Source: an uncultured Candidatus Saccharibacteria bacterium | Lineage (GTDB): Bacteria > Patescibacteriota > JABMPQ01 > JAQVVF01 | NCBI GenBank assembly: GCA_964574655.1 | Contig: CAZNOH010000001.1 | Span: 201,852-265,851, forward strand | Direction of reading: 5' to 3' | DNA: 64,000 bases | Part shown: positions 1 through 64,000 of the stretch, in pieces | Layout of the letters: every line of letters starts with the position of its first letter | Numbering within the stretch: the stretch's first letter is position 1 | Position numbers and translations under genes: made by a program | The notes under the pieces: model-generated | The model's database searches: none | What the model was told of the DNA's origin: nothing | The model's input: only the letters and a program-made list of their open reading frames with translations

Positions 1-906
1 AATTTTGCATTTAATTTTGTTTTAAAAATAAAATATTATTTCAGAGATAGTTTGAACAAAATTCTGCCAGAGCCGGAAGGCTCGTTGATTGATGGTTTGC
101 TTTTGGGAAATAAAAGTGGTTTGCCAAAGGAATTATTAGACAAATTTAATTTAGTTGGTGTTTCACATGTGATTGTTGTTTCTGGCTATCATGTGACAGT
201 GATTTCTTCATTGCTTTTGTATTTTGGGATATTAATTTTTGATCGTAAAAAAGCGTTTTGGTTGGCTGTATTGGGGTTAATATTTTTTGTATTGTTAACT
301 GGAATCCAAGCTTCAGCGATTAGAGCCTCAATTATGGGTGGATTAGTTGTTGTAGCATTAAATTCTGGCAGGATGTCAAATATCAGGAACGTTCTACTTT
401 TTTCGGCAATTGTAATTGTTGCTTTTAATCCGTTGCTTTTGTCTTTTGACGTTGGATTTCAACTATCATTTTTGGCGACAATTGGCATTGTCTATTTTAC
501 GCCAATTATTTTGCGATATTTAAAAAAGATGCCAAATGTTTTTAAGTTAAGAGAGATATTAGCAACGACTTTTGCAGCGCAATTTTTGGTGTTGCCAATA
601 ATATTTAACAATTTTGAAAGGCTATCATTAATTTCGCCTCTGGCGAATTTAATGATTTTGCCGATAATTCCAATAACGATGCTGGTTGGTTTTTTAGGAG
701 GATTGGTTGGAATGATATTTTTGCCTTTGGGAAAATTATTGGGATTGATTACTTGGTTGTTTGTTTCGTATATGATTGAAATTGTGGAATTTTTTTCACA
801 ATTTGATTGGGCAGCAATTGAAGTAAAAAAGATTTGGTTTGGATTTGTGGTTTTATATTATGTTATGATTTATATTATCTGGAGAGTTTTAAGAAAGAAA
901 TCTTAA
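1..906 (+). CDS. comEC: ComEC/Rec2-type competence membrane channel, Competence-domain part. 5' partial: frame 1 is open to the window edge.
   Basis: Multi-TM protein with the GVSHVIVVSGYHVTVI motif typical of the ComEC Competence domain. No stop in frame between position 1 and 52. Confidence 0.55.
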   Translation, partial: NFAFNFVLKIKYYFRDSLNKILPEPEGSLIDGLLLGNKSGLPKELLDKFNLVGVSHVIVVSGYHVTVISSLLLYFGILIFDRKKAFWLAVLGLIFFVLLTGIQASAIRASIMGGLVVVALNSGRMSNIRNVLLFSAIVIVAFNPLLLSFDVGFQLSFLATIGIVYFTPIILRYLKKMPNVFKLREILATTFAAQFLVLPIIFNNFERLSLISPLANLMILPIIPITMLVGFLGGLVGMIFLPLGKLLGLITWLFVSYMIEIVEFFSQFDWAAIEVKKIWFGFVVLYYVMIYIIWRVLRKKS

Positions 907-911
907 TAAAT

Positions 912-940
912 GTAGAGACGTAGCAATGCTACGTCTCTAT
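912..940. repeat. GTAGAGACG-loop-CGTCTCTAC hairpin element, copy 1
   Basis: gtagagacgtagcAATgctacgtctcta. A 29-nt string identical to this one occurs at 36995-37023. The element sits in the 42-bp in-frame gap between the two ComEC halves. Confidence 0.7.
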
Positions 941-948
941 GAAAAATT

Positions 949-1815
949 ATGATCAAAGTTAAAAATAAAAAAGTTGCATATAGCGTGATGGTTGTATTTG
1001 GATTATTGAATATTGTTTTGTGGCCAATGGTTTTTAAAGGCAATGATAAAAACTTAACAGCCTATTTTTTTGATGTCGGTCAAGGAGATGTAAGCTATTT
1101 TCGAACTGCAGATTCTCAAGATATTTTGATTGATGGCGGACCTGGCAGTAAAGTGCTGTCAAAATTGGGTGAGGCAATGCCATACTATGATAAAAAAATT
1201 GAGTTAATTATTCTGAGTCATGCTCATGCTGATCATATTGATGGTTTGGTTGATGTTTTAAAAAGATATGATGTTGATAAAATATTATATTATGCAACTG
1301 AAACTGATTATGCTGGTTATCAAGAATTAAAAAAAATAGTAAAAGAAAAAAATATTGCTTCGAAAAATGTTAAAGCTGGAGACGAAGTTTTATTAGGTCA
1401 GACAACGATTAAAATTTTATCTCCGATTAATTATGTTGAAGGCACTGATTTAAATGATTCTTCAATTGTTTTAAGGTTGATTTATGGGCAAAATTCTATT
1501 ATGATGACTGGTGATGCAGGATTAAAAACCGAGAAAGAAATTTTAAATAATAATGTAGATATAAAGAGTGATATTTTGAAGGTTGGCCATCATGGTAGCA
1601 AGTATTCAAGTTCAACTGATTTTTTAGAAAAGATTGCGCCAAGCTATGGTATAATTATGGTGGGTTTGAAAAATTCTTATCATCATCCGCATCAAACAAC
1701 TTTGGATAATTTGAATAATTTAGGCATTAAAATTTTTAGGACTGATTTGGATCAAGATATTAAGTGTCTTGGGGATGGAATCGTTGTTAATTGCGAGAAA
1801 ATTACTAATTACTAA
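949..1815 (+). CDS. Metallo-beta-lactamase-fold hydrolase, ComEC C-terminal-domain-like. N-terminal TM helix.
   Basis: HxHxDH motif in ILSHAHADHIDG, and later a GHHGS motif. Same reading frame as the upstream ComEC part. Confidence 0.65.
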   Translation: MIKVKNKKVAYSVMVVFGLLNIVLWPMVFKGNDKNLTAYFFDVGQGDVSYFRTADSQDILIDGGPGSKVLSKLGEAMPYYDKKIELIILSHAHADHIDGLVDVLKRYDVDKILYYATETDYAGYQELKKIVKEKNIASKNVKAGDEVLLGQTTIKILSPINYVEGTDLNDSSIVLRLIYGQNSIMMTGDAGLKTEKEILNNNVDIKSDILKVGHHGSKYSSSTDFLEKIAPSYGIIMVGLKNSYHHPHQTTLDNLNNLGIKIFRTDLDQDIKCLGDGIVVNCEKITNY

Positions 1816-1925
1816 TTTTTAATTACTAATTAATTTAAAATGAACTAATTTTCAATATTTTTCTGGGTATTTAGAAATTAGGTATTTGGAATTGATTAGA
1901 AATTAGAAATTGAAAATTAGAAATT

Positions 1926-2645
1926 ATGATAAAAATATCAATTGTTGTTCCAGCATATAACGAGGAAAAATATATTAAGCCCTGCATTGAATCTTTGATT
2001 AGTCAGGATTTTTTGGATTATGAATTAATTGTTAGTTTGAATGCTTGTACTGATCAGACGGAAAATGTTGTTTTGGATGTTGCGAGAAAAAATAATTTTA
2101 CTAATTTAAAAATTGTTAAAGAGAATAGAAAAGGTGTTTCTAATGCTCGTCAAACTGGAGCAGAAAATGCACAAGGTCAGATTATTGTCAGTTGCGATGC
2201 TGATACAGTTTATCCTACAGATTGGTTGAGTAGAATTGAAAAATATTTTGATGATCCAAAGACAGCATTATTTTATGGAAGCGTTAGAATGAACGGTGGG
2301 CCAGTATATTTAAGATTTTTAGCTAGATATGTTTACACTTGTTTTTTACATATTTCGAGATGGTTTGGAAAAGATAATGTAACTGGGATGAATTTTGCTT
2401 ATCGAAAAGATTTATTTATAAAAGCAGGCGGATATGATTTGAATTTAAAATCAGCTGAAGATGTTTTTCTTGGACAAAAATTAAAAAAATATGGTAAAGT
2501 TGTTTTTGATCCAAAAATTTTTGTATATACATCACCAAGGCGTTTTCAAAAAGGTTTTTGGCGTTTTTTATGGTTTCATGTAAAGAATTATTGGAATGTG
2601 TTCGTGCTGAAAAAGCAACCGAGCGATTTTATTGATATAAGGTAA
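1926..2645 (+). CDS. Family 2 glycosyltransferase
   Basis: N-terminal SIVVPAYNEEKYI and a DxD region (SCDADT) typical of GT2. Confidence 0.7.
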   Translation: MIKISIVVPAYNEEKYIKPCIESLISQDFLDYELIVSLNACTDQTENVVLDVARKNNFTNLKIVKENRKGVSNARQTGAENAQGQIIVSCDADTVYPTDWLSRIEKYFDDPKTALFYGSVRMNGGPVYLRFLARYVYTCFLHISRWFGKDNVTGMNFAYRKDLFIKAGGYDLNLKSAEDVFLGQKLKKYGKVVFDPKIFVYTSPRRFQKGFWRFLWFHVKNYWNVFVLKKQPSDFIDIR

Positions 2646-2653
2646 CATTATGA

Positions 2654-2730
2654 TGCCAATATACGAATATAATGCTAATTTACGAATTGCGAATCGAACG
2701 AATTGGCAATTAGCATTATTGGCATTAGAT
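2654..2730. repeat. Post-stop array of ACGAAT/GCGAAT units and TGCCAAT/TGGCAAT words
   Basis: acgaat occurs 3 times plus gcgaat, at roughly 10-bp phase. The array starts 9 nt after the TAA stop at 2643-2645. Confidence 0.55.
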
Positions 2731-2753
2731 TAGTATATTAGCAACATATTTTT

Positions 2754-4058
2754 ATGAACATAGCTTTTTTTACCGACACTTATCATCCTTATGTTTCTGG
2801 TGTTGCTAATTCAATAGATTTATTTAAAGATGAGCTTGAAAAACAAGGTCATCAGGTTTTTATTTTTGCGCCATTATTAAAAGATGAAAATGGAAATATT
2901 CCGAAAGACGGTCCAAGAGTTTATCGCATTGAATCTTTGAAGCAGGATGTTTTTTCGGAATTTACAATGACCTTGCCTAATTTACCGCCGATTTTTCATG
3001 ATTTTTACAAATTCAAAATTGATGTTGTTCATTCTCATACTCCATTTTATATGGGAATGTATGCGAGCATTGTTGCTATTTTTTATAATATTCCGGTTGT
3101 TCATACCTATCACACTCTTTATGAAAAATATACTGGACATTCATTGTTCAAGAATTGGTATAGAGTGGATAAAGCAGTAATGAGTTTGGCAAAAGATGTT
3201 TCAGTATTTTATAGCCAGAGATGCGATGCTTTAATTTCGCCTTCTGAAAAAGTTAAAAAAATGTTGCAAGAATATGGGGTAAAAAATGATATTTCTGTTA
3301 TTCAAACAGGAATTGAATTGGAAAAATTTGATAATATTGAGAAAAATTATTTGAGATCGAAATTTAATATTCCAGCTGATAAAAAAATAGTAATGTATTT
3401 GGGCAGAGTAGCTCTTCCTAAAAATCCAATGTTTCTAGCGGAAATGTTTGAAAAAGTGGCTAAAGAAGATGAAAATTGCGTGATGGCGATAATAGGCTCT
3501 GGTCCAAGCTTAGATGATTTGAAAAAGGAATTTGAAAAAAAGAAATTGCAGGATAGAGTTATTTTTGGCGGATTTGCAAATCGAGATGAAGTGCCAAAGT
3601 GTTTTGCTGATGCATCAATTTTTGTTTTTGCATCAAAGACTGATACACAAAGTTTAGTTCTATTGGAAGCAGCAGCATCTGGTTTGCCGATTGTAATGTT
3701 AAAAGATGAAGGTTTGACTTCTGTTGTATCAGACTTAGAAAATGGCTTTGAAATTCCAAATGATGATTCAAATTTGTATTCCGAAAAAGTTTTGGAGCTG
3801 TTGCGAAATTCGGATTTACGTGCTAAGATGTCGACAAAGTCATTGGAATTAGCAAAATTATTTTCAATCCAAAATCAAACTCAGAAATTATTAAATTTAT
3901 ATTTAGAAACAATAGAATCACACGAGCAAGCTTCTTGGAGAAAGAGAATAAAAAGAGGATTGAATAAAGAAATAAATTTGAAAGATTTTTTTATGGAAGA
4001 TGGACAGTTCAGGATATTGAAAAAACTAAGAAAATTAATGGACAAAATTAAAGGTTAA
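2754..4058 (+). CDS. GT4 (group 1) glycosyltransferase, MGDG/glucosyl-diacylglycerol-synthase-like
   Basis: N-terminal FFTDTYHPYVSGV motif, and a C-terminal GT-B region with an E-x7-E-like segment (LLEAAASGLPIV). Confidence 0.65.
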   Translation: MNIAFFTDTYHPYVSGVANSIDLFKDELEKQGHQVFIFAPLLKDENGNIPKDGPRVYRIESLKQDVFSEFTMTLPNLPPIFHDFYKFKIDVVHSHTPFYMGMYASIVAIFYNIPVVHTYHTLYEKYTGHSLFKNWYRVDKAVMSLAKDVSVFYSQRCDALISPSEKVKKMLQEYGVKNDISVIQTGIELEKFDNIEKNYLRSKFNIPADKKIVMYLGRVALPKNPMFLAEMFEKVAKEDENCVMAIIGSGPSLDDLKKEFEKKKLQDRVIFGGFANRDEVPKCFADASIFVFASKTDTQSLVLLEAAASGLPIVMLKDEGLTSVVSDLENGFEIPNDDSNLYSEKVLELLRNSDLRAKMSTKSLELAKLFSIQNQTQKLLNLYLETIESHEQASWRKRIKRGLNKEINLKDFFMEDGQFRILKKLRKLMDKIKG

Positions 4059-4076
4059 ATTAAATAAAATAATTTT

Positions 4077-4559
4077 ATGCCAGACAAAATTGAAAGAACA
4101 TTAGTTATTATTAAGCCAGATGGTTTGCAAAGAAATCTTTTAGGCGAGGTGATTTCTCGTTTTGAAAAAAAAGGATTAAAAATTACGGCCTTAAAAATGA
4201 TGCAATTGAGTGATGTATTGCTAGATGAACATTATGCGCATCATAAAGATAAGCCATTTTTTAATGACTTAAAGGGTTTTATGAAAAGCGCGCCTTGCGT
4301 GGCAGTTGTTTTGGAAGGCTATGATGCAATATCAGCTGTTCGTTTGCTAGTAGGTCCAACAAAGGGCTATGAAGCTGATGCTGGCAGTATTAGAGGTGAC
4401 TTATGCATATCTGGATCAAGCAACATTGTTCATGCATCCGATAGTCCAGAAAATGCTGAGAAAGAGGTTTTTAGATTTTTCAATAATGATGAATTGTTTG
4501 AATATAAAAAAATTGATTATGATTATCTTTATTCTGAAAAGGAAAAGAAAGTAGAATAA
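4077..4559 (+). CDS. ndk: Nucleoside diphosphate kinase
   Basis: ERTLVIIKPDG and NIVHASDS (the active-site His region) are both conserved. Confidence 0.9.
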   Translation: MPDKIERTLVIIKPDGLQRNLLGEVISRFEKKGLKITALKMMQLSDVLLDEHYAHHKDKPFFNDLKGFMKSAPCVAVVLEGYDAISAVRLLVGPTKGYEADAGSIRGDLCISGSSNIVHASDSPENAEKEVFRFFNNDELFEYKKIDYDYLYSEKEKKVE

Positions 4560-4583
4560 TCTTTAGATAACGTAAATTATAAA

Positions 4584-4609
4584 TGAGCCAAAAGTTGGCT
4601 CATTTTTTT
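4584..4609 (+). terminator. Intrinsic terminator after ndk
   Basis: tgagccaa-aag-ttggctca stem followed by a T7 run. Confidence 0.6.
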
Positions 4610-4625
4610 ATCCACATAAATAGTC

Positions 4626-4653
4626 TTGACAGTATTTTTTAATCTGCTATACT
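4626..4653 (+). promoter_or_regulatory. Sigma70-like promoter: TTGACA, 16-bp spacer, TATACT
   Basis: The consensus hexamers lie upstream of the yerC-like gene. Confidence 0.45.
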
Positions 4654-4660
4654 TTATCTA

Positions 4661-4686
4661 AGTAAATCACTTTACTAAAGTAAATT
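4661..4686 (+). promoter_or_regulatory. Palindromic operator candidate AGTAAAtcacTTTACTaaAGTAAAT
   Basis: A perfect 6-bp dyad plus a third half-site lies between the promoter and the start codon of the TrpR-like regulator gene. Confidence 0.3.
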
Positions 4687-4692
4687 ATATTT

Positions 4693-5013
4693 ATGCCAAA
4701 ATGGCGCAATCGAAAAACTGATAATTTAATAAATGTGATTCTTGATTTGAAAAATCAAAAAGAAGCGCGGAATTTTTTTCGTGATCTTTTGACGGAGCCG
4801 GAATTGATTGAATTTGGTAATCGTTGGCAAGCGGTACAAATGTTGGATCGTAAAATTTCTTATACTAAAATTGTAAAACAGACTGGTTTGAGTTCTCGAA
4901 CAGTTGCAAGAATTTCTAAATGGCTGAATGATGGGATGAATGGCTATAGATTGTCTTTAGATAGATTAAATAAAAAAAATCATCATTACTCTTCTTATCT
5001 CAGGAAGAGCTAA
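4693..5013 (+). CDS. TrpR-like YerC/YecD family DNA-binding protein
   Basis: The HTH region TKIVKQTGLSSRTVARISKW resembles the YerC/YecD family. Confidence 0.6.
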   Translation: MPKWRNRKTDNLINVILDLKNQKEARNFFRDLLTEPELIEFGNRWQAVQMLDRKISYTKIVKQTGLSSRTVARISKWLNDGMNGYRLSLDRLNKKNHHYSSYLRKS

Positions 5014-5040
5014 TTTTGTTTTAAATACTAAATTAATAAT

Positions 5041-5066
5041 CTCTTCCTGAATTGGAAGAGTTTTTT
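5041..5066 (+). terminator. Intrinsic terminator
   Basis: ctcttcc-tgaatt-ggaagag stem followed by a T6 run. Confidence 0.55.
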
Positions 5067-5089
5067 ATTTATTAATTATTTTAAAAAAA

Positions 5090-5863
5090 ATGCAATTACC
5101 AAATCTAAAAATTGAATCAGAATTAATTTCAAAATATGTTTTATTGCCTGGCGATCCTGGTCGAGTTGATTTGATTGGAAAAAAATTAAAAAAGTTCAAG
5201 ATTTTTGGCCAGAATCGGGAATTTAGAATTGGCCAGGGATATTATAGAGGAATTTTAATAACAGTATGTTCAACAGGTATTGGTTGTCCTTCAACTGCTA
5301 TTGCAACTGAGGAATTAATAAAAGCGGGTGCAAAAGTTTTAATTCGTGTTGGTACATGTGGAGGAGCTTGGAAATTTGAAATAAAAGAAGGCAGTCTAAT
5401 AATTCCAACTGCTTCAATTCGAGATGAGGGGACAACTAAAGAATACATCGATCAATCTTTTCCGGCTGTTGCAAATTTTGAAGTAATTGATGCACTGATA
5501 GAATCAGCAAAAAAAAGGAAGCAAAAATATTTTGTTGGAATTAATAGAACGCATGACGCATTTTATGGAAATTTTGAATCTATAACGAAATGGGGTAAAT
5601 ATTTGTTGGATGATAAAAAGAATATTGATATGCCAATTTTATCTTCTGAGATGGAAAGTTCAGCTTTATTTGTTATTGCTTGTTTGAGAGGTGTTCGTGC
5701 TGGAGCGATATTGGCTGTAAATTCAAAACCTGAGCCACTGCTGGAAAGGCTGAAAGGCCAGAAGAAAAAAGTAATTACAGAATCAAGTTTAGATTTAACG
5801 AAAAAAACTGTTGAAAAAATGATTGATGTGGTTTTAGAGGCAATATTAATTTTAAATAAATAA
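5090..5863 (+). CDS. Nucleoside phosphorylase of the PNP/UDP family (DeoD/Udp-like)
   Basis: GDPGRVDLIG, STGIGCPS and the TCGG segment are characteristic of the PNP_UDP_1 fold. Confidence 0.65.
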   Translation: MQLPNLKIESELISKYVLLPGDPGRVDLIGKKLKKFKIFGQNREFRIGQGYYRGILITVCSTGIGCPSTAIATEELIKAGAKVLIRVGTCGGAWKFEIKEGSLIIPTASIRDEGTTKEYIDQSFPAVANFEVIDALIESAKKRKQKYFVGINRTHDAFYGNFESITKWGKYLLDDKKNIDMPILSSEMESSALFVIACLRGVRAGAILAVNSKPEPLLERLKGQKKKVITESSLDLTKKTVEKMIDVVLEAILILNK

Positions 5864-5865
5864 TT

Positions 5866-6501
5866 ATGAAAAAAGTTATTTGTTTTGATTTGTGGAAAAC
5901 TTTGGCTTATGAGCCATATTCTTTAGAAGGATATTTTGACTTGGCAATTAAAAAATATCCCAAGAAGGTTACCAATGCAAAAATATTAAGGTTGATTGAT
6001 GAAATTCCGATGAAAAATAGTTTTACTTTGAAAAAATCAGTCAGATTAATACTAGCTGAATTGGGAATTTGCGATGAAAAGTTGGTCAAACAGATAGTGA
6101 AGGCTTGGCAATATTCTTGTGATAATGCCGAACTGTTTTTTGATGCGTTGCCAATTTTAAAAAAATTAAGAAAAAAATATTTGTTAGTTTTAATTACAAA
6201 TACTTCGAAATATGGTTGGAATAGTATAAGTCGGAAGTTCAATTTGAATCAATATTTTGATTTTGTTGCAAAATCTTTTGAGTTAGGTTATGTGAAACCA
6301 GAAACAGAAATTTTTGAGTTTATTGAGAATAAATTCAAAATTTATGAATCAAATGTATTAATGATTGGTGATTCCAGAGAAAAAGATATTTTGCCAGCTG
6401 AAAAAAGAGGTTGGAAAGTAATTAGAATAGACAGAACAATCAAGAGAAAGAATAAGAAAGTAATAAAGACTTTGTTGGATTTAGAAGGAATTACTTTTTG
6501 A
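5866..6501 (+). CDS. HAD-superfamily hydrolase (subfamily IA-like)
   Basis: N-terminal FDLWKTL (DxD-type motif I) and C-terminal MIGDSxxxD. Confidence 0.6.
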   Translation: MKKVICFDLWKTLAYEPYSLEGYFDLAIKKYPKKVTNAKILRLIDEIPMKNSFTLKKSVRLILAELGICDEKLVKQIVKAWQYSCDNAELFFDALPILKKLRKKYLLVLITNTSKYGWNSISRKFNLNQYFDFVAKSFELGYVKPETEIFEFIENKFKIYESNVLMIGDSREKDILPAEKRGWKVIRIDRTIKRKNKKVIKTLLDLEGITF

Positions 6502-6586
6502 TTTTTACTTTTGATAAGGAATTATTTTGGAAGTCTGTTTTGCACCTTAAAAATTAACAATCTCCAAAAGAGGAGAGGAGGGAGAG

Positions 6587-7507
6587 ATGGAAGAGAAAAA
6601 AGGATCGTCGGGATGCCAAGTTCTGATTGGCGAGACTGTAGAAAAGAAAGGAAATAGAGATGCCTTGAAGTTGGAATTGGATGCTTATTTGCGATTGGAA
6701 AATATTTTGGGAGAGAAAAGTAATGTTTTGCCTAAGATTTTGGGATTTGTTGAAGATGAAAATAAGGCAGTATTAAAGTTGGAAAGACTACCTGGCAATG
6801 TTGATTTGGAACAATATATTTTAATAGTTTTTGATGAAGCAGAGAAAATTGAGAATATTAGAATTATGATCGGAAATGTTCTTGAAATGTTGGATGATTG
6901 GTTAGCAATAAAATCAACTGATGATCCAGAAATTTTGTTGTGTGAGATTGGGCAGGCATTGAATGTTGCTTGGGAAAAATATGTGCGACTTGGCGGAGAT
7001 CAAAACTTATTTGATTCTGTTGCGTTGAAAAGTTTTGTAACTGACAAAAAGATTAGAGAATTTCTTTTGACTGGTGTTTCTTTGGGACCATGCCATCGTG
7101 ATCTTTGTACTAACAATATTTGGCCATTGTCAGATAATTCAGTACAGGTTTTTGATCCCAGATGGCAACTGACAGGATCAAGCGTTACAAGCATTGGTCA
7201 TGTTGTTTTGGATCTAGCGTCATTTCGGATTAATTTGGAAAGATTGCAAGCAGATCGGTTCAAAAATGGTTTGTCATTATTGATTCCAATTGACATTGTT
7301 GATTCAAAAATTGATGAATGGATTAGGCAGAAACATTTTGTTAGAGAGTTGTACGATTTGGTATTGCTCAGAAGATATATTGCTTTTGCAGCGTGTAGGT
7401 GTGAGCATTGTATTCATCCATCGCGCTTGCATCGTTTTGAACTGATGGAAAAGCAAGCAGCAATAGTAGGGAATAAGTTGATTAATATTTTTGCAAGGAG
7501 ATCTTAG
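6587..7507 (+). CDS. Kinase-like phosphotransferase (APH / choline-kinase fold)
   Basis: An HRDLCTNN catalytic-loop-like motif. A strong SD (gaggagaggagggagag) precedes the ATG. GC is slightly higher than in neighbouring genes. Confidence 0.45.
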   Translation: MEEKKGSSGCQVLIGETVEKKGNRDALKLELDAYLRLENILGEKSNVLPKILGFVEDENKAVLKLERLPGNVDLEQYILIVFDEAEKIENIRIMIGNVLEMLDDWLAIKSTDDPEILLCEIGQALNVAWEKYVRLGGDQNLFDSVALKSFVTDKKIREFLLTGVSLGPCHRDLCTNNIWPLSDNSVQVFDPRWQLTGSSVTSIGHVVLDLASFRINLERLQADRFKNGLSLLIPIDIVDSKIDEWIRQKHFVRELYDLVLLRRYIAFAACRCEHCIHPSRLHRFELMEKQAAIVGNKLINIFARRS

Positions 7508-8110
7508 ATGCCTGTAGTTTGTTTTGATTTATGTAATACATTAATTACTGCTGGCAAGAAGCAAAGAGGCTACGAAATTATTTTGCAAAGATTTGGATTG
7601 CAGAAAGAACAGTTATATCCTTTTGTTCGTGATGTTTTGATGGTTAAGAAAGAAATTACCTATCGAGAAATGGTTGAAGAATTATTTCAACACCTTGGAT
7701 TAGAAAAGGAAGAATTGGCTAAATTAGAAACTGAAAGACTATGGGCAGAAGATAATAAAAGTTATGTTTGGCTATCGGGAGCGCAAGATTGTTTAGGGCA
7801 GTTGCATAAAAGAGGAATAAGATTAGTCTTGATTTCTAATTTGACATTTCCAGCTTGGCAGGAAATTGATTCCGGACTCGATGTCTCGTCTATGTTTGAC
7901 GAACTTTTCTTGTCATGTATGGTTGGTATATCAAAACCTAATCCGGATATTTTTCGAAAAGTAGTAGAACAATTTGCTTATGAAAAATTTTGGATGATTG
8001 GTGATAGTCAGTTAGATGATATTGAGCCGGCAAAATTGATGGATTGGCAGACTATTCTTGTGCCAAAATCAGCGACTGATTTTCCTTTAATTTTGAGGAG
8101 TTTGTTGTGA
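7508..8110 (+). CDS. HAD-superfamily hydrolase
   Basis: FDLCNTLI motif I and MIGDSQLDD motif. Start and stop overlap the neighbouring genes, suggesting an operon. Confidence 0.6.
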   Translation: MPVVCFDLCNTLITAGKKQRGYEIILQRFGLQKEQLYPFVRDVLMVKKEITYREMVEELFQHLGLEKEELAKLETERLWAEDNKSYVWLSGAQDCLGQLHKRGIRLVLISNLTFPAWQEIDSGLDVSSMFDELFLSCMVGISKPNPDIFRKVVEQFAYEKFWMIGDSQLDDIEPAKLMDWQTILVPKSATDFPLILRSLL

Positions 8111-8538
8111 TGAAAGTTTTAATTTTTGATATTGATTTGGATAAAGGACTGATGAAATCATTTGAAAATTTTGGTTTTGTTGTTTGCGATGTTGAAGAAA
8201 TGACGCAAAGTATTTTGGAATGGGAAGGCTGGAAGGATTTTGACAGATCGAGGACTGTATTGGTCTTTCCAGGTAATGGCGCGAATTTGTTGAAAAGATA
8301 CTTGTCTGAAGATTGGTTAGCTGGTTGGAAAACTGAAAGTGTTTTTGCAAAGCGGTTTTGGGAACCGGGGAGAGATCCTTATGTTATAGTTGAACGAATA
8401 TTTCCAAATCAGATGGCATTAGGTATTGAAAGAATTGTGTTGTTAGATGATGTTGTTTCTAGTGGGATGACATTTAGAAAAATGCGCAAGAAAAATAGTC
8501 CTTGGATTCCCAATGTATCATGGAGTGGCGTGACCTAG
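8107..8538 (+). CDS. Type I phosphoribosyltransferase, N-terminal 143 codons up to an in-frame TAG
   Basis: PRPP-binding motif IVLLDDVVSSGMTF. Confidence 0.55.
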   Translation: MMKVLIFDIDLDKGLMKSFENFGFVVCDVEEMTQSILEWEGWKDFDRSRTVLVFPGNGANLLKRYLSEDWLAGWKTESVFAKRFWEPGRDPYVIVERIFPNQMALGIERIVLLDDVVSSGMTFRKMRKKNSPWIPNVSWSGVT

Positions 8539-8739
8539 ATTATCCAAAAGGCAGCCAATACGATTGGGTTTGAAAATGTTTTTGCTGTTAAAACATTTGG
8601 AGAGAGCGATACAAAAGTGCCGATTATATCTTTGTCAACTTTGATTATGGAAAAGGATATTGCAGTTTCTTTTGCAAAACGTAATTTTTCTGCTGAACTT
8701 GGTTTGGAATTCTTAGCTTTATTGGAGAAATTAAGGTAG
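8107..8739 (+). pseudogene. Phosphoribosyltransferase interrupted by an in-frame TAG at 8536-8538 (nonsense pseudogene or readthrough candidate)
   Basis: The same frame stays open for 66 more codons after the TAG, to a second TAG at 8737. That is far longer than expected by chance in 30% GC DNA. The combined 210 aa matches the normal PRTase length. Confidence 0.4.
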
Positions 8740-8795
8740 AGTTTGTTCCTTGAAGACCTAGCAATAGGTCTTTTTTTATGATAGGATAATCTTTA

Positions 8796-8849
8796 ATGTG
8801 GATTCTTTTCTTGACAAGATATTCTAATAGTATATAATGAATTATATGA
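8796..8849 (+). promoter_or_regulatory. Terminator-promoter module: gaatccatataatgtggattc hairpin, T-run, then TTGACA-17-TATAAT
   Basis: A near-identical 30-bp module (aatgtggattcttttcttgacaa) is reused at 12282-12336, and a related one at 13392-13444. Confidence 0.5.
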
Positions 8850-8855
8850 AAAATA

Positions 8856-8912
8856 TTAGCCGACAATTTCATATGCATTTCTGGTATTCAATGATTTTGA
8901 GTCGGCTTTTTA
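8856..8912 (+). ncRNA. Candidate small RNA (about 57 nt): promoter-proximal transcript ending in a hairpin plus U-run
   Basis: Begins a few nt after the -10 box. The agccgac...gtcggct stem is followed by a T5 run. It contains no ORF. Confidence 0.25.
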
Positions 8913-8946
8913 TTGCGTAAGTTTATACTAAATATTTTATAAAAAA

Positions 8947-9160
8947 GCTGGCTCAAAATTTGGGCCAGTTTTTGTTTGAATCGCGAATATACACAAATGC
9001 GAATATAAGTTTTAATAAATATTATGTTAAATATCAGTCGACAATTTAATTTTTATATGTGGTATTACCATTTCATTTTTATGAGTCGGCTTTTGCGTTT
9101 ATAAGATAATTATTATTTTAAATATATTGTGCAAAGACCGGCTCTAAAGGCCGGTTTTTG
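8947..9160 (+). repeat. Cluster of three more hairpin + T-run units
   Basis: The units are ctggctc..gggccag+T5 (8948-8974), gtcgac..gtcggc+T4 (9036-9094, a paralog of the 8867-8912 hairpin with a G-U-compatible change), and accggc..gccggt+T5 (9133-9158). Confidence 0.45.
8980..9008. repeat. CGCGAAT / CACAAAT / GCGAAT phased units (same family as the r-protein-operon spacer arrays)
   Basis: tcgcgaatatacacaaatgcgaatat. Confidence 0.4.
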
Positions 9161-9180
9161 ATTGTTCTTTACAACAAGAG

Positions 9181-9250
9181 GATCCACCTACGCTTGCGAG
9201 CTTTGGTGGATAAGTCCGCCTTCGTCCTGTGGGACTTTGGCGGACAAGGG
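9181..9250 (+). repeat. GGCGGACAAG hairpin/leader element, copy A
   Basis: ccacc..ggtgg and gtccgcc..ggcggac stems, followed by a purine-rich SD and an ATG. Homologous copies occur at 12211-12262, 12396-12447 and 17885-17950. Confidence 0.5.
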
Positions 9251-9260
9251 AGAAAAGGAA

Positions 9261-10979
9261 ATGCAAGGGATAACAGGACAACAGCATAGCTCTAATGAAC
9301 AAGAAAATTTTGGAAGAAGCTTGGAAAGAGAATATTTGGAACAAGGTTTGTATTGGGGTAGGATTGGTAGTAAGCCAAAAGATTATACTGCGCGGATTGG
9401 AATGGAAACTTATCCATTGAGTGGAAGCGAGGTTGAAACTTTGAGAAGACTGGGAATTTTAATTCCTAGATTTTTAGAAGGATGTGTTGATTTAGCGAGA
9501 AGATCTGTGTCTGGTGAATATCCATGGCTCTGGCAGGATTTGTGTTTTGGGAGATCGGATTTGCAAATTGCTATTTGGAAAAGAGAGCTTGAAAGAAAAG
9601 ATATCGTGTTGGCAAAGAGAGTAAGAATCGATGCGATTCGCACTGACAAAGGCTTGAGAATTAATGAGTTTACTTTAGGAGCGACTGGATCTGGATATAG
9701 CGGCTTAATTGATCTGATTTCTCGTAAGTTTTTTACGGGAAAGAATTTTTTTGAACCAATTGCCAAAAAATATGTTGAGGCAATACATGATCTGTTGCCA
9801 AACGGTGGTTTTGTTGGTATTCTTTTGACTCCATGGCGAGAATTATATGGGCCGGAGCAGTTTGCTTTGACTGGCTTGCTAAATGAATTTGGGAAAATCT
9901 TTGGTCTAAAATTTGCATTTGCATTTACTTATGAGGCTGAAGCAAGAGAAGGTGGCGTGTATTTGAGAGGCGAAAAATTGGATTTGATTGAAAGAGTTTT
10001 TAAAGAGTATACAGAAATTGATAAATTGATCTTGAATAGACTGGTAGGGCTTGCTGCAAAAATTGAGAAGCAGATTATTGATGCATATTTTGAAGGAAAG
10101 GTATTGTTGCATCCAAATCTTTTGACTTTTCTTGATTATAAAGAGTTGATGGCTTGGTTGTTTGACGAAGAGTTAGAATCAGAATGGAGAAAATATTTGA
10201 CAGACGACATGTTTGAGGAACTGAAAAATATTTTTGCTTACACAATTATTTTTAGGCCAGGTAGTTTTGTTTGGAAAGGCAAGAAATATGAAGAATCAGC
10301 CATGAGAGATTTAGAAAGCCAAATAGTGAAAAACATGGAATTTGAATTTGAAGGTAAAAGATTGATGCTGTTTTGTAATAATGGAGTGCAAACAAATGTT
10401 TGGACTGGTGAAAGTCTTATCGATGGTTTGGGAAATCTTGATGTGATAATTGATTGGCTAAATAAGATTGAATGTGGGAGCTATACTTGTCCAAAACAAA
10501 TAGCAGATCAAATTACTTTTTTTGCTAAGTCAGACCGTTTAATTATGATTGAAAAAGAAAGTGGGAGATGGAAGTTGAAGATCGTACAAGTTAAGAATGT
10601 TTTGTACTCTGATATTGTTTTGAAATTGTCTGGTGGAGATAACCAAGCAGCAGGTGGACACGGGATTGCTATTAGTAGATTGATGCCAAGAAAAATATGG
10701 AGTCGACATGTTAGTAATTTTTTGAAGCTAGCTCAAGTAAGAACTGTTGTTGCTCAAGAATATTGTGAGATGGCAGTTGATGAGATGATGGTCTTTGATC
10801 CAGTGACCAAAAAAGTGAGTAAAGAAAATGTAAGAACAAGAATTTGTGTTTGGTACTGGCTTGATAATGATGCGAGCAATTCTAGTTTTGGAGGAAATAC
10901 GGTAACTTGCATTCCAATCTCTGACGGCTATATTGTGCATGGCCGGTCTAATTCGGCGATGACGGCTTGTTCTTTTTAA
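9261..10979 (+). CDS. Hypothetical 572-aa protein (possible ATP-dependent ligase-like enzyme; not recognisable from sequence alone)
   Basis: Long ORF with an SD (aagggagaaaaggaa) 6 nt upstream. I chose 9261 over the ORF-track start at 9162, which lies inside the repeat element. GC is higher than in its neighbours. Confidence 0.5.
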   Translation: MQGITGQQHSSNEQENFGRSLEREYLEQGLYWGRIGSKPKDYTARIGMETYPLSGSEVETLRRLGILIPRFLEGCVDLARRSVSGEYPWLWQDLCFGRSDLQIAIWKRELERKDIVLAKRVRIDAIRTDKGLRINEFTLGATGSGYSGLIDLISRKFFTGKNFFEPIAKKYVEAIHDLLPNGGFVGILLTPWRELYGPEQFALTGLLNEFGKIFGLKFAFAFTYEAEAREGGVYLRGEKLDLIERVFKEYTEIDKLILNRLVGLAAKIEKQIIDAYFEGKVLLHPNLLTFLDYKELMAWLFDEELESEWRKYLTDDMFEELKNIFAYTIIFRPGSFVWKGKKYEESAMRDLESQIVKNMEFEFEGKRLMLFCNNGVQTNVWTGESLIDGLGNLDVIIDWLNKIECGSYTCPKQIADQITFFAKSDRLIMIEKESGRWKLKIVQVKNVLYSDIVLKLSGGDNQAAGGHGIAISRLMPRKIWSRHVSNFLKLAQVRTVVAQEYCEMAVDEMMVFDPVTKKVSKENVRTRICVWYWLDNDASNSSFGGNTVTCIPISDGYIVHGRSNSAMTACSF

Positions 10980-10999
10980 GGATTGTTCTTTTATGGATT

Positions 11000-11033
11000 G
11001 GTTAACAAATGTAAAATTTTGTTAACCTTTTTT
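11000..11033 (+). terminator. Intrinsic terminator
   Basis: ggttaacaaa..ttgttaacc stem followed by a T6 run. Confidence 0.55.
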
Positions 11034-11130
11034 GAAAATTACTAAATTTAAGATATACTAAATTGTTAAATTGTTCAATTGTTAATTCGAAAAAATATTG
11101 TATGGTAAAAAATGATGTTAATTAAATTTT

Positions 11131-12210
11131 ATGACAAAACAAGAAAAAGAAGCATTGAAAACTTTTTTAAGTTTAATAAAAATTGATAGTGAAACAGGCA
11201 ATGAAAAATTGGTTGCTGATTTTATTATTAATTATTTAAGAAAAATTAATGTTAATGCAATCAAAGATAAATTTGGAAATGTTATTGCAAAGATAAAAGG
11301 AAAAGGTGAACCAATTATTTTGTGTGCTCATATGGATACGGTAGCGCCTGGAAAAAATATAAAGCCAATAGTTAAGAATGGCGTGATTAGGAGCGATGGC
11401 AAGACAATTTTGGGAGCTGATGACAAGGCTGGTATTGCTGGTATTCTTTTTGCAGTTAAAAATTCAAGAAATAAAAAAAATAATAAACCTTTAGAATTGA
11501 TTTTTACAGTTGAAGAAGAAATTGGCTGTGTTGGCGCAAGAAATTTGGTTTTTAATACTATTAAGTCTAAGAAGGCAATAATTGTTGACAGTTCATCACG
11601 TTGTGGTTTTATTACAATTGGCGCTCCTTTTATTCAAAGTTTTTCAGGTGAAATCATTGGTAAAATGGCGCACTCGCGCGCACCAGAGGAAGGAATAAAT
11701 GCAATTAATTGTTTTGCGGAATTTGTAAAAATGTTTAGACCAGGAAGAATCAGTAAATATTGTGTTTCAAATATTGGCTTTGTTTCTGGTGGAAGAGGCG
11801 GTAACGTGATTTGCGATCAAATAAATTTTGTCGGCGAGATTAGAGCAATAGATAATGATGTTTTCAGAAAACGAGTTATTATTCTTAAAAAAATATTAAA
11901 AAATGCTTGCAGAAAATTTGGTGCAAAGTATAAACTAAAAATGGAGGAAAGCGTTGTTGGTTATGATCATAAGAAGAATAGCGCTTTGGTTAAAATGATT
12001 TGTAATGGGATAAAAAAAACTGGTTTAAAAGTATCATACGAAAAAAGAATGGGAGCAACTGATGCTAATGTATTTTGTGAAAAAGGAATAGAGGCTTTGA
12101 GTATTGGTTATGGTCGAGAAAAATGTCATAGTGTGAAAGAAAATATCAGGGTTTCGGATCTGGTAAAAATAGCGGGAATTCTTGAAAATCTGATACGCCT
12201 ATGTCCATAG
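11131..12210 (+). CDS. M20-family metallopeptidase (ArgE/DapE/PepT-like)
   Basis: CAHMDTV and GADDKAGIAG metal-ligand motifs. Confidence 0.7.
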   Translation: MTKQEKEALKTFLSLIKIDSETGNEKLVADFIINYLRKINVNAIKDKFGNVIAKIKGKGEPIILCAHMDTVAPGKNIKPIVKNGVIRSDGKTILGADDKAGIAGILFAVKNSRNKKNNKPLELIFTVEEEIGCVGARNLVFNTIKSKKAIIVDSSSRCGFITIGAPFIQSFSGEIIGKMAHSRAPEEGINAINCFAEFVKMFRPGRISKYCVSNIGFVSGGRGGNVICDQINFVGEIRAIDNDVFRKRVIILKKILKNACRKFGAKYKLKMEESVVGYDHKKNSALVKMICNGIKKTGLKVSYEKRMGATDANVFCEKGIEALSIGYGREKCHSVKENIRVSDLVKIAGILENLIRLCP

Positions 12211-12262
12211 GACTTTCACCTTCGCTTCTGCTTCGGTGGACAAGTTGGCGGACAAGGAAAAT
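12211..12262 (+). repeat. GGCGGACAAG element, copy B, immediately after the TAG stop
   Basis: ggactttcaccttcgcttctgcttcggtggacaagttggcggacaagg. Confidence 0.5.
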
Positions 12263-12281
12263 TAAGATAGTGTCATAAAAA

Positions 12282-12373
12282 AGAATCCATATAATGTGGA
12301 TTCTTTTCTTGACAAAATATTTAATTAAGATATACTAGCGGATATGTTCTTTGACATCTAATGTCATTTTTTT
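12282..12373 (+). promoter_or_regulatory. Reused terminator-promoter module (TTGACA-17-TATACT) followed by a short tgacat-cta-atgtca + T7 terminator/attenuator
   Basis: Shares a 30-bp identity with 8796-8826. Confidence 0.45.
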
Positions 12374-12395
12374 ATTCTCAAAATGGCGCCCTAGA

Positions 12396-12447
12396 ATAGG
12401 GCAAAAGTCCGCCAAAGGATATTGGCGGTATTCGGAGGGAAAGGGAA
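12396..12447 (+). repeat. GGCGGACAAG-family leader, copy C: gtccgcc..ggcgg hairpin plus SD (ggagggaaaggga)
   Basis: Same architecture as copy A, immediately upstream of an ATG. Confidence 0.45.
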
Positions 12448-13374
12448 ATGGAGTTTGGAACGTTCGTAGATCTGGTGCGGATGGCTGGCGGTTGCAGAGA
12501 TGTTGAAGGGAATGAAATGCATGGAATGCAAGTGATCGAGCGGGTGGCAAAGGAAAATGATTTGAACCTAGAGAGAGTTATTCAGTTTTTTCAGGAGTAT
12601 GGACTGAGATGCGATTGTCAGGTTCCTTGTCTAGTAATTTCGAATGGCATGCTTCGAATGGCTTGGTTAACGATGACGATGGGCAGAAGTATTGAGATTG
12701 GTTTGCCTAGTGGTTTGGGACAAGAAAGGACACCCACAAGACGTTTTGATGCGTCTTCGTGTGAAGAGGGGGCGTGAGATGCAGGTTGGAACTTTCTATC
12801 AAGAGCTGAATGCTCGTCGTGGCGGATGTTGCAAAGATGGAAAACACAGTTTGCAAAGAACTGAAGAAGTGATTGCAGAATATAATGCAACGCAGAAACG
12901 TGGATCTGGCAGAATCTATTTTGGAAGGGTGATGGTTTTCTTCAGAGCCTTGAGAATTGAATGCGATTGTCAAGTTCTGGCGAGATTCAATCCTTTTCAA
13001 GATCTTATGTGCGTTCAGAATTGGAATTTGGCGATTTTGCCAAGCAGTAGCAGTCCTGTTGGATCAGAAGGCAAAGGTTTTTTTTATCTATTGCAAAGCA
13101 GAAGGGCAAAATTCGGTGAACTGAAAATTGAACCTGTTTTGACTCTAGAGAGAGGTGACTATTGAGACAAGGCCAAATGGTAGATCGAATACTTTCGGCA
13201 TTGGTCTTTAGCCTATTTAGCAATCAGTTGCCAGTTGATTTCGTTTTCATGATGAATCAGGCAAGACGAAAAGAAGGTGTTCCTCTCGAACGATGCGAGA
13301 AAGCTGTTTCGACAGTTCGGATTCAGAGGAATCCAAGAGATAAAAGATTTCATTTTTTGAAACTTCGCGGTTAG
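12448..13374 (+). pseudogene. Frame-disrupted GC-richer gene remnant encoding repeated (L/I)xCDCQV motifs
   Basis: ORFs in frames 1, 2, 1 (12448-12777, 12692-13165, 13162-13374) overlap end to end. There is an internal DNA duplication (gatgcgattgtcaggttcc at 12605 and gaatgcgattgtcaagttct at 12960). A strong SD precedes the first ATG. Confidence 0.3.
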
Positions 13375-13416
13375 TTTGTTCTTTTTCATAAAGCTACATT
13401 AATGTGGCTTTTTTTA

Positions 13417-13444
13417 TTGACAAAATAGAAAAATGTTATAATAT
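13417..13444 (+). promoter_or_regulatory. Promoter TTGACA..TATAAT, preceded by a hairpin + T-run
   Basis: Third copy of the terminator-promoter module architecture. Confidence 0.4.
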
Positions 13445-13534
13445 ATATTGATGTTTGGACGATAATCATTCTTAGAGGAAAGATCTTTAGAAAATTATTT
13501 CGTGATAGTAGGAACCCAAAAAAGGAGGGAGAGA

Positions 13535-14191
13535 ATGTCAGAGAACAAGACTCGATTTTCTAGTATCGTGTTATTTGTTTTGATAAGCGTTTTGTTATCT
13601 TGCGAACAAGATCAGAGTCAAAACCAAAGTATTTCTTTGTCGGAAGATCAGTTTGGAAGCGTGTCAGGTGCAGTATATATTAAGTTCCCGGGAGGAGGAG
13701 TCATTCCTTATTTAGCTATAAAAGAAGGTCGAGAAATACGATGTTTATTTACTGAAGAAGGGAGGTTTCTATATGAATGTACTGGACAATACAATGATTT
13801 TGATACGGAATTGAGAATACAGTATAGCTATAAGGGTAACAATAGCGATCTTATGGATGCTTGTAGATCTAATCCTCTATGTCAATACGAGGGAGTTGAT
13901 GCGGTAGATTTTGACGGGACATATTCTTTTTCCAATTTGTTAATTGGCAAATACGAAGTTAAGGTAGGCGCTCTTCATATTGAGAAAGAAAGTAAATTTG
14001 TCAATTCTGAATGTTTTGCTATTAAGGACAATGGTGACAAATTGTCTGTAGAAGGTGTTAATTTGAATTTCTCTGTGTGGGGTAGCAGTTTTTATCAAAC
14101 AGTTGGTAGTGAGACAATTGCTGATATCACAGTTCTGGCAAAGTATTGGGCTACTCGGTATCCGACATTGAGATGCGAAGTAATTGAATAG
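13535..14191 (+). CDS. Secreted / lipoprotein-like Cys-containing hypothetical protein
   Basis: The SD aaaaaggaggga precedes the ATG at 13535. The signal peptide carries an LLSC lipobox-like motif, and the mature part has 8 Cys. Confidence 0.5.
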   Translation: MSENKTRFSSIVLFVLISVLLSCEQDQSQNQSISLSEDQFGSVSGAVYIKFPGGGVIPYLAIKEGREIRCLFTEEGRFLYECTGQYNDFDTELRIQYSYKGNNSDLMDACRSNPLCQYEGVDAVDFDGTYSFSNLLIGKYEVKVGALHIEKESKFVNSECFAIKDNGDKLSVEGVNLNFSVWGSSFYQTVGSETIADITVLAKYWATRYPTLRCEVIE

Positions 14192-14299
14192 AAAATTTCT
14201 TTGCTTGGATCTATAATAATTTTTGTTTTTTTGTGTAAGAAGTTATGTATTAGCTTCTTTTTTTTGTTGATTGTGAGGTTGTTAAAGCGTATAATAATA

Positions 14300-14455
14300 T
14301 TTGTGTCGGGGACTAGTATACCGGCAGGCAGGTATGCCCAATGGGGTGGGTAGTGAAGTTTTAGAATTTTTATTCTAATATCGGGGAATAGTATATCGGT
14401 AGTACGCATGTACGGGGTACATGTAGGGGGAGTCCAATTCTCCCTTCCCCGAAAG
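14300..14455. repeat. GC-rich tandemly duplicated structured element (ncRNA candidate)
   Basis: Two diverged copies of about 75 nt (tcggggactagtataccggcaggcagg... and tcggggaatagtatatcggtagtacgc...). Contains the perfect hairpins catgtac-ggg-gtacatg and ggggag..ctccc(t)tcccc. Not coding. Confidence 0.3.
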
Positions 14456-14473
14456 TTATAAATGTAATTAAAC

Positions 14474-14502
14474 TTGACATTTTTTTTGATTTTTGTTATG
14501 AT
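14474..14502 (+). promoter_or_regulatory. Promoter TTGACA-17-TATGAT
   Basis: Consensus hexamers about 75 bp upstream of the ATP-grasp gene. Confidence 0.45.
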
Positions 14503-14578
14503 ATCCTAACAATCAAATAATCAATTTTTTCTAAAAAGACAGTCTTGTACAGAGTGTCTTTTTATATAGATTTACATT

Positions 14579-15577
14579 ATGAAAAAGATACCATATTCAA
14601 AATTTAATTGCACAGGAGCATTGTTGTCGGCGGCCAAAAAAAAGGGCGTTAGTGTTGAGTTGGTTGATGAAGTTAGAGGCTTGAGGATTTTTAGTAAAAA
14701 AGGTAAAAATGTCTATGTAAAATGGCATGTGCCTGATTTGAATAGTCATATTTCTTGCAATATATCTGGCAACAAAGCTTTGGCAAAATTAATTTATAAT
14801 AAAAACAAAATTCCGAATCCAAAAGGTTGGATTTTAAAAAACATGCGCAAGACTTTGCAGATGATTGATCAAGGAATTATCAAATTTCCAGTTGTAGTCA
14901 AGCCAATAGATGGCAGTCAAGGTCATGCAGTAACTGTTGAAATAAAAGATAAGGAATGTTTAATTGGTGCAATTAAAGAAGTTTATAAATACAATCGTCG
15001 TAAAAAAGGTAGGAAAAATTCTTTTTTGATAGAAGAATATCTTTCGGGCTGTGATTATCGTCTTTTGGTGATGGACGGAAAGGTGCTGACATCATTACGC
15101 CGTGAGCCGGCTTATGTTGATTGTGATGGTAAGCAGACAATTAGAGAGTTGATTAGTGAGTATAATAATCAGCCAGGAGTAGGGAAGGATCAGCCATTAT
15201 GTCCAATTGTGAAGGATTTTGAATTTAGAAGGAATTTGAGAGAAAAAAGTATAACTGAAGAAAGCATTATTTTAAAAGGTAAAAAAGTTTATTTGAGACA
15301 GAATGCTAATGTCAGTACAGGAGGCAGATCTTTTGAATGTGATGATGAAGTCAATCCTGAATATAAAAAACTGGCAGTGAAAATTGCTGATATTTTTCAA
15401 TTGAGATTTTGCGCAGTTGATTTAATTGCAGTTGATATTAAAAAGTTTGAAAAATTTGGCATAATTGAAACAAATTATATGCCGGGTTTTGATATTCATG
15501 AGGTGCCGTATCAAGGCAAGCCATTTCGTGTGGCTGAGTCTTTGATGGATGCGATGTTTGATTCGTCTTTGTCTTGA
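14579..15577 (+). CDS. ATP-grasp ligase (RimK / cyanophycin-synthetase-N-domain-like)
   Basis: PVVVKPIDGSQGHAV, EEYLSGCDYRLLV and NANVSTGG are ATP-grasp motifs. Confidence 0.6.
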   Translation: MKKIPYSKFNCTGALLSAAKKKGVSVELVDEVRGLRIFSKKGKNVYVKWHVPDLNSHISCNISGNKALAKLIYNKNKIPNPKGWILKNMRKTLQMIDQGIIKFPVVVKPIDGSQGHAVTVEIKDKECLIGAIKEVYKYNRRKKGRKNSFLIEEYLSGCDYRLLVMDGKVLTSLRREPAYVDCDGKQTIRELISEYNNQPGVGKDQPLCPIVKDFEFRRNLREKSITEESIILKGKKVYLRQNANVSTGGRSFECDDEVNPEYKKLAVKIADIFQLRFCAVDLIAVDIKKFEKFGIIETNYMPGFDIHEVPYQGKPFRVAESLMDAMFDSSLS

Positions 15578-15599
15578 GTTAAGTAGCTTTCCGATTCTA

Positions 15600-15628
15600 T
15601 TGACAAACCCTAAAATATTTGCTATACT
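15600..15628 (+). promoter_or_regulatory. Promoter TTGACA-17-TATACT
   Basis: Consensus hexamers upstream of the helicase gene. Confidence 0.5.
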
Positions 15629-15679
15629 TAAAATAATTAGAAATCAGGGTGTTTTCACCCATAGATTCGAGCCTCGCTC

Positions 15680-17041
15680 ATGCATTTTATTAAATATGTG
15701 ACGTTGCAGGAATCGGATCACATATTTATGTTAAATGAAGCAAAGCTTTCAAAGAAAGCGACATTTTTAAATCTTGGATTAGTCCCGGATCTTTTAAGTG
15801 CGTTAGAAAAACAACAATTTACAATTCCTACTCCAATTCAGGAGAAGGCTATTCCAGTTGCTATTTCCGAAAAAGATATTATTGGTATCGCTCAAACAGG
15901 TACTGGCAAGACATTGGCTTTTGGTTTGCCAATGATGCAAAGAATTGCTAAAACAAATGGACAAGGTTTGATTCTTTTGCCAACTAGAGAATTGGCAATG
16001 CAAGTTGAAGAATCATTATTAAAAATTGCTAGAACTCTTGGTCTTAAAACTGCAATATTAGTTGGTGGCGCATCAATGAGTATGCAAAGACAAAGAATTT
16101 ATAGCCATCCACATATTATTATTGGTACGCCTGGCCGTATTATTGATCATCTGCAAAGACGCAATTTGAATTTGAGCAAAGTTAATACTTTGGTTTTAGA
16201 TGAAGCTGATAGAATGTTGGACATGGGTTTTGCACCTCAAATCAAAGAAGTATTAGAAACTGTACCAACAAATAGACAAACAATGTTATTTTCTGCAACA
16301 ATGCCTGGAAGAATAGTTGCAATTGCTGCAAAGTACATGAAAAGCCCGATTAGAATTGAAGTAGCTCAATCTGGTACTGCAGCTGAAAAAGTAGAACAAG
16401 AAATGTTTGTTGTTAATCCACATCAAAAAAGATTGTTAGTATCAAAATTGTTAAAACAATACAAAGGAACTGTATTAATTTTTACTAGAACTAAATTTGG
16501 TGCAAGTAAATTATGCAGATTTTTAATTACTTCTGGATTCAGCGCTTCTGAAATTCATTCAAATAAAAGCTTTGCGCAAAGACAGGTTGCTTTGAATTTA
16601 TTCAAACAAGGAAGATCAAGAATATTGGTTGCAACTGATGTTGCATCACGCGGTATTGATGTTTCTGATATTGAATTAGTTATTAACTATGATTTGCCTG
16701 ATGATCCAGAAGATTATGTACATAGAATTGGTAGAACTGGCAGAGCTGGAAAGGGCGGAAAGGCAATTTCATTTGCTTTGCCAACCCAAAAACATAAAGT
16801 TGTGCAAGTAGAAAGACTAATTAGAAATAATATTACTATTTCTAAAACTCCAGAATTAGAACAGTCAATTCAACAAGCGACAAATTCTTTTCGTCCAACA
16901 CAAATTAAGACTCCCATTCAAGGAAGAGGCAGATCTAGTTTTCAAGGACAAGGACGCGGACAAAAGCAAGCTAGCGGACAAGGCAATAGACGTTTTCCAA
17001 AAAGAAATGGCGGACAATTTAATTATGGAACTGGTTGGTAA
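15680..17041 (+). CDS. DEAD-box ATP-dependent RNA helicase with a C-terminal RGG/GQG-rich tail
   Basis: Q-motif, AQTGTGKT, DEAD, SAT and HRIGRTGR motifs. An alternative start is at 15728 (MLNEAK). Confidence 0.85.
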   Translation: MHFIKYVTLQESDHIFMLNEAKLSKKATFLNLGLVPDLLSALEKQQFTIPTPIQEKAIPVAISEKDIIGIAQTGTGKTLAFGLPMMQRIAKTNGQGLILLPTRELAMQVEESLLKIARTLGLKTAILVGGASMSMQRQRIYSHPHIIIGTPGRIIDHLQRRNLNLSKVNTLVLDEADRMLDMGFAPQIKEVLETVPTNRQTMLFSATMPGRIVAIAAKYMKSPIRIEVAQSGTAAEKVEQEMFVVNPHQKRLLVSKLLKQYKGTVLIFTRTKFGASKLCRFLITSGFSASEIHSNKSFAQRQVALNLFKQGRSRILVATDVASRGIDVSDIELVINYDLPDDPEDYVHRIGRTGRAGKGGKAISFALPTQKHKVVQVERLIRNNITISKTPELEQSIQQATNSFRPTQIKTPIQGRGRSSFQGQGRGQKQASGQGNRRFPKRNGGQFNYGTGW

Positions 17042-17045
17042 TTTA

Positions 17046-17095
17046 GCAAGCGCTGATTTTACGCTGATTCTGAACGCTGATAAACGCTGATGATT
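17046..17095. repeat. Post-stop ACGCTGAT array (4 units)
   Basis: caaGCGCTGATtttACGCTGATtctgaACGCTGATaaACGCTGATgat. Starts 5 nt after the TAA stop. Unit spacings are 11, 13 and 10 bp. Confidence 0.7.
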
Positions 17096-17165
17096 TTAAT
17101 ATTTATTTATTTTGTGATAAAATATATCTAGATTAATTTAGGTATATTTTTTTAACATAAATATT

Positions 17166-17354
17166 ATGCCAAAAAGAAAAGGCGTATTTAGAACAAAAAT
17201 GGAACGAAAGGGCAAAAAATTGTATGCCAAGCGGGAAAGAACTGGAGAATTCAAAGACATCCAGAATATTTCCAAATGTGTGAAGGGCGAAATAAAACAG
17301 CACTCGAAGAAAAAAGTTAAGCCTGGCTATGGTTTTCGCGGTGAGACAAAATAA
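17166..17354 (+). CDS. Small, very basic hypothetical protein (62 aa)
   Basis: Lys/Arg-rich ORF in an AT-rich context. No recognisable family. Confidence 0.3.
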   Translation: MPKRKGVFRTKMERKGKKLYAKRERTGEFKDIQNISKCVKGEIKQHSKKKVKPGYGFRGETK

Positions 17355-17455
17355 ATTTTATTATTTTTTTAGATATTAGATATTCTAAAAATATAGTCTT
17401 GTTATTTGTTAAAAATCTAATAAAATATAATTATTGCTTATAACATAAAAAATAT

Positions 17456-17884
17456 ATGGCATTGTTAGAATTAATAAAAAACATAGTTGCGGAATTACCA
17501 GCAGAATTAAAAGAAAAAAACGGAAAATATGAATTTGAATTGAAAATTGCTGAGCGAAAAGTTTTTTTATCAAACAAGAAATTAATGTATATCGGAAAAT
17601 TTAGAATTGAGGAGGAAAAGAAAGAGCTAATCTTTTCTGAAATGTTAAAAGAAACTGGATTCGGATTATCTGGGGGTGGAATTGACGAGACTCCTGGATT
17701 TAGTTTTAAGACGGAAACTTATAAAACTGGAATTGGTCCAAGAAATGGAAAAATAGAAGAGCAGTCAGAATTATTTAAGAAGAAATATGATTATAAATTT
17801 GATTTTCAAGCAATAAGAAGTCAAATTGAACAAGCAGCTAAAGATGCTGGCTATAATTTTAAATATCAAATAATTGGAGTATAA
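17456..17884 (+). CDS. Hypothetical protein
   Basis: 142-aa ORF with typical codon usage. Confidence 0.4.
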   Translation: MALLELIKNIVAELPAELKEKNGKYEFELKIAERKVFLSNKKLMYIGKFRIEEEKKELIFSEMLKETGFGLSGGGIDETPGFSFKTETYKTGIGPRNGKIEEQSELFKKKYDYKFDFQAIRSQIEQAAKDAGYNFKYQIIGV

Positions 17885-17950
17885 TCCGCCTTTGTCCTGC
17901 CCTCGTTTTACTACGGCAGGCAAGCCTGTGGGACTACGGCGGACAAGAAG
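17885..17950 (+). repeat. GGCGGACAAG element, copy D (nested hairpins), directly after the stop
   Basis: tccgcc..ggcgga outer stem and cctgcc..ggcagg inner stem. Contains the gggact..ggcggacaag motif. Confidence 0.5.
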
Positions 17951-18024
17951 TTAAAGTATTTTTTTTGTAGTGAGTCTTTAAAAAAGTTTTGTAGTGTGTT
18001 TTAGAGGTTTATAATATTAACAGA

Positions 18025-18957
18025 ATGATTTTCGAAGCAATCATAGTTATTTTGGGCTTATGCGTTTTTGAAATAATATCCAGCGTTGATAATGCAATTG
18101 TTAATGCCCATGTTTTAAAAACAATGCCGGAAAAATTCCGGAAGATTTTTTTGTTTTGGGGAATATTAATTGCTGTTTTTTTAGTTAGAGGCATTTTGCC
18201 ATTTTTGATTGTCTGGCTGGCTAATACAGACTTGGGACTTGTGGAAGTGATTAAATTTTCTTTTTCCAATGATCCGGCAATCAAGGATGCTTTAGAGGAA
18301 AGCAAGCCTTTATTATTATCAGGTGGCGGGATTTATCTTTTATTTGTAGCTTTGTCATGGCTATTTTTGGAAAAAAAGAAATATGCGTTTTTAGTTGAAC
18401 ATATTATTTTCCATCAAGGAGTTTGGTTCTATGCAATTGCATCTGTGTTTTTTACAGTGATGATTGGATTGTCAGTAAGTATGGGAAATCCGGCGATGGC
18501 TTTGTCAACTTCAATTGGCGCTACCGCTTTTTTTATTACTGACGGATTAAAAAAGAATGCTGAAGAAAAAGGAAAACAGTTATTAAAATCAAGCGACATG
18601 GGTGCTTGGAGCAAGATTATGTATTTGGAAGTGTTAGATGCGTCTTTTTCAATTGATGGCGTGATTGGCGCGTTTGCTTTTACGATTTATGTTCCTTTGA
18701 TTTTGATTGGTAATGGTTTGGGAGCTTTTGTAGTTAGAGAGATTACAATACGAGGAATTAATTTAATTTCAAAATTTGCATATTTGAAAAATGGCGCGAT
18801 GTATTCAATTGGAGTACTAGGCGCTGTTATGATTTTAGAGTCTTTTGGCAAAGAATTTCCTTTTTGGTTTGCTCCATTGGCGACAGTTTCTCTTTTAGCA
18901 TTCTTTTTGTATCTTTCTTATAGAGAAGGCAAAAAACAAAAACTCATTAAAGTTTAG
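18025..18957 (+). CDS. Integral membrane protein (TerC / DUF475-like)
   Basis: Multiple TM helices and the N-terminal EIISSVDNAIV motif. Confidence 0.45.
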   Translation: MIFEAIIVILGLCVFEIISSVDNAIVNAHVLKTMPEKFRKIFLFWGILIAVFLVRGILPFLIVWLANTDLGLVEVIKFSFSNDPAIKDALEESKPLLLSGGGIYLLFVALSWLFLEKKKYAFLVEHIIFHQGVWFYAIASVFFTVMIGLSVSMGNPAMALSTSIGATAFFITDGLKKNAEEKGKQLLKSSDMGAWSKIMYLEVLDASFSIDGVIGAFAFTIYVPLILIGNGLGAFVVREITIRGINLISKFAYLKNGAMYSIGVLGAVMILESFGKEFPFWFAPLATVSLLAFFLYLSYREGKKQKLIKV

Positions 18958-18975
18958 CAAGAATAATTATTAAAT

Positions 18976-19005
18976 AAAAAACGGATTCTGAAAAGATCCG
19001 TTTTT
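18976..19005. terminator. Bidirectional terminator between convergent genes
   Basis: A-run, acggat-loop-atccgt stem, T-run. Confidence 0.55.
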
Positions 19006-19016
19006 ATTTTTAAAGT

Positions 19017-19853
19017 TTATTTGGCTGGCTTGTTTGGCGGAATTAATTTTGTTTTTTCTTTAGGAATGAAAAATGAAATAAAAAAAGCAATCACGCTAAT
19101 ACTTAACAGCAAAATAGCTTCGATTAAATAAGGTTTGATGAAAACAATTTTCAGATTATTTAAAACATCTAAAGCAATTTGGGCGATATTTTGCGAGCCC
19201 AGAAAAATATATTTTGATGGATCTAAAAAATAGGCAATTAGATAAAAAATTAGATATGTTAATCCTAAGCTAAAAATTAAATAGGCTGGTAATCTAAATT
19301 TTCCGCGATTATTTTGTTTAAAAAGAATTATTAATAATAAATATAATAATGAAAGTCCGAAGAATGTAAAAGTAAGAATTGGCAAAATAGTAATAAACGG
19401 CTGGAATATTAAAATAGTTCCAGGAATAGTAATCGAATAGTTTTGAGGGATTGTTCCTTGTGGCAGAAAATCAATTGGAATATTATATTGGCCTAAAAAA
19501 TCTTTTTGAAAACCAGATAGATCAATGACAATTGTTTTTTTGCCATTTCTTAAAACATCAATAAAAAAGAAATCAATTGTTGGTTCAACGGTTTTTTGGA
19601 TAGTTTCTTTTGAAACTTTAATTTCGACAATTTGTGTTATATCTAAATTTTTCTCTTTTGAAAAACTGGATAATAGCTGATTAATATTAATTTTTGATAA
19701 GCGTTCATGAGCATTAGCATCAGTTAGAGCTTTCTTATAAACATCTGGCGAAAGCATGGTATGAGTAATGTTGAGAAATAAAAAAGCCAAACCTAAAGTT
19801 GGCAAAAAAAGCATTGAAGCAACGACGAGTAAAAATCTTTTCATAGATAACAC
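19017..19853 (-). CDS. Membrane protein, hypothetical
   Basis: Signal/TM N-terminus and several C-terminal TM helices. Confidence 0.45.
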   Translation of the reverse strand: MLSMKRFLLVVASMLFLPTLGLAFLFLNITHTMLSPDVYKKALTDANAHERLSKININQLLSSFSKEKNLDITQIVEIKVSKETIQKTVEPTIDFFFIDVLRNGKKTIVIDLSGFQKDFLGQYNIPIDFLPQGTIPQNYSITIPGTILIFQPFITILPILTFTFFGLSLLYLLLIILFKQNNRGKFRLPAYLIFSLGLTYLIFYLIAYFLDPSKYIFLGSQNIAQIALDVLNNLKIVFIKPYLIEAILLLSISVIAFFISFFIPKEKTKLIPPNKPAK

Positions 19854-20066
19854 GCTAATTTTTTCTAATGATACTAATAAACACTAATATTATACATTAA
19901 AATAATGTATAATTAAAATATGAAAAACTATGCTTCAAGTAAAACCCATCATGGAAAGGTAGTTTATAGAACATCGCATAGATTGAGAGTTTTGCTGTCG
20001 GAAAAATTAAAACTGGAAAAAGATTATAAAAAAATAAAAAATTAAAAAAAATAATCAATAATTGTT

Positions 20067-20339
20067 ATGGCAAAAAAAATTTTTACAGTTGAAGAAACCA
20101 AACAAATAGGTGAACAATTGGGAATTGATTGGACAAAATTTGATGTTGATCAATTTCAAAGAGGCTTGGATGTTGAATTAGAACATGGAAAAATTGATAT
20201 ACATACTAATGTTACCAATGACGATCCTGTTATGACTGGAAAAATAGCTTTGGCGCATTTAAATGAATTTCCTGATTATTATGATAGATTGGAAAGAATG
20301 GAAAAAGAAGGTGATGCTTTTTGGGAAGGAAAAAGCTAA
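20067..20339 (+). CDS. Hypothetical small protein
   Basis: 90-aa ORF. Confidence 0.35.
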   Translation: MAKKIFTVEETKQIGEQLGIDWTKFDVDQFQRGLDVELEHGKIDIHTNVTNDDPVMTGKIALAHLNEFPDYYDRLERMEKEGDAFWEGKS

Positions 20340-20408
20340 ATTGTTAGATTATTGATTTTTTAATAAAGATGTGCTAGCTTATCAGGTTGATAAATTAGTA
20401 TATTTAAG

Positions 20409-20675
20409 ATGATAAAAATGAGTTTAAGCAAAATTAAAGAGCACAGCATAGAATTAAGAGATGAGGCTTTGAAAAAAGTGAGCGGATATATTGTTGCTGC
20501 TTTTGGTTTGATAATTGGTTTGGCTTGGAATGATGCGATAAAATCTTTAATAGATTATATTTTTCCGCAACGAGATAATGTTTGGGCAAAGTTTATTTAT
20601 GCGGGTGCTTTGACTATTATAATGGTACTTGGCGCGGTATTTTTGGTAAGGTTGTTTAGAAAAGATAAAAAATAA
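20409..20675 (+). CDS. Small two-TM membrane protein, hypothetical
   Basis: 88-aa ORF with two hydrophobic helices. Confidence 0.4.
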   Translation: MIKMSLSKIKEHSIELRDEALKKVSGYIVAAFGLIIGLAWNDAIKSLIDYIFPQRDNVWAKFIYAGALTIIMVLGAVFLVRLFRKDKK

Positions 20676-20710
20676 ATGTTATATTGTCAAATTGCTAAAT
20701 TGTTAATAAA

Positions 20711-20740
20711 AAAACGGGACTGAATAATGTCTCGTTTTTT
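20711..20740. terminator. Bidirectional terminator
   Basis: A-run, cgggac..gtctcg stem, T-run. Confidence 0.5.
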
Positions 20741-20764
20741 ATTTTTGATCTTTATGTTTTTATG

Positions 20765-22720
20765 CTATGGGGCGATTCTAGTTCGTTGATTATTTTGATC
20801 TGGCATTGGCCAAGGCATGTTGTTGGTTGGAAAATTTAATTCCCAGGCATTAATTTTATTGCCAATATTTGAAATGATATCAATTCGATTATTGTTATCT
20901 AGATCAGTCAAAATCGCAGTTGGAAAATAACCAAATTGGCTAGGATCATCGCCATTAACATCAATTTTTTGGAAGGCTAATTCAGCTGTATCTATTATAT
21001 ATAGAGAATTATCTATCCCTAAGACAATTTCTAAGTTGTTATCAGCATTTAAATTAGCTAGCAAAGGTTCGCTAAATTTTAATCCAGGCATGTGTGCAGT
21101 TAGGAAAGTGGAGCCGTCGGAATTTATTATTTTCAAGGTAGCAAAATTTTCATTGTTGTTTCTATAAACTAGAACTAATTCTTTGTTTTGATCTTGATTA
21201 ATGTCAGCGCTGGAAATTTTTATAGGACTATCTGAAGCTGGATTGGATGTGATTTGTTTTGGAAATCCTGATAATGAGCTGCCATTATTGCGAATTGCGT
21301 TAAGATAAAGACCATTTTGAGAGTGTTGTCCAAGAACAATTATCTCTTTTGTTCCATCATTATTTAGATCAGATAGTGTCAGTGAATTATCTTTTGAAAC
21401 AATGTTTTTAAGATTAGGTAACGATAATCCATTCGGAAGGTTTGCGATGTTATTGTTGTTTTTGTCAAAAATTTGTAGGAATGGAGGACCAGCAGTAAAG
21501 TCTAGAGTAATAATTTTTGGATTAATATTGCTAGAATTGTCGACTAAAATTGTTGTGCCTTTTTTGCGAGAGTCTAGAAGTTGATTTCCTTGATTATTAA
21601 GAATGTAGCTAGTGTTATTATTGCCAAAAATAACATTCGTGTTTTGATTATTCTCAAAATTAGCTATAACGATGTTGCTGTTGCTTCCTTCAAAAACTTT
21701 AGGCCAATTTGGAATATTTTCGGCATTTTGATTCAAGGAGTAAAAATAATTATTTCTGAATTGGAATAGAATAACATTGTTTAGTGTAGAGGTGATTATT
21801 TCGTTGTTAAAACCAACAGAAATTGGTTGTGCCCAGATTTCAGGTTCTTGAATTTTTCTGGAAAAAGGATTGGTAGGCACTTGGACTGTAGCGTGAGGTA
21901 TAGAGATTCCGTTATTTTTTGGTCCACAGTAGTTGCAGGCAGAAAAATCTAGTGGCCATTTTTGGTTAAAGTTGGTGTTGTTGGAATTGAGGCAATTTAA
22001 TCTTAAAGTTAACTTGCCTTCAAAAAGACTTTGGCTCAAAATTTCTTTGTTTTCTTGATTATCGATATTGGCAGCAATAATAGTATTCAATCTTTCTGAT
22101 TCATGACTTTTTTCTTTTGGCCAGCCTGGTTTGTTGACTAAATTGATGTTAGCTAAATTGTTATCTAATTCAGCAATCGGCTCTGCTGGCTGTTGATTTT
22201 CGATATCTTCAAATTCGTCATCAATTGGATCATCAATTGATACATTGCCATTAGCTGATTCGTTTTGATTCAAGCTAGCATTTTCACCAGGTGTATTGGT
22301 ATTGGCATTAGTATTTGGTTCGTTAGTTGGCTGATTAGTATTTTGATTAGTATTGTTATCGTTGTTGGTTTGATTCGGACAATATAATTTGATTGTTTTA
22401 TCATAATAAGATTTGCAGGCTTTTTTCTTTATTATTTTGTATGATTTATAGCATTTCTTGCTTTTCTTTAATTTTTTTATTGCTAGTTTTTGTATTGATT
22501 TATTTTTTGAGCAAAATGAAACAACTGTATATTTTTTGTATGAACTTTGGCATTCGTTAGATCTGATAATTTTAAAGGCATTTTTGCATTTAGATTTAGG
22601 ATAATTTTTATTATAAAAAATTCCGGCAGCTAAACTTAGGCCGGAAATTATAAATGCTATTAAGGCGATAGAAATTATTGTTTTTGTTTTTTGTTTGATT
22701 TTTATTTTTGTTTTAGCCAT
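20765..22720 (-). CDS. Secreted FG-GAP/VCBS-like beta-propeller repeat protein, Asn-rich, with an N-terminal Lys/Cys-rich module
   Basis: TM/signal N-terminus and repeated DxNxDxxxEIV motifs (DLNNDGTKEIIV, DINQDQNKELVLV, NLNADNNLEIVLG, DLDNNNRIDII). Confidence 0.55.
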   Translation of the reverse strand: MAKTKIKIKQKTKTIISIALIAFIISGLSLAAGIFYNKNYPKSKCKNAFKIIRSNECQSSYKKYTVVSFCSKNKSIQKLAIKKLKKSKKCYKSYKIIKKKACKSYYDKTIKLYCPNQTNNDNNTNQNTNQPTNEPNTNANTNTPGENASLNQNESANGNVSIDDPIDDEFEDIENQQPAEPIAELDNNLANINLVNKPGWPKEKSHESERLNTIIAANIDNQENKEILSQSLFEGKLTLRLNCLNSNNTNFNQKWPLDFSACNYCGPKNNGISIPHATVQVPTNPFSRKIQEPEIWAQPISVGFNNEIITSTLNNVILFQFRNNYFYSLNQNAENIPNWPKVFEGSNSNIVIANFENNQNTNVIFGNNNTSYILNNQGNQLLDSRKKGTTILVDNSSNINPKIITLDFTAGPPFLQIFDKNNNNIANLPNGLSLPNLKNIVSKDNSLTLSDLNNDGTKEIIVLGQHSQNGLYLNAIRNNGSSLSGFPKQITSNPASDSPIKISSADINQDQNKELVLVYRNNNENFATLKIINSDGSTFLTAHMPGLKFSEPLLANLNADNNLEIVLGIDNSLYIIDTAELAFQKIDVNGDDPSQFGYFPTAILTDLDNNNRIDIISNIGNKINAWELNFPTNNMPWPMPDQNNQRTRIAP

Positions 22721-22732
22721 ATCGTTATTATG

Positions 22733-22906
22733 TTATTTTGTTCTGTATATTGTTTTGATGCATTTTGTGCAGGCTTTTATTCTTTCACCTTTATATTCAA
22801 TTTTTTGCAAATTTAAATATTGCCTTCTTTTGTTGGCGATGTTAGAATGAGAACGTGATACTGCTTTTTTTGATCCGCGTTTGCAGATTTCGCAACGTTT
22901 TGCCAT
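22733..22906 (-). CDS. rpmB: Ribosomal protein L28 (57 aa; not in the ORF track because it is under 60 aa)
   Basis: Reverse-strand translation gives MAKRCEICKRGSKKAVSRSHSNIANKRRQYLNLQKIEYKGERIKACTKCIKTIYRTK. The MAKxCxxC, SHSN and KRRxxPNLQ motifs are conserved. Confidence 0.8.
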   Translation of the reverse strand: MAKRCEICKRGSKKAVSRSHSNIANKRRQYLNLQKIEYKGERIKACTKCIKTIYRTK

Positions 22907-22986
22907 ATGGTTTGAATAATTAAAGTTTAATTTGTATTTGTAATAATAACAGAGTATTATTGTTTTGACAAGCGAATTTTATATCT

Positions 22987-23010
22987 AGGGGCTTAAAATT
23001 TTAAGCCCCT
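22987..23010. promoter_or_regulatory. Perfect 24-bp palindrome AGGGGCTTAAAATTTTAAGCCCCT between the divergent rpmB and M50-protease starts, overlapping a TTGACA at 22965
   Basis: Perfect dyad. Same AGGGGC..GCCCCT family as the terminators at 44811 and 46453, but no gene ends here. Confidence 0.35.
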
Positions 23011-23031
23011 ACAAAATTAATTATTATTTTT

Positions 23032-23658
23032 ATGATAATTTCATTACTTTTAACAAATCCGATAATGTTTTTTGCTTGGGCAGTGTCAATGGTTTTTGCT
23101 ATCACTATTCATGAATTTTCTCACGCATTGGCTGGGACTTTGCTTGGCGATCCAACTGCAAAAAATCAAGGTAGACTGACTTTGAATCCTTTGTCGCATT
23201 TAGATATTTGGGGGACATTGCTTATGCTTTTTGTTGGTTTTGGCTGGGGAAAACCAGTGCCTTTTAATCCTTATAATTTGAAGAATCAAAGAATCGGGCC
23301 GGCAATCGTGGCATTGGCTGGACCTTTTTCTAATTTAGTTATGGTTTTTGTGTTTGCATTGCTTTTGAAATTTGCTTATCCTTTGACTGGATTAGGCGAG
23401 GGAAATGCTCTGTATGATTTTTTATATACATTCATTTTAATCAATGCCTTGCTTTTGTCTTTTAATGTTATACCAGTCCCGCCTTTAGATGGGTCAAGGT
23501 TGTTGTTTGCGTTACTTCCTCCTTCAGCTGAAAATATAAAAATGTTTTTAGATAAATATGGCTTTTTTGTTCTTATTGGATTGTTGTTGTTTGCTGGGAG
23601 TTTGTTTTCTAGATATTTTTATTGGATAATTGGATTTGTAGATAGGTTTTTGGCTTGA
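23032..23658 (+). CDS. Site-2 protease / M50-family membrane zinc metalloprotease
   Basis: HEFSHAL (HExxH) in a TM helix, and a later PVPPLDG motif. Confidence 0.7.
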   Translation: MIISLLLTNPIMFFAWAVSMVFAITIHEFSHALAGTLLGDPTAKNQGRLTLNPLSHLDIWGTLLMLFVGFGWGKPVPFNPYNLKNQRIGPAIVALAGPFSNLVMVFVFALLLKFAYPLTGLGEGNALYDFLYTFILINALLLSFNVIPVPPLDGSRLLFALLPPSAENIKMFLDKYGFFVLIGLLLFAGSLFSRYFYWIIGFVDRFLA

Positions 23659-23761
23659 ACGAATTTATAATTTCTAATTTTTATTAAATTTTTAATTTCT
23701 AATTTCTAATGAACGGAACGAACGGTTTAGAAATTTAAGCATTAGAAATTTAATAGAAATT

Positions 23762-23790
23762 AGAAATTGAAAATTAGAAATTCAGAGAAC
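23762..23790. repeat. TAGAAATT word array
   Basis: The 28-bp string tagaaattagaaattgaaaattagaaatt is identical to 1898-1925. The surrounding 23690-23790 region is an inverted arrangement of tttctaatt / ttagaaatt words around gaacggaacgaacgg. Confidence 0.5.
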
Positions 23791-23946
23791 TGTTGACAAT
23801 CAAATTATTATTTGATAATATCTGTTTATCATCAACCTTCATTCTATATTATATATAGAATGTGTTTGTAATAAGAGCTTGTTTAAAATTTATATTTAAC
23901 AAGATTGTATCTTGATATCACGGTTGACAAGTAAAAAATATTCATT

Positions 23947-24399
23947 ATGCCGACAATAAATCAATTAGTTAAACGAAGGAGAAAATCTGGAAAAATAAAA
24001 TCTAAAGCACCTGCATTGCAGAGGGATTTTAATAAAATTAAAAAAGAATATGTAGTTCTAGAAACTGGCAATCCTTTTAAAAGAGGTGTTTGTACTAAAG
24101 TTACAACAACTACTCCAAAGAAACCAAACTCTGCTTTGAGAAAAATTGCTAGAGTTAGATTGACAAATGGCATGGAAGTTACTGCCTACATTCCTGGTGA
24201 AGGACATAATTTGCAAGAACACTCAATTGTTATAGTTCGCGGTGGCAGAGTAAAAGATTTGCCTGGTGTTAAATATCACATTGTTCGCGGAGTTTTAGAT
24301 ACAGCTGGCGTTGAAGGCAGAATGCAACAAAGAAGCAAGTATGGTGCAAAGAAAAGTGCTGGTGGAAAAAAGACAAAGGCTGTTGCTAAAGCAAAATAA
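23947..24399 (+). CDS. rpsL: Ribosomal protein S12 with a Lys/Ala-rich C-terminal extension of about 25 aa
   Basis: [31 protein letters not shown]. Confidence 0.95.
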
Positions 24400-24425
24400 T
24401 TAGAAATAATAATAAGTAATTTGAT

Positions 24426-24896
24426 ATGGCAAGAAGAAAAAGACAATATAAAAGAGAATTAAAACCAGATCCAAAATATGGTAATTTAGTTGTATCTAAA
24501 TTTATCAACAGTATCATGAAAAGAGGTAAAAAGGGTGCAGCTAGAAAAATAGTCTATAATGCAATGAGCTTAATATTCACTAGATCAAAAAAAGATCCAG
24601 TAGAAATTTTTGATTTAGCTTTAAAAAATGTTGCTCCTGATTTGGAAATAAAGGGCAGAAGAATCGGCGGCGCTAATTATCAGATTCCTTATGAAGTAAG
24701 AGGCGATCGCAAGCAAACTTTAGCTTTTAGATGGATTCTTGATGCTGCAAGAAGTAAAAAAGGTCAGCCAATGTCAGTTAGATTGGCTACTGAAATAATG
24801 GATGCTTCAAAAAGTCAGGGATTGGCTGTTAGAAAGAAAGAAGATTCCCACAGAATGGCAAGAGCAAATAAAGCTTTTGCGCATTTTGCACGATAA
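24426..24896 (+). CDS. rpsG: Ribosomal protein S7
   Basis: Typical S7 sequence. Confidence 0.95.
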   Translation: MARRKRQYKRELKPDPKYGNLVVSKFINSIMKRGKKGAARKIVYNAMSLIFTRSKKDPVEIFDLALKNVAPDLEIKGRRIGGANYQIPYEVRGDRKQTLAFRWILDAARSKKGQPMSVRLATEIMDASKSQGLAVRKKEDSHRMARANKAFAHFAR

Positions 24897-24909
24897 GATG
24901 CTAATTTAC

Positions 24910-24995
24910 AAATCTCATGCCAATCTACTAATTGCTAATATTAATCTAACGATTTGCAATTTGTAGATTGGCATTTTTATTTGTAGATTGGCATC
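24910..24995. repeat. Hairpin element tgccaatctac..gtagattggca with a second gtagattggcat copy
   Basis: A 12-bp inverted repeat flanks a loop of about 40 nt. The 3' arm is tandemly duplicated. Confidence 0.4.
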
Positions 24996-25176
24996 ATGTT
25001 TTATCCTGTGCATTAATAATCTTGCATGATTTTTGTAAGATGTTATATTACAAATAACAAGACAATTTTTGTTTGGTCGACTTGTCAAAAAGATTGTTAA
25101 AAATTTTAATTCGCCTTTGCTTATGCTTTGGCGGATAATAAAAAACAAAATAATAAATAATAATTAATAAATTTTT

Positions 25177-25611
25177 ATGAAAAAAGTTTTTGCATTATTG
25201 GTAATGTTGACTCTTTTATTAAGTTTCAATGTTGCTTTAGCGCAGACTGATTTAAATGAATTGGATTTTAATTACACGACTACAACAACATTAAATGAAG
25301 CTGATGCTGAAGCGTTAGCTGGGTTGGGAGTAGGAATGGGCGTTTTTGGAATCGTAATTGCGATTATTGCTGGTTTGATTGGTTTGTTTTTCTTGATTTT
25401 CTGGATAATGATGTTAGTTGATTGTATCAAAAGAGAATTTCCAAACAGAGGTGTTTGGTTGGCTGTATTGATCATTACATTCTTTATTGGATGGTCTTGG
25501 TTAGCATGTATTTTGTATTATTTCATGGTCAAGAAAAAGAATGTTGGAACAATGAAAGGCGGATCGCAAACTCCTCAAGCTCCATCTGCTCCAGAGGCAC
25601 CGAAACAATAA
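25177..25611 (+). CDS. Secreted/membrane protein with a PLD-nuclease-N-terminal-like (PLDc_N) TM module
   Basis: Signal peptide, then LVDCIKREF..WLAVLIITFFIGW. Confidence 0.45.
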   Translation: MKKVFALLVMLTLLLSFNVALAQTDLNELDFNYTTTTTLNEADAEALAGLGVGMGVFGIVIAIIAGLIGLFFLIFWIMMLVDCIKREFPNRGVWLAVLIITFFIGWSWLACILYYFMVKKKNVGTMKGGSQTPQAPSAPEAPKQ

Positions 25612-25798
25612 GATTTTAGAAAAGTTAGATATAAAAAGCCCTTGTGATGAACGGGGGCTTTTTAGTTATAAAGTTCATAAAGTTTTTAAAGTTATAAAGT
25701 CGTTGACGTCATAAATTTTACGTATTTTACAAATTTAACACAGAGACACAAATAAAAAACTCACATAAGTGAGTGAAATTAAAGTGCAAATTGTTGAA

Positions 25799-26008
25799 TT
25801 AGATTGGATGATGTGTGGTGTCGACTTTCATTGCTTTTCTTTCGAAGACGCCGGCATCGTATTTTGGTTTGCAGGATGGACATTCGAGGATGTGATGGAG
25901 ATATGCTGTGAATTGATTGCGAGGCGGTGGTGATAGACGGCCGAAGTTGAAAGCAAATTCTAAAATGTACGGCCGTACTTCTTGACAAGTTGGTTGTGGT
26001 TTGGGCAT
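25799..26008 (-). CDS. Small GC-richer hypothetical protein (69 aa) with a CxxC pair
   Basis: A strong minus-strand SD ggagaggaggaaga lies 7 nt upstream of the ATG. A TTGACT..TAACAT promoter lies on the minus strand at about 26060-26090. Confidence 0.4.
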   Translation of the reverse strand: MPKPQPTCQEVRPYILEFAFNFGRLSPPPRNQFTAYLHHILECPSCKPKYDAGVFERKAMKVDTTHHPI

Positions 26009-26088
26009 CGGATCTTCCTCCTCTCCTTGTCGGTCTGACTGATTCTGATGTTATGCTTTTTTTATTGATAAGTCAAGATTAATTGGTC

Positions 26089-26116
26089 TTGCAAGATTTT
26101 TATTTTGTATTATAAT
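26089..26116 (+). promoter_or_regulatory. fusA promoter TTGCAA-16-TATAAT
   Basis: Consensus hexamers about 95 bp upstream of fusA. Confidence 0.5.
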
Positions 26117-26213
26117 CAATATGTAAAAAACTAGAAATATAAAAATATAAAAATAGACGGAGAGTCTTGATTATATTTTTAGGTTTTTATTTTTTTATAT
26201 TTTTAACACAATT

Positions 26214-28322
26214 ATGCCACGAGAATACTCACTTGAAAAAACAAGAAATATCGGAATCATTGCTCATATAGATGCAGGAAAAACAACTGTTACTGAGCGT
26301 GTTTTGTTTTTTACTGGAATCTCACATAAGATTGGCGAGGTTCATGAAGGTGCTGCAATTATGGATTGGATGGAGCAAGAACAAGAAAGAGGTATCACGA
26401 TTACTGCTGCAGCAACAACTTGTTTTTGGTCTCCGATCTGGAAGAAAGAACCTGACAAACATCGGATTAATATTATTGATACTCCTGGACATGTTGATTT
26501 TACCGTAGAAGTTGAGCGATCATTGCGTGTTTTGGATGGTGCAGTTGTTGTTTTTGATGGCAAGATGGGTGTTGAGCCTCAATCAGAAACAGTTTGGCAT
26601 CAAGCTGACAAGTATCACGTGCCAAGAATTTGCTTTTTAAACAAAATCAATTTAGTTGGCGGAGATTTTTATAAAAGCTTAGATTCAATTCATGACAGAT
26701 TATCTAAAAATGCGCATTCAGTAATGTTGCCAATTGGTTCTGGAGAAGATATCAAAGGAGCTGTTGATCTTGTACTCATGAAAGCATATTATAATGTTGA
26801 AGAAGATGGATTAAAATTATCTGAACCATCAGAAATTCCTGCTGACATGAAAGAGAGCGCAGAAAAATATCGAGCAGAATTAATTGAAAAAATTGTTGAA
26901 TTTGATGATAAGTTGATGGGAAAATATTTGGAAGGCCAGGAATTGACCGAAGAAGAAGTAAGACTAGCTTTAAGAAAAGCAACATTGACTGGAAAGTTTT
27001 TTCCAGTTTTGGGTGGTGATGGCAGAAAGGCTATTATCAAAAAAGTTTTGGATTATGTAGTCGATTGTTTGCCTAGTCCTTTAGATGTGCCACCAATAAT
27101 TGCTTTTGATCCAGAAGATGAAACTAAAAAAATAGAAAGGAAAGTTTCTGATACAGAGCCATTTACAGCTTTGGCTTTCAAAGTTGCAACTGATCCTTTT
27201 GTAGGAAAATTAATTTATTTTAGAGTTTACGCCGGGACATTAATTGCTGGCTCTTATATTCTAAATTCTTCATCTGATAAAAAGGAGAGAGTCGGTAGAA
27301 TCGTTCGTATGCATGCTAACAAGAGAGAAGAAGTTGACGAGGTTTATGCCGGAGACATTGCTGCAATCGTTGGTTTGAAAGGCACGACTACTGGTGATAC
27401 TTTGTGTGATGTGAATAATCCAATCTTTTTGGAAAAAATTACATTTCCAGAGCCAGTTATTTCTATTGCAATTGAGCCAAAAACAAAAGCTGATCAAGAA
27501 AAAATGTCACTTGCTTTACGTGCTTTGGCGGAAGAAGATCCGACTTTTAAAGTTCATACTGATGAAGAAACAACTCAGACAATTATTTCAGGCATGGGTG
27601 AATTGCATTTAGATGTTTTGGTTGATAGAATGAAAAGGGAATTTAAAGTTGAAGCAAATATTGGTAATCCTCAAGTTGCTTATAGAGAGACAATTACTGC
27701 AACTTCTGAAGCTGAGGGAAAATATATTAGACAATCTGGCGGTCATGGACAATACGGACATGTTTGGCTTAGACTTGAACCAAATGAAAAAAATAAAGGT
27801 TTTGAATTTATCAATGAAATTAAGGGCGGTACGATTCCTCACGAATTTATTCCAGCTGTAGAAAAAGGCGCAAAAGAAGCTTTGACAGAGGGTGTTATTG
27901 CTGGATATCCAGTTATTGATCTTAAAGCAACTTTGTATGATGGATCTTTCCATGATGTTGATTCTTCAGAAGCTGCATTTAAAATAGCTGCATCAATGGC
28001 TTTGAAGGAAGGTGAAAGAAGAGCAAAGCCAGTATTACTTGAACCAATAATGAAAGTTGAGGCAATGATTGCAGCAGAATATATGGGTGATGTTGTCGGT
28101 GATTTGAATTCAAAAAGAGCACAGATTCAAAAAATGGAAGATCGAGAAAATTTGAAAATCATATCTGCAATGGTCCCATTGGCATCAATGTTTGGCTATG
28201 CAACAACAATAAGATCTATTACTTCAGGACGTGGAAATTTTTCAATGGAATTTGATCATTATGAGCCAGTTCCGAAAAATGTAGAGCTGCAAATAGTTGA
28301 AGGGCGGGTTGGAAAAAAGTAA
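26214..28322 (+). CDS. fusA: Elongation factor G
   Basis: AHIDAGKTT and DTPGHVDF G-domain motifs over the full 702-aa length. Confidence 0.97.
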
Positions 28323-28452
28323 AAAGTCAAAAGTAAAAAGGTAAAAGTTGCAAGTAAAAAGTAAAAAATTATTAAATAAAAATTTCTAAATTGTTAGCAA
28401 TCAAGTTTAACAATTTAACAATTGAGCAATTTAACAATTCAAAAATAAAATT

Positions 28453-28818
28453 ATGACAATCAATGTTTTAGATCCAGAAGAATTTCCAGCAATTTTGAGA
28501 TTATTGAAATCAACTGGCGGAAAATATATCATTGTTGAAAATGGAAAACCGTCTTTTGCAATGATGACAATCTCTGAGTATGAAAAATTGTTGAACAAAA
28601 AAGAAAAAACAGAAAAATGCTGTTCAGGAAAATTGTTGCTTGATAAAATTAATCATGATATTGCTGATTGGAAGATGAAACAAGATGAAGAAAATAAAAA
28701 ATATTTTGATTATGAATTGCCGAAAAAAAGCTATAAAAAAGATGTTTTGGTTGAAGAAGATTTGAGCTACTATTATGATGTTGAGGAAGAGCAAAAAGAT
28801 GAAAGATTTGATTTTTAA
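28453..28818 (+). CDS. Orphan Phd/YefM-like antitoxin-fold protein with an acidic C-terminal tail
   Basis: The N-terminal ILRLLKSTGGKYIIVENGKPSFAMMTISEYEKLL matches the YefM pattern. No toxin gene is adjacent. Confidence 0.4.
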   Translation: MTINVLDPEEFPAILRLLKSTGGKYIIVENGKPSFAMMTISEYEKLLNKKEKTEKCCSGKLLLDKINHDIADWKMKQDEENKKYFDYELPKKSYKKDVLVEEDLSYYYDVEEEQKDERFDF

Positions 28819-28868
28819 TCATCGCAGAATGACGCAGAATCGTACGCAGAAAGTGCAGAATCTTTTTC
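28819..28868. repeat. Post-stop CGCAGAAT array (4 units; periods 10, 11 and 10 bp)
   Basis: atCGCAGAATgaCGCAGAATcgtaCGCAGAAAgTGCAGAATc. Starts 1 nt after the TAA stop. Confidence 0.65.
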
Positions 28869-29059
28869 GATTAGTTATTAACAAAAAGGTCTTGCCTTAT
28901 ATCATAAATGTTGTTATAATGCTTCTTACAAAATAGATTTTCGGAAAAAGTATTTTTTATTTTTGCATAATTTATTTAGGTTAGAAATATAGAGGATTTA
29001 GTATTTGACAATATAATTTTTTATGTATATACTTAAAATAATAATTAAATTCTAAAAAA

Positions 29060-30253
29060 ATGGCAGAAAAATTTGACAGATCAAAACCACATCTAAATGT
29101 TGGTACAATCGGCCATGTTGATCATGGAAAAACTACTTTAACAGCAGCTATTTTGAAGGTTATCAATGCTACTGGCAAAGGAAAAGCACAAGAGAGAACA
29201 GTTGATCAAATTGACTCAGCTCCAGAAGAGCGCGAGAGAGGAATTACAATTGCAACTGCTCATTGTGAGTATGAAACAGAAAAAAGACATTATGCTCACG
29301 TAGATTGTCCAGGACATGCTGATTACATTAAGAATATGATTACTGGTGCAGCTCAAATGGACGGTGCTATTTTGGTTGTATCTGCTGCTGACGGACCAAT
29401 GCCTCAAACAAGAGAACATATTTTATTGGCTTACCAGGTTGGTGTTCCATATATTGTTGTTTTCTTAAATAAAGTTGACCAAGTTGATGATCCAGAAATG
29501 GTTTCTTTAGTTGAAGAAGAAGTTAGGGAATTATTAAATAAATATCATTTTCCTGGAGATGAAGTTCCAATTGTCAAAGGTTCAGCTTTAAAAGCTTTAG
29601 AAGATCCATCAGGTGAAGCTGGCAAACCAGTTTTGGAATTATTAGAAAAGTTAGATTCTTATATTCCTGAACCAAAAAGAGATGTTGATAAACCATTATT
29701 GATGCCTATTGAAGACGTATTTTCAATTGAAGGTCGTGGAACTGTTGTTACTGGTAGAATTGAGAGAGGCATGGTTAAGATTAATGATACAGTAGAAATT
29801 GTTGGTTTAAAACCAACTCAAAAGACTGTTGCTACAGGCATTGAAATGTTCAATAAATCTTTGGATGAAGGCAAGGCTGGCGATAATGCAGGTATTTTGC
29901 TTCGTGGTACAAAGAAAGAAGACGTTCAAAGAGGACAAGTGTTAGCAAAGCCTGGTTCAATTACTCCACATACTGAATTTGAAGCAGAAAGCTATATTTT
30001 GAAGAAAGAAGAAGGCGGACGCCATACTGCATTCACAAATGGCTATAAACCTCAATTCTATGTTAGGACTACCGATGTTACTGGAGAGGTAACATTGCCT
30101 TCTGGAACTGAAATGGTAATGCCTGGTGATACAGTAAATGGTATGAAAGTTAAATTAGTTGCTCCTGTTGCTATGGAAGAAAAAATGAAATTTGCTATTC
30201 GCGAGGGTGGCAAGACTGTTGGTGCAGGCGTTGTAACAAAAATTGTTAAATAA
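29060..30253 (+). CDS. tuf: Elongation factor Tu
   Basis: [17 protein letters not shown] and NKVD motifs. Confidence 0.97.
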
Positions 30254-30265
30254 ATGATTTCATAA

Positions 30266-30289
30266 TAGGGAACAAATTTTTGTTCCCTA
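30266..30289 (+). terminator. Perfect palindrome hairpin tagggaacaaa|tttgttcccta after tuf (attenuator/terminator-like; no clean T-run)
   Basis: 11-bp stem. Confidence 0.4.
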
Positions 30290-30309
30290 TTAATTATTAT
30301 TAAGCCCTT

Positions 30310-30657
30310 TTGATGCCAAAGACTAAAGAAAAAGTAAAGAAAGAAGAAGTTTCTTCTCCAAGAATAAGAATCAAAATTAAGGCGTTTGATCACAAGATTA
30401 TTGACAAGTCTGCAGAGCAGATAATTGAAACTGCAAAGAGATCTGGTGCAGAGGTTATCGGCCCTATTCCACTTCCTACTGAAAAACATAGGGATACTGT
30501 TTTGAAATCCACTTTTGTTCATAAAGACGCTCGTGAACAATTTGAGATTAGAATCCACAAGAGATTGATTGATATTGTAAAGCCGACACCGAAAACTATC
30601 GAAGCTTTGTCGAACCTTAATTTACCAGCAGGTGTTGATGTAGAAATAAAGATGTGA
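30310..30657 (+). CDS. rpsJ: Ribosomal protein S10 (N-terminal extension)
   Basis: [15 protein letters not shown] motif. Confidence 0.9.
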
Positions 30658-30735
30658 TGTTTTATTTGAATGCGTTTTCGAATGAGTGCAAATGTGTTTT
30701 AGAATGCTTGAGAAAGAGTTTGTGAATGTTTTAAA
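30658..30735. repeat. GAATG phased array in an atypical 220-nt S10-L3 spacer
   Basis: gaatg or caaatg at 30668, 30680, 30690, 30702 and 30724, with periods of 10-12 bp. Confidence 0.55.
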
Positions 30736-30879
30736 CATTTTTGTTAACTATTTTTTTAGATATAAAGTAGTATTTAGCAAATAAATAGGCGAGTGAATCG
30801 CTTTGGATTTGTTAACCTAATTTATTTAGGTCTTTATTTATTTTTTAAATAAATATTGTTAATATATATATTTTAAGCA

Positions 30880-31488
30880 ATGAAATTTATATTTGGTGAA
30901 AAAATTGGAATGAGCAGAATGTATAACGAAGGTAAGCTAGAAGCTGTTACCTTGGTTAAAATTGATGATTGTGTTATAACAAGGCTTTTGGATATGAAAA
31001 AAGATGGTTATTCTGCTGTTCAGGTCGGTTATTACATAGTTAAAAAAGGCGATGGCAGAGTAAAAGGCGCTTTAAATAAGGCTGGTATAAAGGAAAATCT
31101 AAGTAATTTTGCTGAATTCAGAGTTGATGACTTGACTTCATATAAAATCGGTGGTAAAATTAATATTTCACAGTTCAAAAAGGGTGATTTATTGTCTATT
31201 TCTGGGCTTTCAAAAGGCAAAGGTTTCGCAGGCGTAATGAAGCGACATGGTTTTCATGGTGCTTCACATTCACACGGCCATAAGCATGATTGGAGAGCTC
31301 CTGGTTCTATTGGTTGTGGTTTTCCTCAGCACGTTGTGAAGGGTAAAAGAATGGCAGGCAGAATGGGCGGGGATAATGTAACTTTGAAGAATTCATCAAT
31401 TTTGGATATCAGTTTAGATGAGAATGTTTTAGCTATAAAAGGGGCTTTGCCCGGAAAGATTGGTACATGGCTAAAGATTTGTGGCTAA
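30880..31488 (+). CDS. rplC: Ribosomal protein L3
   Basis: Typical L3 (GKGFAGVMKRHGF). Confidence 0.9.
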   Translation: MKFIFGEKIGMSRMYNEGKLEAVTLVKIDDCVITRLLDMKKDGYSAVQVGYYIVKKGDGRVKGALNKAGIKENLSNFAEFRVDDLTSYKIGGKINISQFKKGDLLSISGLSKGKGFAGVMKRHGFHGASHSHGHKHDWRAPGSIGCGFPQHVVKGKRMAGRMGGDNVTLKNSSILDISLDENVLAIKGALPGKIGTWLKICG

Positions 31489-31489
31489 A

Positions 31490-31545
31490 GTTCTTAAAGT
31501 TATAAAGTTGTAAAGTTATAAAGTCGAACTGCTAAATTGTTAAAT
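31490..31545. repeat. TAAAGTT (5 units, 9-bp period) followed by TAAATTGTTAA (2 units) word array
   Basis: taaagttcttaaagttataaagttgtaaagttataaagtcg..ctaaattgttaaattgtta. Confidence 0.5.
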
Positions 31546-31568
31546 TGTTATGGTGTTAAAGTTAATTT

Positions 31569-32180
31569 ATGTTAAATATTGATGTATTGAACAGAGAAGG
31601 AAAGAAAGTCGGAACAGTGGATTTAGATCCAAAGATTTTTGGCGTGGAAATCAAAATTGCAGTTGTTCATCGCGCAGTTGTAGCTCAATTAAGCAAGAAA
31701 GAAATTACTTCAAAAACAAAAGATAGAGCTGAAGTAAGCGGTGGTGGTATCAAGCCTTGGAAGCAAAAAGGCACAGGTCGCGCTCGTGTTGGTTCCATTC
31801 GTTCTCCGTTATGGAAGGGCGGAGGCAAAACATTTGGTCCTGTTATGACTAAAAATGATGTCAAAAAAATCAATAGGAAAGAAAAAAGAAAAGCTTTGCA
31901 TATGGCGCTTTCTGATAAATTTAATTTAAAGAAATTAATCGTTCTTGATGAACTGAAGATGGAAGCAATCAAGACTAAAGAATTTGTTAAAATTTTAAAG
32001 AATATTAAGGCTGAAAAGAGTACTTTGGTAATGTTGAAGGACAATGATGAAAAGACGATGAAGTCAATAAGAAATATTGCTAGTGTGAAGCCTTTGCTGT
32101 CTAATCTTTTGAATGTTTATGATGTTGTAAAGTATGATAAATTAGTTTTAGATAAGAACGCTTTAGCAATGATTAAATAA
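31569..32180 (+). CDS. rplD: Ribosomal protein L4
   Basis: Typical L4. Confidence 0.9.
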   Translation: MLNIDVLNREGKKVGTVDLDPKIFGVEIKIAVVHRAVVAQLSKKEITSKTKDRAEVSGGGIKPWKQKGTGRARVGSIRSPLWKGGGKTFGPVMTKNDVKKINRKEKRKALHMALSDKFNLKKLIVLDELKMEAIKTKEFVKILKNIKAEKSTLVMLKDNDEKTMKSIRNIASVKPLLSNLLNVYDVVKYDKLVLDKNALAMIK

Positions 32181-32197
32181 TTTTTGAAGTTAATTGT

Positions 32198-32599
32198 ATG
32201 GCTTTATTAGATGTATTCAAAAAAGGAAAGAAGAAAGAAAAAGAAGTTTCTGCAAAGAAGAAAGTTTTAGCTACAAAAAGTTCTGAAAAAATGCAAAAGG
32301 CTGTTAATATTTATAGCGCTGCATATAAAAATTTATTGAAACCAGTAGTTTCAGAAAAGTGCGCAAATTTGAATATCTCCAATAAATATGTATTTCAAGT
32401 AAAGAAGTCAGCATCTAAGAATGATATTGCAAAAGCGATTTTCGCAGTTTATGGAATTAAGCCAGTCAAGGTTAATGTTATAAATTTATCTGGAAAATCA
32501 AGAAGATATGGCAGAAGTATCGGCAAGACTATAGACAAAAAGAAGGCAATTGTAACTTTGCCAGCAGGCAAGAGCATTAAGATTTATGAAGGAGTATAA
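32198..32599 (+). CDS. rplW: Ribosomal protein L23 (Lys-rich N-terminal extension)
   Basis: The C-terminal part is typical L23. Confidence 0.85.
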   Translation: MALLDVFKKGKKKEKEVSAKKKVLATKSSEKMQKAVNIYSAAYKNLLKPVVSEKCANLNISNKYVFQVKKSASKNDIAKAIFAVYGIKPVKVNVINLSGKSRRYGRSIGKTIDKKKAIVTLPAGKSIKIYEGV

Positions 32600-32689
32600 T
32601 AAATAATTTTCAATTACCAATTTCCAATTTTCAATTGTTTCATGCGAAGTTGTAAATTGATTATTGAAAATTGAGAATTTAATTTTAAT

Positions 32690-33520
32690 ATGCCAATTAA
32701 GACTTACAGACCAATTACGCCTTCAAGACGATATATTACGACCGTTGATTTTTCAATGTTGTCAAAAAAAGAGCCTGAAAAAAGCTTGACTGTGGCATTG
32801 CAAAAACATAGCGGTAGAAATAATCGTGGTAAAATTACAGTTCGTCATAGAGGCGGAGGCAGCAAAAGAAAGTATAGAATGATTGATTTCAGAAGATCAA
32901 ATTTTGATATTGAGGGAGAGATTAAGAGTTTAGAATATGATCCAAACAGATCTGCTTTTATTGCGTTAGTTCAATATTCTGATGGCTCTAAGACATATAT
33001 TTTAGCGCAAGAGAATTTGAAAATTGGTGATAAGATCATGAGTTCTTTAAAAAAGCTTGAAGCAAATATTGGAAACAGATATCCATTAAAATATATTCCT
33101 ACTGGCACTCTTGTTTCAGAAGTTGAATTTGCGCCAATGAAAGGCGGTCAAATGGTTAGAAGTGCCGGTTCAGCTGCTCAGCTTTTGGCGATTGAAGGTA
33201 AATTCGCTCAATTGAAGTTTCCTTCTGGAGAAGTAAGAAATGTATTGATTGATTCTTCTGCAACGATTGGCAGAGTTGGCAATATTGATCATGGCAATAT
33301 TACAATTGGTAATGCTGGAAGGGTTAGAAATATGGGTCGAAGACCTCAGGTAAGAGGCAAGGCGATGAATCCAAAAGATCATCCACATGGCGGTGGTGAA
33401 GGTAGAAATTCAATTGGTTTGGTTCATCCGAAGACAAAATGGGGTAAGCCAGCATTGGGTGTTAAGACAAGAAAGCCTAACAAATTGTCTAGCAAACTAA
33501 TTTTGAAGAGAAGAAAATAA
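32690..33520 (+). CDS. rplB: Ribosomal protein L2
   Basis: Typical L2 (GRNNRGKITVRHRGGG..HPHGGGEG). Confidence 0.95.
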   Translation: MPIKTYRPITPSRRYITTVDFSMLSKKEPEKSLTVALQKHSGRNNRGKITVRHRGGGSKRKYRMIDFRRSNFDIEGEIKSLEYDPNRSAFIALVQYSDGSKTYILAQENLKIGDKIMSSLKKLEANIGNRYPLKYIPTGTLVSEVEFAPMKGGQMVRSAGSAAQLLAIEGKFAQLKFPSGEVRNVLIDSSATIGRVGNIDHGNITIGNAGRVRNMGRRPQVRGKAMNPKDHPHGGGEGRNSIGLVHPKTKWGKPALGVKTRKPNKLSSKLILKRRK

Positions 33521-33548
33521 TTTTTAAGATACTAAGTTATATATCATT

Positions 33549-33908
33549 ATGTCACGAAGTTTAAAGAAGGGTTTATGGTGCGATCCTAAGCTTTTGAAGA
33601 AAATTAAGAATCTACGAAAAGAAGATAGAACTATCCTTAAGACTTGGTCTAGATCTTCGACTATTTTTCCTGAGATGGTAGGCTATACTCTTGGTGTTCA
33701 TAATGGAAAAGAACATATTCCAGTATTGTTGACAGAAGAAATGGTTGGACATAGATTAGGTGAATTTTCTCCAACTAGACGATTTGAAGTTCATGGCGGT
33801 AGAATTGCTAAGGAAGAAGCAGCAGCAGCTCAAGCAACTGAAACACAGAAATTAGCAGCCACAAAAGAAGGAGAAGGCGAAGTTGAGAAAAAAGAAGTTA
33901 AAGAATAA
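33549..33908 (+). CDS. rpsS: Ribosomal protein S19 (acidic/Ala C-terminal extension)
   Basis: [18 protein letters not shown]. Confidence 0.9.
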
Positions 33909-33919
33909 TTAATCTATAT

Positions 33920-34423
33920 ATGTCAGTTAAAGCAACATTAAAACATTTACATATTGCACCAAGAAAAGCGAAATTAGTAGTCAATCTAATTCGTGGTTTG
34001 GATGTTTCTGATGCAGAAGATCAATTAAGATTTTTAAATAAGAAATCTTCTGACTTGGTTTTGAAATTGTTATTATCAGTTGCTAGCAATGCAGTCCATA
34101 ATTTTAATATGGAAAAAGATAATTTGTTTGTTTTAAAGATTTTTGTTAATGAAGCACCGACTTTGAAAAGATTCCGTCCTCGAGCTTTTGGAAGAGCTTA
34201 TACAATAAGAAGAAGAACTAGCCATATTGAAATAGAATTGGAAGAAAAGATCAAAGGCAAGAAAGCTAAAAAGATTAAAAAGCAAGAAATCAAAGCAGAA
34301 GAGAAGCAAGAAAAGAAGGTAAGCAAGGAAAAGGGATGGGATAAGAATAAAGATCAGAAACGAGGAATATTCGGAAGAAAATCGGGTAAAAGTAATAAGA
34401 TTTTTCAAAGAAAGGCAATGTAG
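33920..34423 (+). CDS. rplV: Ribosomal protein L22 (Lys-rich C-terminal extension of about 50 aa)
   Basis: The L22 core plus a KKAKKIKK tail. Confidence 0.9.
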   Translation: MSVKATLKHLHIAPRKAKLVVNLIRGLDVSDAEDQLRFLNKKSSDLVLKLLLSVASNAVHNFNMEKDNLFVLKIFVNEAPTLKRFRPRAFGRAYTIRRRTSHIEIELEEKIKGKKAKKIKKQEIKAEEKQEKKVSKEKGWDKNKDQKRGIFGRKSGKSNKIFQRKAM

Positions 34424-34424
34424 A

Positions 34425-34492
34425 GTGAACGCTGATATGACGCTGATTTCTAACCTGCCTACCGGCAGGCAGGCGCTGATCTGATGCTGATT
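34425..34492. repeat. Post-stop ACGCTGAT array with an embedded cctgcc-tacc-ggcagg hairpin
   Basis: gaACGCTGATatgACGCTGATttctaa[cctgcctaccggcagg]caGGCGCTGATctGATGCTGAT. Confidence 0.6.
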
Positions 34493-34536
34493 AAATCGTA
34501 ATTAAATTTTTATATTTTAGTTTTTCAAGTAAACAT

Positions 34537-35175
34537 ATGGGACATAAAATTAGTCCAATTAGTTTCAGAATTGGTGGTTTGCAAACTTGGTCATCGAAGT
34601 GGTTTTCAGATAGCAAAAAGTATAAGGATTATTTGATTAGCGATGTTAAGCTAAGAAGAATGATTTTTGAAAAATTGAAAAATGCAGCTTTATCTTTAAT
34701 TGAAATTGAAAGAACAACACAGTCAATAACTTTTACTTTACATTCTTCAAGACCTGGAATTATAATCGGCCGTGGTGGAACAGAAATAGAAGAAATGAAA
34801 AAAGAGATTGCAAAGAATGTTGGTCCTGGAATTAAGATTGATATTAATATTAAGGAAATAAGAGAGCCAGAAGCAGATGCAGCAACAGTTGGCGTTTTGA
34901 TAGCTGAACAAATTGAAAAAAGAATTTCTTTTAGAAGAGTTATCAAAAGAGCTTTGGAGAGAACAATGCAGAATAGAAATGTAAAAGGTTGTAAGATTAT
35001 GATTTCTGGCAGATTGGATGGATCTGAAATGTCAAGACGCGAATGGGTAGCAGAAGGAAAATTGCCTTTGCATACTTTGAGAGCTAATATTGATTTTGCG
35101 AAGAGGGTTGCTCGTACTACAATGGGCGCGACTGGAATAAAGGTTTGGATTTATAAGGGCGAAGTTTTTAAGTAA
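34537..35175 (+). CDS. rpsC: Ribosomal protein S3
   Basis: KH and S3-C domains. Confidence 0.95.
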
Positions 35176-35260
35176 TCGCGAATGTGCACGAATGTGCCAC
35201 AAATTTCACTACTTGCTATTTGTGTCATTCGTGATAAATTTGTGTAAATTAGAGAATTAT
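35176..35260. repeat. ATCGCGAATG / CACGAATG / CACAAATT phased array with inverted copies (cattcgtg, aaatttgtg) downstream
   Basis: Immediately after the S3 TAA stop. Homologous to the arrays at 36617 and 38384. Confidence 0.6.
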
Positions 35261-35668
35261 ATGTTAATGCCGAAAAAAGTAAAACATAGGAAGTGGCAAA
35301 AAGGAAGCAATAAGAGGATTGAAGTACGAGGAAGCCGATTGAGTTTTGGTATGTTTGGTTTGAAAGCTTTAGAAGGAAAATGGTTAACAGCAAGACAAAT
35401 TGAAGCTTCTAGACGTGCAATGACAAGATTTATTCAACGTGGTGGAAAAGTATGGATCAGAATATTTCCTGATAAGCCGGTAACTACAAAAGGTGCTGAA
35501 ACTCCAATGGGTAAGGGCAAAGGTGCAGTTGATCATTTTGTTGTTTCTGTTGCGCCAGGAAAGATTTTGTTTGAAATGGATGGAGTTAAAGAAAAGGTTG
35601 CTCGCGAGGCTTTGAGATTAGCAGCAAATAAATTGCCTATCAAGACTAAATTTATAATGGAATTATAA
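35261..35668 (+). CDS. rplP: Ribosomal protein L16
   Basis: Start taken at [11 protein letters not shown] (the ORF track's 35192 start is upstream and inside the repeat array). Confidence 0.9.
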
Positions 35669-35670
35669 TT

Positions 35671-35868
35671 ATGAAAGTTAAAGAAATCAGAGAAAAAAAA
35701 GATAAGGAACTAGTAAAAATGCTGGCTGAAAAAAGAGAGAGCCTGCGCGATATTAGATTTAAGATTGCTTCAAGTCAGTATAAGAATGTTAAAGAAATTT
35801 CTTTTTTGAAAAAAGACGTTGCAAAGGTTTTGACAGTAATGAACGAAAGAGCATTAATCAAAGCTTAA
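35671..35868 (+). CDS. rpmC: Ribosomal protein L29
   Basis: KELREKKDKEL..LRFK. Confidence 0.85.
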   Translation: MKVKEIREKKDKELVKMLAEKRESLRDIRFKIASSQYKNVKEISFLKKDVAKVLTVMNERALIKA

Positions 35869-35948
35869 GTGTTTTATTGTTAAATTGCTAAATTGTTAAA
35901 TGTGAATAATGTAAGAGAATAGAAATACGTGAATAAATTATAAATATT

Positions 35949-36209
35949 ATGGAAAAAAATTTAGATAAGAAGAAAATGCCACGCCAATTGAAAGGCACTG
36001 TTGTATCAGACAAAATGGAAAAATCCATTGTTGTTGAGGTTGAAAGAATTAAGGCTCATCCAATTTATAAAAAGAGATATCATGTTTCTCTGAAAGTAAA
36101 GGCTCATGATGCAGATAACAAGGCTAAGGTTGGAGATGTTGTATTGATTGAACAATGCAGGCCTTTAAGTTCTGACAAGCATTATAGATTAAAGAAAGTA
36201 TGCAAATAG
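35949..36209 (+). CDS. rpsQ: Ribosomal protein S17
   Basis: GTVVSDKMEKSIVV..YKKRY. Confidence 0.9.
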   Translation: MEKNLDKKKMPRQLKGTVVSDKMEKSIVVEVERIKAHPIYKKRYHVSLKVKAHDADNKAKVGDVVLIEQCRPLSSDKHYRLKKVCK

Positions 36210-36240
36210 CCTTAGCGAATGGGCACATACGAATATACTA
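36210..36240. repeat. Post-stop GCGAATG / ACGAATA units
   Basis: ccttaGCGAATGggcacatACGAATAtac. Confidence 0.45.
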
Positions 36241-36250
36241 ATAAATTGTT

Positions 36251-36616
36251 ATGATACAGACTCAATCAAAATTGAAAGTCGCAGACAATTCCGGAGCAAG
36301 GATTATCCGTTGTATTAGAGTACACAGAGGATTTAAGAGAAGATATGCAAGAATGGGCGACACTATTACAGCTGTTGTTTTAGAAGCTATTCCAGGTGGA
36401 ATTGTAAAGAATAAAGAGGTAGTGCAGGCTGTTGTAATTAGGCAGAAAAAAGAATTGCGCCGAGAAGATGGTACATACATCAGATTTGATGATAATGCAG
36501 CAGTAATCATTGATGGAAAGGAACCAAAAGGTACTAGGATTTTTGGTCCAGTTGCTCGTGAATTGAGAAAGGGTGATTTTACAAAAATCATTTCTTTGGC
36601 AGTCGAAGTATTATAA
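36251..36616 (+). CDS. rplN: Ribosomal protein L14
   Basis: [16 protein letters not shown]. Confidence 0.95.
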
Positions 36617-36658
36617 ATCGCGAATTTACACAAATTTTTCACGAATATCGCAAATATT
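36617..36658. repeat. Post-stop ATCGCGAATT / ACACAAATT / CACGAATATCGCAAAT array
   Basis: Starts at the first nucleotide after the L14 TAA stop. Confidence 0.55.
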
Positions 36659-36675
36659 ATATCCAATAAATTTTT

Positions 36676-36984
36676 ATGAGAATCAAAAAAGGCGACAACG
36701 TATTAGTAATATCAGGTAAGGACCGAGGCAAGGTTGGCAAGGTGCTTTCTGTTTTGCCTAAATTGGATAAGATCATCGTTGAGAATGTCAATAAGGTGTC
36801 AAAGCATACAGAATCTAAAAGACAGGATAAGAAAGGACAGAAATTGCAAGTAGATTCGCCAATCAATATTTCTAATGTTTTGTTTAAGTGTCCAAAATGC
36901 AATAAGGCTGTTAGGACTGGAATTAAAATTGGCGAAGATAAGAAAAAATTCAGAATTTGCAAGAAGTGCAAAGAAACTATTTAA
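36676..36984 (+). CDS. rplX: Ribosomal protein L24 (KOW) with a C-terminal zinc ribbon (CPKC..CKKC)
   Basis: KKGDNVLVISGKDRGKVGKV. Confidence 0.9.
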   Translation: MRIKKGDNVLVISGKDRGKVGKVLSVLPKLDKIIVENVNKVSKHTESKRQDKKGQKLQVDSPINISNVLFKCPKCNKAVRTGIKIGEDKKKFRICKKCKETI

Positions 36985-36994
36985 TTTATACAAG

Positions 36995-37023
36995 GTAGAG
37001 ACGTAGCAATGCTACGTCTCTAC
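36995..37023. repeat. GTAGAGACG hairpin element, copy 2 (identical to copy 1)
   Basis: gtagagacgtagcAATgctacgtctctac. Confidence 0.7.
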
Positions 37024-37033
37024 AAAAATAATT

Positions 37034-37729
37034 ATGACAGAATTACAAAAAAAATATAATGAGAAGATTGTGCCTTTTATGAAGGAGAAGTTTGGTTATA
37101 AAAATGTAAATGAAATTCCAAGGATCTCTAAGATTGTTTTGAATATTGGTGCAGGAAAGACCTTGAAAGATCCAAAATTAATTGATATAATGATTGATAA
37201 CCTGAAAAGAATCAGCGGACAGGCTCCAGTTAAGACTCGCGCTGCAAAATCAATCGCTGGATTTGGCATTAAAGAAGGTCAAGTAGTAGGTTTGGCAGTA
37301 AATATGCGCGGTGCTAGAATGTATGAATTTTTGAACAAGTTTGTCAATGTCGCTCTACCAAGATTTAGAGATTTTCAAGGTTTGTCTCCGGAAGCGTTTG
37401 ATGGACAAGGAAATTACAATATTGGAATAAAGGAACAAATTGTTTTTCCAGAAATAAAGGCTGATGAAATTGAAAAGGTGCATGGATTAGAAGTAACCAT
37501 TGCAACAACTGCTGAAACCGATGAAGAGGGGTTGGAACTTTTAAAAGCTATCGGATTTTTATTTAGAAAACGCGGTGAAAGAGCAAAGGAAGAAGCGTTG
37601 AAAGAAGTCAGCAGAAAAGAATCGGTCATGAAGAGATATGATGCAATGAAAAAGAAACAAACTGTAGTTGGAGTAATTCCATCTGCTAAGGTAAAGTCTG
37701 AAGCTCCAAAGAAAGAAAAGTCTAAATAA
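37034..37729 (+). CDS. rplE: Ribosomal protein L5 (C-terminal extension)
   Basis: Typical L5 core. Confidence 0.9.
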   Translation: MTELQKKYNEKIVPFMKEKFGYKNVNEIPRISKIVLNIGAGKTLKDPKLIDIMIDNLKRISGQAPVKTRAAKSIAGFGIKEGQVVGLAVNMRGARMYEFLNKFVNVALPRFRDFQGLSPEAFDGQGNYNIGIKEQIVFPEIKADEIEKVHGLEVTIATTAETDEEGLELLKAIGFLFRKRGERAKEEALKEVSRKESVMKRYDAMKKKQTVVGVIPSAKVKSEAPKKEKSK

Positions 37730-37749
37730 TATTTTTTTAAATAACTATT

Positions 37750-37935
37750 ATGGCACGAGAGGCATTAATCGCTAAAGCAAAAAAGAAACCTAAATTTTCG
37801 ACTCGTATTGTAAGACGATGTGAATTGTGTGGTCGAAAACATGGATATATGAGACGCTATGGAATGTGTAGAATTTGTTTTAGAGAGCTTGCTAGCAAGG
37901 GAGAAATTCCTGGAGTTAGAAAAGCATCCTGGTAG
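37750..37935 (+). CDS. rpsN: Ribosomal protein S14, zinc-binding type Z
   Basis: 61 aa with a CxxC..CxxC motif. Confidence 0.9.
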
Positions 37936-37943
37936 AATATTTA

Positions 37944-37972
37944 GTAGAGACGTTGCATTGCAACGTCTGTAC
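37944..37972. repeat. GTAGAGACG hairpin element, copy 3
   Basis: gtagagacgttgcATTgcaacgtctgtac. The inner stem changed tagc/gcta to ttgc/gcaa, which is compensatory. Confidence 0.65.
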
Positions 37973-37996
37973 AAAAGTTTATAAAGTAATAAATTT

Positions 37997-38383
37997 ATGG
38001 TAGATCCTATTGCGGATATGTTAACACAAATTAGAAACGCTCAGGCAGTAAAGAAACCTGAAGTCACTTTATCTTATTCAAAGGTAAAGCTTGGAGTTGC
38101 AAAAATCTTGAAAGAAGAAGGCTACATTGCTGATTTTTCAATTTTGGAAAAAAACAAGTTTTTGAAGATGGTTTTGAAATATTTAGAAAATGGAAAGCCA
38201 CTTATTCAAAATATTAAGAGGGTAAGTACTCCTGGACAACGGATTTATGTTGGCAGCAAAGATATCAGAAAAATTTTAGGCGGTTTAGGAACTTCAATAG
38301 TTTCTACATCGAGAGGTATTATGACAGGCAAGGAAGCAAGAAAGAAGAACTTAGGCGGTGAAGCTATTTGCGAAATATTTTAG
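37997..38383 (+). CDS. rpsH: Ribosomal protein S8
   Basis: DPIADMLTQIRNA. Confidence 0.9.
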   Translation: MVDPIADMLTQIRNAQAVKKPEVTLSYSKVKLGVAKILKEEGYIADFSILEKNKFLKMVLKYLENGKPLIQNIKRVSTPGQRIYVGSKDIRKILGGLGTSIVSTSRGIMTGKEARKKNLGGEAICEIF

Positions 38384-38440
38384 TTAACATCGCGAATCTG
38401 CACGAATGCCTTACGGCCACAAATTGCACGAATAGATATT
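38384..38440. repeat. Post-stop ATCGCGAATC / CACGAATG / CCACAAATT / CACGAATA array
   Basis: Collinear with 35177-35207 apart from a ccttacgg insertion. Confidence 0.6.
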
Positions 38441-38485
38441 TGTTAATTTAGTTAGTGATTTATTAAGTGTAAATTAGAGAAATTT

Positions 38486-39034
38486 ATGTCAAGAATTGGA
38501 AAATTACCGATTCAGATTCCAGAAGGTGTGGAAGTAAAAATTGTTGATAATACCATAACTGTAAAAAAAGAAAAAAATCAGTTACAGTTTTCTTTGAATC
38601 CAAAAGTTATTGTTACAAGTGATGCTAAAGAAATAAAGGTTGAAGTAAAGAAAGAAGTAAACAGAAATCTTTGGGGTGTTACGAGATCAATTATCAATAA
38701 CATGGTTATTGGTATAACAAAAGGATTTGAAAAGAAGTTGGAAATAGAAGGAATTGGTTTTAATGCACAGGTTAATGGCGATAAATTAGTCATGAAATTA
38801 GGTTTTTCTCATCCGATTGAATACCTTGCTCCTAAAGGAATAAAATTTGAAGTGAAGAAAAATTTGATTACAGTTTCTGGAATAGATAAACAATCAGTAG
38901 GTCAAGCAGCAGCCGAGATAAGAGAATTCAAAAAACCTGAACCATATAAAGGAAAGGGAATCCATTATCTTGGCGAGCATATTATTAGAAAAGAAGGAAA
39001 GAAAGCTGTTGCCTCAGAAGGCGGAGCTAAATAA
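38486..39034 (+). CDS. rplF: Ribosomal protein L6
   Basis: SRIGKLPI. Confidence 0.9.
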   Translation: MSRIGKLPIQIPEGVEVKIVDNTITVKKEKNQLQFSLNPKVIVTSDAKEIKVEVKKEVNRNLWGVTRSIINNMVIGITKGFEKKLEIEGIGFNAQVNGDKLVMKLGFSHPIEYLAPKGIKFEVKKNLITVSGIDKQSVGQAAAEIREFKKPEPYKGKGIHYLGEHIIRKEGKKAVASEGGAK

Positions 39035-39048
39035 TTATATAAGAGTTT

Positions 39049-39393
39049 ATGAATAAAAAATTACTTAGAACGAGAAGACATAAAAGAATAAGATCAAGAA
39101 TGGATGGTTTAGCAAAGAAACCTAGATTGGTTGTATTTAGAAGCAATAAGCATATTCATGCTCAATTGATTGATGATTCTGTTAGTAAAACTTTAGTTGC
39201 TGCAGCTGATTTAGAATTAAAAGATTTAAAGAAGAAAAAGAGTGAAATAGCTTTTGCAGTCGGAGAGTTGGCAGCAAAAAAAGCAATAGAAAAAAATATT
39301 TCAGAAGTTGTTTTTGATAGAGGCGGATATAAATATACGGGAAGAGTTAAGGCTTTGGCTGATGGCGCAAGAAAAGGCGGACTCAAGTTCTAA
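39049..39393 (+). CDS. rplR: Ribosomal protein L18
   Basis: RLVVFRSNKHIHAQLID..FDRGGYKYTGR. Confidence 0.9.
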   Translation: MNKKLLRTRRHKRIRSRMDGLAKKPRLVVFRSNKHIHAQLIDDSVSKTLVAAADLELKDLKKKKSEIAFAVGELAAKKAIEKNISEVVFDRGGYKYTGRVKALADGARKGGLKF

Positions 39394-39473
39394 TAACTAA
39401 ATAACTAAATTAAAAAATAACTAAATTGCGAATTATTACGAATTATAAATTACTTAATTACTGAATTAAATAA

Positions 39474-40103
39474 ATGGATAGAAATAATAAGAGAAATTTT
39501 AGAGGGGACAAAGAATTTGATCAAGAATTAGTTGATCTTGCTAGAGTTACCAGAATAGTTGCTGGTGGACGTCGTTTTAGATTTAGAGCAACATTGGTAA
39601 TCGGAAATAAAAAGGGTTCAGTTGGCATGGGAATTGGAAAGGGTGTTGATGTATCATCTGCAATTGCAAAAGCATTGGCAATAGCAAGAAAAAACATGAT
39701 AAAGGTTTTGATTATTGACAATACTATTCCATACGAAATTTGGGTAAAATATTGTGGCGCAAAGGTTTTTTTGAAACCTGCAAAAGTTGGTACAGGAGTT
39801 ATTGCTGGCGGTGCTGTTCGTACAGTTATGGATTTGGCTGGTATTAGAAATATAACAGCAAAAATGTATGGATCAAACAACACTCCTAATAACGTAAGAG
39901 CAACTTTGATGGCTTTAGAAAAAATGAGAAAGCCTGAAGATATAGCTTCTGCTAGAGGTAAGAAAATTGAAGATTTGCTTGGAAAGAAGAAAGAAGTAAA
40001 GTCAGAAGAAAAAAAAGTTGTTGCTTTCGCTGATGCTACATTGATCAGGGAAGTTAAGAAAGTAGCTGAAATTAAAAAGATTGCTAAAGTTGTTAAAAAA
40101 TAA
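39474..40103 (+). CDS. rpsE: Ribosomal protein S5 (C-terminal extension). No L30 gene follows.
   Basis: VTRIVAGGRRFRFRATLVIGN. Confidence 0.9.
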   Translation: MDRNNKRNFRGDKEFDQELVDLARVTRIVAGGRRFRFRATLVIGNKKGSVGMGIGKGVDVSSAIAKALAIARKNMIKVLIIDNTIPYEIWVKYCGAKVFLKPAKVGTGVIAGGAVRTVMDLAGIRNITAKMYGSNNTPNNVRATLMALEKMRKPEDIASARGKKIEDLLGKKKEVKSEEKKVVAFADATLIREVKKVAEIKKIAKVVKK

Positions 40104-40123
40104 GATATTGGATATTAATTATT

Positions 40124-40669
40124 ATGAAATTATACGAATTAAAACCTGCAAAAGGATCAACAAAGAAAAGAAAGATTGTTGGACGTGGAAATGGATCTGG
40201 TCACGGAACATTTTCTGGGAGAGGATGCAAAGGTCAGAAAGCTAGATCAGGCTATAGCAGACGTCCAAGCTTTGAAGGCGGTAGGACTCCTTTATATATG
40301 CAGATTCCTAAAAAAAGAGGATTCAAAAGTTTATCAGCAAAACCAGAAATTGTTAATGTTTTAGCTTTGGAGAAAAAATTTAATGACAATGATAATATTG
40401 ATAAGAAAAAGATGGCTGAAGCTGGTTTGATTAAATCTGTTGATGTAGATGTGAAAGTTTTAGGCGATGGTGATATTAAGAAAAAATTAAATATTTCAGC
40501 TGAATATTTTTCAGAATCTGCAAAAGAAAAGATTGAAAAGGCTGGAGGCAGTGTTAAGATTATTGAGAAGATTAAAAAAGAAAAGGTTAAAGATAAAAAA
40601 ACTGTAGTAGTACAAAATAAAGTAAAAAAAGAAAAGGCAAAAGTTCCAAGCCTGCCTATTGGCAAGTAG
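40124..40669 (+). CDS. rplO: Ribosomal protein L15 (long Lys-rich C-terminal extension)
   Basis: LKPAKGSTKKRKIVGRGNGSGHG. Confidence 0.85.
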   Translation: MKLYELKPAKGSTKKRKIVGRGNGSGHGTFSGRGCKGQKARSGYSRRPSFEGGRTPLYMQIPKKRGFKSLSAKPEIVNVLALEKKFNDNDNIDKKKMAEAGLIKSVDVDVKVLGDGDIKKKLNISAEYFSESAKEKIEKAGGSVKIIEKIKKEKVKDKKTVVVQNKVKKEKAKVPSLPIGK

Positions 40670-40721
40670 GTCAAAAGTAATATAATTTTACTTTTTATTA
40701 TTAGCTTGTTAATTCTCCTTC

Positions 40722-42002
40722 ATGTTTGAGAAGATAGCCCAAATTTTTAAAATAAAAGAGCTGCGAAATAAAATTATATTCGCCTTAGCTCTTTTAATTG
40801 TTTTTAGATTTGCTGCTCATATTCCAGTTCCTGGTGTTGATGCTGCAGCCTTAAAAAGTTTTTTTGAAAGCAATCAGATTTTTGGTTTGTTAAATATGTT
40901 TACTGGTGGCGGTATGGAAAACTTTTCAATTGTAGCTATGGGCGTTGGTCCTTATATTACATCTTCTATTATTATGCAATTGTTAGTAATGGTTGTTCCA
41001 GCTTTGGAAAAATTGCAAAAAGAAGAAGGCGAGGATGGCAGGAGAAAAATGAATCAAATCACTAGATGGTTGACTATTCCTTTGGCAGCATTACAGTCTT
41101 ATTCAATGATAGTTTTATTGCAGAAAACCGGGCAGAATATTTTGGGCACATTAGATCCTTTTAAGTTGGTGACGATGATTGTAACGCTAACAGCTGGAAC
41201 TGTATTTTTAATGTGGCTTGGCGAGTTGATTACTGAAAAAGGCATTGGCAATGGTGTTTCATTGATCATTTTTGGTGGTATAGTTTCAGCCATACCTTTG
41301 GCAATCCAACAGACATTTGTGAATTTTGAGCAGTCAAAATTGTTAGAATTAGTTATTTTTGCAGTGATAGCTGTAGTTGTAATTGCCGGAATTGTTTTTA
41401 TAACAGAAGGTCATAGAAACATTCCAGTTCAATATGCAAGAAGAGTTCGTGGTATGAAAATGTACGGCGGGACAACTTCACATTTGCCTTTGAAAGTTAA
41501 TCAAGCAGGTGTTATTCCAATTATTTTTGCGATGTCATTAATGTTGCTTCCTGGTATGATTGCCAATTTTTTGGTCAGTGTGAATAATGCTATGGTCAAA
41601 GGCATTGCTCAAAATGTAGCTGATTTGTTTAACAACAATTTTTTTTACGGCGCGTTATATTTTGTGATGGTTATTTTCTTCACTTATTTTTATACTGCAG
41701 TTACATTTGATCCAAAGCAAATTTCTGAACATTTACAAAAGCAAGGTGGATTTATTCCAGGAATAAGGCCAGGTACTCATACAAGAGGATATTTGACAAA
41801 GACGATGACAAGAATTACTTTGACTGGCTCATTCTTTTTAGGTCTTGTTGCTGTTCTGCCATTTATTATGAAAGCAGCATTTGATATGCCGTCATTAGTA
41901 ATCGGCGGTACTGGAATATTGATTGTGGTAAGTGTTGTAATTGAAACTGTCAGGCAAATTGAATCAGAAATGGTGATGAGGGATTACGAATCTTTTTATT
42001 AA
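40722..42002 (+). CDS. secY: Preprotein translocase SecY
   Basis: 10-TM topology, MFTGG and IPGIRPG motifs. Confidence 0.95.
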   Translation: MFEKIAQIFKIKELRNKIIFALALLIVFRFAAHIPVPGVDAAALKSFFESNQIFGLLNMFTGGGMENFSIVAMGVGPYITSSIIMQLLVMVVPALEKLQKEEGEDGRRKMNQITRWLTIPLAALQSYSMIVLLQKTGQNILGTLDPFKLVTMIVTLTAGTVFLMWLGELITEKGIGNGVSLIIFGGIVSAIPLAIQQTFVNFEQSKLLELVIFAVIAVVVIAGIVFITEGHRNIPVQYARRVRGMKMYGGTTSHLPLKVNQAGVIPIIFAMSLMLLPGMIANFLVSVNNAMVKGIAQNVADLFNNNFFYGALYFVMVIFFTYFYTAVTFDPKQISEHLQKQGGFIPGIRPGTHTRGYLTKTMTRITLTGSFFLGLVAVLPFIMKAAFDMPSLVIGGTGILIVVSVVIETVRQIESEMVMRDYESFY

Positions 42003-42076
42003 AACAAGCGCTGAATTAAAAATTTTTGTGACAAAATTTTTAATGCTGATTTCGAACGCTGATTTGACGCTGATAG
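42003..42076. repeat. Post-stop CGCTGAT array (AGCGCTGAAT..AATGCTGAT..AACGCTGAT..GACGCTGAT)
   Basis: Starts 3 nt after the secY TAA stop and is followed by a terminator. Confidence 0.6.
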
Positions 42077-42127
42077 AAGGTGGAAACCTTCTTTTTTCTT
42101 GACAAGATTAAAGATAAGGAGTATTTT
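42074..42127 (+). promoter_or_regulatory. Terminator (agaaggt-gga-aaccttct + T6) fused to a TTGACA promoter at 42099
   Basis: Hairpin + T-run, then TTGACA-17-TATTTT. Confidence 0.45.
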
Positions 42128-42314
42128 TTAAATTGATGATAAATATTTACAAAAATTTTAATTTAGTTCCAACTCCTACTGGTTTTTGTGGGCTAGTTTG
42201 ATTTTGTTTTAAATAATTTAAAATAAGAACAGACTGGCTCAGATAGCCAGTTTTTTGTACTTTGAGAAACAAGTCTAGTGCATAAGTTTTATGTGCTAGA
42301 CAAAGGAGGAGAAG

Positions 42315-42656
42315 ATGCGAGAAACAGCATGCAGGGTTATCAGGTCGTTGAAAGGAGATCTGTTTCTGTTTGTCGGAAAAATAAGGAAAACGGAAAGGCG
42401 TTGTCCAAAATGCGAGAAACAAGGAATGCCGGTTATTTTGCCTAATGGTAAAAAATATTGTTGTCTTTATTGCGGTTTCGAAATTGATGTTGATATTGCA
42501 AAAAAAATGTATGAGGTTTTGAGCAATTTTAATGGTGCTGATCCAAGGCAAATGAGTGAGGAAACAGCGGCGATAATCATTGCAATGGATCAAGTATTAA
42601 GCTGGTTCTTGCGTGGATATCGTTGGAACAATTATAATCCGAATGACTTGCGTTGA
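42315..42656 (+). CDS. Small zinc-ribbon protein (CPKC..CxxxC) of unknown function, inserted between secY and adk
   Basis: Strong SD caaaggaggagaag. GC is higher than in its neighbours. Four Cys sit in CxxC-like spacing. Confidence 0.45.
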   Translation: MRETACRVIRSLKGDLFLFVGKIRKTERRCPKCEKQGMPVILPNGKKYCCLYCGFEIDVDIAKKMYEVLSNFNGADPRQMSEETAAIIIAMDQVLSWFLRGYRWNNYNPNDLR

Positions 42657-42665
42657 TCTTTCAAA

Positions 42666-42689
42666 AGAAGGCTAAAGCCTTCTTTTTTC
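42666..42689 (+). terminator. Intrinsic terminator
   Basis: agaaggct-aaa-gccttct stem followed by a T6 run. Confidence 0.6.
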
Positions 42690-42741
42690 TTGTTTTAATG
42701 AGCGAAGAATGATATATTGTTAAGTATAAATTAAGTTTTTT

Positions 42742-43425
42742 ATGCAAAAATCATTATTAATTTTATTTATGGGGCTTTCTGGTTCTGGCAAGGGAACTCA
42801 AGCCAAAATGATTGGTGAAGAATTTGATTTCAATTATATTGAGATGGGCGGAATTTTGCGAGAAGAAGTAAAAAAGCAGACTGATTTGGGAAAAAAGATT
42901 GATGTAATTATTCATAAAGAAGGAAAATTAGTGCCGGATGAAATGGCAAAAGAATTAATCAAAAAAGCTTTGTTTGAAAAAGATCATGGCGAGACAATTG
43001 TTTTAGACGGTTATCCAAGAACGAGCCAGCAGGTTATTGATTTAGATGAGATTCTAAAGGAAATGGGTTTGGGAAAAGAAATCGTTGTTTTTGATATTAA
43101 AATTTCTGATGAAGAGGCGATGAATAGGCTAACAAAAAGAAGAATTTGTGAAAAATGCAAGAATGTTTTGCCGGCAGATTCAAAAGACAAAGTTTGTCCA
43201 AAATGTAATGGTAAATTAATGCATCGTGGTGATGATAATCCAGAAAAAATCAGAGAGAGGCTAAAATGGGCACATGAAAAAGTTTATCCAGCTATTTTAG
43301 AATATAAAAAACGAGGAGTTTTGCAGGAAATTGATGGCGAAAGATCGATTAGTGTTGTGCATGAAGATATTAAAGAGCGTTTAATAAAAATAATCAATAA
43401 CCAATCACCAAAAAATAATCAATAA
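42742..43425 (+). CDS. adk: Adenylate kinase with a Cys4 zinc lid
   Basis: GLSGSGKGTQ P-loop, and CEKC..CPKC in the lid. Confidence 0.9.
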   Translation: MQKSLLILFMGLSGSGKGTQAKMIGEEFDFNYIEMGGILREEVKKQTDLGKKIDVIIHKEGKLVPDEMAKELIKKALFEKDHGETIVLDGYPRTSQQVIDLDEILKEMGLGKEIVVFDIKISDEEAMNRLTKRRICEKCKNVLPADSKDKVCPKCNGKLMHRGDDNPEKIRERLKWAHEKVYPAILEYKKRGVLQEIDGERSISVVHEDIKERLIKIINNQSPKNNQ

Positions 43426-43516
43426 CTAAATTTTAATAATCAAATCGTAAAAACTTATTATTTGGTTATTGTTTATTAGTTATTTTTTGATTATTGATTA
43501 TTGGTTATTCACATTT

Positions 43517-44272
43517 ATGAGCAAGATTATTATAAAAACTGATGAAGAGATTGAAATAATCCATGAAGGTGGCAGAAAGTTGGCGAGGATTATGGAAATT
43601 CTGAAAGAGGAAATTTCTAGGCCTGGTTATTTGACAAAGGGATTGGATAAAAGAATAAATGAGCTATGTGAAAAGTTTGGCGCAAAGCCTGCTTTTATGG
43701 GCTATCGTGGATATCCGGCAACTGTTTGCTTGTCTTTAAATGATGAAATAGTGCATTGTCCTCCTGGAGATAGAGTTATTAAAGAAGGCGATTTGGTAAG
43801 TCTAGATTTTGGTTTAAAATATAAGAATTTGTATACTGATAGTGCAATTAGTTTCGGTGTTGGGAAGATGACTTCTTTGGCTGAAAAGTTGATTAAAGTC
43901 ACCGAAGCTTCCTTATATAAGGGTATTGAGCAAGTTAGACCAAATGGACATATTGGTGATATTGGTCAGGCAGTTCAGCGATATGCAGAGGCTAATGGAT
44001 TTTCAGTTGTGCGTGATTTAACTGGCCATGGAGTTGGAAAACAAGTCCATGAGCCACCGCAAGTTTTAAATTATGGCAGAGAAGGAATTGGTCCAATTAT
44101 GAAAAAAGGAATGGTTATAGCAATTGAGCCAATGGTTAATGTTGGTGATTGGAGAATCAAACAAGGAGCAGATGGTTGGTCAATAATGACAGCGGACGGT
44201 GAATTATCTGCCCATTTTGAGCATACAGTGGCTGTAATTGATGATGGATATGAAATATTAACAAAAGAGTAA
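43517..44272 (+). CDS. map: Methionine aminopeptidase type I
   Basis: Start taken at MSKIIIKTDEEIE. The metal ligands (D, D, H, E, E) are in context. Confidence 0.9.
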   Translation: MSKIIIKTDEEIEIIHEGGRKLARIMEILKEEISRPGYLTKGLDKRINELCEKFGAKPAFMGYRGYPATVCLSLNDEIVHCPPGDRVIKEGDLVSLDFGLKYKNLYTDSAISFGVGKMTSLAEKLIKVTEASLYKGIEQVRPNGHIGDIGQAVQRYAEANGFSVVRDLTGHGVGKQVHEPPQVLNYGREGIGPIMKKGMVIAIEPMVNVGDWRIKQGADGWSIMTADGELSAHFEHTVAVIDDGYEILTKE

Positions 44273-44274
44273 AA

Positions 44275-44415
44275 ATCCTAAATCCTAAGCTCAAAATCCT
44301 AAACAAACTCAAATGACTAAAGTAAAAAAATACAAAATCTGATGTCGGTTTTTGAAATTTGGTTATTTTAATTTTGGATTTATTTAGGATTTAGAATTTA
44401 GTATTTAGAGTTTTT
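44275..44415. repeat. Long AT-rich imperfect palindrome built from AATCCTAA words (forward 3 units, then inverted ttaggattt / tagaattt / tagtattt)
   Basis: Spans the whole map-ruvX spacer. Confidence 0.45.
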
Positions 44416-44796
44416 ATGACAATATTAGGAATAGATTTTGGTGGCAAGCATATTGGATTAGCAAAAGGCGATGATCAAAATAAAATTGCATTGCCTTTTT
44501 TAAGTTTGGAAAATAATGGTTTAAATAAATTGATTGTTGAAATAAAAAGCTTGGTTGAAAAAGAAGAGATCGGTGAAGTTGTTGTTGGTTTGCCTTTAAA
44601 TATGTCAGGACAAAAAACCGATCAGACAAAAAAGACTGAATATTTTGCTGAAAAATTGAAGAAAGAAGTCAATATTAAAATTATTTTAGTTGATGAGAGA
44701 TTAACATCAATTGGAGTGAAAAAGCTTGGGAGTGATGTTGATGAACATCAGTTGGCAGCAAGAGAGATCTTGCAGGGATATTTGGATAAAAAATAA
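44416..44796 (+). CDS. ruvX: RuvX/YqgF Holliday-junction-resolvase-like pre-16S rRNA nuclease
   Basis: ILGIDFGGKHIGLA..VVGLPLNMSG. Confidence 0.75.
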   Translation: MTILGIDFGGKHIGLAKGDDQNKIALPFLSLENNGLNKLIVEIKSLVEKEEIGEVVVGLPLNMSGQKTDQTKKTEYFAEKLKKEVNIKIILVDERLTSIGVKKLGSDVDEHQLAAREILQGYLDKK

Positions 44797-44809
44797 AACT
44801 TTGTTTTTG

Positions 44810-44842
44810 TAGGGGCACAATATTTTGCGCCCCTATTTTTTT
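44810..44842 (+). terminator. Intrinsic terminator
   Basis: taggggcacaa..ttgcgccccta stem followed by a T7 run. Confidence 0.65.
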
Positions 44843-44929
44843 ATCTGTGCATAACTTTCTTGTGGGGGGGCTTATATATGTTAGGTTTAGGTCAAAGAAA
44901 TTTTTATATTAAAATAAATAAAAAAATCT

Positions 44930-46405
44930 ATGAGAAAGTTTTTAGTAACAAGTTTTTTTTGTGCTGTGTTTTTGTTTTGCTTTTGTGGAATAACGAAGGC
45001 GGCGGAATGGACGGATGTGACAGGAAATCTAACTGGAACATCTATTCATTCTATGATTCAGGCTTCTGATGGTTCTATTTACGCTGGAGGCTATGAGGGT
45101 GATGAGCATGCTAGAGTTTGGAGATATTCGGCTGGTTCTTGGGCTGATATTACTGGAATTTTATCTGGATATCGTGTTTGGTCTCTGGTTCAATCTTCTG
45201 ATAGTTCCATATATGCAGCTAGTGCTGATAAGGTTTGGAGATATTTAGCAGGTTCTTGGACAGATACTGGAACATTAAATGGTGCTTCTGTTGTTTCTCT
45301 GATTCAAGCTTCTGATGGTTCGATATATGCTGGAGGTGAAACTAATGTTGGTTCTGCTAGAGTTTTGAGATATTCAGCTGGTTCTTGGACGAATACTGGA
45401 TTGAGTGATGCTTTTTATGTTTATTCTCTGGTTCAAGCTTTTGATGGTTCGATATATGCTGGAGGTAAAACTAATGTTGGTTCTGCTAGAGTTTGGAAAT
45501 ATTCAGCTGGTTCTTGGACGAATGTTACCGGTGTTTTAGTTGGAACGAGTGTTAATTCTTTGATTCAAGCTTCTGACGGTTCGATATATGCTGGAGGTTA
45601 TAGTGCTGGTGATGGTAGAGATTATGCTAAAGTTTGGAAATATTCAGCTGGTTCTTGGACAGATTTTACTGGAACTTTATCAGGATTTGATATTGGTTCT
45701 TTTATCCAAGCTTCTGATGGATCTATATATGTTAGTTCCGATGATAAAGTTTGGAAATATTCAGCAGGTTCTTGGGTCGAGATTACTTATGGAACATTAG
45801 ACGGAAATTTGTTGAGTCCTTTGATTCAGGTTTCTGATGGTTCGATATTTGTAGGAGGTAGTAATTATTATGTTGCCAAAGTTTGGAAATATACTGTTAG
45901 TCAAGAAGAGCAAGAGCAGGAGCAAGCACAACAAAATCTAGAATCAGGTGACAAAATCATTTTAGAATCAGCCTTGAATCAGCAAACAATTTCCGGCCAA
46001 GATCTAACAATCAGCTTTACAAAGCTTCCAACCAAATTAACTAAAAACAGCGCGTATTGGATGAAATGGAATCAGCTAAGCAAGTATCCAAACAAGACAT
46101 TCTTAAAGAATTGGAAATTAAAGACTAATCTATACAAATACAAAGTCAAGAAAAGCTCTCAGAAATACAAGATCAAAGTATCATTCAAATTCACTAAGAA
46201 GCAATTAAAGAAATACTTGAAGAAAAACAAATTGGCGACAAAATCTAATATTACTTTGAAATACAAACAAGGAACATCTTCTTGGAAAAACTTTACTTCT
46301 GTCTTTACTGATGCCAAGCTAATTAAAAAGGACAAGAAATTTATTGTTAAATACTTTACGCATTATCCGGTTAAGACTCAATATTTTGCGATTGGAGTGA
46401 AATAG
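44930..46405 (+). CDS. Secreted tandem-repeat (beta-propeller-like) protein with a Lys-rich C-terminal domain
   Basis: A signal peptide, then about 9 copies of a roughly 40-aa repeat (VWKYSAGSWT[DN]xTG..SLIQASDGSIYAGG), a QEEQEQEQ linker and a basic tail. Confidence 0.5.
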   Translation: MRKFLVTSFFCAVFLFCFCGITKAAEWTDVTGNLTGTSIHSMIQASDGSIYAGGYEGDEHARVWRYSAGSWADITGILSGYRVWSLVQSSDSSIYAASADKVWRYLAGSWTDTGTLNGASVVSLIQASDGSIYAGGETNVGSARVLRYSAGSWTNTGLSDAFYVYSLVQAFDGSIYAGGKTNVGSARVWKYSAGSWTNVTGVLVGTSVNSLIQASDGSIYAGGYSAGDGRDYAKVWKYSAGSWTDFTGTLSGFDIGSFIQASDGSIYVSSDDKVWKYSAGSWVEITYGTLDGNLLSPLIQVSDGSIFVGGSNYYVAKVWKYTVSQEEQEQEQAQQNLESGDKIILESALNQQTISGQDLTISFTKLPTKLTKNSAYWMKWNQLSKYPNKTFLKNWKLKTNLYKYKVKKSSQKYKIKVSFKFTKKQLKKYLKKNKLATKSNITLKYKQGTSSWKNFTSVFTDAKLIKKDKKFIVKYFTHYPVKTQYFAIGVK

Positions 46406-46451
46406 CAAGCGCTGATTAAACGCTGATTTCCAACGCTGATTTAACGCTGAT
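46405..46451. repeat. Post-stop ACGCTGAT array (4 units; spacings 11, 13 and 11 bp)
   Basis: caaGCGCTGATtaaACGCTGATttccaACGCTGATttaACGCTGATa. Confidence 0.7.
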
Positions 46452-46481
46452 AGGGGCATAGAATTGTGCCCCTATTTTTTT
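46452..46481 (+). terminator. Intrinsic terminator
   Basis: aggggcatagaattgtgcccct stem followed by a T8 run. Confidence 0.65.
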
Positions 46482-46504
46482 TATTTAAAATTTGTTATTA
46501 TTTA

Positions 46505-46551
46505 AGCAAGCGCTGATTTAATGCAGATGCTAACGCTGATTTGGCGCTGAT
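46505..46551. repeat. Second ACGCTGAT array, tandem to the first (degenerate second unit ATGCAGAT)
   Basis: caaGCGCTGATttaATGCAGATgctaACGCTGATttgGCGCTGATa, then a T-rich run. Confidence 0.65.
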
Positions 46552-46578
46552 ATTTTTATTTTTTTATATTTTTAACGC

Positions 46579-47322
46579 ATGAAACTTTCGATAATCATTC
46601 CGGCATATAATGAAGAAAAAAGAATAACAATAACTTTAAATTCTATTAAAGAATATTTGAATAAGCAAGATTATGATTGGGAAGCTATTGTTGTTGATGA
46701 TGGAAGCAAAGACAAGACTCGTGAAGTTGTGAAAAATCTTGATGGTTTTGTTTTGAATGAAAAAAGAGAAAATAAAGGCAAGGGTTATTCAATAAAAGAA
46801 GGGATGCTTTTGGCATCAGGGGATTTTTGTCTTTTTATGGATGCTGATAATGCAACAAAAATCAATGAATTAGATCATTTTTGGAAATATTTTGATCCTC
46901 CTGCGTCCCGAGGGACTTCGGAGGACAAGTCCGATTATGATGTTGTGATTGGTTCTCGTGATATTAAAGGATCAAAGTTAGCAGTGTCTCAAGCTTGGTA
47001 TAAAGAGCTGGCTGGAAAAATCGGTAATTTGTTGATTCAAATCGTAGCCTTGCCTGGTATTCATGATACTCAATGCGGATTTAAGATTTTTAAGCGAGAA
47101 GTTGTGAGAGATGTTTTTCCAATCCAGAAATTAGGCGGATGGGGATTTGATGTTGAAATTTTGGCATTAGCCAAAAAGTTTGGTTATAAAATAAAAGAAG
47201 AGCCGATAACTTGGTTTAATGCTGCTGGAAGCAAAGTAAGTACGGGAGATTATTTGAAAGTTTTTTCTGACCTATTTAAAGTGAGATGGTGGCTGTGGAC
47301 GAATAAATATAAAAAAATGTAG
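46579..47322 (+). CDS. Family 2 glycosyltransferase (dolichyl/polyprenyl-phosphate glycosyltransferase-like)
   Basis: SIIIPAYNEEKRI, DDGSKDKT and a DAD motif. Confidence 0.7.
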   Translation: MKLSIIIPAYNEEKRITITLNSIKEYLNKQDYDWEAIVVDDGSKDKTREVVKNLDGFVLNEKRENKGKGYSIKEGMLLASGDFCLFMDADNATKINELDHFWKYFDPPASRGTSEDKSDYDVVIGSRDIKGSKLAVSQAWYKELAGKIGNLLIQIVALPGIHDTQCGFKIFKREVVRDVFPIQKLGGWGFDVEILALAKKFGYKIKEEPITWFNAAGSKVSTGDYLKVFSDLFKVRWWLWTNKYKKM

Positions 47323-47347
47323 AGACGAGGCAATGTCTCGTCTTTAC
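47319..47347. repeat. GTAGAGACG hairpin element, copy 4
   Basis: gtagagacgaggCAATgtctcgtctttac. Confidence 0.6.
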
Positions 47348-47366
47348 AAAGTTTTAAAGTATTGCT

Positions 47367-47831
47367 ATGTTTCAAAGTTTTCCGCCAGTGATTAAGGCGA
47401 TCTTGATATCAATTTTTGGCGATATTAAGATTGTTGTTCCTTTTTATGCTACTCAAGATGTTTTGTCTTGGTGGAATGTATTGATGGTTTCAGCAATTGG
47501 CAATTCTATTTCAGCAGTTTTTCTTTTAACAGTTTTGGTTTTGTTATCAGATTTTTTGAGACGTAAATTTGTTTTTTGGGAGAAATTCTTTTCAAAACTT
47601 TTTAAAAATACAAAATTAAAACATAAGAAAAATTTTGATAAATGGGGTATATTAGCAGTTCTTTTAGCGGCAGCAATTCCTTTGCCTGGTTTTGGCGGAT
47701 GGACGGCTTCGATAGTGGCATTTGTTTTTGGAATAAAATATAGAAAAGCAGTGCTATTTATTATCTTGGGTATTATTTTAGAAGCTGGAATTATGACTTT
47801 AATCAGTTTTGGGATTAAGAATATATTTTAA
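47367..47831 (+). CDS. Small integral membrane protein, hypothetical
   Basis: Four predicted TM helices. Confidence 0.4.
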   Translation: MFQSFPPVIKAILISIFGDIKIVVPFYATQDVLSWWNVLMVSAIGNSISAVFLLTVLVLLSDFLRRKFVFWEKFFSKLFKNTKLKHKKNFDKWGILAVLLAAAIPLPGFGGWTASIVAFVFGIKYRKAVLFIILGIILEAGIMTLISFGIKNIF

Positions 47832-47878
47832 CGAGCGCTGATTTTACGCTGATTTTTAACGCTGATTTGACGCTGATA
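47832..47878. repeat. Post-stop ACGCTGAT array (4 units; spacings 11, 13 and 11 bp)
   Basis: cgaGCGCTGATtttACGCTGATttttaACGCTGATttgACGCTGATa. Confidence 0.7.
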
Positions 47879-47930
47879 TTTATTTTTTATGATGGCTGGC
47901 ATGAATTCAAGTTTAAATTTTTAAAATGTT

Positions 47931-48692
47931 ATGCGAAATAAATTAATAGTTGGCAATTGGAAAATGAATTTAACTTTGGAAGAAGCTCGAAGGTTGACTT
48001 TGGATGTTAGGCAAGGATTAACAAATTTAAGTGAAAAAGTGGAAGTTGCAGTTTGTCCTTCCTTTGTTCACTTGGCTAATGTTCATTATCAATTGCCTTC
48101 TAGTATAAAATTAGGGGCTCAGGATGTGTTTTGGAAAGGAAATGGAGCTTATACTGGCGAGATTTCTTGTGATCAACTTTTGGATTTAGGCTGTTCTTAT
48201 GTAATTGTTGGTCATTCTGAAAGAAGAAAAAATCTGAAAGAAACAGATGTTATAATTAACGATAAAGTCTTAGAATGTTTGAGAAAAGGTTTGAAGCCAA
48301 TAATTTGTGTTGGAGAAACAAAAGACGAAAAAGAAAAAGGAATGACAGAGGAAAAAGTGACACAGCAAGTTGAAGTAGCTTTAGAAGGTGTGAAAAGTAA
48401 GGATGTCGTGAATGTAACAATAGCCTATGAACCAATCTGGGCAATAGGATCAGGAAATTCTGCTGAACCATCCGATGCTCAAGCTGTAATTTTTAGAATA
48501 AGAGATATTTTGAGAAATAATTATTCAGAAAAAGAATCAGAAATGATAAGGATTTTGTATGGGGGAAGTGTAGATCCGCAAAATGTTGCGTCTTTTGTTT
48601 TGGAAAAAGATATTGATGGCGTGTTGGTTGGTGGAGCGAGTATTAAAGCTAATGAATTTGTGGGAATTGTAAAACAGGTTTTAAAAATCTAA
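47931..48692 (+). CDS. tpiA: Triosephosphate isomerase
   Basis: VGNWKMN and IVGHSERR, with the AYEPIWAIGSG motif. Confidence 0.9.
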   Translation: MRNKLIVGNWKMNLTLEEARRLTLDVRQGLTNLSEKVEVAVCPSFVHLANVHYQLPSSIKLGAQDVFWKGNGAYTGEISCDQLLDLGCSYVIVGHSERRKNLKETDVIINDKVLECLRKGLKPIICVGETKDEKEKGMTEEKVTQQVEVALEGVKSKDVVNVTIAYEPIWAIGSGNSAEPSDAQAVIFRIRDILRNNYSEKESEMIRILYGGSVDPQNVASFVLEKDIDGVLVGGASIKANEFVGIVKQVLKI

Positions 48693-48838
48693 TGTCCAAG
48701 AAACAAGAAACAAACAAATCTCAAATTAAAATAACCAATTACCAAACTCGTCGTCGAAGGGTTTGATTATTGGTTATTGAATATTGGAATTTGTTTGTAT
48801 TTTGTATCTTGGTTATTAAATCTTATTTATAAATCATT

Positions 48839-49678
48839 ATGATAGTTTCATCACAAATCTTGTTAAAAAAGGCACAGCAAGGTCATTATGCAATTGGTGC
48901 TTTTAATACTTCTGATTTAGAAATTACAAAAGGAATTGTGGTAGCAGCTGAAGAGTTGAATGCGCCAATAATTTTGCAGACTTCTGAAGGCGAAATAAAG
49001 CATGCAGGATCTGAAGTATTTTTTGATTCAATGAAAATTTTTGCTGAGAAATCAAAAGCACAAATTAATTTAAATTTAGATCATGGAAAAAGTTTTGAAA
49101 TGTGCAAATGGGCAGTAGATAGCGGTTATAATTCTGTAATGATTGATGGATCTAGATTATTTTTAGATGAAAATATAAAACTAACAAAACAAGTCGTTGA
49201 TTACGCGCATTCTAAAAGCGTAGTTGTTGAAGGCGAGATTGGTCTTGTTCCTACTCCTAGCAAAGGCGAAGATGTTAGAATTTTAAAAGCTGATTCAGTT
49301 GAATGCAAAAAATTTATAGAAGAAACTGGTGTTGATTTTTTAGCAGTTGGCATTGGTAATGTTCATGGTGAAAATAAAGGTCAGCCAGTTTTGGATTTTG
49401 AAAGATTAAAAGAAATTAAAGAAGTCGTTGATGTGCCTTTAGTGTTACATGGCGGATCAGGTATTTCTGATGATGATATAAAAAAAGCTGTGTCTTTAGG
49501 AATTTGTAAGATTAATGTTAATACGGAATTGCGTCAGGCTTTTGCTAAGGCTTTGCGGGAAACTTTGGAAGATAAAGATGTAATCAAGCCTTATGATATT
49601 ATGGATCCGGTTGAGGATCGTATTAAAGAAGTTGTAATGAAAAAGATTGAAATTTTTGGAAGTAAAAATAAGGCGTAG
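48839..49678 (+). CDS. fba: Class II fructose/tagatose-bisphosphate aldolase
   Basis: GAFN, LDHG and VLHGGSG motifs. Confidence 0.85.
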   Translation: MIVSSQILLKKAQQGHYAIGAFNTSDLEITKGIVVAAEELNAPIILQTSEGEIKHAGSEVFFDSMKIFAEKSKAQINLNLDHGKSFEMCKWAVDSGYNSVMIDGSRLFLDENIKLTKQVVDYAHSKSVVVEGEIGLVPTPSKGEDVRILKADSVECKKFIEETGVDFLAVGIGNVHGENKGQPVLDFERLKEIKEVVDVPLVLHGGSGISDDDIKKAVSLGICKINVNTELRQAFAKALRETLEDKDVIKPYDIMDPVEDRIKEVVMKKIEIFGSKNKA

Positions 49679-49781
49679 ATATTTGGGATATTACTGATAT
49701 TAAGATATTCGGAAATTATTACCCAACTTTAGTTGGGGTTCGGTAAGCTTTAGTTTGCAGATATTTTAAGTAGTAAAAAAT

Positions 49782-50156
49782 ATGAATATCGAAAAAAAAG
49801 GGAAAGAATTATATAGCCAATATGAAACTACAAGAAGAATGATGGAGTCATCCAAATTTTATGCTGACGTATATAATCAATGGAAAGGTTGTACAGGTTT
49901 TGGCGGTAGAACGAAAGATTGGGTTCAAGAACTAAAGCCGATGACACAATATGAAGAAAGAATTAGAGCTACAGCTGATCAGGAAGAAGCACAAATAATT
50001 CTTGATTTAAGCGATCCAGAAAGGGTTGTAGCTTATAATCAACTCGTTGATGAATTTAATGCTGACTTAGAAAGGATTCGAGAAACTAAAGATCAAAAAG
50101 CAGCCCAAGATTATATGTCTAAAGCAATAGCTATAATTTATAATCAATCAAAGTAA
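49782..50156 (+). CDS. Hypothetical protein
   Basis: 124-aa ORF. Confidence 0.35.
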   Translation: MNIEKKGKELYSQYETTRRMMESSKFYADVYNQWKGCTGFGGRTKDWVQELKPMTQYEERIRATADQEEAQIILDLSDPERVVAYNQLVDEFNADLERIRETKDQKAAQDYMSKAIAIIYNQSK

Positions 50157-50196
50157 AAGTATTTGCGATTGCCTTTAATCAAAAGTATTAGAAAAT

Positions 50197-50288
50197 TCTA
50201 CCTGGCTTTAGCCAAGGGGTTGGAGAGCCTTAGCTCTCATTTCTTGTGAACTAAAGTTCATGAACCCCTTGGCTAAAGCCAGGTAGAA
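50197..50288 (+). repeat. 92-nt three-hairpin palindromic element, copy 1 (ncRNA or MITE-like candidate)
   Basis: A perfect 26-bp outer inverted repeat (ttctacctggctttagccaaggggtt / aaccccttggctaaagccaggtagaa) encloses two inner hairpins, gagagc-ctta-gctctc and tgaact-aa-agttca. Confidence 0.6.
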
Positions 50289-50303
50289 ATATCTGAATTT
50301 AGT

Positions 50304-51350
50304 ATGACCAAAACAAATTTTTTAGAATTGATAAATTTTTTACAAAAAAACCATAAAGTCTATGGGCCGGTTTTGGATAGGTCTGGCAGATTATTAGTAA
50401 AAGAAATTAAGGATCCAGAAAAAATAATTTTGAATGGCAGATTAACACATTATTCTTTTAAAAATTTATTTTTGCCATCTCATGAAACTTTATTTGATTA
50501 TGATCATCAAAAATTGAAAGAGCCAAATTTAAGCTATAAAAAACAAGCAATTGTTGGAATGACAATATCCGATTTGGAGGCTTTAGAATTATATGATCAA
50601 GTATTCGTAAAAGATCCATATTATCAGGAAAGACGAAGACAGACTTTAGTTATTGGATATAGTTTAGCGGGTAAAAAAAGTTTTTCTGAGGAATTAATTT
50701 ATGAACAGCAGTTTGAAGAAGATATTTTAGAACATGTGAAGTTTGATGTGTTTTGCGAATTGCGCGAATCTGGAACGAATGACACTAATAATTCTAGTGA
50801 TTTTTGTAAGGTTTTTGCTGGATCGGAGAATGGAATTAAGATTTTGGATGGATTTGGGTATAAGGATTATGAAAATATAAAATATGTTGGGCCAATTAGA
50901 GAACCCGCCTTTGCTTCCGAAGAGGCTGTGGTGGGCAAGGGAGGGTTGGATAAGACAATGATGGCGGTTTATAATAAAATGAGAAAAGGCTATGCCAAAA
51001 AAGTTTGGGAAGATATTGGAAAAAGGTGTATAGAGTGCGGACAATGTACTCTGGTTTGTCCAACTTGTTATTGTTTTAGAATTGATGATGAGCCAAGCTT
51101 GGATAGAGGAAAAGGCAAAAGAGTAAGATGCTGGGATGCTTGTATGTATCATGAATTTTCGGAAATTTCTGGAAAGACAAGATTATTAAAAAGTACTGAA
51201 CAGAGGATGTGGTTTTGGTTTTATCATAAATTTGTTAGAATTCCAGAAAAATATAAAATACCAGGATGTGTTAAATGTGGAAGATGCTCTCGTGTTTGTC
51301 CGGTTGATATTGATTTTATGAAGGTGCTACAAGACATTTTGAAGAGTTGA
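50304..51350 (+). CDS. Group-3 [NiFe] hydrogenase (sulfhydrogenase-type) beta subunit, a 2x[4Fe-4S] protein (AsrA-like)
   Basis: CIECGQCTLVCPTCYC and CVKCGRCSRVCP cluster motifs. Gene context with the gamma and NiFe subunit genes. Confidence 0.6.
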   Translation: MTKTNFLELINFLQKNHKVYGPVLDRSGRLLVKEIKDPEKIILNGRLTHYSFKNLFLPSHETLFDYDHQKLKEPNLSYKKQAIVGMTISDLEALELYDQVFVKDPYYQERRRQTLVIGYSLAGKKSFSEELIYEQQFEEDILEHVKFDVFCELRESGTNDTNNSSDFCKVFAGSENGIKILDGFGYKDYENIKYVGPIREPAFASEEAVVGKGGLDKTMMAVYNKMRKGYAKKVWEDIGKRCIECGQCTLVCPTCYCFRIDDEPSLDRGKGKRVRCWDACMYHEFSEISGKTRLLKSTEQRMWFWFYHKFVRIPEKYKIPGCVKCGRCSRVCPVDIDFMKVLQDILKS

Positions 51351-51467
51351 AAATCAGCTGAATTGATTTTAGAGTTTTGCTAAATAATTTAGTGTTAAAT
51401 TGTTCAATTGCTAGATTGTTAACGTAAAATCGTTGTAGCAATTTAACAATGTAGCAATTTAACAATT

Positions 51468-52310
51468 TTGATGTTTAATCCATATCAAACAAAATTGGTT
51501 GTAATAAAAAGAGTAATTAAAGAATCTTCTGATGTAAAAAGATTTGTTTTGGAATTTGAAAATAAGTTAGATAAAGAAAATTTTGATTTTATACCAGGAC
51601 AGTTTATTAAGGTTTCAATTCCAGGCTTATGCGATGCGCCGTTTACTTTTGGTTCTAGTCCAAAAAATAGAGATAATTTTGAAATTGCAGTTAGGGGAGT
51701 TGGAAATTTGACCAATTTTCTGAATAGAATGCAAATAGGACAAAAAATAGGAATAAGAGGACCGTATGGAAATGGTTTTCCAATGGATTTAATTAAGAAA
51801 AGAAATACTTTGATTGTGTCTGGCGGTTGTGGTTTTGTGCCTTTTAAATCGATGATAGAAGATTATCTAATTGACAAAAAAAGTTATAAATCTAAGTTCC
51901 AAATTTTTTACGGAGCGAGGTCTTTTGACGAGCTGTTGTTTAAAAGAGATTTTGAAAAATGGGAAAGTAGCGGTATAGATTTAAAGATAACTGTTGATAA
52001 GAATGATGAGAAGTGTGATATTTCTAAATATGGTTGCAATGTTGGTTTGGTAACTGAATTAATTAAAAATGAGGATTTGGTAGAAAAACCAGTTGTCTTG
52101 GTTTGTGGTCCGTCAATAATGGTAAAATTTGTAGTAATGGAATTAGATAAACTGTCTATCCCCCATTCTGATATTTTTGTTTCGTTAGAGGGAAGAATGG
52201 AATGCGGAATAGGAGTGTGTGAGCATTGCGCAATTGGTCCTTATTATGTTTGCAAAGATGGACCAGTGTTTAGTTGGGATAAGATTGAATGGATTCCAAA
52301 CATAGTTTGA
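51468..52310 (+). CDS. Hydrogenase gamma subunit: FAD/NAD(P)-binding oxidoreductase with a C-terminal [2Fe-2S] (AsrB/PyrK-like)
   Basis: FNR-like fold (RxYS-type motif, GGCG) and a C-terminal CGIGVCEHCAIG. Confidence 0.6.
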   Translation: MMFNPYQTKLVVIKRVIKESSDVKRFVLEFENKLDKENFDFIPGQFIKVSIPGLCDAPFTFGSSPKNRDNFEIAVRGVGNLTNFLNRMQIGQKIGIRGPYGNGFPMDLIKKRNTLIVSGGCGFVPFKSMIEDYLIDKKSYKSKFQIFYGARSFDELLFKRDFEKWESSGIDLKITVDKNDEKCDISKYGCNVGLVTELIKNEDLVEKPVVLVCGPSIMVKFVVMELDKLSIPHSDIFVSLEGRMECGIGVCEHCAIGPYYVCKDGPVFSWDKIEWIPNIV

Positions 52311-52411
52311 AGTAAAAATTAAAAAGTAAAAAGGTAAAGGTTGCAAGTAAAAAGTAAAAAGTTACGCGACGATTTTTTTACTTTTTAATTTTAACTTTTG
52401 ACTTTTTTAAC

Positions 52412-53695
52412 ATGTGTTTAACAATGCCTGGAAAAGTAAGTAAAATTAATGGAAACTTTGCGATAGTTGAGGGAAATTTTGGATTGAGAAGTGTCAATAT
52501 TATGGCATTAGGAAAAATTAAGATTGGTGATTGGCTTTTGGCGACAACTGGTTTAGCTGTTAAAAAAATTAATGAAAACGAGGCGCAGGAATTAATTGAT
52601 TTATTGAAAAGTCATGATGCGGTTGACAGCAACAAGATAGATAAAAAATTATTGAATGTTTTAGAAAATGCAAGAAAAAGGAATTTGAATAGAGACGAGA
52701 TTGTTTTTTTATTAAGTTTAAAAAAAAAGAAAGATATTGAGGCTTTGTTTTCAGAAGCTGATGTGATTAGAAAAAGTTATTTAAAAGATTTTATATGCAT
52801 TCATGGCATAATTGAATTTTCAAATTATTGTGAGAATAATTGTTCATATTGCGGATTGAGATTTGAAAATAAGAAATTAAAAAGATACAGAATGTCTTTT
52901 AAGGAGATTGTTGAAGTAATTGATGAAGCAGTAAATAAAATAGGTTATAAAATGTTGGTATTGCAGAGCGGAGTTGATAAAGGATGGAGCGATGCGAAAT
53001 TAATTGAATTAATAAAATTGATTAAAAAAAAGCATCGAGTTTTTATTCTGATAAGTATTGGTGAACGGAGTTTGGAATGTTATAGAAAGATGAAAAAAGC
53101 AGGAGCTGATGGAGTTTTGTTTAGATTTGAGACAGCAAATAAAGATCTTTATCACAAATTGCATTTATCTAAGACATTGAAAGGCAATTTTAAGAAGCGA
53201 TTAAAATTAATTGGTGAATTAAAGAAAATGGGTTATTATATTTCTTCAGGGTCAATGATTGGATTACCTGGTCAAACAATTGGTGATTTGGCAAACGATG
53301 TTTTAATGATGAAAAAGTTGAAAGTAGGAATGGTCTCAATGGGTCCCTTTGTCCCATGTAAAAATACTCCATTTGAGAAAGAAAAAAAAGCTGAAACGAT
53401 GTTGAGTTTGAAAATGATAGCTATTTGTCGTATTTTAATGAAAGAAGCAAGGATACCAATTACTTCTGCTTTAGAGACAATTGGAGGCGAAGAGATTAGG
53501 AAAAAAGGATTGAGCTGTGGTGCGAATTCATTGATGTTCAATCTAACACCGCAAAAATATAGAAAAGATTATAAAATTTACAATAACAAATTTTATGGGA
53601 GAAACAAGAAATTAGAGAGAGCAGCTTTATTTCAGAATGAAGATAGCTGGAGGATGATCGAGCAAGAGTTTAGAAAAAAAATAGATAAATTTTGA
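52412..53695 (+). CDS. Fusion protein: N-terminal HypC/HupF-type [NiFe]-hydrogenase chaperone domain (about 75 aa) plus a radical-SAM HydE [FeFe]-hydrogenase maturase
   Basis: Starts MCLTMPGKV..GDWLL..G.A..KINENEA (the HypC signature with Cys2). The rest aligns along its length with HydE: IIEFSNYCENNCSYCGLR, KRYRM, LQSG, ETAN, GSMIGLPGQT, MGPFVP, CGANS. Confidence 0.7.
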   Translation: MCLTMPGKVSKINGNFAIVEGNFGLRSVNIMALGKIKIGDWLLATTGLAVKKINENEAQELIDLLKSHDAVDSNKIDKKLLNVLENARKRNLNRDEIVFLLSLKKKKDIEALFSEADVIRKSYLKDFICIHGIIEFSNYCENNCSYCGLRFENKKLKRYRMSFKEIVEVIDEAVNKIGYKMLVLQSGVDKGWSDAKLIELIKLIKKKHRVFILISIGERSLECYRKMKKAGADGVLFRFETANKDLYHKLHLSKTLKGNFKKRLKLIGELKKMGYYISSGSMIGLPGQTIGDLANDVLMMKKLKVGMVSMGPFVPCKNTPFEKEKKAETMLSLKMIAICRILMKEARIPITSALETIGGEEIRKKGLSCGANSLMFNLTPQKYRKDYKIYNNKFYGRNKKLERAALFQNEDSWRMIEQEFRKKIDKF

Positions 53696-53699
53696 GTAT

Positions 53700-55070
53700 A
53701 TGCTAATAATAGATCAGAGAAAAATTAAAGAGTTTTTAGATAATAAGAAAAACGTAGATGAAGATGAGGCAAAGCAGATTGTTAAAAAAGCAAAAAAAAA
53801 GAAAGGTCTTAATTTAGCAGAAGTGGCGATTTTATTGAATGTTAATGATGAGAAGTTAATTGCTGAAATGTTTAAGGCGGCGATTGAAATAAAAAAAGCG
53901 ATATATGGGAATAGATTGGTTCTATTTGCGCCACTATATATTTCGAACTATTGCGTTAATGATTGTGAATATTGTAGCTTTCATATTCGAAACAAAGCGT
54001 CAAGAAAAAAATTAACCTTGGATGAGGTTAGAAAACAAGTTGAAATTTTGGAAGATATGGGCCACAAGAGACTGCTTTTAGAATTTGGCGAAGATCCCAT
54101 TAATAATCCAATTGATTATGTGGTTGATGTAATAAAAACAATATATAATGTAAAAAGGGGTAATGGATCGATTAGAAGAGTGAATATTAATATAGCAGCA
54201 ACAACCGTCGAAAATTATAAAAAAATAAAAGAAGCTGGAATTGGAACTTACCAGCTTTTTCAAGAAACTTATCATCAACCAACCTATAAAAAATTGCATT
54301 GCGGTCCTAAAGCTGACTATGAACGGCAAATTACGGCTTTAGATCGAGCTTTTCAAGCGGGAATTGATGATTTAGGAATCGGTGTTTTATTCGGACTTTA
54401 TGATTATAAATTTGAAGTTTTAAGTTTGCTAATGCATGCCCAATATCTGGAAAAGAAGAATGGCGTAGGGCCTCATACAATTTCCGTACCGAGATTTCAG
54501 TCTGCAATGACTGTTGATTATAAGTCTAGATATAAAGTTTCCGATAAAGCTTTTTTAAAACTAGTAGCGATCTTGAGAATGGCAGTCCCATATACGGGAA
54601 TAATAATGTCAACCAGGGAAACTCCAGAGATTCGTAGAAAAGCGTTTGAAATTGGCGTATCACAAACTAGTGCAGGATCAAAAACTGCGCCAGGAGGATA
54701 TCTGAAAAAATCAAAAACTAGTGATTTGCAACAATTTTCTTTGCATGATAAAAGGTCACTGGATGAAGTTGTTTGTGATATTTGCGGGCTTGGATATTTA
54801 CCAAGTTTTTGCACAGCATGTTATCGTGTCGGGCGGACAGGCGATCAATTTATGGAATATGCAAAATCAGGAAAAATTCAGAGATTTTGTCAACCTAACG
54901 CGATAATGACTTTAAAGGAATATTTAGTTGATTATGCATCAAAAGATACAAAGAAAGCAGGTGAAGAATTGATTAATAGTGAATTAAAAAAGATGGATGT
55001 GAAAAAAAGAGCTTTGTTTAAGAGAAAGCTAAAATTGATCGAACAAGGAAAGAGGGATATATATATTTAG
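53700..55070 (+). CDS. Radical-SAM HydG (tyrosine lyase producing CO/CN ligands), [FeFe]-hydrogenase maturase type
   Basis: N-terminal PLYISNYCVNDCEYC (CX3CX2C) and a C-terminal CTACYRVGRTGDQFMEYAKSGKIQRFC, which is an exact CX2CX22C auxiliary-cluster motif. That motif separates HydG from ThiH. Confidence 0.7.
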   Translation: MLIIDQRKIKEFLDNKKNVDEDEAKQIVKKAKKKKGLNLAEVAILLNVNDEKLIAEMFKAAIEIKKAIYGNRLVLFAPLYISNYCVNDCEYCSFHIRNKASRKKLTLDEVRKQVEILEDMGHKRLLLEFGEDPINNPIDYVVDVIKTIYNVKRGNGSIRRVNINIAATTVENYKKIKEAGIGTYQLFQETYHQPTYKKLHCGPKADYERQITALDRAFQAGIDDLGIGVLFGLYDYKFEVLSLLMHAQYLEKKNGVGPHTISVPRFQSAMTVDYKSRYKVSDKAFLKLVAILRMAVPYTGIIMSTRETPEIRRKAFEIGVSQTSAGSKTAPGGYLKKSKTSDLQQFSLHDKRSLDEVVCDICGLGYLPSFCTACYRVGRTGDQFMEYAKSGKIQRFCQPNAIMTLKEYLVDYASKDTKKAGEELINSELKKMDVKKRALFKRKLKLIEQGKRDIYI

Positions 55071-55191
55071 AATTCATTATTTGTAAAATGAAGACGAAAT
55101 TTAATGTCCAATCTAAGTAAAAAATAGCAATGTTTTTTATGATTTTGTAAATAAGCGTTCTTTTTAAATTTCAAGGTAAAGGAGGAGAAAG

Positions 55192-55866
55192 ATGAGCAGC
55201 AATGATGGTTTGATTGAAGCAGCAAGATTTTCGTGGAATTGTTGTCCAGAAAATAGAGTTCTTTGCGATGGATTATACGGCTTTGTTGGAGGAAATGGCG
55301 GGCATGATGTTGCATGGATTCGAGGTCAACTAAAAAGTCTTTATTCATATTTTTATTATCTGTTGATTGCTAGGCAAAATGGAATTTCTGATCCTTTTGA
55401 TTTGCGAGTTGTTCAGGCACATTGGATTGGCAATGATTTGTTGAGGGTTGTGAAAGCTAGCGATGTTAAAGAATTATTATCAGCTACTAAAGAATTGAGC
55501 GCATTGCCGAGAGAAAAAGAAACGATGATGAGGTGGTTATTGAGCAAGCTTGTAAAATTAGGATCTTATCCTCATCATAGTTTTTATGCAACTGTTTATG
55601 AAAAGTTGAATCCCGCACTTGTCCGTCAAGGAAAAAGATGTTTTATAGACTGCGGCAAAGTGTTGGAATTGGAAGACGATCATTTTCTTATCGAAGTCAA
55701 TGGAGTTACGAGAAAATGCGGTTATGGTTTTCTGAAAGGAAAGATTGAAGTTGGAGATTTGGTTTTTATCCATTTGAATGAGGGTTGCAGGGTTGCAACT
55801 TTAGATGAAAAAACAAAATTAGATGATTGGTTTGTTGCTACAGAATGTACATTAAGGTTGCTTTAA
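55192..55866 (+). CDS. Hypothetical hydrogenase-cluster protein with 9 Cys; the C-terminal part has a weak HypC-barrel-like pattern
   Basis: Strong SD aaaggaggagaaag. Position between hydG and the NiFe small-subunit gene. No P-loop, so it is not HydF. Confidence 0.4.
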   Translation: MSSNDGLIEAARFSWNCCPENRVLCDGLYGFVGGNGGHDVAWIRGQLKSLYSYFYYLLIARQNGISDPFDLRVVQAHWIGNDLLRVVKASDVKELLSATKELSALPREKETMMRWLLSKLVKLGSYPHHSFYATVYEKLNPALVRQGKRCFIDCGKVLELEDDHFLIEVNGVTRKCGYGFLKGKIEVGDLVFIHLNEGCRVATLDEKTKLDDWFVATECTLRLL

Positions 55867-55923
55867 TTTAGATCCTTGATCTTTAATCATTGTGGTTAGA
55901 GATTTTTAACCTAAATTGAAATA

Positions 55924-56688
55924 ATGGAACAACAAAAATTAAAAGTAGCAATGGTTTCTTTGACTTCCTGCGAAGGATGTTATTTTAGCTTGCTTGATTT
56001 AGGAAATGAATTTTTAGAAATTGCTGACAAAATTGATTTAGTTAAATTTCGATTATTTGAAGAAAAAGAGCATTCTGAAAATGAAAAATATGATCTTGCG
56101 TTTGTGGAAGGCAGTCCGATTTCTAAAGAGAATTTTGATAAGTTGATTAATTTGAGATTGAGAACTAAAAAATTAATTATTTTGGGTGGATGTGCTCATA
56201 CTGGTGGAACATATGCAATGCGAAATCATACTGACAAAAAGAAAGCTTGTAAATATGTTTATCCTAAAACTAATAAAAAAGTTTTTAATCCAAAAATTTT
56301 AGAACTTTCTAAAGTTGTAAAAATTGACGGAATTATTCCAACTTGTCCGGTTAATCCTAGAGAATTTGTTAGATTTATGTCTTTTATCTTGAATAGTTTA
56401 ACGTTTAAAATTGTTGAAAGGCCAGTCTGTCATGAATGCCAATTAGCAGAGACTCCTTGTTTATTAAAAATGGGATTGCCTTGTTTTGGGCCAATGGCTC
56501 TTGGAGGTTGTGATGCGCCTTGTCCTCAAGCAGGAATGCCTTGTCAATTATGTCGTGGACCAATGAAAGAGATTGTTTGGGAAAATTTTGAAAAGAAAAT
56601 GAAAGAAATAATGGGTGCTGAAGTTTGGGAAAAAGATTATCATGAAATACTCGAGATTTTTAATGTGAAGGATAAAATTAATTGTTAA
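55924..56688 (+). CDS. [NiFe] hydrogenase small subunit, group 3 type (delta subunit; no Tat signal)
   Basis: N-terminal KVAMVSLTSCEGCYFSLLD, and more FeS Cys in the C-terminal half (CPVNPREF.., CHECQ, CFGPM..GGCDAPCP). Confidence 0.75.
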   Translation: MEQQKLKVAMVSLTSCEGCYFSLLDLGNEFLEIADKIDLVKFRLFEEKEHSENEKYDLAFVEGSPISKENFDKLINLRLRTKKLIILGGCAHTGGTYAMRNHTDKKKACKYVYPKTNKKVFNPKILELSKVVKIDGIIPTCPVNPREFVRFMSFILNSLTFKIVERPVCHECQLAETPCLLKMGLPCFGPMALGGCDAPCPQAGMPCQLCRGPMKEIVWENFEKKMKEIMGAEVWEKDYHEILEIFNVKDKINC

Positions 56689-56722
56689 ATTGTTTTATTG
56701 TTAAATCGTTAAATATTATTTT

Positions 56723-57052
56723 ATGGAAATTAAACAAGAGATTAAAAAACCAGAAGCTGTTAAAATAATTGTTGAAGATAACGGTAAAATTGTTGGCAGA
56801 GCTTATTTATATTTGATTAATAATGATTTGCATAAAGAGCCTTATGGATTGTTGGAGGATGTTTTTGTTGAAGAAAATCAAAGAGGAAAAGGAACTGGTA
56901 CGAAATTAGTTCAGGCAGTAATTGATGAAGCTAAGAAAAGAGATTGTTATAAATTAATTGCAACTAGTAGGAAATCAAGAGAGCAAGTACACGAATGGTA
57001 TTTGAAATTTGGTTTTGAAGATTATGGTTGTGAATTTAGGATGGAGTTATAA
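56723..57052 (+). CDS. GNAT-family N-acetyltransferase (small, 109 aa)
   Basis: Q/RxxGxG/A motif in NQRGKGTGTKLV. Confidence 0.5.
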   Translation: MEIKQEIKKPEAVKIIVEDNGKIVGRAYLYLINNDLHKEPYGLLEDVFVEENQRGKGTGTKLVQAVIDEAKKRDCYKLIATSRKSREQVHEWYLKFGFEDYGCEFRMEL

Positions 57053-57082
57053 AGTTGTAAAGTTTTTAAAGTTATAAAGTAA

Positions 57083-58387
57083 ATGAAAAAAATAATAAAA
57101 ATAAATCATCTAGCTAAAATGGAAGGGCATGCTTCGTTTGAAGGCAAGATTTTGGCAGGAAGAATTTTAGAAGCGCATATTATTACAGAAGAAGGCGCAA
57201 GATTAATTGAGGGAACATTGGTAGGCAGACATTATTCTGAAGCGTCGACGATTACTTCCAGAATTTGTGGGATCTGTCCAATTGTTCATCATCTAACAGC
57301 TGTGAAAGCTTTGGAAGAATGTTTTGATGTTAAAGTCAGCTCTGAAACTATAATGCTTAGAAAAGTTTTGGAATTAGCGCAAATAATTCATAGCCATACT
57401 TTGCATCTTTTCTTTTTGTCTTTACCTGATTTTTTGAATTATGATGATACAAAAAAGATGGCAGGTAGATATCCTAATGAAGCGCAGATGGCAATTGATA
57501 TTCGGAAATGGGCGACTGATTTATGTTTAGTAATTGGTGGTAGAATTACACATCCTTTGACAAATATGGTAGGCGGATTTAGGAAATGGCCCGAAGAAGA
57601 AAATTTAGAAAAATTTTTAGATGGTTCTGGTGATATTTTGGAGATGGCATTAAAAATCGCCCAATTATTTAGAGATTTAGATTATCCAAAGTTTGATAAT
57701 CTAGGAAACTTTATTGCGTTATCAAATGATACTGAATATGCAATCTATGAAGGCGAAGTTAAAATTTGGGAGACAAAGAAAAATTTAGCTAAAAAAATAT
57801 TTGGCAAGCAAATGAAAGGAATAAGTGCAACGAAATTTATTAAGAAAATTAAAGAAATAGAATTGCAAAATGAATTGGTAAAAAGAGTGAAGTATAATGG
57901 AAAGTCTTTTTTTTGTGGAGCATTAGCAAGGATTAATATCAATAAATATCTGTTGAATGAAGAGTCTTCAAAATTTTTAGAAACAACAAATATTGATTTT
58001 CCAACAGATAATACTTTTTATAATGTTTTAGCTCAAGCTGTTGAGGTTATTCATTGTGTTGAAGAAATCAGAAATTTATTGAGAGAATTAAAGAAGATAA
58101 ATTGGTTGAAGGCTAAAAATACGAGTTTTAAAATTAAGGCTGGCAAAGGAGTGGCTGCAATTGAGGCGCCGAGAGGGACTTTGTATCATTATTATGAAAC
58201 TGATAAAGATGGATATATTAAAAACTGTAATATAATTACGCCAACAGCGCAGTTTTTGGCAAAATTAGAAGATGATTTGAGTGTGTTTTTATCTGATGTT
58301 AAAAATTTGCCGGATTTGGAAAGAAAAAATAAAATAAAAATGATGATAAGGGCGTTTGATCCGTGTATTAGTTGCGCTACGCACTAA
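57083..58387 (+). CDS. [NiFe] hydrogenase large subunit (alpha), ending at the Ni-site His with no C-terminal extension
   Basis: N-terminal RICGICPIVHH (RxCGxC) and C-terminal DPCISCATH followed directly by a stop codon. Confidence 0.85.
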   Translation: MKKIIKINHLAKMEGHASFEGKILAGRILEAHIITEEGARLIEGTLVGRHYSEASTITSRICGICPIVHHLTAVKALEECFDVKVSSETIMLRKVLELAQIIHSHTLHLFFLSLPDFLNYDDTKKMAGRYPNEAQMAIDIRKWATDLCLVIGGRITHPLTNMVGGFRKWPEEENLEKFLDGSGDILEMALKIAQLFRDLDYPKFDNLGNFIALSNDTEYAIYEGEVKIWETKKNLAKKIFGKQMKGISATKFIKKIKEIELQNELVKRVKYNGKSFFCGALARININKYLLNEESSKFLETTNIDFPTDNTFYNVLAQAVEVIHCVEEIRNLLRELKKINWLKAKNTSFKIKAGKGVAAIEAPRGTLYHYYETDKDGYIKNCNIITPTAQFLAKLEDDLSVFLSDVKNLPDLERKNKIKMMIRAFDPCISCATH

Positions 58388-58419
58388 TTTTACAAATACA
58401 AAAAATAATTTAAAATATT

Positions 58420-58851
58420 ATGAAAAAACAAAATAGAAAAAAAATAAACAAGGATGTTACAGTCAGAAGTTTATCAGAAAAAATTGATAAGCGTTTTGAG
58501 CAAGTTGATAAGCGTTTTGATAAGATGATGAAAGTAATGGATAATAGATTTGGTGAGTTGTATAGTTTTTTACAAAAACACATGGTAACAAAAGAGGAAT
58601 TTAATGAAAGATTGTTGAAGTTGGAAAACAGAATTGAGAATATTGAACAAAATTATTCAACGAAGGATGATTTATTGAAAGTAAAAGATGAACTTTTGAC
58701 ATTAATGGATAAAATTATTAATGATTATAAAAAAGATAAACAAGAACATGCTTTTTTCAGTTATCATCTGGAAAGAATTGCAAAATTAGAATATCGGATT
58801 GATAAAATAGAGGGTAAGAAAGTTAAAGACTTAAAATTTACAAATGCATGA
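58420..58851 (+). CDS. Hypothetical coiled-coil protein
   Basis: 143 aa with heptad-like charged repeats. Confidence 0.35.
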   Translation: MKKQNRKKINKDVTVRSLSEKIDKRFEQVDKRFDKMMKVMDNRFGELYSFLQKHMVTKEEFNERLLKLENRIENIEQNYSTKDDLLKVKDELLTLMDKIINDYKKDKQEHAFFSYHLERIAKLEYRIDKIEGKKVKDLKFTNA

Positions 58852-59101
58852 CTTTCATGCGGCGGACAATTTATTAAAGATGGCACTTGAACATGCAAAG
58901 AAAAATAAACTGAGAAAAGTTGACAAAATTAAAATTGAATTAGGAAAATTTGTTGAGCATGGGCAAGAAATATTAGCAGATAATTTGAAATTTAATATTA
59001 AAATGTTGGCTAAAGGTACGATTGCTAAAAATGCAGAAATTGTTATTATTGAGAAACAAGGTGAAAGAGGCTATGAATTAGTAGAGATTGAAGGAGAATA
59101 G
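58844..59101 (+). CDS. Minimal HypA-like nickel metallochaperone lacking the zinc-finger domain
   Basis: MHDFHAADNLLKMALEHAKK parallels the HypA MHE-Ni site plus helix. The C-terminal YELVEIEGE parallels the HypA end. There are no Cys at all (HypA normally has CxxC..CxxC). Confidence 0.45.
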   Translation: MHDFHAADNLLKMALEHAKKNKLRKVDKIKIELGKFVEHGQEILADNLKFNIKMLAKGTIAKNAEIVIIEKQGERGYELVEIEGE

Positions 59102-59103
59102 AT

Positions 59104-59132
59104 GTAGAGACGTCCAATTTGGGCGTCTGTAC
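59104..59132. repeat. GTAGAGACG hairpin element, copy 5
   Basis: gtagagacgtccAATTTgggcgtctgtac. Confidence 0.55.
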
Positions 59133-59147
59133 TTAAAGATTTAAAGT

Positions 59148-60311
59148 ATGAATAAAAAAACAATCAAAGATATTGATGTCAAAAATAAAACAGTTTTAGT
59201 CAGAGCTGATTTTAATGTACCAATTAAAGATGGTAAGATTCTTGACGATTTTAAAATTAAAAAAAGCCTTGATACTATAAATTATTTGATTAAAAATAAT
59301 GCGAAAATTGTTTTGATGTCGCATTTGGGAAAGCCAAAAGGAAAGGTTGTTGAAGATTTAAGATTAGATTCGATTGCGAAAAGATTAAGTGAAATGTTAG
59401 AAAAAAAAGTTGAAAAATTAAATGACTGTATAGGGCAGGAAGTTAATGATAAGGTTAAGCAGGCGAAATTAGGTGATGTGATATTGTTAGAGAATGTTCG
59501 TTTTCATCCTGAAGAAGAGAAAAATGATCCAGAATTTGCTAAGAAATTGGCGAGTTTGGGAGAAATTTTTTGTGAAGATGGGTTTGGATCAGTACATCGC
59601 GCTCATGCATCTGTTTCAGGAATTGCTAAATTTTTGTCAGCTGTTGCAGGATTATTGTTGGAAAAAGAAGTTGATGTTTTGACAGAAGTTTTAGAGAAGC
59701 CAGATCATCCATATTTAGTGATTTTAGGTGGAGCAAAGATTTCAACAAAATTAAATTTGATTAATAAGCTAGCAAAACAGGCGGACAAGCTTTTGGTTGC
59801 AGGTGCATTGTCTAATACTATTTTTCTGGCGAATGGCGTGAATGTTGGCGGATCAATCGTGGAAAAAGAAATGCTAGAGCAAATTAAAAATACAGTTTTA
59901 AAAAATACTAACATTGATATTCCGATTGATGTAATTGTCGGAAAAGATAATGGCGATGGGACGAGAACTGTTGATATTGGGAATGGAATAAGCAGCGATG
60001 AATTTATTTATGATATTGGACCGAAAACAATTGATTTGTTTAAGAGAAAAATTGATAAAGCGAGATTAGTTGTTTGGAATGGGCCAATGGGAAAATTTGA
60101 GAATAAAAAATTTGCAAAAGGTACTGAGAATATTGCAAAAGAATTGGTAAGAGTTAAAAAAGCAGTTGTTGGCGGAGGAGAGACTTCAATGGCAATTCGA
60201 AAATTAGGCTTAGAAGATAAAATTTATTTTTTATCTACTGGTGGGGGAGCAATGCTGGAGTTTTTAGAGGGAAAACTAATGCCGGGAATAGAGTGCTTAT
60301 TAGATAAATAA
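59148..60311 (+). CDS. pgk: Phosphoglycerate kinase
   Basis: RADFNVP, and GGGA in the C-terminal domain. Confidence 0.95.
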   Translation: MNKKTIKDIDVKNKTVLVRADFNVPIKDGKILDDFKIKKSLDTINYLIKNNAKIVLMSHLGKPKGKVVEDLRLDSIAKRLSEMLEKKVEKLNDCIGQEVNDKVKQAKLGDVILLENVRFHPEEEKNDPEFAKKLASLGEIFCEDGFGSVHRAHASVSGIAKFLSAVAGLLLEKEVDVLTEVLEKPDHPYLVILGGAKISTKLNLINKLAKQADKLLVAGALSNTIFLANGVNVGGSIVEKEMLEQIKNTVLKNTNIDIPIDVIVGKDNGDGTRTVDIGNGISSDEFIYDIGPKTIDLFKRKIDKARLVVWNGPMGKFENKKFAKGTENIAKELVRVKKAVVGGGETSMAIRKLGLEDKIYFLSTGGGAMLEFLEGKLMPGIECLLDK

Positions 60312-60325
60312 AATTAATAATATTT

Positions 60326-61567
60326 ATGAAAATAATTAAGATTAGAGCCCGAGAAATTCTTGACTCAAGAGGTGAGCCAACTGTGGAAGTGCGTGTTGAT
60401 TTAGATGGCGGTAAATTTGGCATTGCTAGAGTTCCTTCTGGTGCTTCAACAGGAAAATATGAAGTATTAGAATTGAGAGATAAAGATAAAAAAAGATATG
60501 GCGGGAAAGGAGTGTTGAGAGCTTGCAAAAATGTTAATGATATTATTTCGCAAAGGCTGGTTGGATTATATGCAGATAAGCAAGAAAAAATTGATCGGAC
60601 TTTGATTGCATTAGATGGGACAAAAAATAAATCAAAATTAGGAGCAAATGCGATTCTTGGCGTGTCATTAGCATGTTGTGTAGCAGCAGCTAATTCTAAA
60701 GAAATCGAACTATATCAGTATATCGGCGAAATTTTTGGCAATGATAATTTTGTAATGCCGCAAGCATATTTTAATATTATCAATGGTGGAAAACATGCTG
60801 ACTCTGGATTAGATGTCCAGGAATTTATGATTGTGCCAAAAGCAGTTAATTTTTATGAAAAAGTGAGAGTTGGTTCAGAAATTTTTCATGCTTTGAAAGA
60901 TATTTTGCAAAGAAGAGAATATTCAATTAGTGTTGGTGACGAGGGTGGTTTTGCACCGAAATTAGATAGCAATGAACATGCAATTGAAACTATTTTGAAG
61001 GCAATCGAAGAGGCAGGATATAAGCCAGGAGCTGATGTAAATATTGCTTTAGATGTTGCTGCTTCTTCTTTCTATAGTAAGGAGAAGGGATATTGTTTGA
61101 ATTCTGGCAAGTGCATTGAATCAGATCATTTAATAGCGATGTTTTCGGATTGGATTAGCAAATATCCAATAAAAAGCATTGAAGATCCTCTCGCTCAAGA
61201 TGATTGGGAAGGTTTTAAAAAAATTACTGAAAAGTTAGGAGATAAAATTCAAATAATTGGTGATGATTTGTTTGTAACAAACATTGAAAGAGTAAAAAAA
61301 GGTATTGTTGAAAATTGCGCAAATTCTGTTTTGATAAAACCAAATCAAATTGGTACTTTGACGGAAACTTTTGAATGTATAAAATTAGCAAAATCAAAAG
61401 GCTATGCAACAATGGTTTCGCATCGTTCTGGCGAGACAACTGATACTTTTATTGCTGATCTTTGTGTTGGAACTAATGCCGCACAGATCAAGTCTGGTTC
61501 CTTGTCTCGTGGTGAAAGAGTTTGCAAATATAATCGGTTGATGGAGATTGAGGAGAAGCTTAAATAA
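60326..61567 (+). CDS. eno: Enolase
   Basis: ILDSRGEPTVEV, SHRSGETTD and IKPNQIGT motifs. Confidence 0.95.
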   Translation: MKIIKIRAREILDSRGEPTVEVRVDLDGGKFGIARVPSGASTGKYEVLELRDKDKKRYGGKGVLRACKNVNDIISQRLVGLYADKQEKIDRTLIALDGTKNKSKLGANAILGVSLACCVAAANSKEIELYQYIGEIFGNDNFVMPQAYFNIINGGKHADSGLDVQEFMIVPKAVNFYEKVRVGSEIFHALKDILQRREYSISVGDEGGFAPKLDSNEHAIETILKAIEEAGYKPGADVNIALDVAASSFYSKEKGYCLNSGKCIESDHLIAMFSDWISKYPIKSIEDPLAQDDWEGFKKITEKLGDKIQIIGDDLFVTNIERVKKGIVENCANSVLIKPNQIGTLTETFECIKLAKSKGYATMVSHRSGETTDTFIADLCVGTNAAQIKSGSLSRGERVCKYNRLMEIEEKLK

Positions 61568-61691
61568 TTTTTAATTTATAATTTCAAATTTTAAATAAAT
61601 TTTAAAATATTAATTTCAAAAATGTTTTTTGACGTTTGTTTTAAAATTATATTATTTAAAATTCAATTAAAATTTAAAATTTAAAATTTTT

Positions 61692-63281
61692 ATGATATAT
61701 AAACAAGCAGTTTTAATCATTTTGGATGGATTTGGTATTGCTCCACCAAGCAAGGGAAATTGTGTTATGCAAGCAAAGATGCCATATTATAATGAGTTAC
61801 TAAAAAATTATACTCATACAACAATTCAAGCTTCTGGCGAGGAAGTTGGTTTGCCATGGAGGGATATGGGAAATTCAGAAGTTGGTCATGGCAATTTGGG
61901 AGCAGGCAGAATTTCTTATCAAAGCTTGCCATTAATAAATACAGCAATTTTAAATAAGACTTTTTTTAAAAATGAAGCTTTAATGGGTGCGATTGAGCAT
62001 GTTAAAAAAAATAAGAGTAGTTTACATCTGATGGGTTTGGTCAGCTCTGGGGGTATTCATGCGCATATTGAACACTTGTTTGCGTTATTGAAATTAGCTA
62101 AGCAGAATAAAATAAAAAAAGTATATATTCATTGTTTTATGGATGGTAGAGATATGCCAAAGGATTCAGGCATAGATATGATTACAAAAATTGAAGAAGA
62201 AACGAGCGGATGGTTTTCAGTTGGCAAAATTGCAACAATGAGCGGTAGATATTATGTAATGGATCGTGATGATAATTGGGACAGAGTTGAAAAAGCTTAT
62301 AATGCGATGGTCGGAGCGTCGGAGCGTCGGAGCGTCGGAGCGTCGGAACCAAAGTTTTTTGCGAATCCAATTACGGCAATTAAAGATTCTTATGCTCACA
62401 AAGTTTATGATGAGCAGGTGGAGCCAGTTGTGATTGGAACAAAAGAAAAACCAGTAGCTAAGATTTCTAAAGGCGATTCAATAATATTTTTTAATTATAG
62501 AACTGATCGAGCCAGGCAAATTACTGAAGCTTTTGTTAGCGATGATTTTAAAGGTTTTAAACGTGAAAAAATAGAAGATTTATTTTTTGTTTGTTTTACA
62601 GAATATAAAAAAGGATTATGCAAAAATATTGCCTTTCAGCAGAAAGAAACTCCAAATGGTTTGTCAGAAACAATTAGCAAAAATAATTTAAAACAATTTC
62701 ATGTTGCAGAGACAGAAAAGTTTGCGCATGTGACTTTCTTTTTTAATTGCGGACAAGAAGAACCTTTTGCAGGAGAAATTCACAAAGTTGTAGCCTCGCC
62801 AAAAGTAGAATCTTATGACCAGAAACCAGAAATGTCGGCGCAAGGTGTAACTGAAGAAGTAATGAAAGCAATAAAAGAAAAATATAATTTTATCTTAATT
62901 AATTTCGCTAATCCAGATATGGTCGGGCATACCGGAAATATTTCTGCAACAATAAAGGGTTTGGATTTTGTTGATTCTTGTTTAAAAAAAATTGTGACAG
63001 AAGTTTTGAATAATAATGGCGTTGTAGTTTTGACAGCTGATCATGGTAATTGCGAGGAAAAAATTAATCTGCAAACTAGTAAATCAGAGAAACAACATAC
63101 TGCAAATCCAGTGCCTTTGATTTTAATTGGCAAAGGATTGGAACGAAAATCTGATAATACTGATTTGAGCTTGGAATCACCGACTGGAGCTTTAGCTGAT
63201 GTGGCGCCAACAATTTTAGCATTAATGGGAATTGAAAAACCGGTAGAGATGATAGGAATTGATTTAACTAAAGCGATATAA
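61692..63281 (+). CDS. gpmI: 2,3-bisphosphoglycerate-independent phosphoglycerate mutase (iPGM) carrying an internal GASERRSV repeat insertion
   Basis: iPGM motifs (LILDGFG, MGNSEVGH, ADHGN) and the full 529-aa length. Confidence 0.9.
   Translation: MIYKQAVLIILDGFGIAPPSKGNCVMQAKMPYYNELLKNYTHTTIQASGEEVGLPWRDMGNSEVGHGNLGAGRISYQSLPLINTAILNKTFFKNEALMGAIEHVKKNKSSLHLMGLVSSGGIHAHIEHLFALLKLAKQNKIKKVYIHCFMDGRDMPKDSGIDMITKIEEETSGWFSVGKIATMSGRYYVMDRDDNWDRVEKAYNAMVGASERRSVGASEPKFFANPITAIKDSYAHKVYDEQVEPVVIGTKEKPVAKISKGDSIIFFNYRTDRARQITEAFVSDDFKGFKREKIEDLFFVCFTEYKKGLCKNIAFQQKETPNGLSETISKNNLKQFHVAETEKFAHVTFFFNCGQEEPFAGEIHKVVASPKVESYDQKPEMSAQGVTEEVMKAIKEKYNFILINFANPDMVGHTGNISATIKGLDFVDSCLKKIVTEVLNNNGVVVLTADHGNCEEKINLQTSKSEKQHTANPVPLILIGKGLERKSDNTDLSLESPTGALADVAPTILALMGIEKPVEMIGIDLTKAI
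62311..62347 (+). repeat. Coding microsatellite: GC-rich 8-mer (tcggagcg) repeated 4.6 times
   Basis: tcggagcg x4 + tcgga, read directly from the sequence. It encodes GASERRSVGASERRSVGASE. Confidence 0.85.
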
Positions 63282-63299
63282 AGATATTAATTTTTAATT

Positions 63300-63866
63300 A
63301 TGAAAATAAAAATTGAAGTCAGTGCTCGACATATTCATTTGAGCCAAGAACATTTAGATCAACTTTTTGGAAAAGATCATAAATTAACAAAAAAGTTAGG
63401 TTTGTCGCAAGAAGGTGAATTTGCCTGTGAAGAAACTTTGAAAGTTGTGGGACCAAAAGGGAAAATTGAAAATGTCAGGATTATCGGACCTGTTCGATCA
63501 AAAACTCAAATAGAAGTTTCGAAAACAGATGGTTTTATGCTAGGCAATATTCCTCCTTTGTGTGTTTCTGGTGATGTTGTTGGTTCTGCACCTGTAAAAT
63601 TAGTTGGTCCTAACGGCTCCGTTGATTTATTGGAAGGCATGATCATTGTGATGAGACATGTTCATATATCTATTGGTAAAGCCAAAGAATTAAATTTAGA
63701 AAATGGGCAAAGAGTTTCTGTTTCTTGTCTAGGAGATCGAGGATTATTATTTGATAATGTTGTTGTTAGAGTTAAAGAAAATTTTCAATTCTTTTTTCAG
63801 ATTGATACTGATGAAGCAAATGCGGCTGGTGTTGAAAATGGAGATGTCGGGGAGTTAGTTGTTTAA
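63300..63866 (+). CDS. PduL-type phosphate acyl(acetyl/propanoyl)transferase
   Basis: Two internal repeats, each with an xRHxHxS motif (SARHIHLS and MRHVHISIG). The length of about 190 aa is typical of PduL. Confidence 0.65.
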   Translation: MKIKIEVSARHIHLSQEHLDQLFGKDHKLTKKLGLSQEGEFACEETLKVVGPKGKIENVRIIGPVRSKTQIEVSKTDGFMLGNIPPLCVSGDVVGSAPVKLVGPNGSVDLLEGMIIVMRHVHISIGKAKELNLENGQRVSVSCLGDRGLLFDNVVVRVKENFQFFFQIDTDEANAAGVENGDVGELVV

Positions 63867-63867
63867 T

Positions 63868-63957
63868 TTCTACCTGGCTTTAGCCAAGGGGTTTGAAAGC
63901 TTTAGCTTTCGTACCTGGAGCTAAAGCTCCACAACCCTTCAGCTAAAGCTGAGTAGA
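63868..63957 (+). repeat. 92-nt three-hairpin element, copy 2
   Basis: Its 5' outer arm is identical (26/26) to 50197-50222, and its 3' arm is diverged. The inner hairpins are gaaagc-ttta-gctttc and ggagc-taaa-gctcc: different sequences but the same structure as in copy 1. Confidence 0.6.
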
Positions 63958-64000
63958 AATTTGTAAATAATTTTATGAAAGAACAATTTGGTGAAAAAAT

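What the first reader, a model, noticed from the sequence alone, without database searches (positions are those of the whole stretch)
58844..59101. HypA homolog that has lost its zinc-finger domain and has no cysteines
The 85-aa protein begins MHDFHAAD..LKMALEHAKK, matching the HypA MHE nickel site and first helix. It ends with a beta-strand pattern like HypA (..YELVEIEGE).

It lacks the inserted CxxC..CxxC zinc domain entirely, and has no Cys or His pairs elsewhere.

It overlaps the upstream coiled-coil ORF by 8 nt and lies in the hydrogenase cluster.

A naturally minimised Ni-chaperone, with no HypB gene in the window, would bear on how Ni is inserted in these reduced genomes.
Basis: inference. 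Interest (0 to 1): 0.6.

Follow-up and report, generated by a model that had tools for sequence, protein, structure and literature searches.

The report
Zinc-finger-less mini HypA nickel chaperone
This 85-residue gene is a real, conserved, single-domain version of the nickel chaperone HypA with the zinc-finger module cleanly removed; it sits behind a nickel-iron hydrogenase gene in many tiny-genome (Patescibacteria) bacteria, although reviews state that every HypA has a zinc site.

Summary
ORF 58844-59101 encodes an 85-aa, Cys-free protein starting MHDFH and overlaps the upstream ORF by 8 nt.

**Identity.**
- It passes Pfam HypA (36.9 bits against a 28.9 cutoff), but only on profile positions 1-69 of 112.
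- Profile-profile comparison with canonical HypAs gives 99.4% probability.
- An AF2 model (pLDDT 90.5) hits only HypA structures. The zinc module is excised and the last strand is kept.

**Conservation.**
- dN/dS is 0.09 against the closest relative.
- At least 135 sequence clusters share the MHD form.
- In 77 of 83 loci the gene lies just downstream of a group-3b [NiFe] large subunit. That subunit keeps all four Cys ligands and has no C-terminal extension.

- Zn-domain loss is not specific to reduced genomes. Spirochaetota lost it independently, inside hypABFCDE operons that include HypB.
- This clade has conserved extra histidines: His5, and invariant His39 on a 4-aa loop insertion that is often His-rich in relatives.
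- No HypB was found in the window or in 1.23 Mb of neighbourhoods. Genome-wide absence could not be tested.

**Verdict.** This is an undescribed variant of a known chaperone, of moderate interest. The neighbouring HypC-HydE fusion and HydG may be the bigger story.

The parts
58844..59101 (+). mini-HypA: a single-domain (Ni-binding domain only) HypA homolog of 85 aa with no Cys
   Evidence: Pfam PF01155 E 4.1e-9, 36.9 bits (GA 28.9), profile 1-69/112. PDB best hit is TkHypA 3a43. hhalign 99.4%. AF2 pLDDT 90.5. Foldseek top 14 hits are all HypA. dN/dS 0.09.
58844..58858 (+). N-terminal M1-H2-D3-F4-H5, the putative Ni site (MHD instead of the canonical MHE, plus His5)
   Evidence: M1, H2 and D3 are invariant and F4 and H5 are at least 90% conserved in 26 sequences. 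His5 is present in 100 of 135 MHD-type minis, against 0 of 24 canonical HypAs.
58952..58963 (+). 4-residue insertion V37-E38-H39-G40 in the beta1-alpha2 loop; H39 and G40 are invariant
   Evidence: Gap against TkHypA and canonical HypAs. At least one His in this loop in 133/135 MHD minis, against 17/46 MHE minis and 5/24 canonical HypAs. The loop is expanded to His-rich stretches in relatives.
59051..59065 (+). Junction (E70-K71-Q72-G73-E74) where the CxxC...CxxC zinc module of canonical HypA is missing
   Evidence: Alignment A2 shows a clean gap of about 30-50 columns between beta2 and the terminal strand.
59066..59098 (+). C-terminal strand R75..E85 (..YELVEIEGE), homologous to the last strand of canonical HypA
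   Evidence: Aligned 'G-x-E..L..IE.E' motif shared with canonical HypAs. Strand E77-84 in the AF2 model. Foldseek alignments spanning 117-127 columns of full-length HypA.
57083..58387 (+). [NiFe] hydrogenase large subunit (group 3b / sulfhydrogenase alpha-like), the presumed client; it ends ...DPCISCATH* with no C-terminal extension
   Evidence: PF00374. Best NCBIfam matches are ShyA/HydA, below cutoffs. RICGICPIVH and DPCISCATH motifs present; 75/75 relatives end at the His. Directly upstream of mini-HypA in 77/83 loci.
55924..56688 (+). [NiFe] hydrogenase small subunit (delta-like)
   Evidence: PF01058. Best NCBIfam matches are sulfhydrogenase HydD/ShyD.
50304..52310 (+). Hydrogenase beta (4Fe-4S, 50304-51350) and gamma (FAD/NAD, 51468-52310) subunits
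   Evidence: Pfam Fer4_22; FAD_binding_6/NAD_binding_1/DHODB_Fe-S_bind. Best NCBIfam matches are ShyB/ShyC-like.
52412..53695 (+). HypC-HydE fusion (HypC OB-fold with Cys2, then a radical-SAM HydE)
   Evidence: PF01455 and PF04055. TIGR03956 280.7 bits against a 254.6 cutoff. 120/120 top homologs share the architecture. AF2 pLDDT 90, pTM 0.90. Foldseek TmHydE E 3e-34, 41% id.
53700..55070 (+). HydG (radical-SAM tyrosine lyase that makes Fe-CO/CN synthons in [FeFe] hydrogenase maturation)
   Evidence: TIGR03955 612.7 bits against a 312 cutoff. The CX2CX22C C-terminal motif is visible in the translation.
55192..55866 (+). DUF6390 paralog with a HypC-like C-terminal region
   Evidence: PF19927 E 8.9e-13; PF01455 E 2.8e-4, below GA. 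The ortholog in L004 is 6667-7428.
58420..58851 (+). Lineage-specific coiled-coil ORF inserted between the large subunit and mini-HypA; probably not part of the system
   Evidence: No homolog in any of 83 loci. In L004 the large subunit and mini-HypA are 64 nt apart. Only sub-threshold coiled-coil hits.

Best explanation
The ORF encodes a single-domain 'mini-HypA'. It is the alpha/beta nickel-binding domain of the [NiFe]-hydrogenase nickel metallochaperone HypA, with the CxxC...CxxC zinc module excised between strand beta2 and the last strand.

Shown:
- Homology to HypA, the fold and the deletion boundaries.
- Strong purifying selection.
- Near-obligate position as the last gene of a group-3b [NiFe] hydrogenase operon, directly behind the large subunit.
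- That large subunit keeps all four Ni-Fe cysteine ligands and lacks the protease-cleaved C-terminal tail.

Inferred:
- The protein binds Ni(II) at its N-terminus (Met1 amine and His2, with Asp3 replacing Glu3).
- It docks on the apo-large subunit through the retained Ni domain, as TkHypA does with the group-3b large subunit HyhL, and it hands over Ni after Fe(CN)2CO insertion.

Further inferred, about 50% likely: the clade-specific His5 and the invariant His39 supply extra imidazole ligands. His39 sits on a 4-residue loop insertion just upstream of the position equivalent to HpHypA Asp40. These ligands would create a pre-formed high-affinity site. In canonical HypA that site only forms when HypB binding brings in a distal His (His98 in TkHypA).

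This would let the protein work without the zinc domain and possibly without HypB. I put HypB independence at about 40%.
For: Homology:
- Pfam HypA is above the gathering threshold.
- TkHypA is the best PDB sequence hit.
- hhalign against canonical HypAs gives 99.4%, E 6e-22.

Fold:
- AF2 pLDDT is 90.5 with the HypA Ni-domain order H5-20 / E26-35 / H45-56 / E65-75 / E77-84.
- The Foldseek top 14 hits are all HypA, with TMq up to 0.82 across the Zn-domain gap. The next hit has E 0.059.

Clean excision with a shared terminal strand motif.

Selection and breadth:
- dN/dS is 0.09.
- 76 close homologs and 277 profile hits.
- 80 species-level genomes.

Synteny:
- The large subunit is immediately upstream in 77/83 loci.
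- 75/75 large subunits end at DPCxxCxxH, and 69/69 complete ones have RxCGxCxxxH.

Derived metal-site features:
- Invariant M1, H2, D3, H39 and G40; near-invariant H5 and E38.
- A loop His is present in 133/135 MHD minis, against 5/24 canonical HypAs. Relatives have His-rich loop expansions.

Published context:
- The Ni ligands of HpHypA include Asp40 in this loop region.
- In TkHypA, His98 joins the site only in the HypAB complex.
- The HyhL N-terminal tail contacts the HypA Ni site (PMC7055735).

No HypB:
- None in the window.
- None in 1.23 Mb of neighbourhoods.

Ni/Co uptake genes (CbiM, PDGLE) lie inside four of the clusters.
Against: - The proximity of His39 and His5 to Met1 and His2 was therefore not measured.
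- Glu3, a proposed Ni ligand in HpHypA, is replaced by Asp in every member.
- NCBIfam HypA equivalog scores are far below the cutoffs (35.7 against 88.1).
- In H. pylori, Zn-site Cys mutants lose 40-90% of hydrogenase activity (PMC5557546). In canonical HypA the domain is therefore not dispensable.
- Zn-less HypAs in Spirochaetota sit next to a HypB. Loss of the domain therefore does not imply HypB independence.
- HypB could be encoded elsewhere in these genomes of about 0.6-1 Mb.
- In two species the gene is an orphan among cell-wall or housekeeping genes (L059, L077).
Confidence: 0.7

Rival explanations
1. It is an ordinary HypA in function. It still works with a HypB (or another NTPase such as an Mrp/MinD-type HypB, or SlyD) encoded elsewhere in the genome. 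The zinc domain was simply dispensable, and the extra histidines are incidental.
For: Spirochaetota 80-aa Zn-less HypAs lie directly upstream of a cobW/HypB gene in hypABFCDE operons. Another lies after HycI in an Mbh-type cluster. Only about 15 kb per genome was inspected for the Patescibacteria.
Against: No HypB was found in 83 neighbourhoods. That includes L057, where the rest of the hyp set is clustered with the hydrogenase. No recurrent P-loop ORF occurs in the clusters. The loop His and His5 are specific to the clade whose neighbourhoods lack HypB.
Confidence: 0.3
2. It is a metal-free assembly or docking factor. It keeps the large subunit's N-terminal tail and active site open during maturation, while Ni enters spontaneously or from another donor.
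For: The domain that contacts the large subunit in the TkHypA-HyhL complex is the one retained (review text). Some [NiFe] organisms have no detectable HypA or HypB at all (PMC9431212). hypB defects are rescued by high Ni (PMC12134894).
Against: M1, H2 and D3 are invariant, and H39 is invariant with His-rich expansions of the same loop. Both are hard to explain without metal binding.
Confidence: 0.1
3. It is a nickel chaperone or buffer for a different client than the adjacent hydrogenase.
For: Orphan copies lie away from any hydrogenase gene in L059 and L077. H. pylori HypA also serves urease.
Against: 77/83 loci place it directly behind the large subunit. No urease, CODH or other Ni enzyme was seen in the neighbourhoods.
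Confidence: 0.05
4. It is a decaying remnant of hypA (a pseudogene fragment) or a chance ORF.
For: It is only two thirds of a normal HypA and fails the NCBIfam equivalog cutoffs.
Against: dN/dS is 0.09 with dS of about 1. Length is conserved at 84-85 aa in 76 homologs. More than 135 clusters share invariant positions. The AF2 model is confident. The excision is clean and in frame, and the terminal strand is preserved.
Confidence: 0.02

Closest known systems
Thermococcus kodakarensis HypA (PDB 3A43; HypAB complex 5AUN; HyhL-HypA complex 5YXY/5YY0)
   Same: It is the best sequence and fold match. Shared features are the N-terminal M-H-acidic motif, the alpha/beta Ni domain and the terminal strand. 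Its client is also a group-3b enzyme (HyhL), like the adjacent hydrogenase here.
   Different: TkHypA is 139 aa with a Cys4 zinc domain, and its His98 completes a nanomolar Ni site only when HypB(AT) binds. Here the zinc domain and the His98 region are absent, Glu3 is Asp, and a 4-aa insertion carrying the invariant His39 is present. The client lacks the C-terminal extension that TkHyhL has.
Helicobacter pylori HypA (PDB 2KDX, 6G81) and E. coli HypA/HybF
   Same: They share the MH(E/D) N-terminus and the first helix. A ligand from the beta1-alpha2 loop region (Asp40) is proposed to complete the Ni site.
   Different: They have a dynamic Zn(Cys)4 site that is required for full hydrogenase and urease maturation. 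They partner with HypB, UreE and SlyD. None of these features or partners was seen here.
Zn-less MHE-type HypAs of about 80 aa (for example P0169 in Spirochaetota MAGs, P0162 in an Mbh-type cluster); annotated but, as far as I could find, not described
   Same: The zinc module is excised in the same precise way and the terminal strand is retained.
   Different: They keep the canonical MHE motif and the 9-residue loop without a conserved His. They are encoded next to HypB or HycI. They derive independently from 111-aa Spirochaetota HypAs (87 bits to those, against 46 bits to the window protein).

Membership tests
HypA (PF01155 / TIGR00100; [NiFe]-hydrogenase nickel metallochaperone) | Significant match to the family profile | tested here: met
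   Pfam gives 36.9 bits against a gathering score of 28.9, E 4.1e-9, but only on profile positions 1-69/112. hhalign gives 99.4%. The NCBIfam equivalog cutoffs are NOT reached (35.7 against 88.1 for TIGR00100).
HypA | N-terminal Met1-His2-Glu3 (MHE) nickel motif at the very start of the protein | tested here: inconclusive
   M1 and H2 are invariant and the ORF starts at the first possible start codon. Position 3 is invariantly Asp, not Glu.
HypA | Alpha/beta nickel-binding domain fold, with the last strand contributed by the C-terminus | tested here: met
   AF2 pLDDT 90.5. The Foldseek top 14 PDB hits are all HypA, with TMq 0.68-0.82. The terminal strand motif aligns.
HypA | [quoted passage not shown] | tested here: not met
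   The protein has 0 Cys. The alignment gap covers the whole module. 117/135 MHD-type relatives are Cys-free.
HypA | Genomic association with a [NiFe] hydrogenase or hyp genes | tested here: met
   It lies directly downstream of the large subunit here and in 77/83 loci. It occurs with hypCDEF in L057.
HypA | Partner NTPase HypB (G3E GTPase or Mrp/MinD ATPase) in the genome | tested here: inconclusive
   None was found in the 64-kb window or in 1.23 Mb of related neighbourhoods. Whole genomes could not be searched with these tools.
HypA | Ni(II) binding and transfer to the large subunit | not testable with these tools
   This needs biochemistry (ITC or XAS, and transfer assays).

The most novel reading that the evidence does not exclude
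The MHD/His-loop mini-HypA is a self-sufficient nickel insertase that needs neither HypB nor a protease. Its remodelled Ni site (Met1 amine, His2, Asp3, His5, His39) replaces the HypB-induced high-affinity state.

It would be one part of a radically streamlined [NiFe] maturation pathway in Patescibacteria. In that pathway the HypDEF cyanide and CO machinery is itself replaced. The replacement is either a HypC-HydE fusion with or without HydG ([FeFe]-type maturases feeding a [NiFe] enzyme), or a HypC + EamA + DUF6390 module.
Probability: 0.3. Interest if true: 0.8.

Novelty: new variant of a known kind. Interest (0 to 1): 0.55.

Why it matters
The role of HypA's zinc domain has been debated for about 15 years: is it structural, regulatory or partner-binding? 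Current reviews treat the domain as universal.

A large natural family of HypAs lacks it, and the loss happened at least twice independently. This gives ready-made 'deletion mutants' that evolution has validated:
- one lineage still sits next to HypB (Spirochaetota);
- one has no HypB nearby and carries a compensating His-bearing loop (Patescibacteria).

Comparing the two makes several questions directly testable. What is the zinc domain for? Can the Ni domain alone dock on the large subunit? Can nickel insertion proceed without the NTPase?

The family also provides the smallest known scaffold (about 80-85 aa, Cys-free) for studying or engineering Ni delivery. In addition, it flags that [NiFe] maturation in ultra-small bacteria is non-canonical throughout.

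Tried and rejected
1. Chance ORF or pseudogene: rejected on conservation, dN/dS and the confident fold.
2. It has no homolog in any of 83 related loci, and the closest relative has a 64-nt gap instead. PHROG, Pfam and NCBIfam give only sub-threshold coiled-coil noise.
3. Cryptic HypB, UreG or CobW nearby: motif scans, tblastn with a real HypB and clustering of 653 unassigned neighbourhood ORFs found no P-loop family.
4. His-rich Ni-storage or SlyD-like proteins nearby: none. The only window hit was ribosomal protein L3.
5. Intrinsic terminator after the gene: none by the consensus scan.
6. Literature on Zn-less HypA, HypB in CPR, or DUF6390: no hits in the held library. The primary TkHypA papers were not held, so their content is cited through the review.
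8. Model coordinates are not exposed, so I could not measure the distance from His39 or His5 to the N-terminus.
9. A complex prediction with the large subunit was not attempted, because chimeric inputs are not accepted.
10. Whole-genome absence of HypB could not be tested.

Full report
**Observation.** The ORF at 58844-59101 (+) is real.
- It encodes 85 aa, starts MHDFHAAD at the first available start codon and ends ...YELVEIEGE.
- It has no Cys and four His (H2, H5, H17, H39).
- It overlaps the upstream 143-aa ORF (58420-58851) by 8 nt.
- The window is low-GC (about 32%), with nearly all genes on the + strand.
- The gene closes a hydrogenase cluster and is followed by pgk, eno and gpmI.

**Identity.**
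- Pfam HypA (PF01155) matches at E 4.1e-9, 36.9 bits, above the 28.9 gathering score. The match covers only profile positions 1-69 of 112.
- NCBIfam HypA equivalogs match the same stretch, far below their cutoffs.
- The best solved relative is T. kodakarensis HypA. Residues 1-72 align to its 1-68, with a 4-residue insertion in the query.
- A profile of 26 family members against a profile of 21 canonical HypAs gives 99.4% probability, E 6e-22.
- An AF2 model built on the family alignment is confident (pLDDT 90.5, pTM 0.77). Its element order is helix 5-20, strand 26-35, helix 45-56, strand 65-75, strand 77-84.
- Foldseek against the PDB returns 14 significant hits, and all of them are HypA. TM-scores reach 0.82, with alignments spanning 117-127 columns, which bridge the zinc domain. 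The next hit has E 0.059.
- A joint alignment shows a clean excision. The mini forms follow canonical HypA through beta2, skip the entire CxxC...CxxC module, and resume at the shared terminal motif G-x-E..L..IE.E.

**It is a family, not an accident.**
- 76 homologs of 84-85 aa were found in Patescibacteria MAGs (Buchananbacteria, Kerfeldbacteria, Falkowbacteria and others).
- An exhaustive profile search of 1.84 billion cluster representatives gave 277 hits. The top of the list is dominated by 78-95-aa proteins that match end to end. Canonical 112-143-aa HypAs match only positions 1-70.
- A scan of species-representative genomes returned 80 loci. Some TPA record titles name other taxa, but gene order is the same; I did not verify their taxonomy.
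- dN/dS against the closest relative is 0.09 at dS of about 1.
- Invariant positions are M1, H2, D3, A7, G34, H39, G40, N47, L48, N51, L79, I82, G84 and E85. F4, H5 and E38 are at least 90% conserved.

**Context.**
- tblastn with the window's proteins shows the [NiFe] large subunit immediately upstream of the mini-HypA in 77 of 83 loci. Of the other six, three are contigs truncated just upstream of the gene (L020, L025, L038); L056, L059 and L077 have upstream sequence but no large subunit, and L059 and L077 are confirmed orphans among cell-wall or housekeeping genes.
- The enzyme's four subunits best match the sulfhydrogenase (group 3b) alpha, beta, gamma and delta subunits. This is the class of TkHyhL, which was crystallised with HypA.
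- All 75 large subunits found end exactly at the His of DPCxxCxxH. All 69 complete ones carry RxCGxCxxxH.
- The client is therefore a bona fide Ni-Fe enzyme, but it lacks the C-terminal extension and hence the endopeptidase checkpoint.
- Four clusters include CbiM-type Ni/Co uptake genes; L043, checked by Pfam, has CbiM plus PDGLE.
- The coiled-coil ORF that overlaps the gene here has no homolog in any other locus. In the closest relative the two genes are 64 nt apart. The overlap is therefore a lineage-specific accident.

**HypB.**
- No HypB, UreG or CobW, and no HypD, HypE or HypF, occurs in the window.
- Across 1.23 Mb of related neighbourhoods there is no HypB motif, no tblastn hit with a genuine HypB and no recurrent P-loop ORF.
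- The informative case is L057. [quoted passage not shown]
- Genome-wide absence could not be tested.

**Zn-domain loss is recurrent and not tied to genome reduction.**
- A second subtype of about 80 aa has a canonical MHE start and no loop insertion.
- It occurs in Spirochaetota MAGs, inside hypA-hypB-hypF-hypC-hypD-hypE operons next to a Hox-type enzyme.
- It also occurs after HycI in an Mbh/Mrp-type cluster.
- The Spirochaetota minis share lineage-specific motifs (MHELSIAEELL..., ...VSFEGD) with 111-aa Spirochaetota HypAs that carry CxxC at positions 73 and 87.
- They score 87 bits to those proteins, against 46 bits to the window protein.
- This is therefore an independent, clean deletion of about 31 aa, and it coexists with HypB.

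**What is special about the Patescibacteria clade.**
- It combines MHD (never MHE), His5 (100 of 135 sequences, against 0 of 24 canonical) and a longer beta1-alpha2 loop (median 13 residues against 9).
- That loop carries at least one His in 133 of 135 sequences. The figures are 17 of 46 for MHE minis and 5 of 24 for canonical HypAs.
- In relatives the same loop is expanded into His-rich stretches, for example DESHAGHDHHSLHE, LAHDGHEEHVED and GEHHTPEDQDNHCHEE.
- According to the review read:
  - the HpHypA Ni site uses the N-terminal amine, His2, Glu3 and Asp40, which lies at the end of this loop;
  - TkHypA reaches nanomolar affinity only when HypB binding brings His98 to the MHE motif;
  - the HyhL N-terminal tail contacts the HypA Ni site.
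- By alignment, the Asp40-equivalent lies 6-7 residues after His39.
- I therefore infer, but have not shown, that His39 and perhaps His5 give a constitutively completed Ni site. This would compensate for the loss of the His98-type ligand and possibly of HypB.

**Comparison with the literature.**
- Reviews from 2019, 2025 and 2026 state that all HypAs have the two-site architecture and that the Zn site is important for stability and partner interaction.
- H. pylori Zn-site mutants retain 9-60% of hydrogenase activity.
- I found no description of Zn-less HypAs and no solved structure of one.
- Databases already label several of these proteins 'HypA'. The gene is therefore annotated, but the variant appears to be undescribed.
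- Organisms with [NiFe] enzymes and no detectable HypA or HypB are on record.

**Verdict.** The gene is best called a Ni-domain-only variant of HypA. It fails one literature-defining feature (the Zn site), so I classify it as a new variant of a known kind rather than a plain member. Interest is moderate (0.55). It would be higher if HypB independence and the remodelled site were confirmed.

**Side finding, possibly more novel.** The Fe(CN)2CO branch is also non-canonical.
- The window encodes a HypC-HydE fusion:
  - it retains Cys2 (MCLTMPGKV);
  - the HydE part is above the TIGR03956 cutoff;
  - AF2 pTM is 0.90;
  - it is 41% identical to T. maritima HydE.
- It also encodes a bona fide HydG (612.7 bits against a 312 cutoff).
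- No HydA or HydF and no HypD, HypE or HypF lies nearby.
- The fusion is a large family. All 120 top hits share the architecture, and they are annotated only as 'HydE' or 'biotin synthase'.
- Across loci the hydrogenase and mini-HypA are accompanied by one of three mutually exclusive modules:

| Module | Loci |
|---|---|
| HypC + EamA + DUF6390 | 36 |
| HypC-HydE, with or without HydG | 15, plus the window |
| Canonical HypDEF | 3 |

- The closest relative, L004, has the DUF6390 module where this window has HydE and HydG, which indicates a recent swap.

Noticed in passing
window 52412-53695 (+): HypC-HydE fusion. An N-terminal HypC OB-fold with the essential Cys2 (MCLTMPGKV) is fused to a radical-SAM HydE (TIGR03956 above cutoff; 41% id to T. 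maritima HydE; AF2 pTM 0.90, which suggests a fixed inter-domain arrangement). All 120 top homologs share the architecture, and all those carrying an organism name but one (a 'Deltaproteobacteria' MAG title) are Patescibacteria-type. They are annotated only as 'HydE' or 'biotin synthase'. An [FeFe]-type maturase fused to the [NiFe]-specific iron chaperone, inside a [NiFe] operon, suggests an undescribed route to the Fe-CO/CN moiety.
   Followed up: partly
window 53700-55070 (+): Bona fide HydG (TIGR03955 612.7 bits against a 312 cutoff; CX2CX22C tail) in a [NiFe] hydrogenase cluster. No HydA H-cluster motif, HydF-like GTPase or HypD/E/F lies in the window. True HydG orthologs occur in only 4 of the 15 other loci that have the HypC-HydE fusion.
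   Followed up: partly
window 55192-55866 (+); L004 6148-6654 and 6667-7428; L043 5537-6316: DUF6390 proteins (no literature at all) are core members of these clusters. The set HypC + EamA transporter + DUF6390 occurs in 36 loci and is mutually exclusive with HypC-HydE and with HypDEF. This makes it a candidate alternative Fe-ligand module. The window keeps only a second paralog with a HypC-like C-terminal region (PF01455 E 2.8e-4). The closest relative, L004, has both paralogs plus EamA where the window has HydE and HydG.
   Followed up: partly
window 57083-58387 (+) and 75 related large subunits: All group-3b-like large subunits in this lineage end exactly at the His of DPCxxCxxH, so they have no C-terminal extension and presumably need no maturation endopeptidase. 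Both Cys pairs are conserved.
   Followed up: yes
window 58420-58851 (+): A 143-aa lysine- and glutamate-rich coiled-coil ORF is inserted between the large subunit and mini-HypA. It has no homolog in any of 83 related loci, including the relative with 84-91% identity. Only weak PHROG and coiled-coil hits were found, and its origin is unknown.
   Followed up: partly
window 56723-57052 (+): A small GNAT acetyltransferase (109 aa) lies between the small and large hydrogenase subunits. It is found only here and in the closest relative, L004. Other lineages carry different inserts at this position, for example Ldh_2, 23S rRNA IVP or small unknown ORFs.
   Followed up: no
L084 10001-10243; L086 10001-10243: Independent Zn-less HypAs of about 80 aa (MHE type) occur outside Patescibacteria. 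In Spirochaetota they sit within hypA-hypB-hypF-hypC-hypD-hypE next to a HoxFUYH-type enzyme. Elsewhere one follows HycI in an Mbh/Mrp group-4 cluster. They derive from 111-aa lineage-specific HypAs by a clean deletion of about 31 aa.
   Followed up: yes
L012, L017, L043 (1522-2503), L083: CbiM-type Ni/Co ECF-transporter genes are embedded in four of the hydrogenase clusters (CbiM plus a PDGLE-domain protein confirmed by Pfam in L043), consistent with nickel demand. None was seen in the window.
   Followed up: partly
L059 2807-3067; L077 5446-5736: Orphan mini-HypA genes lie among cell-wall or housekeeping genes (PBP and FemAB; alanine racemase and ArgRS) with no hydrogenase within the contig. 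The hydrogenase may be elsewhere or lost, or the protein may have another client.
   Followed up: partly
P0120, P0128, P0143, P0136, P0153, P0107, P0142, P0149 (relatives, not in the window): Some mini-HypAs carry long His-rich (occasionally Cys-containing) insertions of up to about 40 residues in the beta1-alpha2 loop. These resemble the His-rich Ni-storage stretches of HypB, SlyD and UreE.
   Followed up: partly

Follow-up and report, generated by a model that had tools for sequence, protein, structure and literature searches.

The gpmI gene for cofactor-independent phosphoglycerate mutase (iPGM) carries a perfect, GC-rich octanucleotide array that is in frame, and that we consider to be probably a near-neutral lengthening, through slippage, of a loop that varies among homologues, the enzyme itself being functional. 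A degenerate form of the same tract is found in one related species, and recombination possibly contributed to its spread. The gene lies in a stretch of 64,000 nucleotides from an uncultured environmental Patescibacteria bacterium, which was analysed as a whole and is referred to below as the window.

A perfect octanucleotide array within gpmI

Direct reading of the sequence gives 4.75 copies of (GTCGGAGC) with zero mismatches at positions 62310-62347 of the plus strand, and TRF reported a single array at exactly these coordinates (period 8, 4.8 copies, 100% matches, score 76). An array of tcggagcg at 62311-62347, described beforehand in a sequence-only reading of the window, is therefore real and represents the same array in another rotation. 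The array is closed by a fifth, imperfect unit, GTCGGAAC, which differs by one G>A change and occupies 62342-62349 of the plus strand; when this one mismatch is allowed, the end of the array moves to 62349. The codon-level comparison of the window with the orthologous locus L002 (see below) indicates that this imperfect unit is the one present in duplicate in the orthologue. Four copies of the 8-mer GTCGGAGC are present in the 64-kb window, each of them within the gpmI array, against 0.11 expected from shuffled sequences, and the octanucleotide repeat is unmistakably real and statistically beyond chance.

The base composition of the array is also exceptional. The GC content of the unit is 75%, and no other 38-nt patch of the 64 kb equals the array in GC content (76% for the array, 66% for the next best patch and 32.8% overall). 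Codons that are rare in this DNA are used within the array, including CGG (4% of Arg), GTC (6% of Val) and TCG (8% of Ser), in agreement with the earlier description of the repeat as compositionally foreign with 75% GC. In a search of the 64-kb window for a donor template, GGAGCGTCGGAACC at up to three mismatches matched the tract alone. No unusual folding of the tract was found at the level of RNA (z = -0.73) or DNA (z = +0.65), and Rfam gave zero matches at the gathering score anywhere in the window, of which tRNA-Pro at 14381 is the sole tRNA.

The array encodes residues V207-E219 of iPGM, and the peptide, V207-GASERRSVGASE-P220, is read in frame within the 529-aa open reading frame at 61692-63281, as the sequence-only reading had claimed. 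Three units make 24 nt, so that all three frames are read to give the cyclic peptide VGASERRS, and the array is without a stop codon in all three forward frames. Since the length of the unit is not a multiple of three, the predicted frameshift after gain or loss of units could be reproduced by simulation: addition or removal of one or two units truncates the protein, and the alleles with 0, 2, 3, 5, 6, 8 or 9 units all reach a stop codon at 219-257 aa, while those with 1, 7 or 10 units stay in frame. Two open reading frames on the minus strand over the tract (62182-62370 and 62217-62399) were rejected as spurious, being short, unsupported and overlapping with a strongly supported gene.

The repeat-bearing gene and its product

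The gpmI gene (61692-63281, plus strand) is intact and encodes a protein of 529 aa, as identified with TIGR01307, the Geobacillus iPGM structure (PDB 1EJJ) and Foldseek. The score against TIGR01307 was 613.2 bits, with a cut-off of 330.65, covering residues 4-524, and the HMMER match to 1EJJ extended over residues 4-525 with an E value of 1e-147. The AlphaFold (AF2) model of the protein had a pLDDT of 79, and its Foldseek comparison with 1EJJ (E 7e-58, TM 0.84/0.88) showed the two-domain iPGM fold to be present. The catalytic Ser62 (S62) and the metal and substrate ligands, namely D12, H123, R153, D154, R186, R192, R270, R273, K343, D409, H413, D450, H451 and H469, align to 1EJJ and are invariant among the 16 sequences of the alignment. 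The gene order around gpmI is hypA-pgk-eno-gpmI-PTAC, and this cluster is kept in relatives, the homologues being named 'Patescibacteria group bacterium' in the records. The repeat-bearing gene is thus predicted, on the evidence of alignment and model, to encode a functional iPGM with mutase activity.

A second insert relative to Geobacillus iPGM, of about 10 aa (ERKSDNTDLSLESPTG), is located around residues 483-497 (about 63140-63185). This second insert is common to the Patescibacteria relatives, and lies near the site of the regulatory loop of cyanobacterial iPGAM.

Size and structure of the lengthened loop

Codons 208-220 (GASERRSVGASEP; 62313-62351, plus strand) constitute a loop that is 9 aa longer than in canonical iPGM. 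The insert amounts to 9 aa (27 nt) both against 1EJJ, for which the HMMER alignment shows a 9-residue gap, and against the nearest orthologues; the insertion had been put at about 18 aa from the sequence alone, which is twice its actual size. The insert lies after the helix of residues 196-207 (WDRVEKAYNAMV) and is a coil in the AF2 model. The confidence of the model is low at this site, with pLDDT below 50 at residues 210-213 and an average of 53 for the 10-residue block 211-220, as compared with 83 and 92 for the flanking blocks.

The length of the loop between two anchors was determined for 110 homologues, these being the ones that could be anchored among the 120 best. It ranged from 24 to 41 residues and was mostly 25-26, with 27-31 in nine homologues, including P0003, and 41 in one; the corresponding length in the window protein is 34. 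This natural variation among homologues argues that the loop carrying the insert tolerates changes in length and, together with the low-confidence coil after the helix, makes it reasonable to take the insert, as the sequence-only reading did, for a probable surface loop. The inserted peptide is hydrophilic (GASERRSVG-like), and would therefore suit a flexible loop.

A related tract in orthologous genes

The closest orthologues, with 88% amino acid identity (P0002, P0122 and P0123; loci L003-L006 and L009-L012), carry the canonical loop, and so does P0004 (79%). In these insert-free orthologues the loop reads V/T-L-G-K-G-K-Y (LGKGKY) and is encoded by ordinary AT-rich codons. In a more distant orthologue, P0003 (82%; GCA_041662665.1, locus L002), 6 aa are inserted at the codon position at which the window carries its insert. 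The tract of L002, ATG ACT GGA AAT TGG AGC GTC GGA ACG TCG GAA CCA AAA, consists of GGAGC followed by GTCGGAAC twice, that is, the 8-nt motif of the window in fewer and impure units, with only about two perfect units.

An insert is thus present in two of six related lineages, and the two inserted peptides are unlike each other in length and sequence, GASERRSVGASE in the window and GNWSVGTSE in L002. The peptide SVGTSEPKFF of the orthologues corresponds to SVGASEPKFF of the window, and the two tracts are 9 nt apart in length (one unit plus 1 nt). Orthologues with the same peptide in non-repetitive codons had been named in the sequence-only reading as evidence against it, and this is half the case: a related peptide is indeed present in orthologues, but the DNA that encodes it is the tract itself in a less repetitive form. 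A simple history in which three units were put into the canonical loop was rejected, since even after subtraction of 24 nt the loop exceeds the canonical one by 1 aa, and L002 differs from the window by 9 nt.

The tract was searched for by an exact-pattern scan of the GTDB representatives, and also by a protein-based scan of genomes and a scan of metagenomes. Zero matches to the tract were obtained among the GTDB representatives. The protein-based scan gave only one close relative, STF1_73, with the canonical loop, and the metagenome scan one contig, L008, with the L002-type tract. This JGI metagenome contig (Ga0172379) was assembled independently from another sample and carries exactly the L002 version, and it follows that the tract is biological and not a quirk of one assembly. 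The tract thus predates the perfect array of the window, and the lineages differ in how many units it has and how pure these are.

Conflict of the insert with the gene tree

Over the whole of gpmI, the window joins the insert-free clade, with 57 parsimony-informative sites in favour of this grouping against 26 and 25 for the others, and its nucleotide identity is 0.86-0.87 to the insert-free clade and 0.81 to L002. The canonical loop of the insert-free clade is ancestral and not regained, because the outgroups match it. A candidate short recombination patch of about 60 nt, marked by derived bases shared with L002, was detected at and just downstream of the insert (62336-62396, plus strand). 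Within this patch nine sites group the window with L002 and two group it with clade3, as compared with 40 and 136 elsewhere; the Fisher p value was 1e-4 for the best segment of the scan and 0.005 for the segment chosen a priori, from the start of the insert to +130 nt. This signal, though modest, suggests that short-patch recombination may have moved the insert between the L002 and window lineages.

Origin of the array

The 64-kb window is rich in tandem repeats. A total of 44 non-overlapping TRF arrays were detected, against 6.0 in dinucleotide shuffles, and 18 arrays with a period of 7-8 nt were found, against 0 in the shuffles; 17 of these 18 are AT-rich, imperfect and intergenic, the gpmI array being the only one that is GC-rich, perfect and coding. 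Because the genome is prone to short tandem duplication with a period of 7-8, we infer slippage of an 8-nt periodic seed as the source of the array. A GC-rich stretch with 8-nt periodicity (about GGAGC-GTCGGAAC) would have arisen after helix 196-207 in an ancestor or in a donor lineage, and this GC-rich seed would be common to the window lineage and one related Patescibacteria species. In the window lineage, replication slippage would then have amplified and homogenised GTCGGAGC to 4.75 perfect copies. Selection would retain net length changes divisible by three alone, which would lead to the in-frame allele seen, and nine hydrophilic residues (GASERRSVG-like) would in this way have been added to the flexible loop, away from the conserved catalytic residues. 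In this account the repeat, its reading frame, the size of the insert, the intact enzyme, the related tract of an orthologue and its absence from the closest orthologues are observed, while the mechanism of slippage, the neutrality, the exposure at the surface and the spread by recombination are inferred.

As it stands, the tract is a latent frameshift hotspot, in which a change by one or two units gives a null allele, and it most likely acts as a mutational burden of mildly deleterious effect or as a neutral polymorphism of the loop, and not as a regulated switch. Two of the origins put forward in the sequence-only reading agree with this. A slipped-strand hotspot fits the data in that the array is perfect and non-triplet and that a change by one unit shifts the frame, and a remnant of a repeat insertion fits them in that a degenerate relative exists at the same codon in another species. 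Some observations count against such a history of slippage. The difference of 9 nt between the window and L002 is not one of simple unit number, and the step from about two to about five perfect units by single-unit slippage passes through out-of-frame states that are hard to reconcile with a gene presumed to be indispensable, unless slippage took larger steps or was compensated. The composition of the GC-rich seed is also left unaccounted for by slippage.

Alternative explanations

If the tract were a contingency locus, as the sequence-only reading had also proposed, slippage of the octamer would reversibly switch iPGM on and off and create metabolically heterogeneous or dormant subpopulations of this reduced-genome bacterium. 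The non-multiple-of-three unit within an open reading frame, perfect over 4.75 units, is what such a locus would have, and by the in-silico criterion for phase variability (PMC7383803), which takes octanucleotide tracts from at least 3 units onward, the gpmI tract would be called potentially phase-variable. The frameshift products would lack the C-terminal half of the protein together with the metal ligands D409, H413, D450, H451 and H469, the array is open in the three forward frames, and its history seems to require passage through out-of-frame states. In the protein records, however, only the in-frame allele is represented. An exact look-up of the nine alternative alleles (0-3 and 5-9 units) among 15 billion proteins gave none, the observed allele being present, but the absence of unit-number variants weighs weakly in a lineage known from one sample. 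Comparison of a 182-aa segment around the loop with proteins gave short or partial matches alone, of at most 51% identity, and no truncated product of the window or sister lineages, so that no truncated fragment of the window lineage is on record. The in-frame allele is found in both the NCBI and the Logan assemblies, and the L002 tract, with its two or so perfect units, is identical in two samples. The tract is placed at 39% of the gene and so away from the 5' end, the region in which enrichment of phase-variable tracts is seen (PMC3315296). The class of the gene is equally atypical of phase variation, since gpmI belongs to central glycolysis and to a conserved, operon-like pgk-eno-gpmI cluster, and iPGM falls outside the surface structures, restriction-modification systems and host-interaction factors. 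The tract is also short for a high rate of switching, as judged by the tetranucleotide loci of Haemophilus. With only the in-frame 4-unit allele on record, no truncated product and a gene of core metabolism, the proposed contingency switch is unsupported, and we regard it as very unlikely. Even less probable is its fullest form, namely a true contingency locus in an ultra-small Patescibacteria symbiont that stochastically turns the sole phosphoglycerate mutase of the cell off and on, and with it lower glycolysis and the supply of ATP, the tract having been passed between species by short-patch recombination.

Selection for the peptide itself, and artefacts of assembly, are the other explanations to be weighed against slippage. 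The GASERRSVG peptide might be a functional loop, selected for altered regulation, stability or partner binding of iPGM in the manner of the lineage-specific loop of cyanobacterial iPGAM, such loops of iPGM being able to affect activity and regulation (bioRxiv 10.1101/2024.10.28.619893); the retention of a related insert in two lineages, and its possible transfer between them as a short patch, are in line with such a role. Nevertheless, the closest orthologues are without the insert and keep the canonical loop, the inserted peptides of the window and L002 differ in length and sequence, the confidence of the loop model is low, and the cyanobacterial loop is situated in the other domain, near the equivalent of H462. 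The perfection of the repeat at the DNA level likewise points to recent mutation and not to a conserved peptide, and a functional loop thus appears unlikely. In an artefact of assembly, either a short-k de Bruijn graph would have reduced a longer array to too few units, or the GC-rich stretch would derive from a foreign source or an adapter. The length of the array speaks for an artefact: 38 nt equals k+p-1 at k=31, and a k=31 graph would shorten every longer array of this phase to that length. In addition, both assemblies are probably derived from one run, and the same 24-mer is found in two unrelated IMG/VR contigs. Against an artefact, the exact protein is encoded both by an NCBI contig of 654 kb and by a Logan contig assembled from SRR13723394, the latter being 100% identical to window positions 58768-63956 (5189 bp) with the array included, and the two contigs agree exactly. 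This agreement and the intact frame speak for 38 nt as the true length. The array is in frame with conserved iPGM sequence continuing on both flanks, a diverged tract was recovered at this codon from other samples that were assembled independently, and the occurrences in IMG/VR are ordinary tandem arrays in other contexts. Adapter or foreign sequence was rejected specifically, because the longest exact match to Nextera or TruSeq in the repeat region was 8 nt and the tract is in frame between homologous flanks. An assembly artefact is accordingly highly improbable, the least probable of the explanations weighed here.

Other repeats and hairpins in the window and in relatives

Among the 48 intergenic spacers of at least 50 nt in the window, 23 fold as long hairpins with z of -3 or lower, the strongest having z = -11.9; they include the spacers at 1800-1926, 23662-23782, 24897-25176, 44273-44415, 48693-48838, 50157-50303, 52310-52407 and 61573-61688. 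The spacers that were examined (e.g. 1800-1926, 23662-23782, 52310-52407 and 61573-61688) are AT-rich hairpins with arms made of facing tandem arrays of 7-8 nt. These spacer hairpins may be terminators or processing sites, and no description of hairpins with such 7-8-nt arrays was found in the literature for Patescibacteria. A long hairpin is formed by the eno-gpmI spacer of the window (61568-61691; z = -2.6) and equally by that of L002 (2865-3000; -6.6), L003 (2863-3000; -4.2), L009 (2882-3000; -3.2) and L011 (2879-3000; -5.0). At this spacer the structure is conserved and the primary sequence is not.

The sequence GGGACTnnGG[C/A]GGACAAG occurs three times on the plus strand, within 9213-9250, 17910-17947 and 46896-46933, where 0.02 occurrences are expected. 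The copies are situated in hairpin-like GC-rich patches without a match in Rfam, and further GC-rich patches with CCGGCAGGCAGG are located at 14321 and 34450. A tandem repeat of 129 nt (2.8 copies, 80% matches, TRF score 437) at 45233-45598 lies inside a 491-aa open reading frame (44930-46405), and its nested periodicity of 63 nt suggests a repeat-domain protein. Arrays of 11-13-nt units with the core CGCTGATTT were found at 42045-42074, 46410-46451 and 47836-47882, at gene ends or in spacers; their units are CGCTGATTTAA (3.6 copies), CGCTGATTTTA (4 copies) and GCTGATTTCGAAC (2.5 copies), and they may represent a recurring motif for binding or termination. Between gpmI or PTAC and ackA, the relatives have variable genes such as a PDDEXK_3 nuclease-like gene (L009, 4619-5059) and an N6_N4 methyltransferase gene (L011, 5175-5969), which points to a local hotspot, downstream of the glycolytic cluster, at which genes are inserted.

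As for the two IMG/VR contigs, L093, an AT-rich giant-virus MAG, carries about 4.5 copies of GCGTCGGA at 5352-5391, in an intergenic position directly after a stop codon, and contains 9-nt coding repeats as well. In L094, a GC-rich phage, the octamer array at 5080-5150 faces an inverted array of the related octamer ACGCTCGG. Both arrays are natural and independent of that in gpmI.

Comparison with known systems

The simple-sequence-repeat (SSR) contingency loci of Haemophilus and Neisseria, with tetra- to octanucleotide units, share with gpmI a non-triplet array within an open reading frame, in which a change by one unit truncates the product. They differ from gpmI in that they belong to surface, LOS or restriction-modification genes, whereas gpmI is a central glycolytic gene of an uncultured environmental Patescibacteria bacterium, with a short tract in the middle of the gene and without observed variation in unit number. 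The gpmI tract fits in with the in-frame SSR indels described by Lin and Kussell in 2012 (PMC3315296), for which repeat-driven changes in length are kept where the structure tolerates them and only in-frame outcomes are fixed. That survey dealt mostly with SSRs of short units, with variability concentrated at the protein termini, while the gpmI array has an 8-nt unit, lies in an internal loop and has a GC content far from that of the genome.

The loop of cyanobacterial iPGAM, which tunes the affinity for Mn2+ and the inhibition by PirC (bioRxiv 10.1101/2024.10.28.619893), is, like the gpmI insert, a clade-restricted loop extension within the same enzyme family. The cyanobacterial loop is located in the phosphatase domain near the equivalent of the Mn ligand H462, in contrast to the gpmI insert in the transferase domain after helix 196-207, and it is conserved in its clade and not encoded by a repeat, whereas the gpmI insert is patchy and repeat-encoded. 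In both site and clade conservation, the insert of residues 208-220 thus departs from a regulatory loop of the cyanobacterial type.

Significance

If unit numbers were mixed in the population, the tract would gain in importance: an episymbiont, fermentative and with a reduced genome, that could knock out its glycolysis reversibly would be hedging its bets in an unusual way. A contingency locus at gpmI, if true, would be without precedent in the Candidate Phyla Radiation as a phase-variable switch on core energy metabolism. The main practical value of the tract is as a marker for strain-level typing of the window lineage. Given its probable origin, the gpmI tract would illustrate neatly how a protein loop that tolerates changes in length can be extended by replication slippage, and how such a tract can persist in, and possibly move between, related lineages of Patescibacteria.
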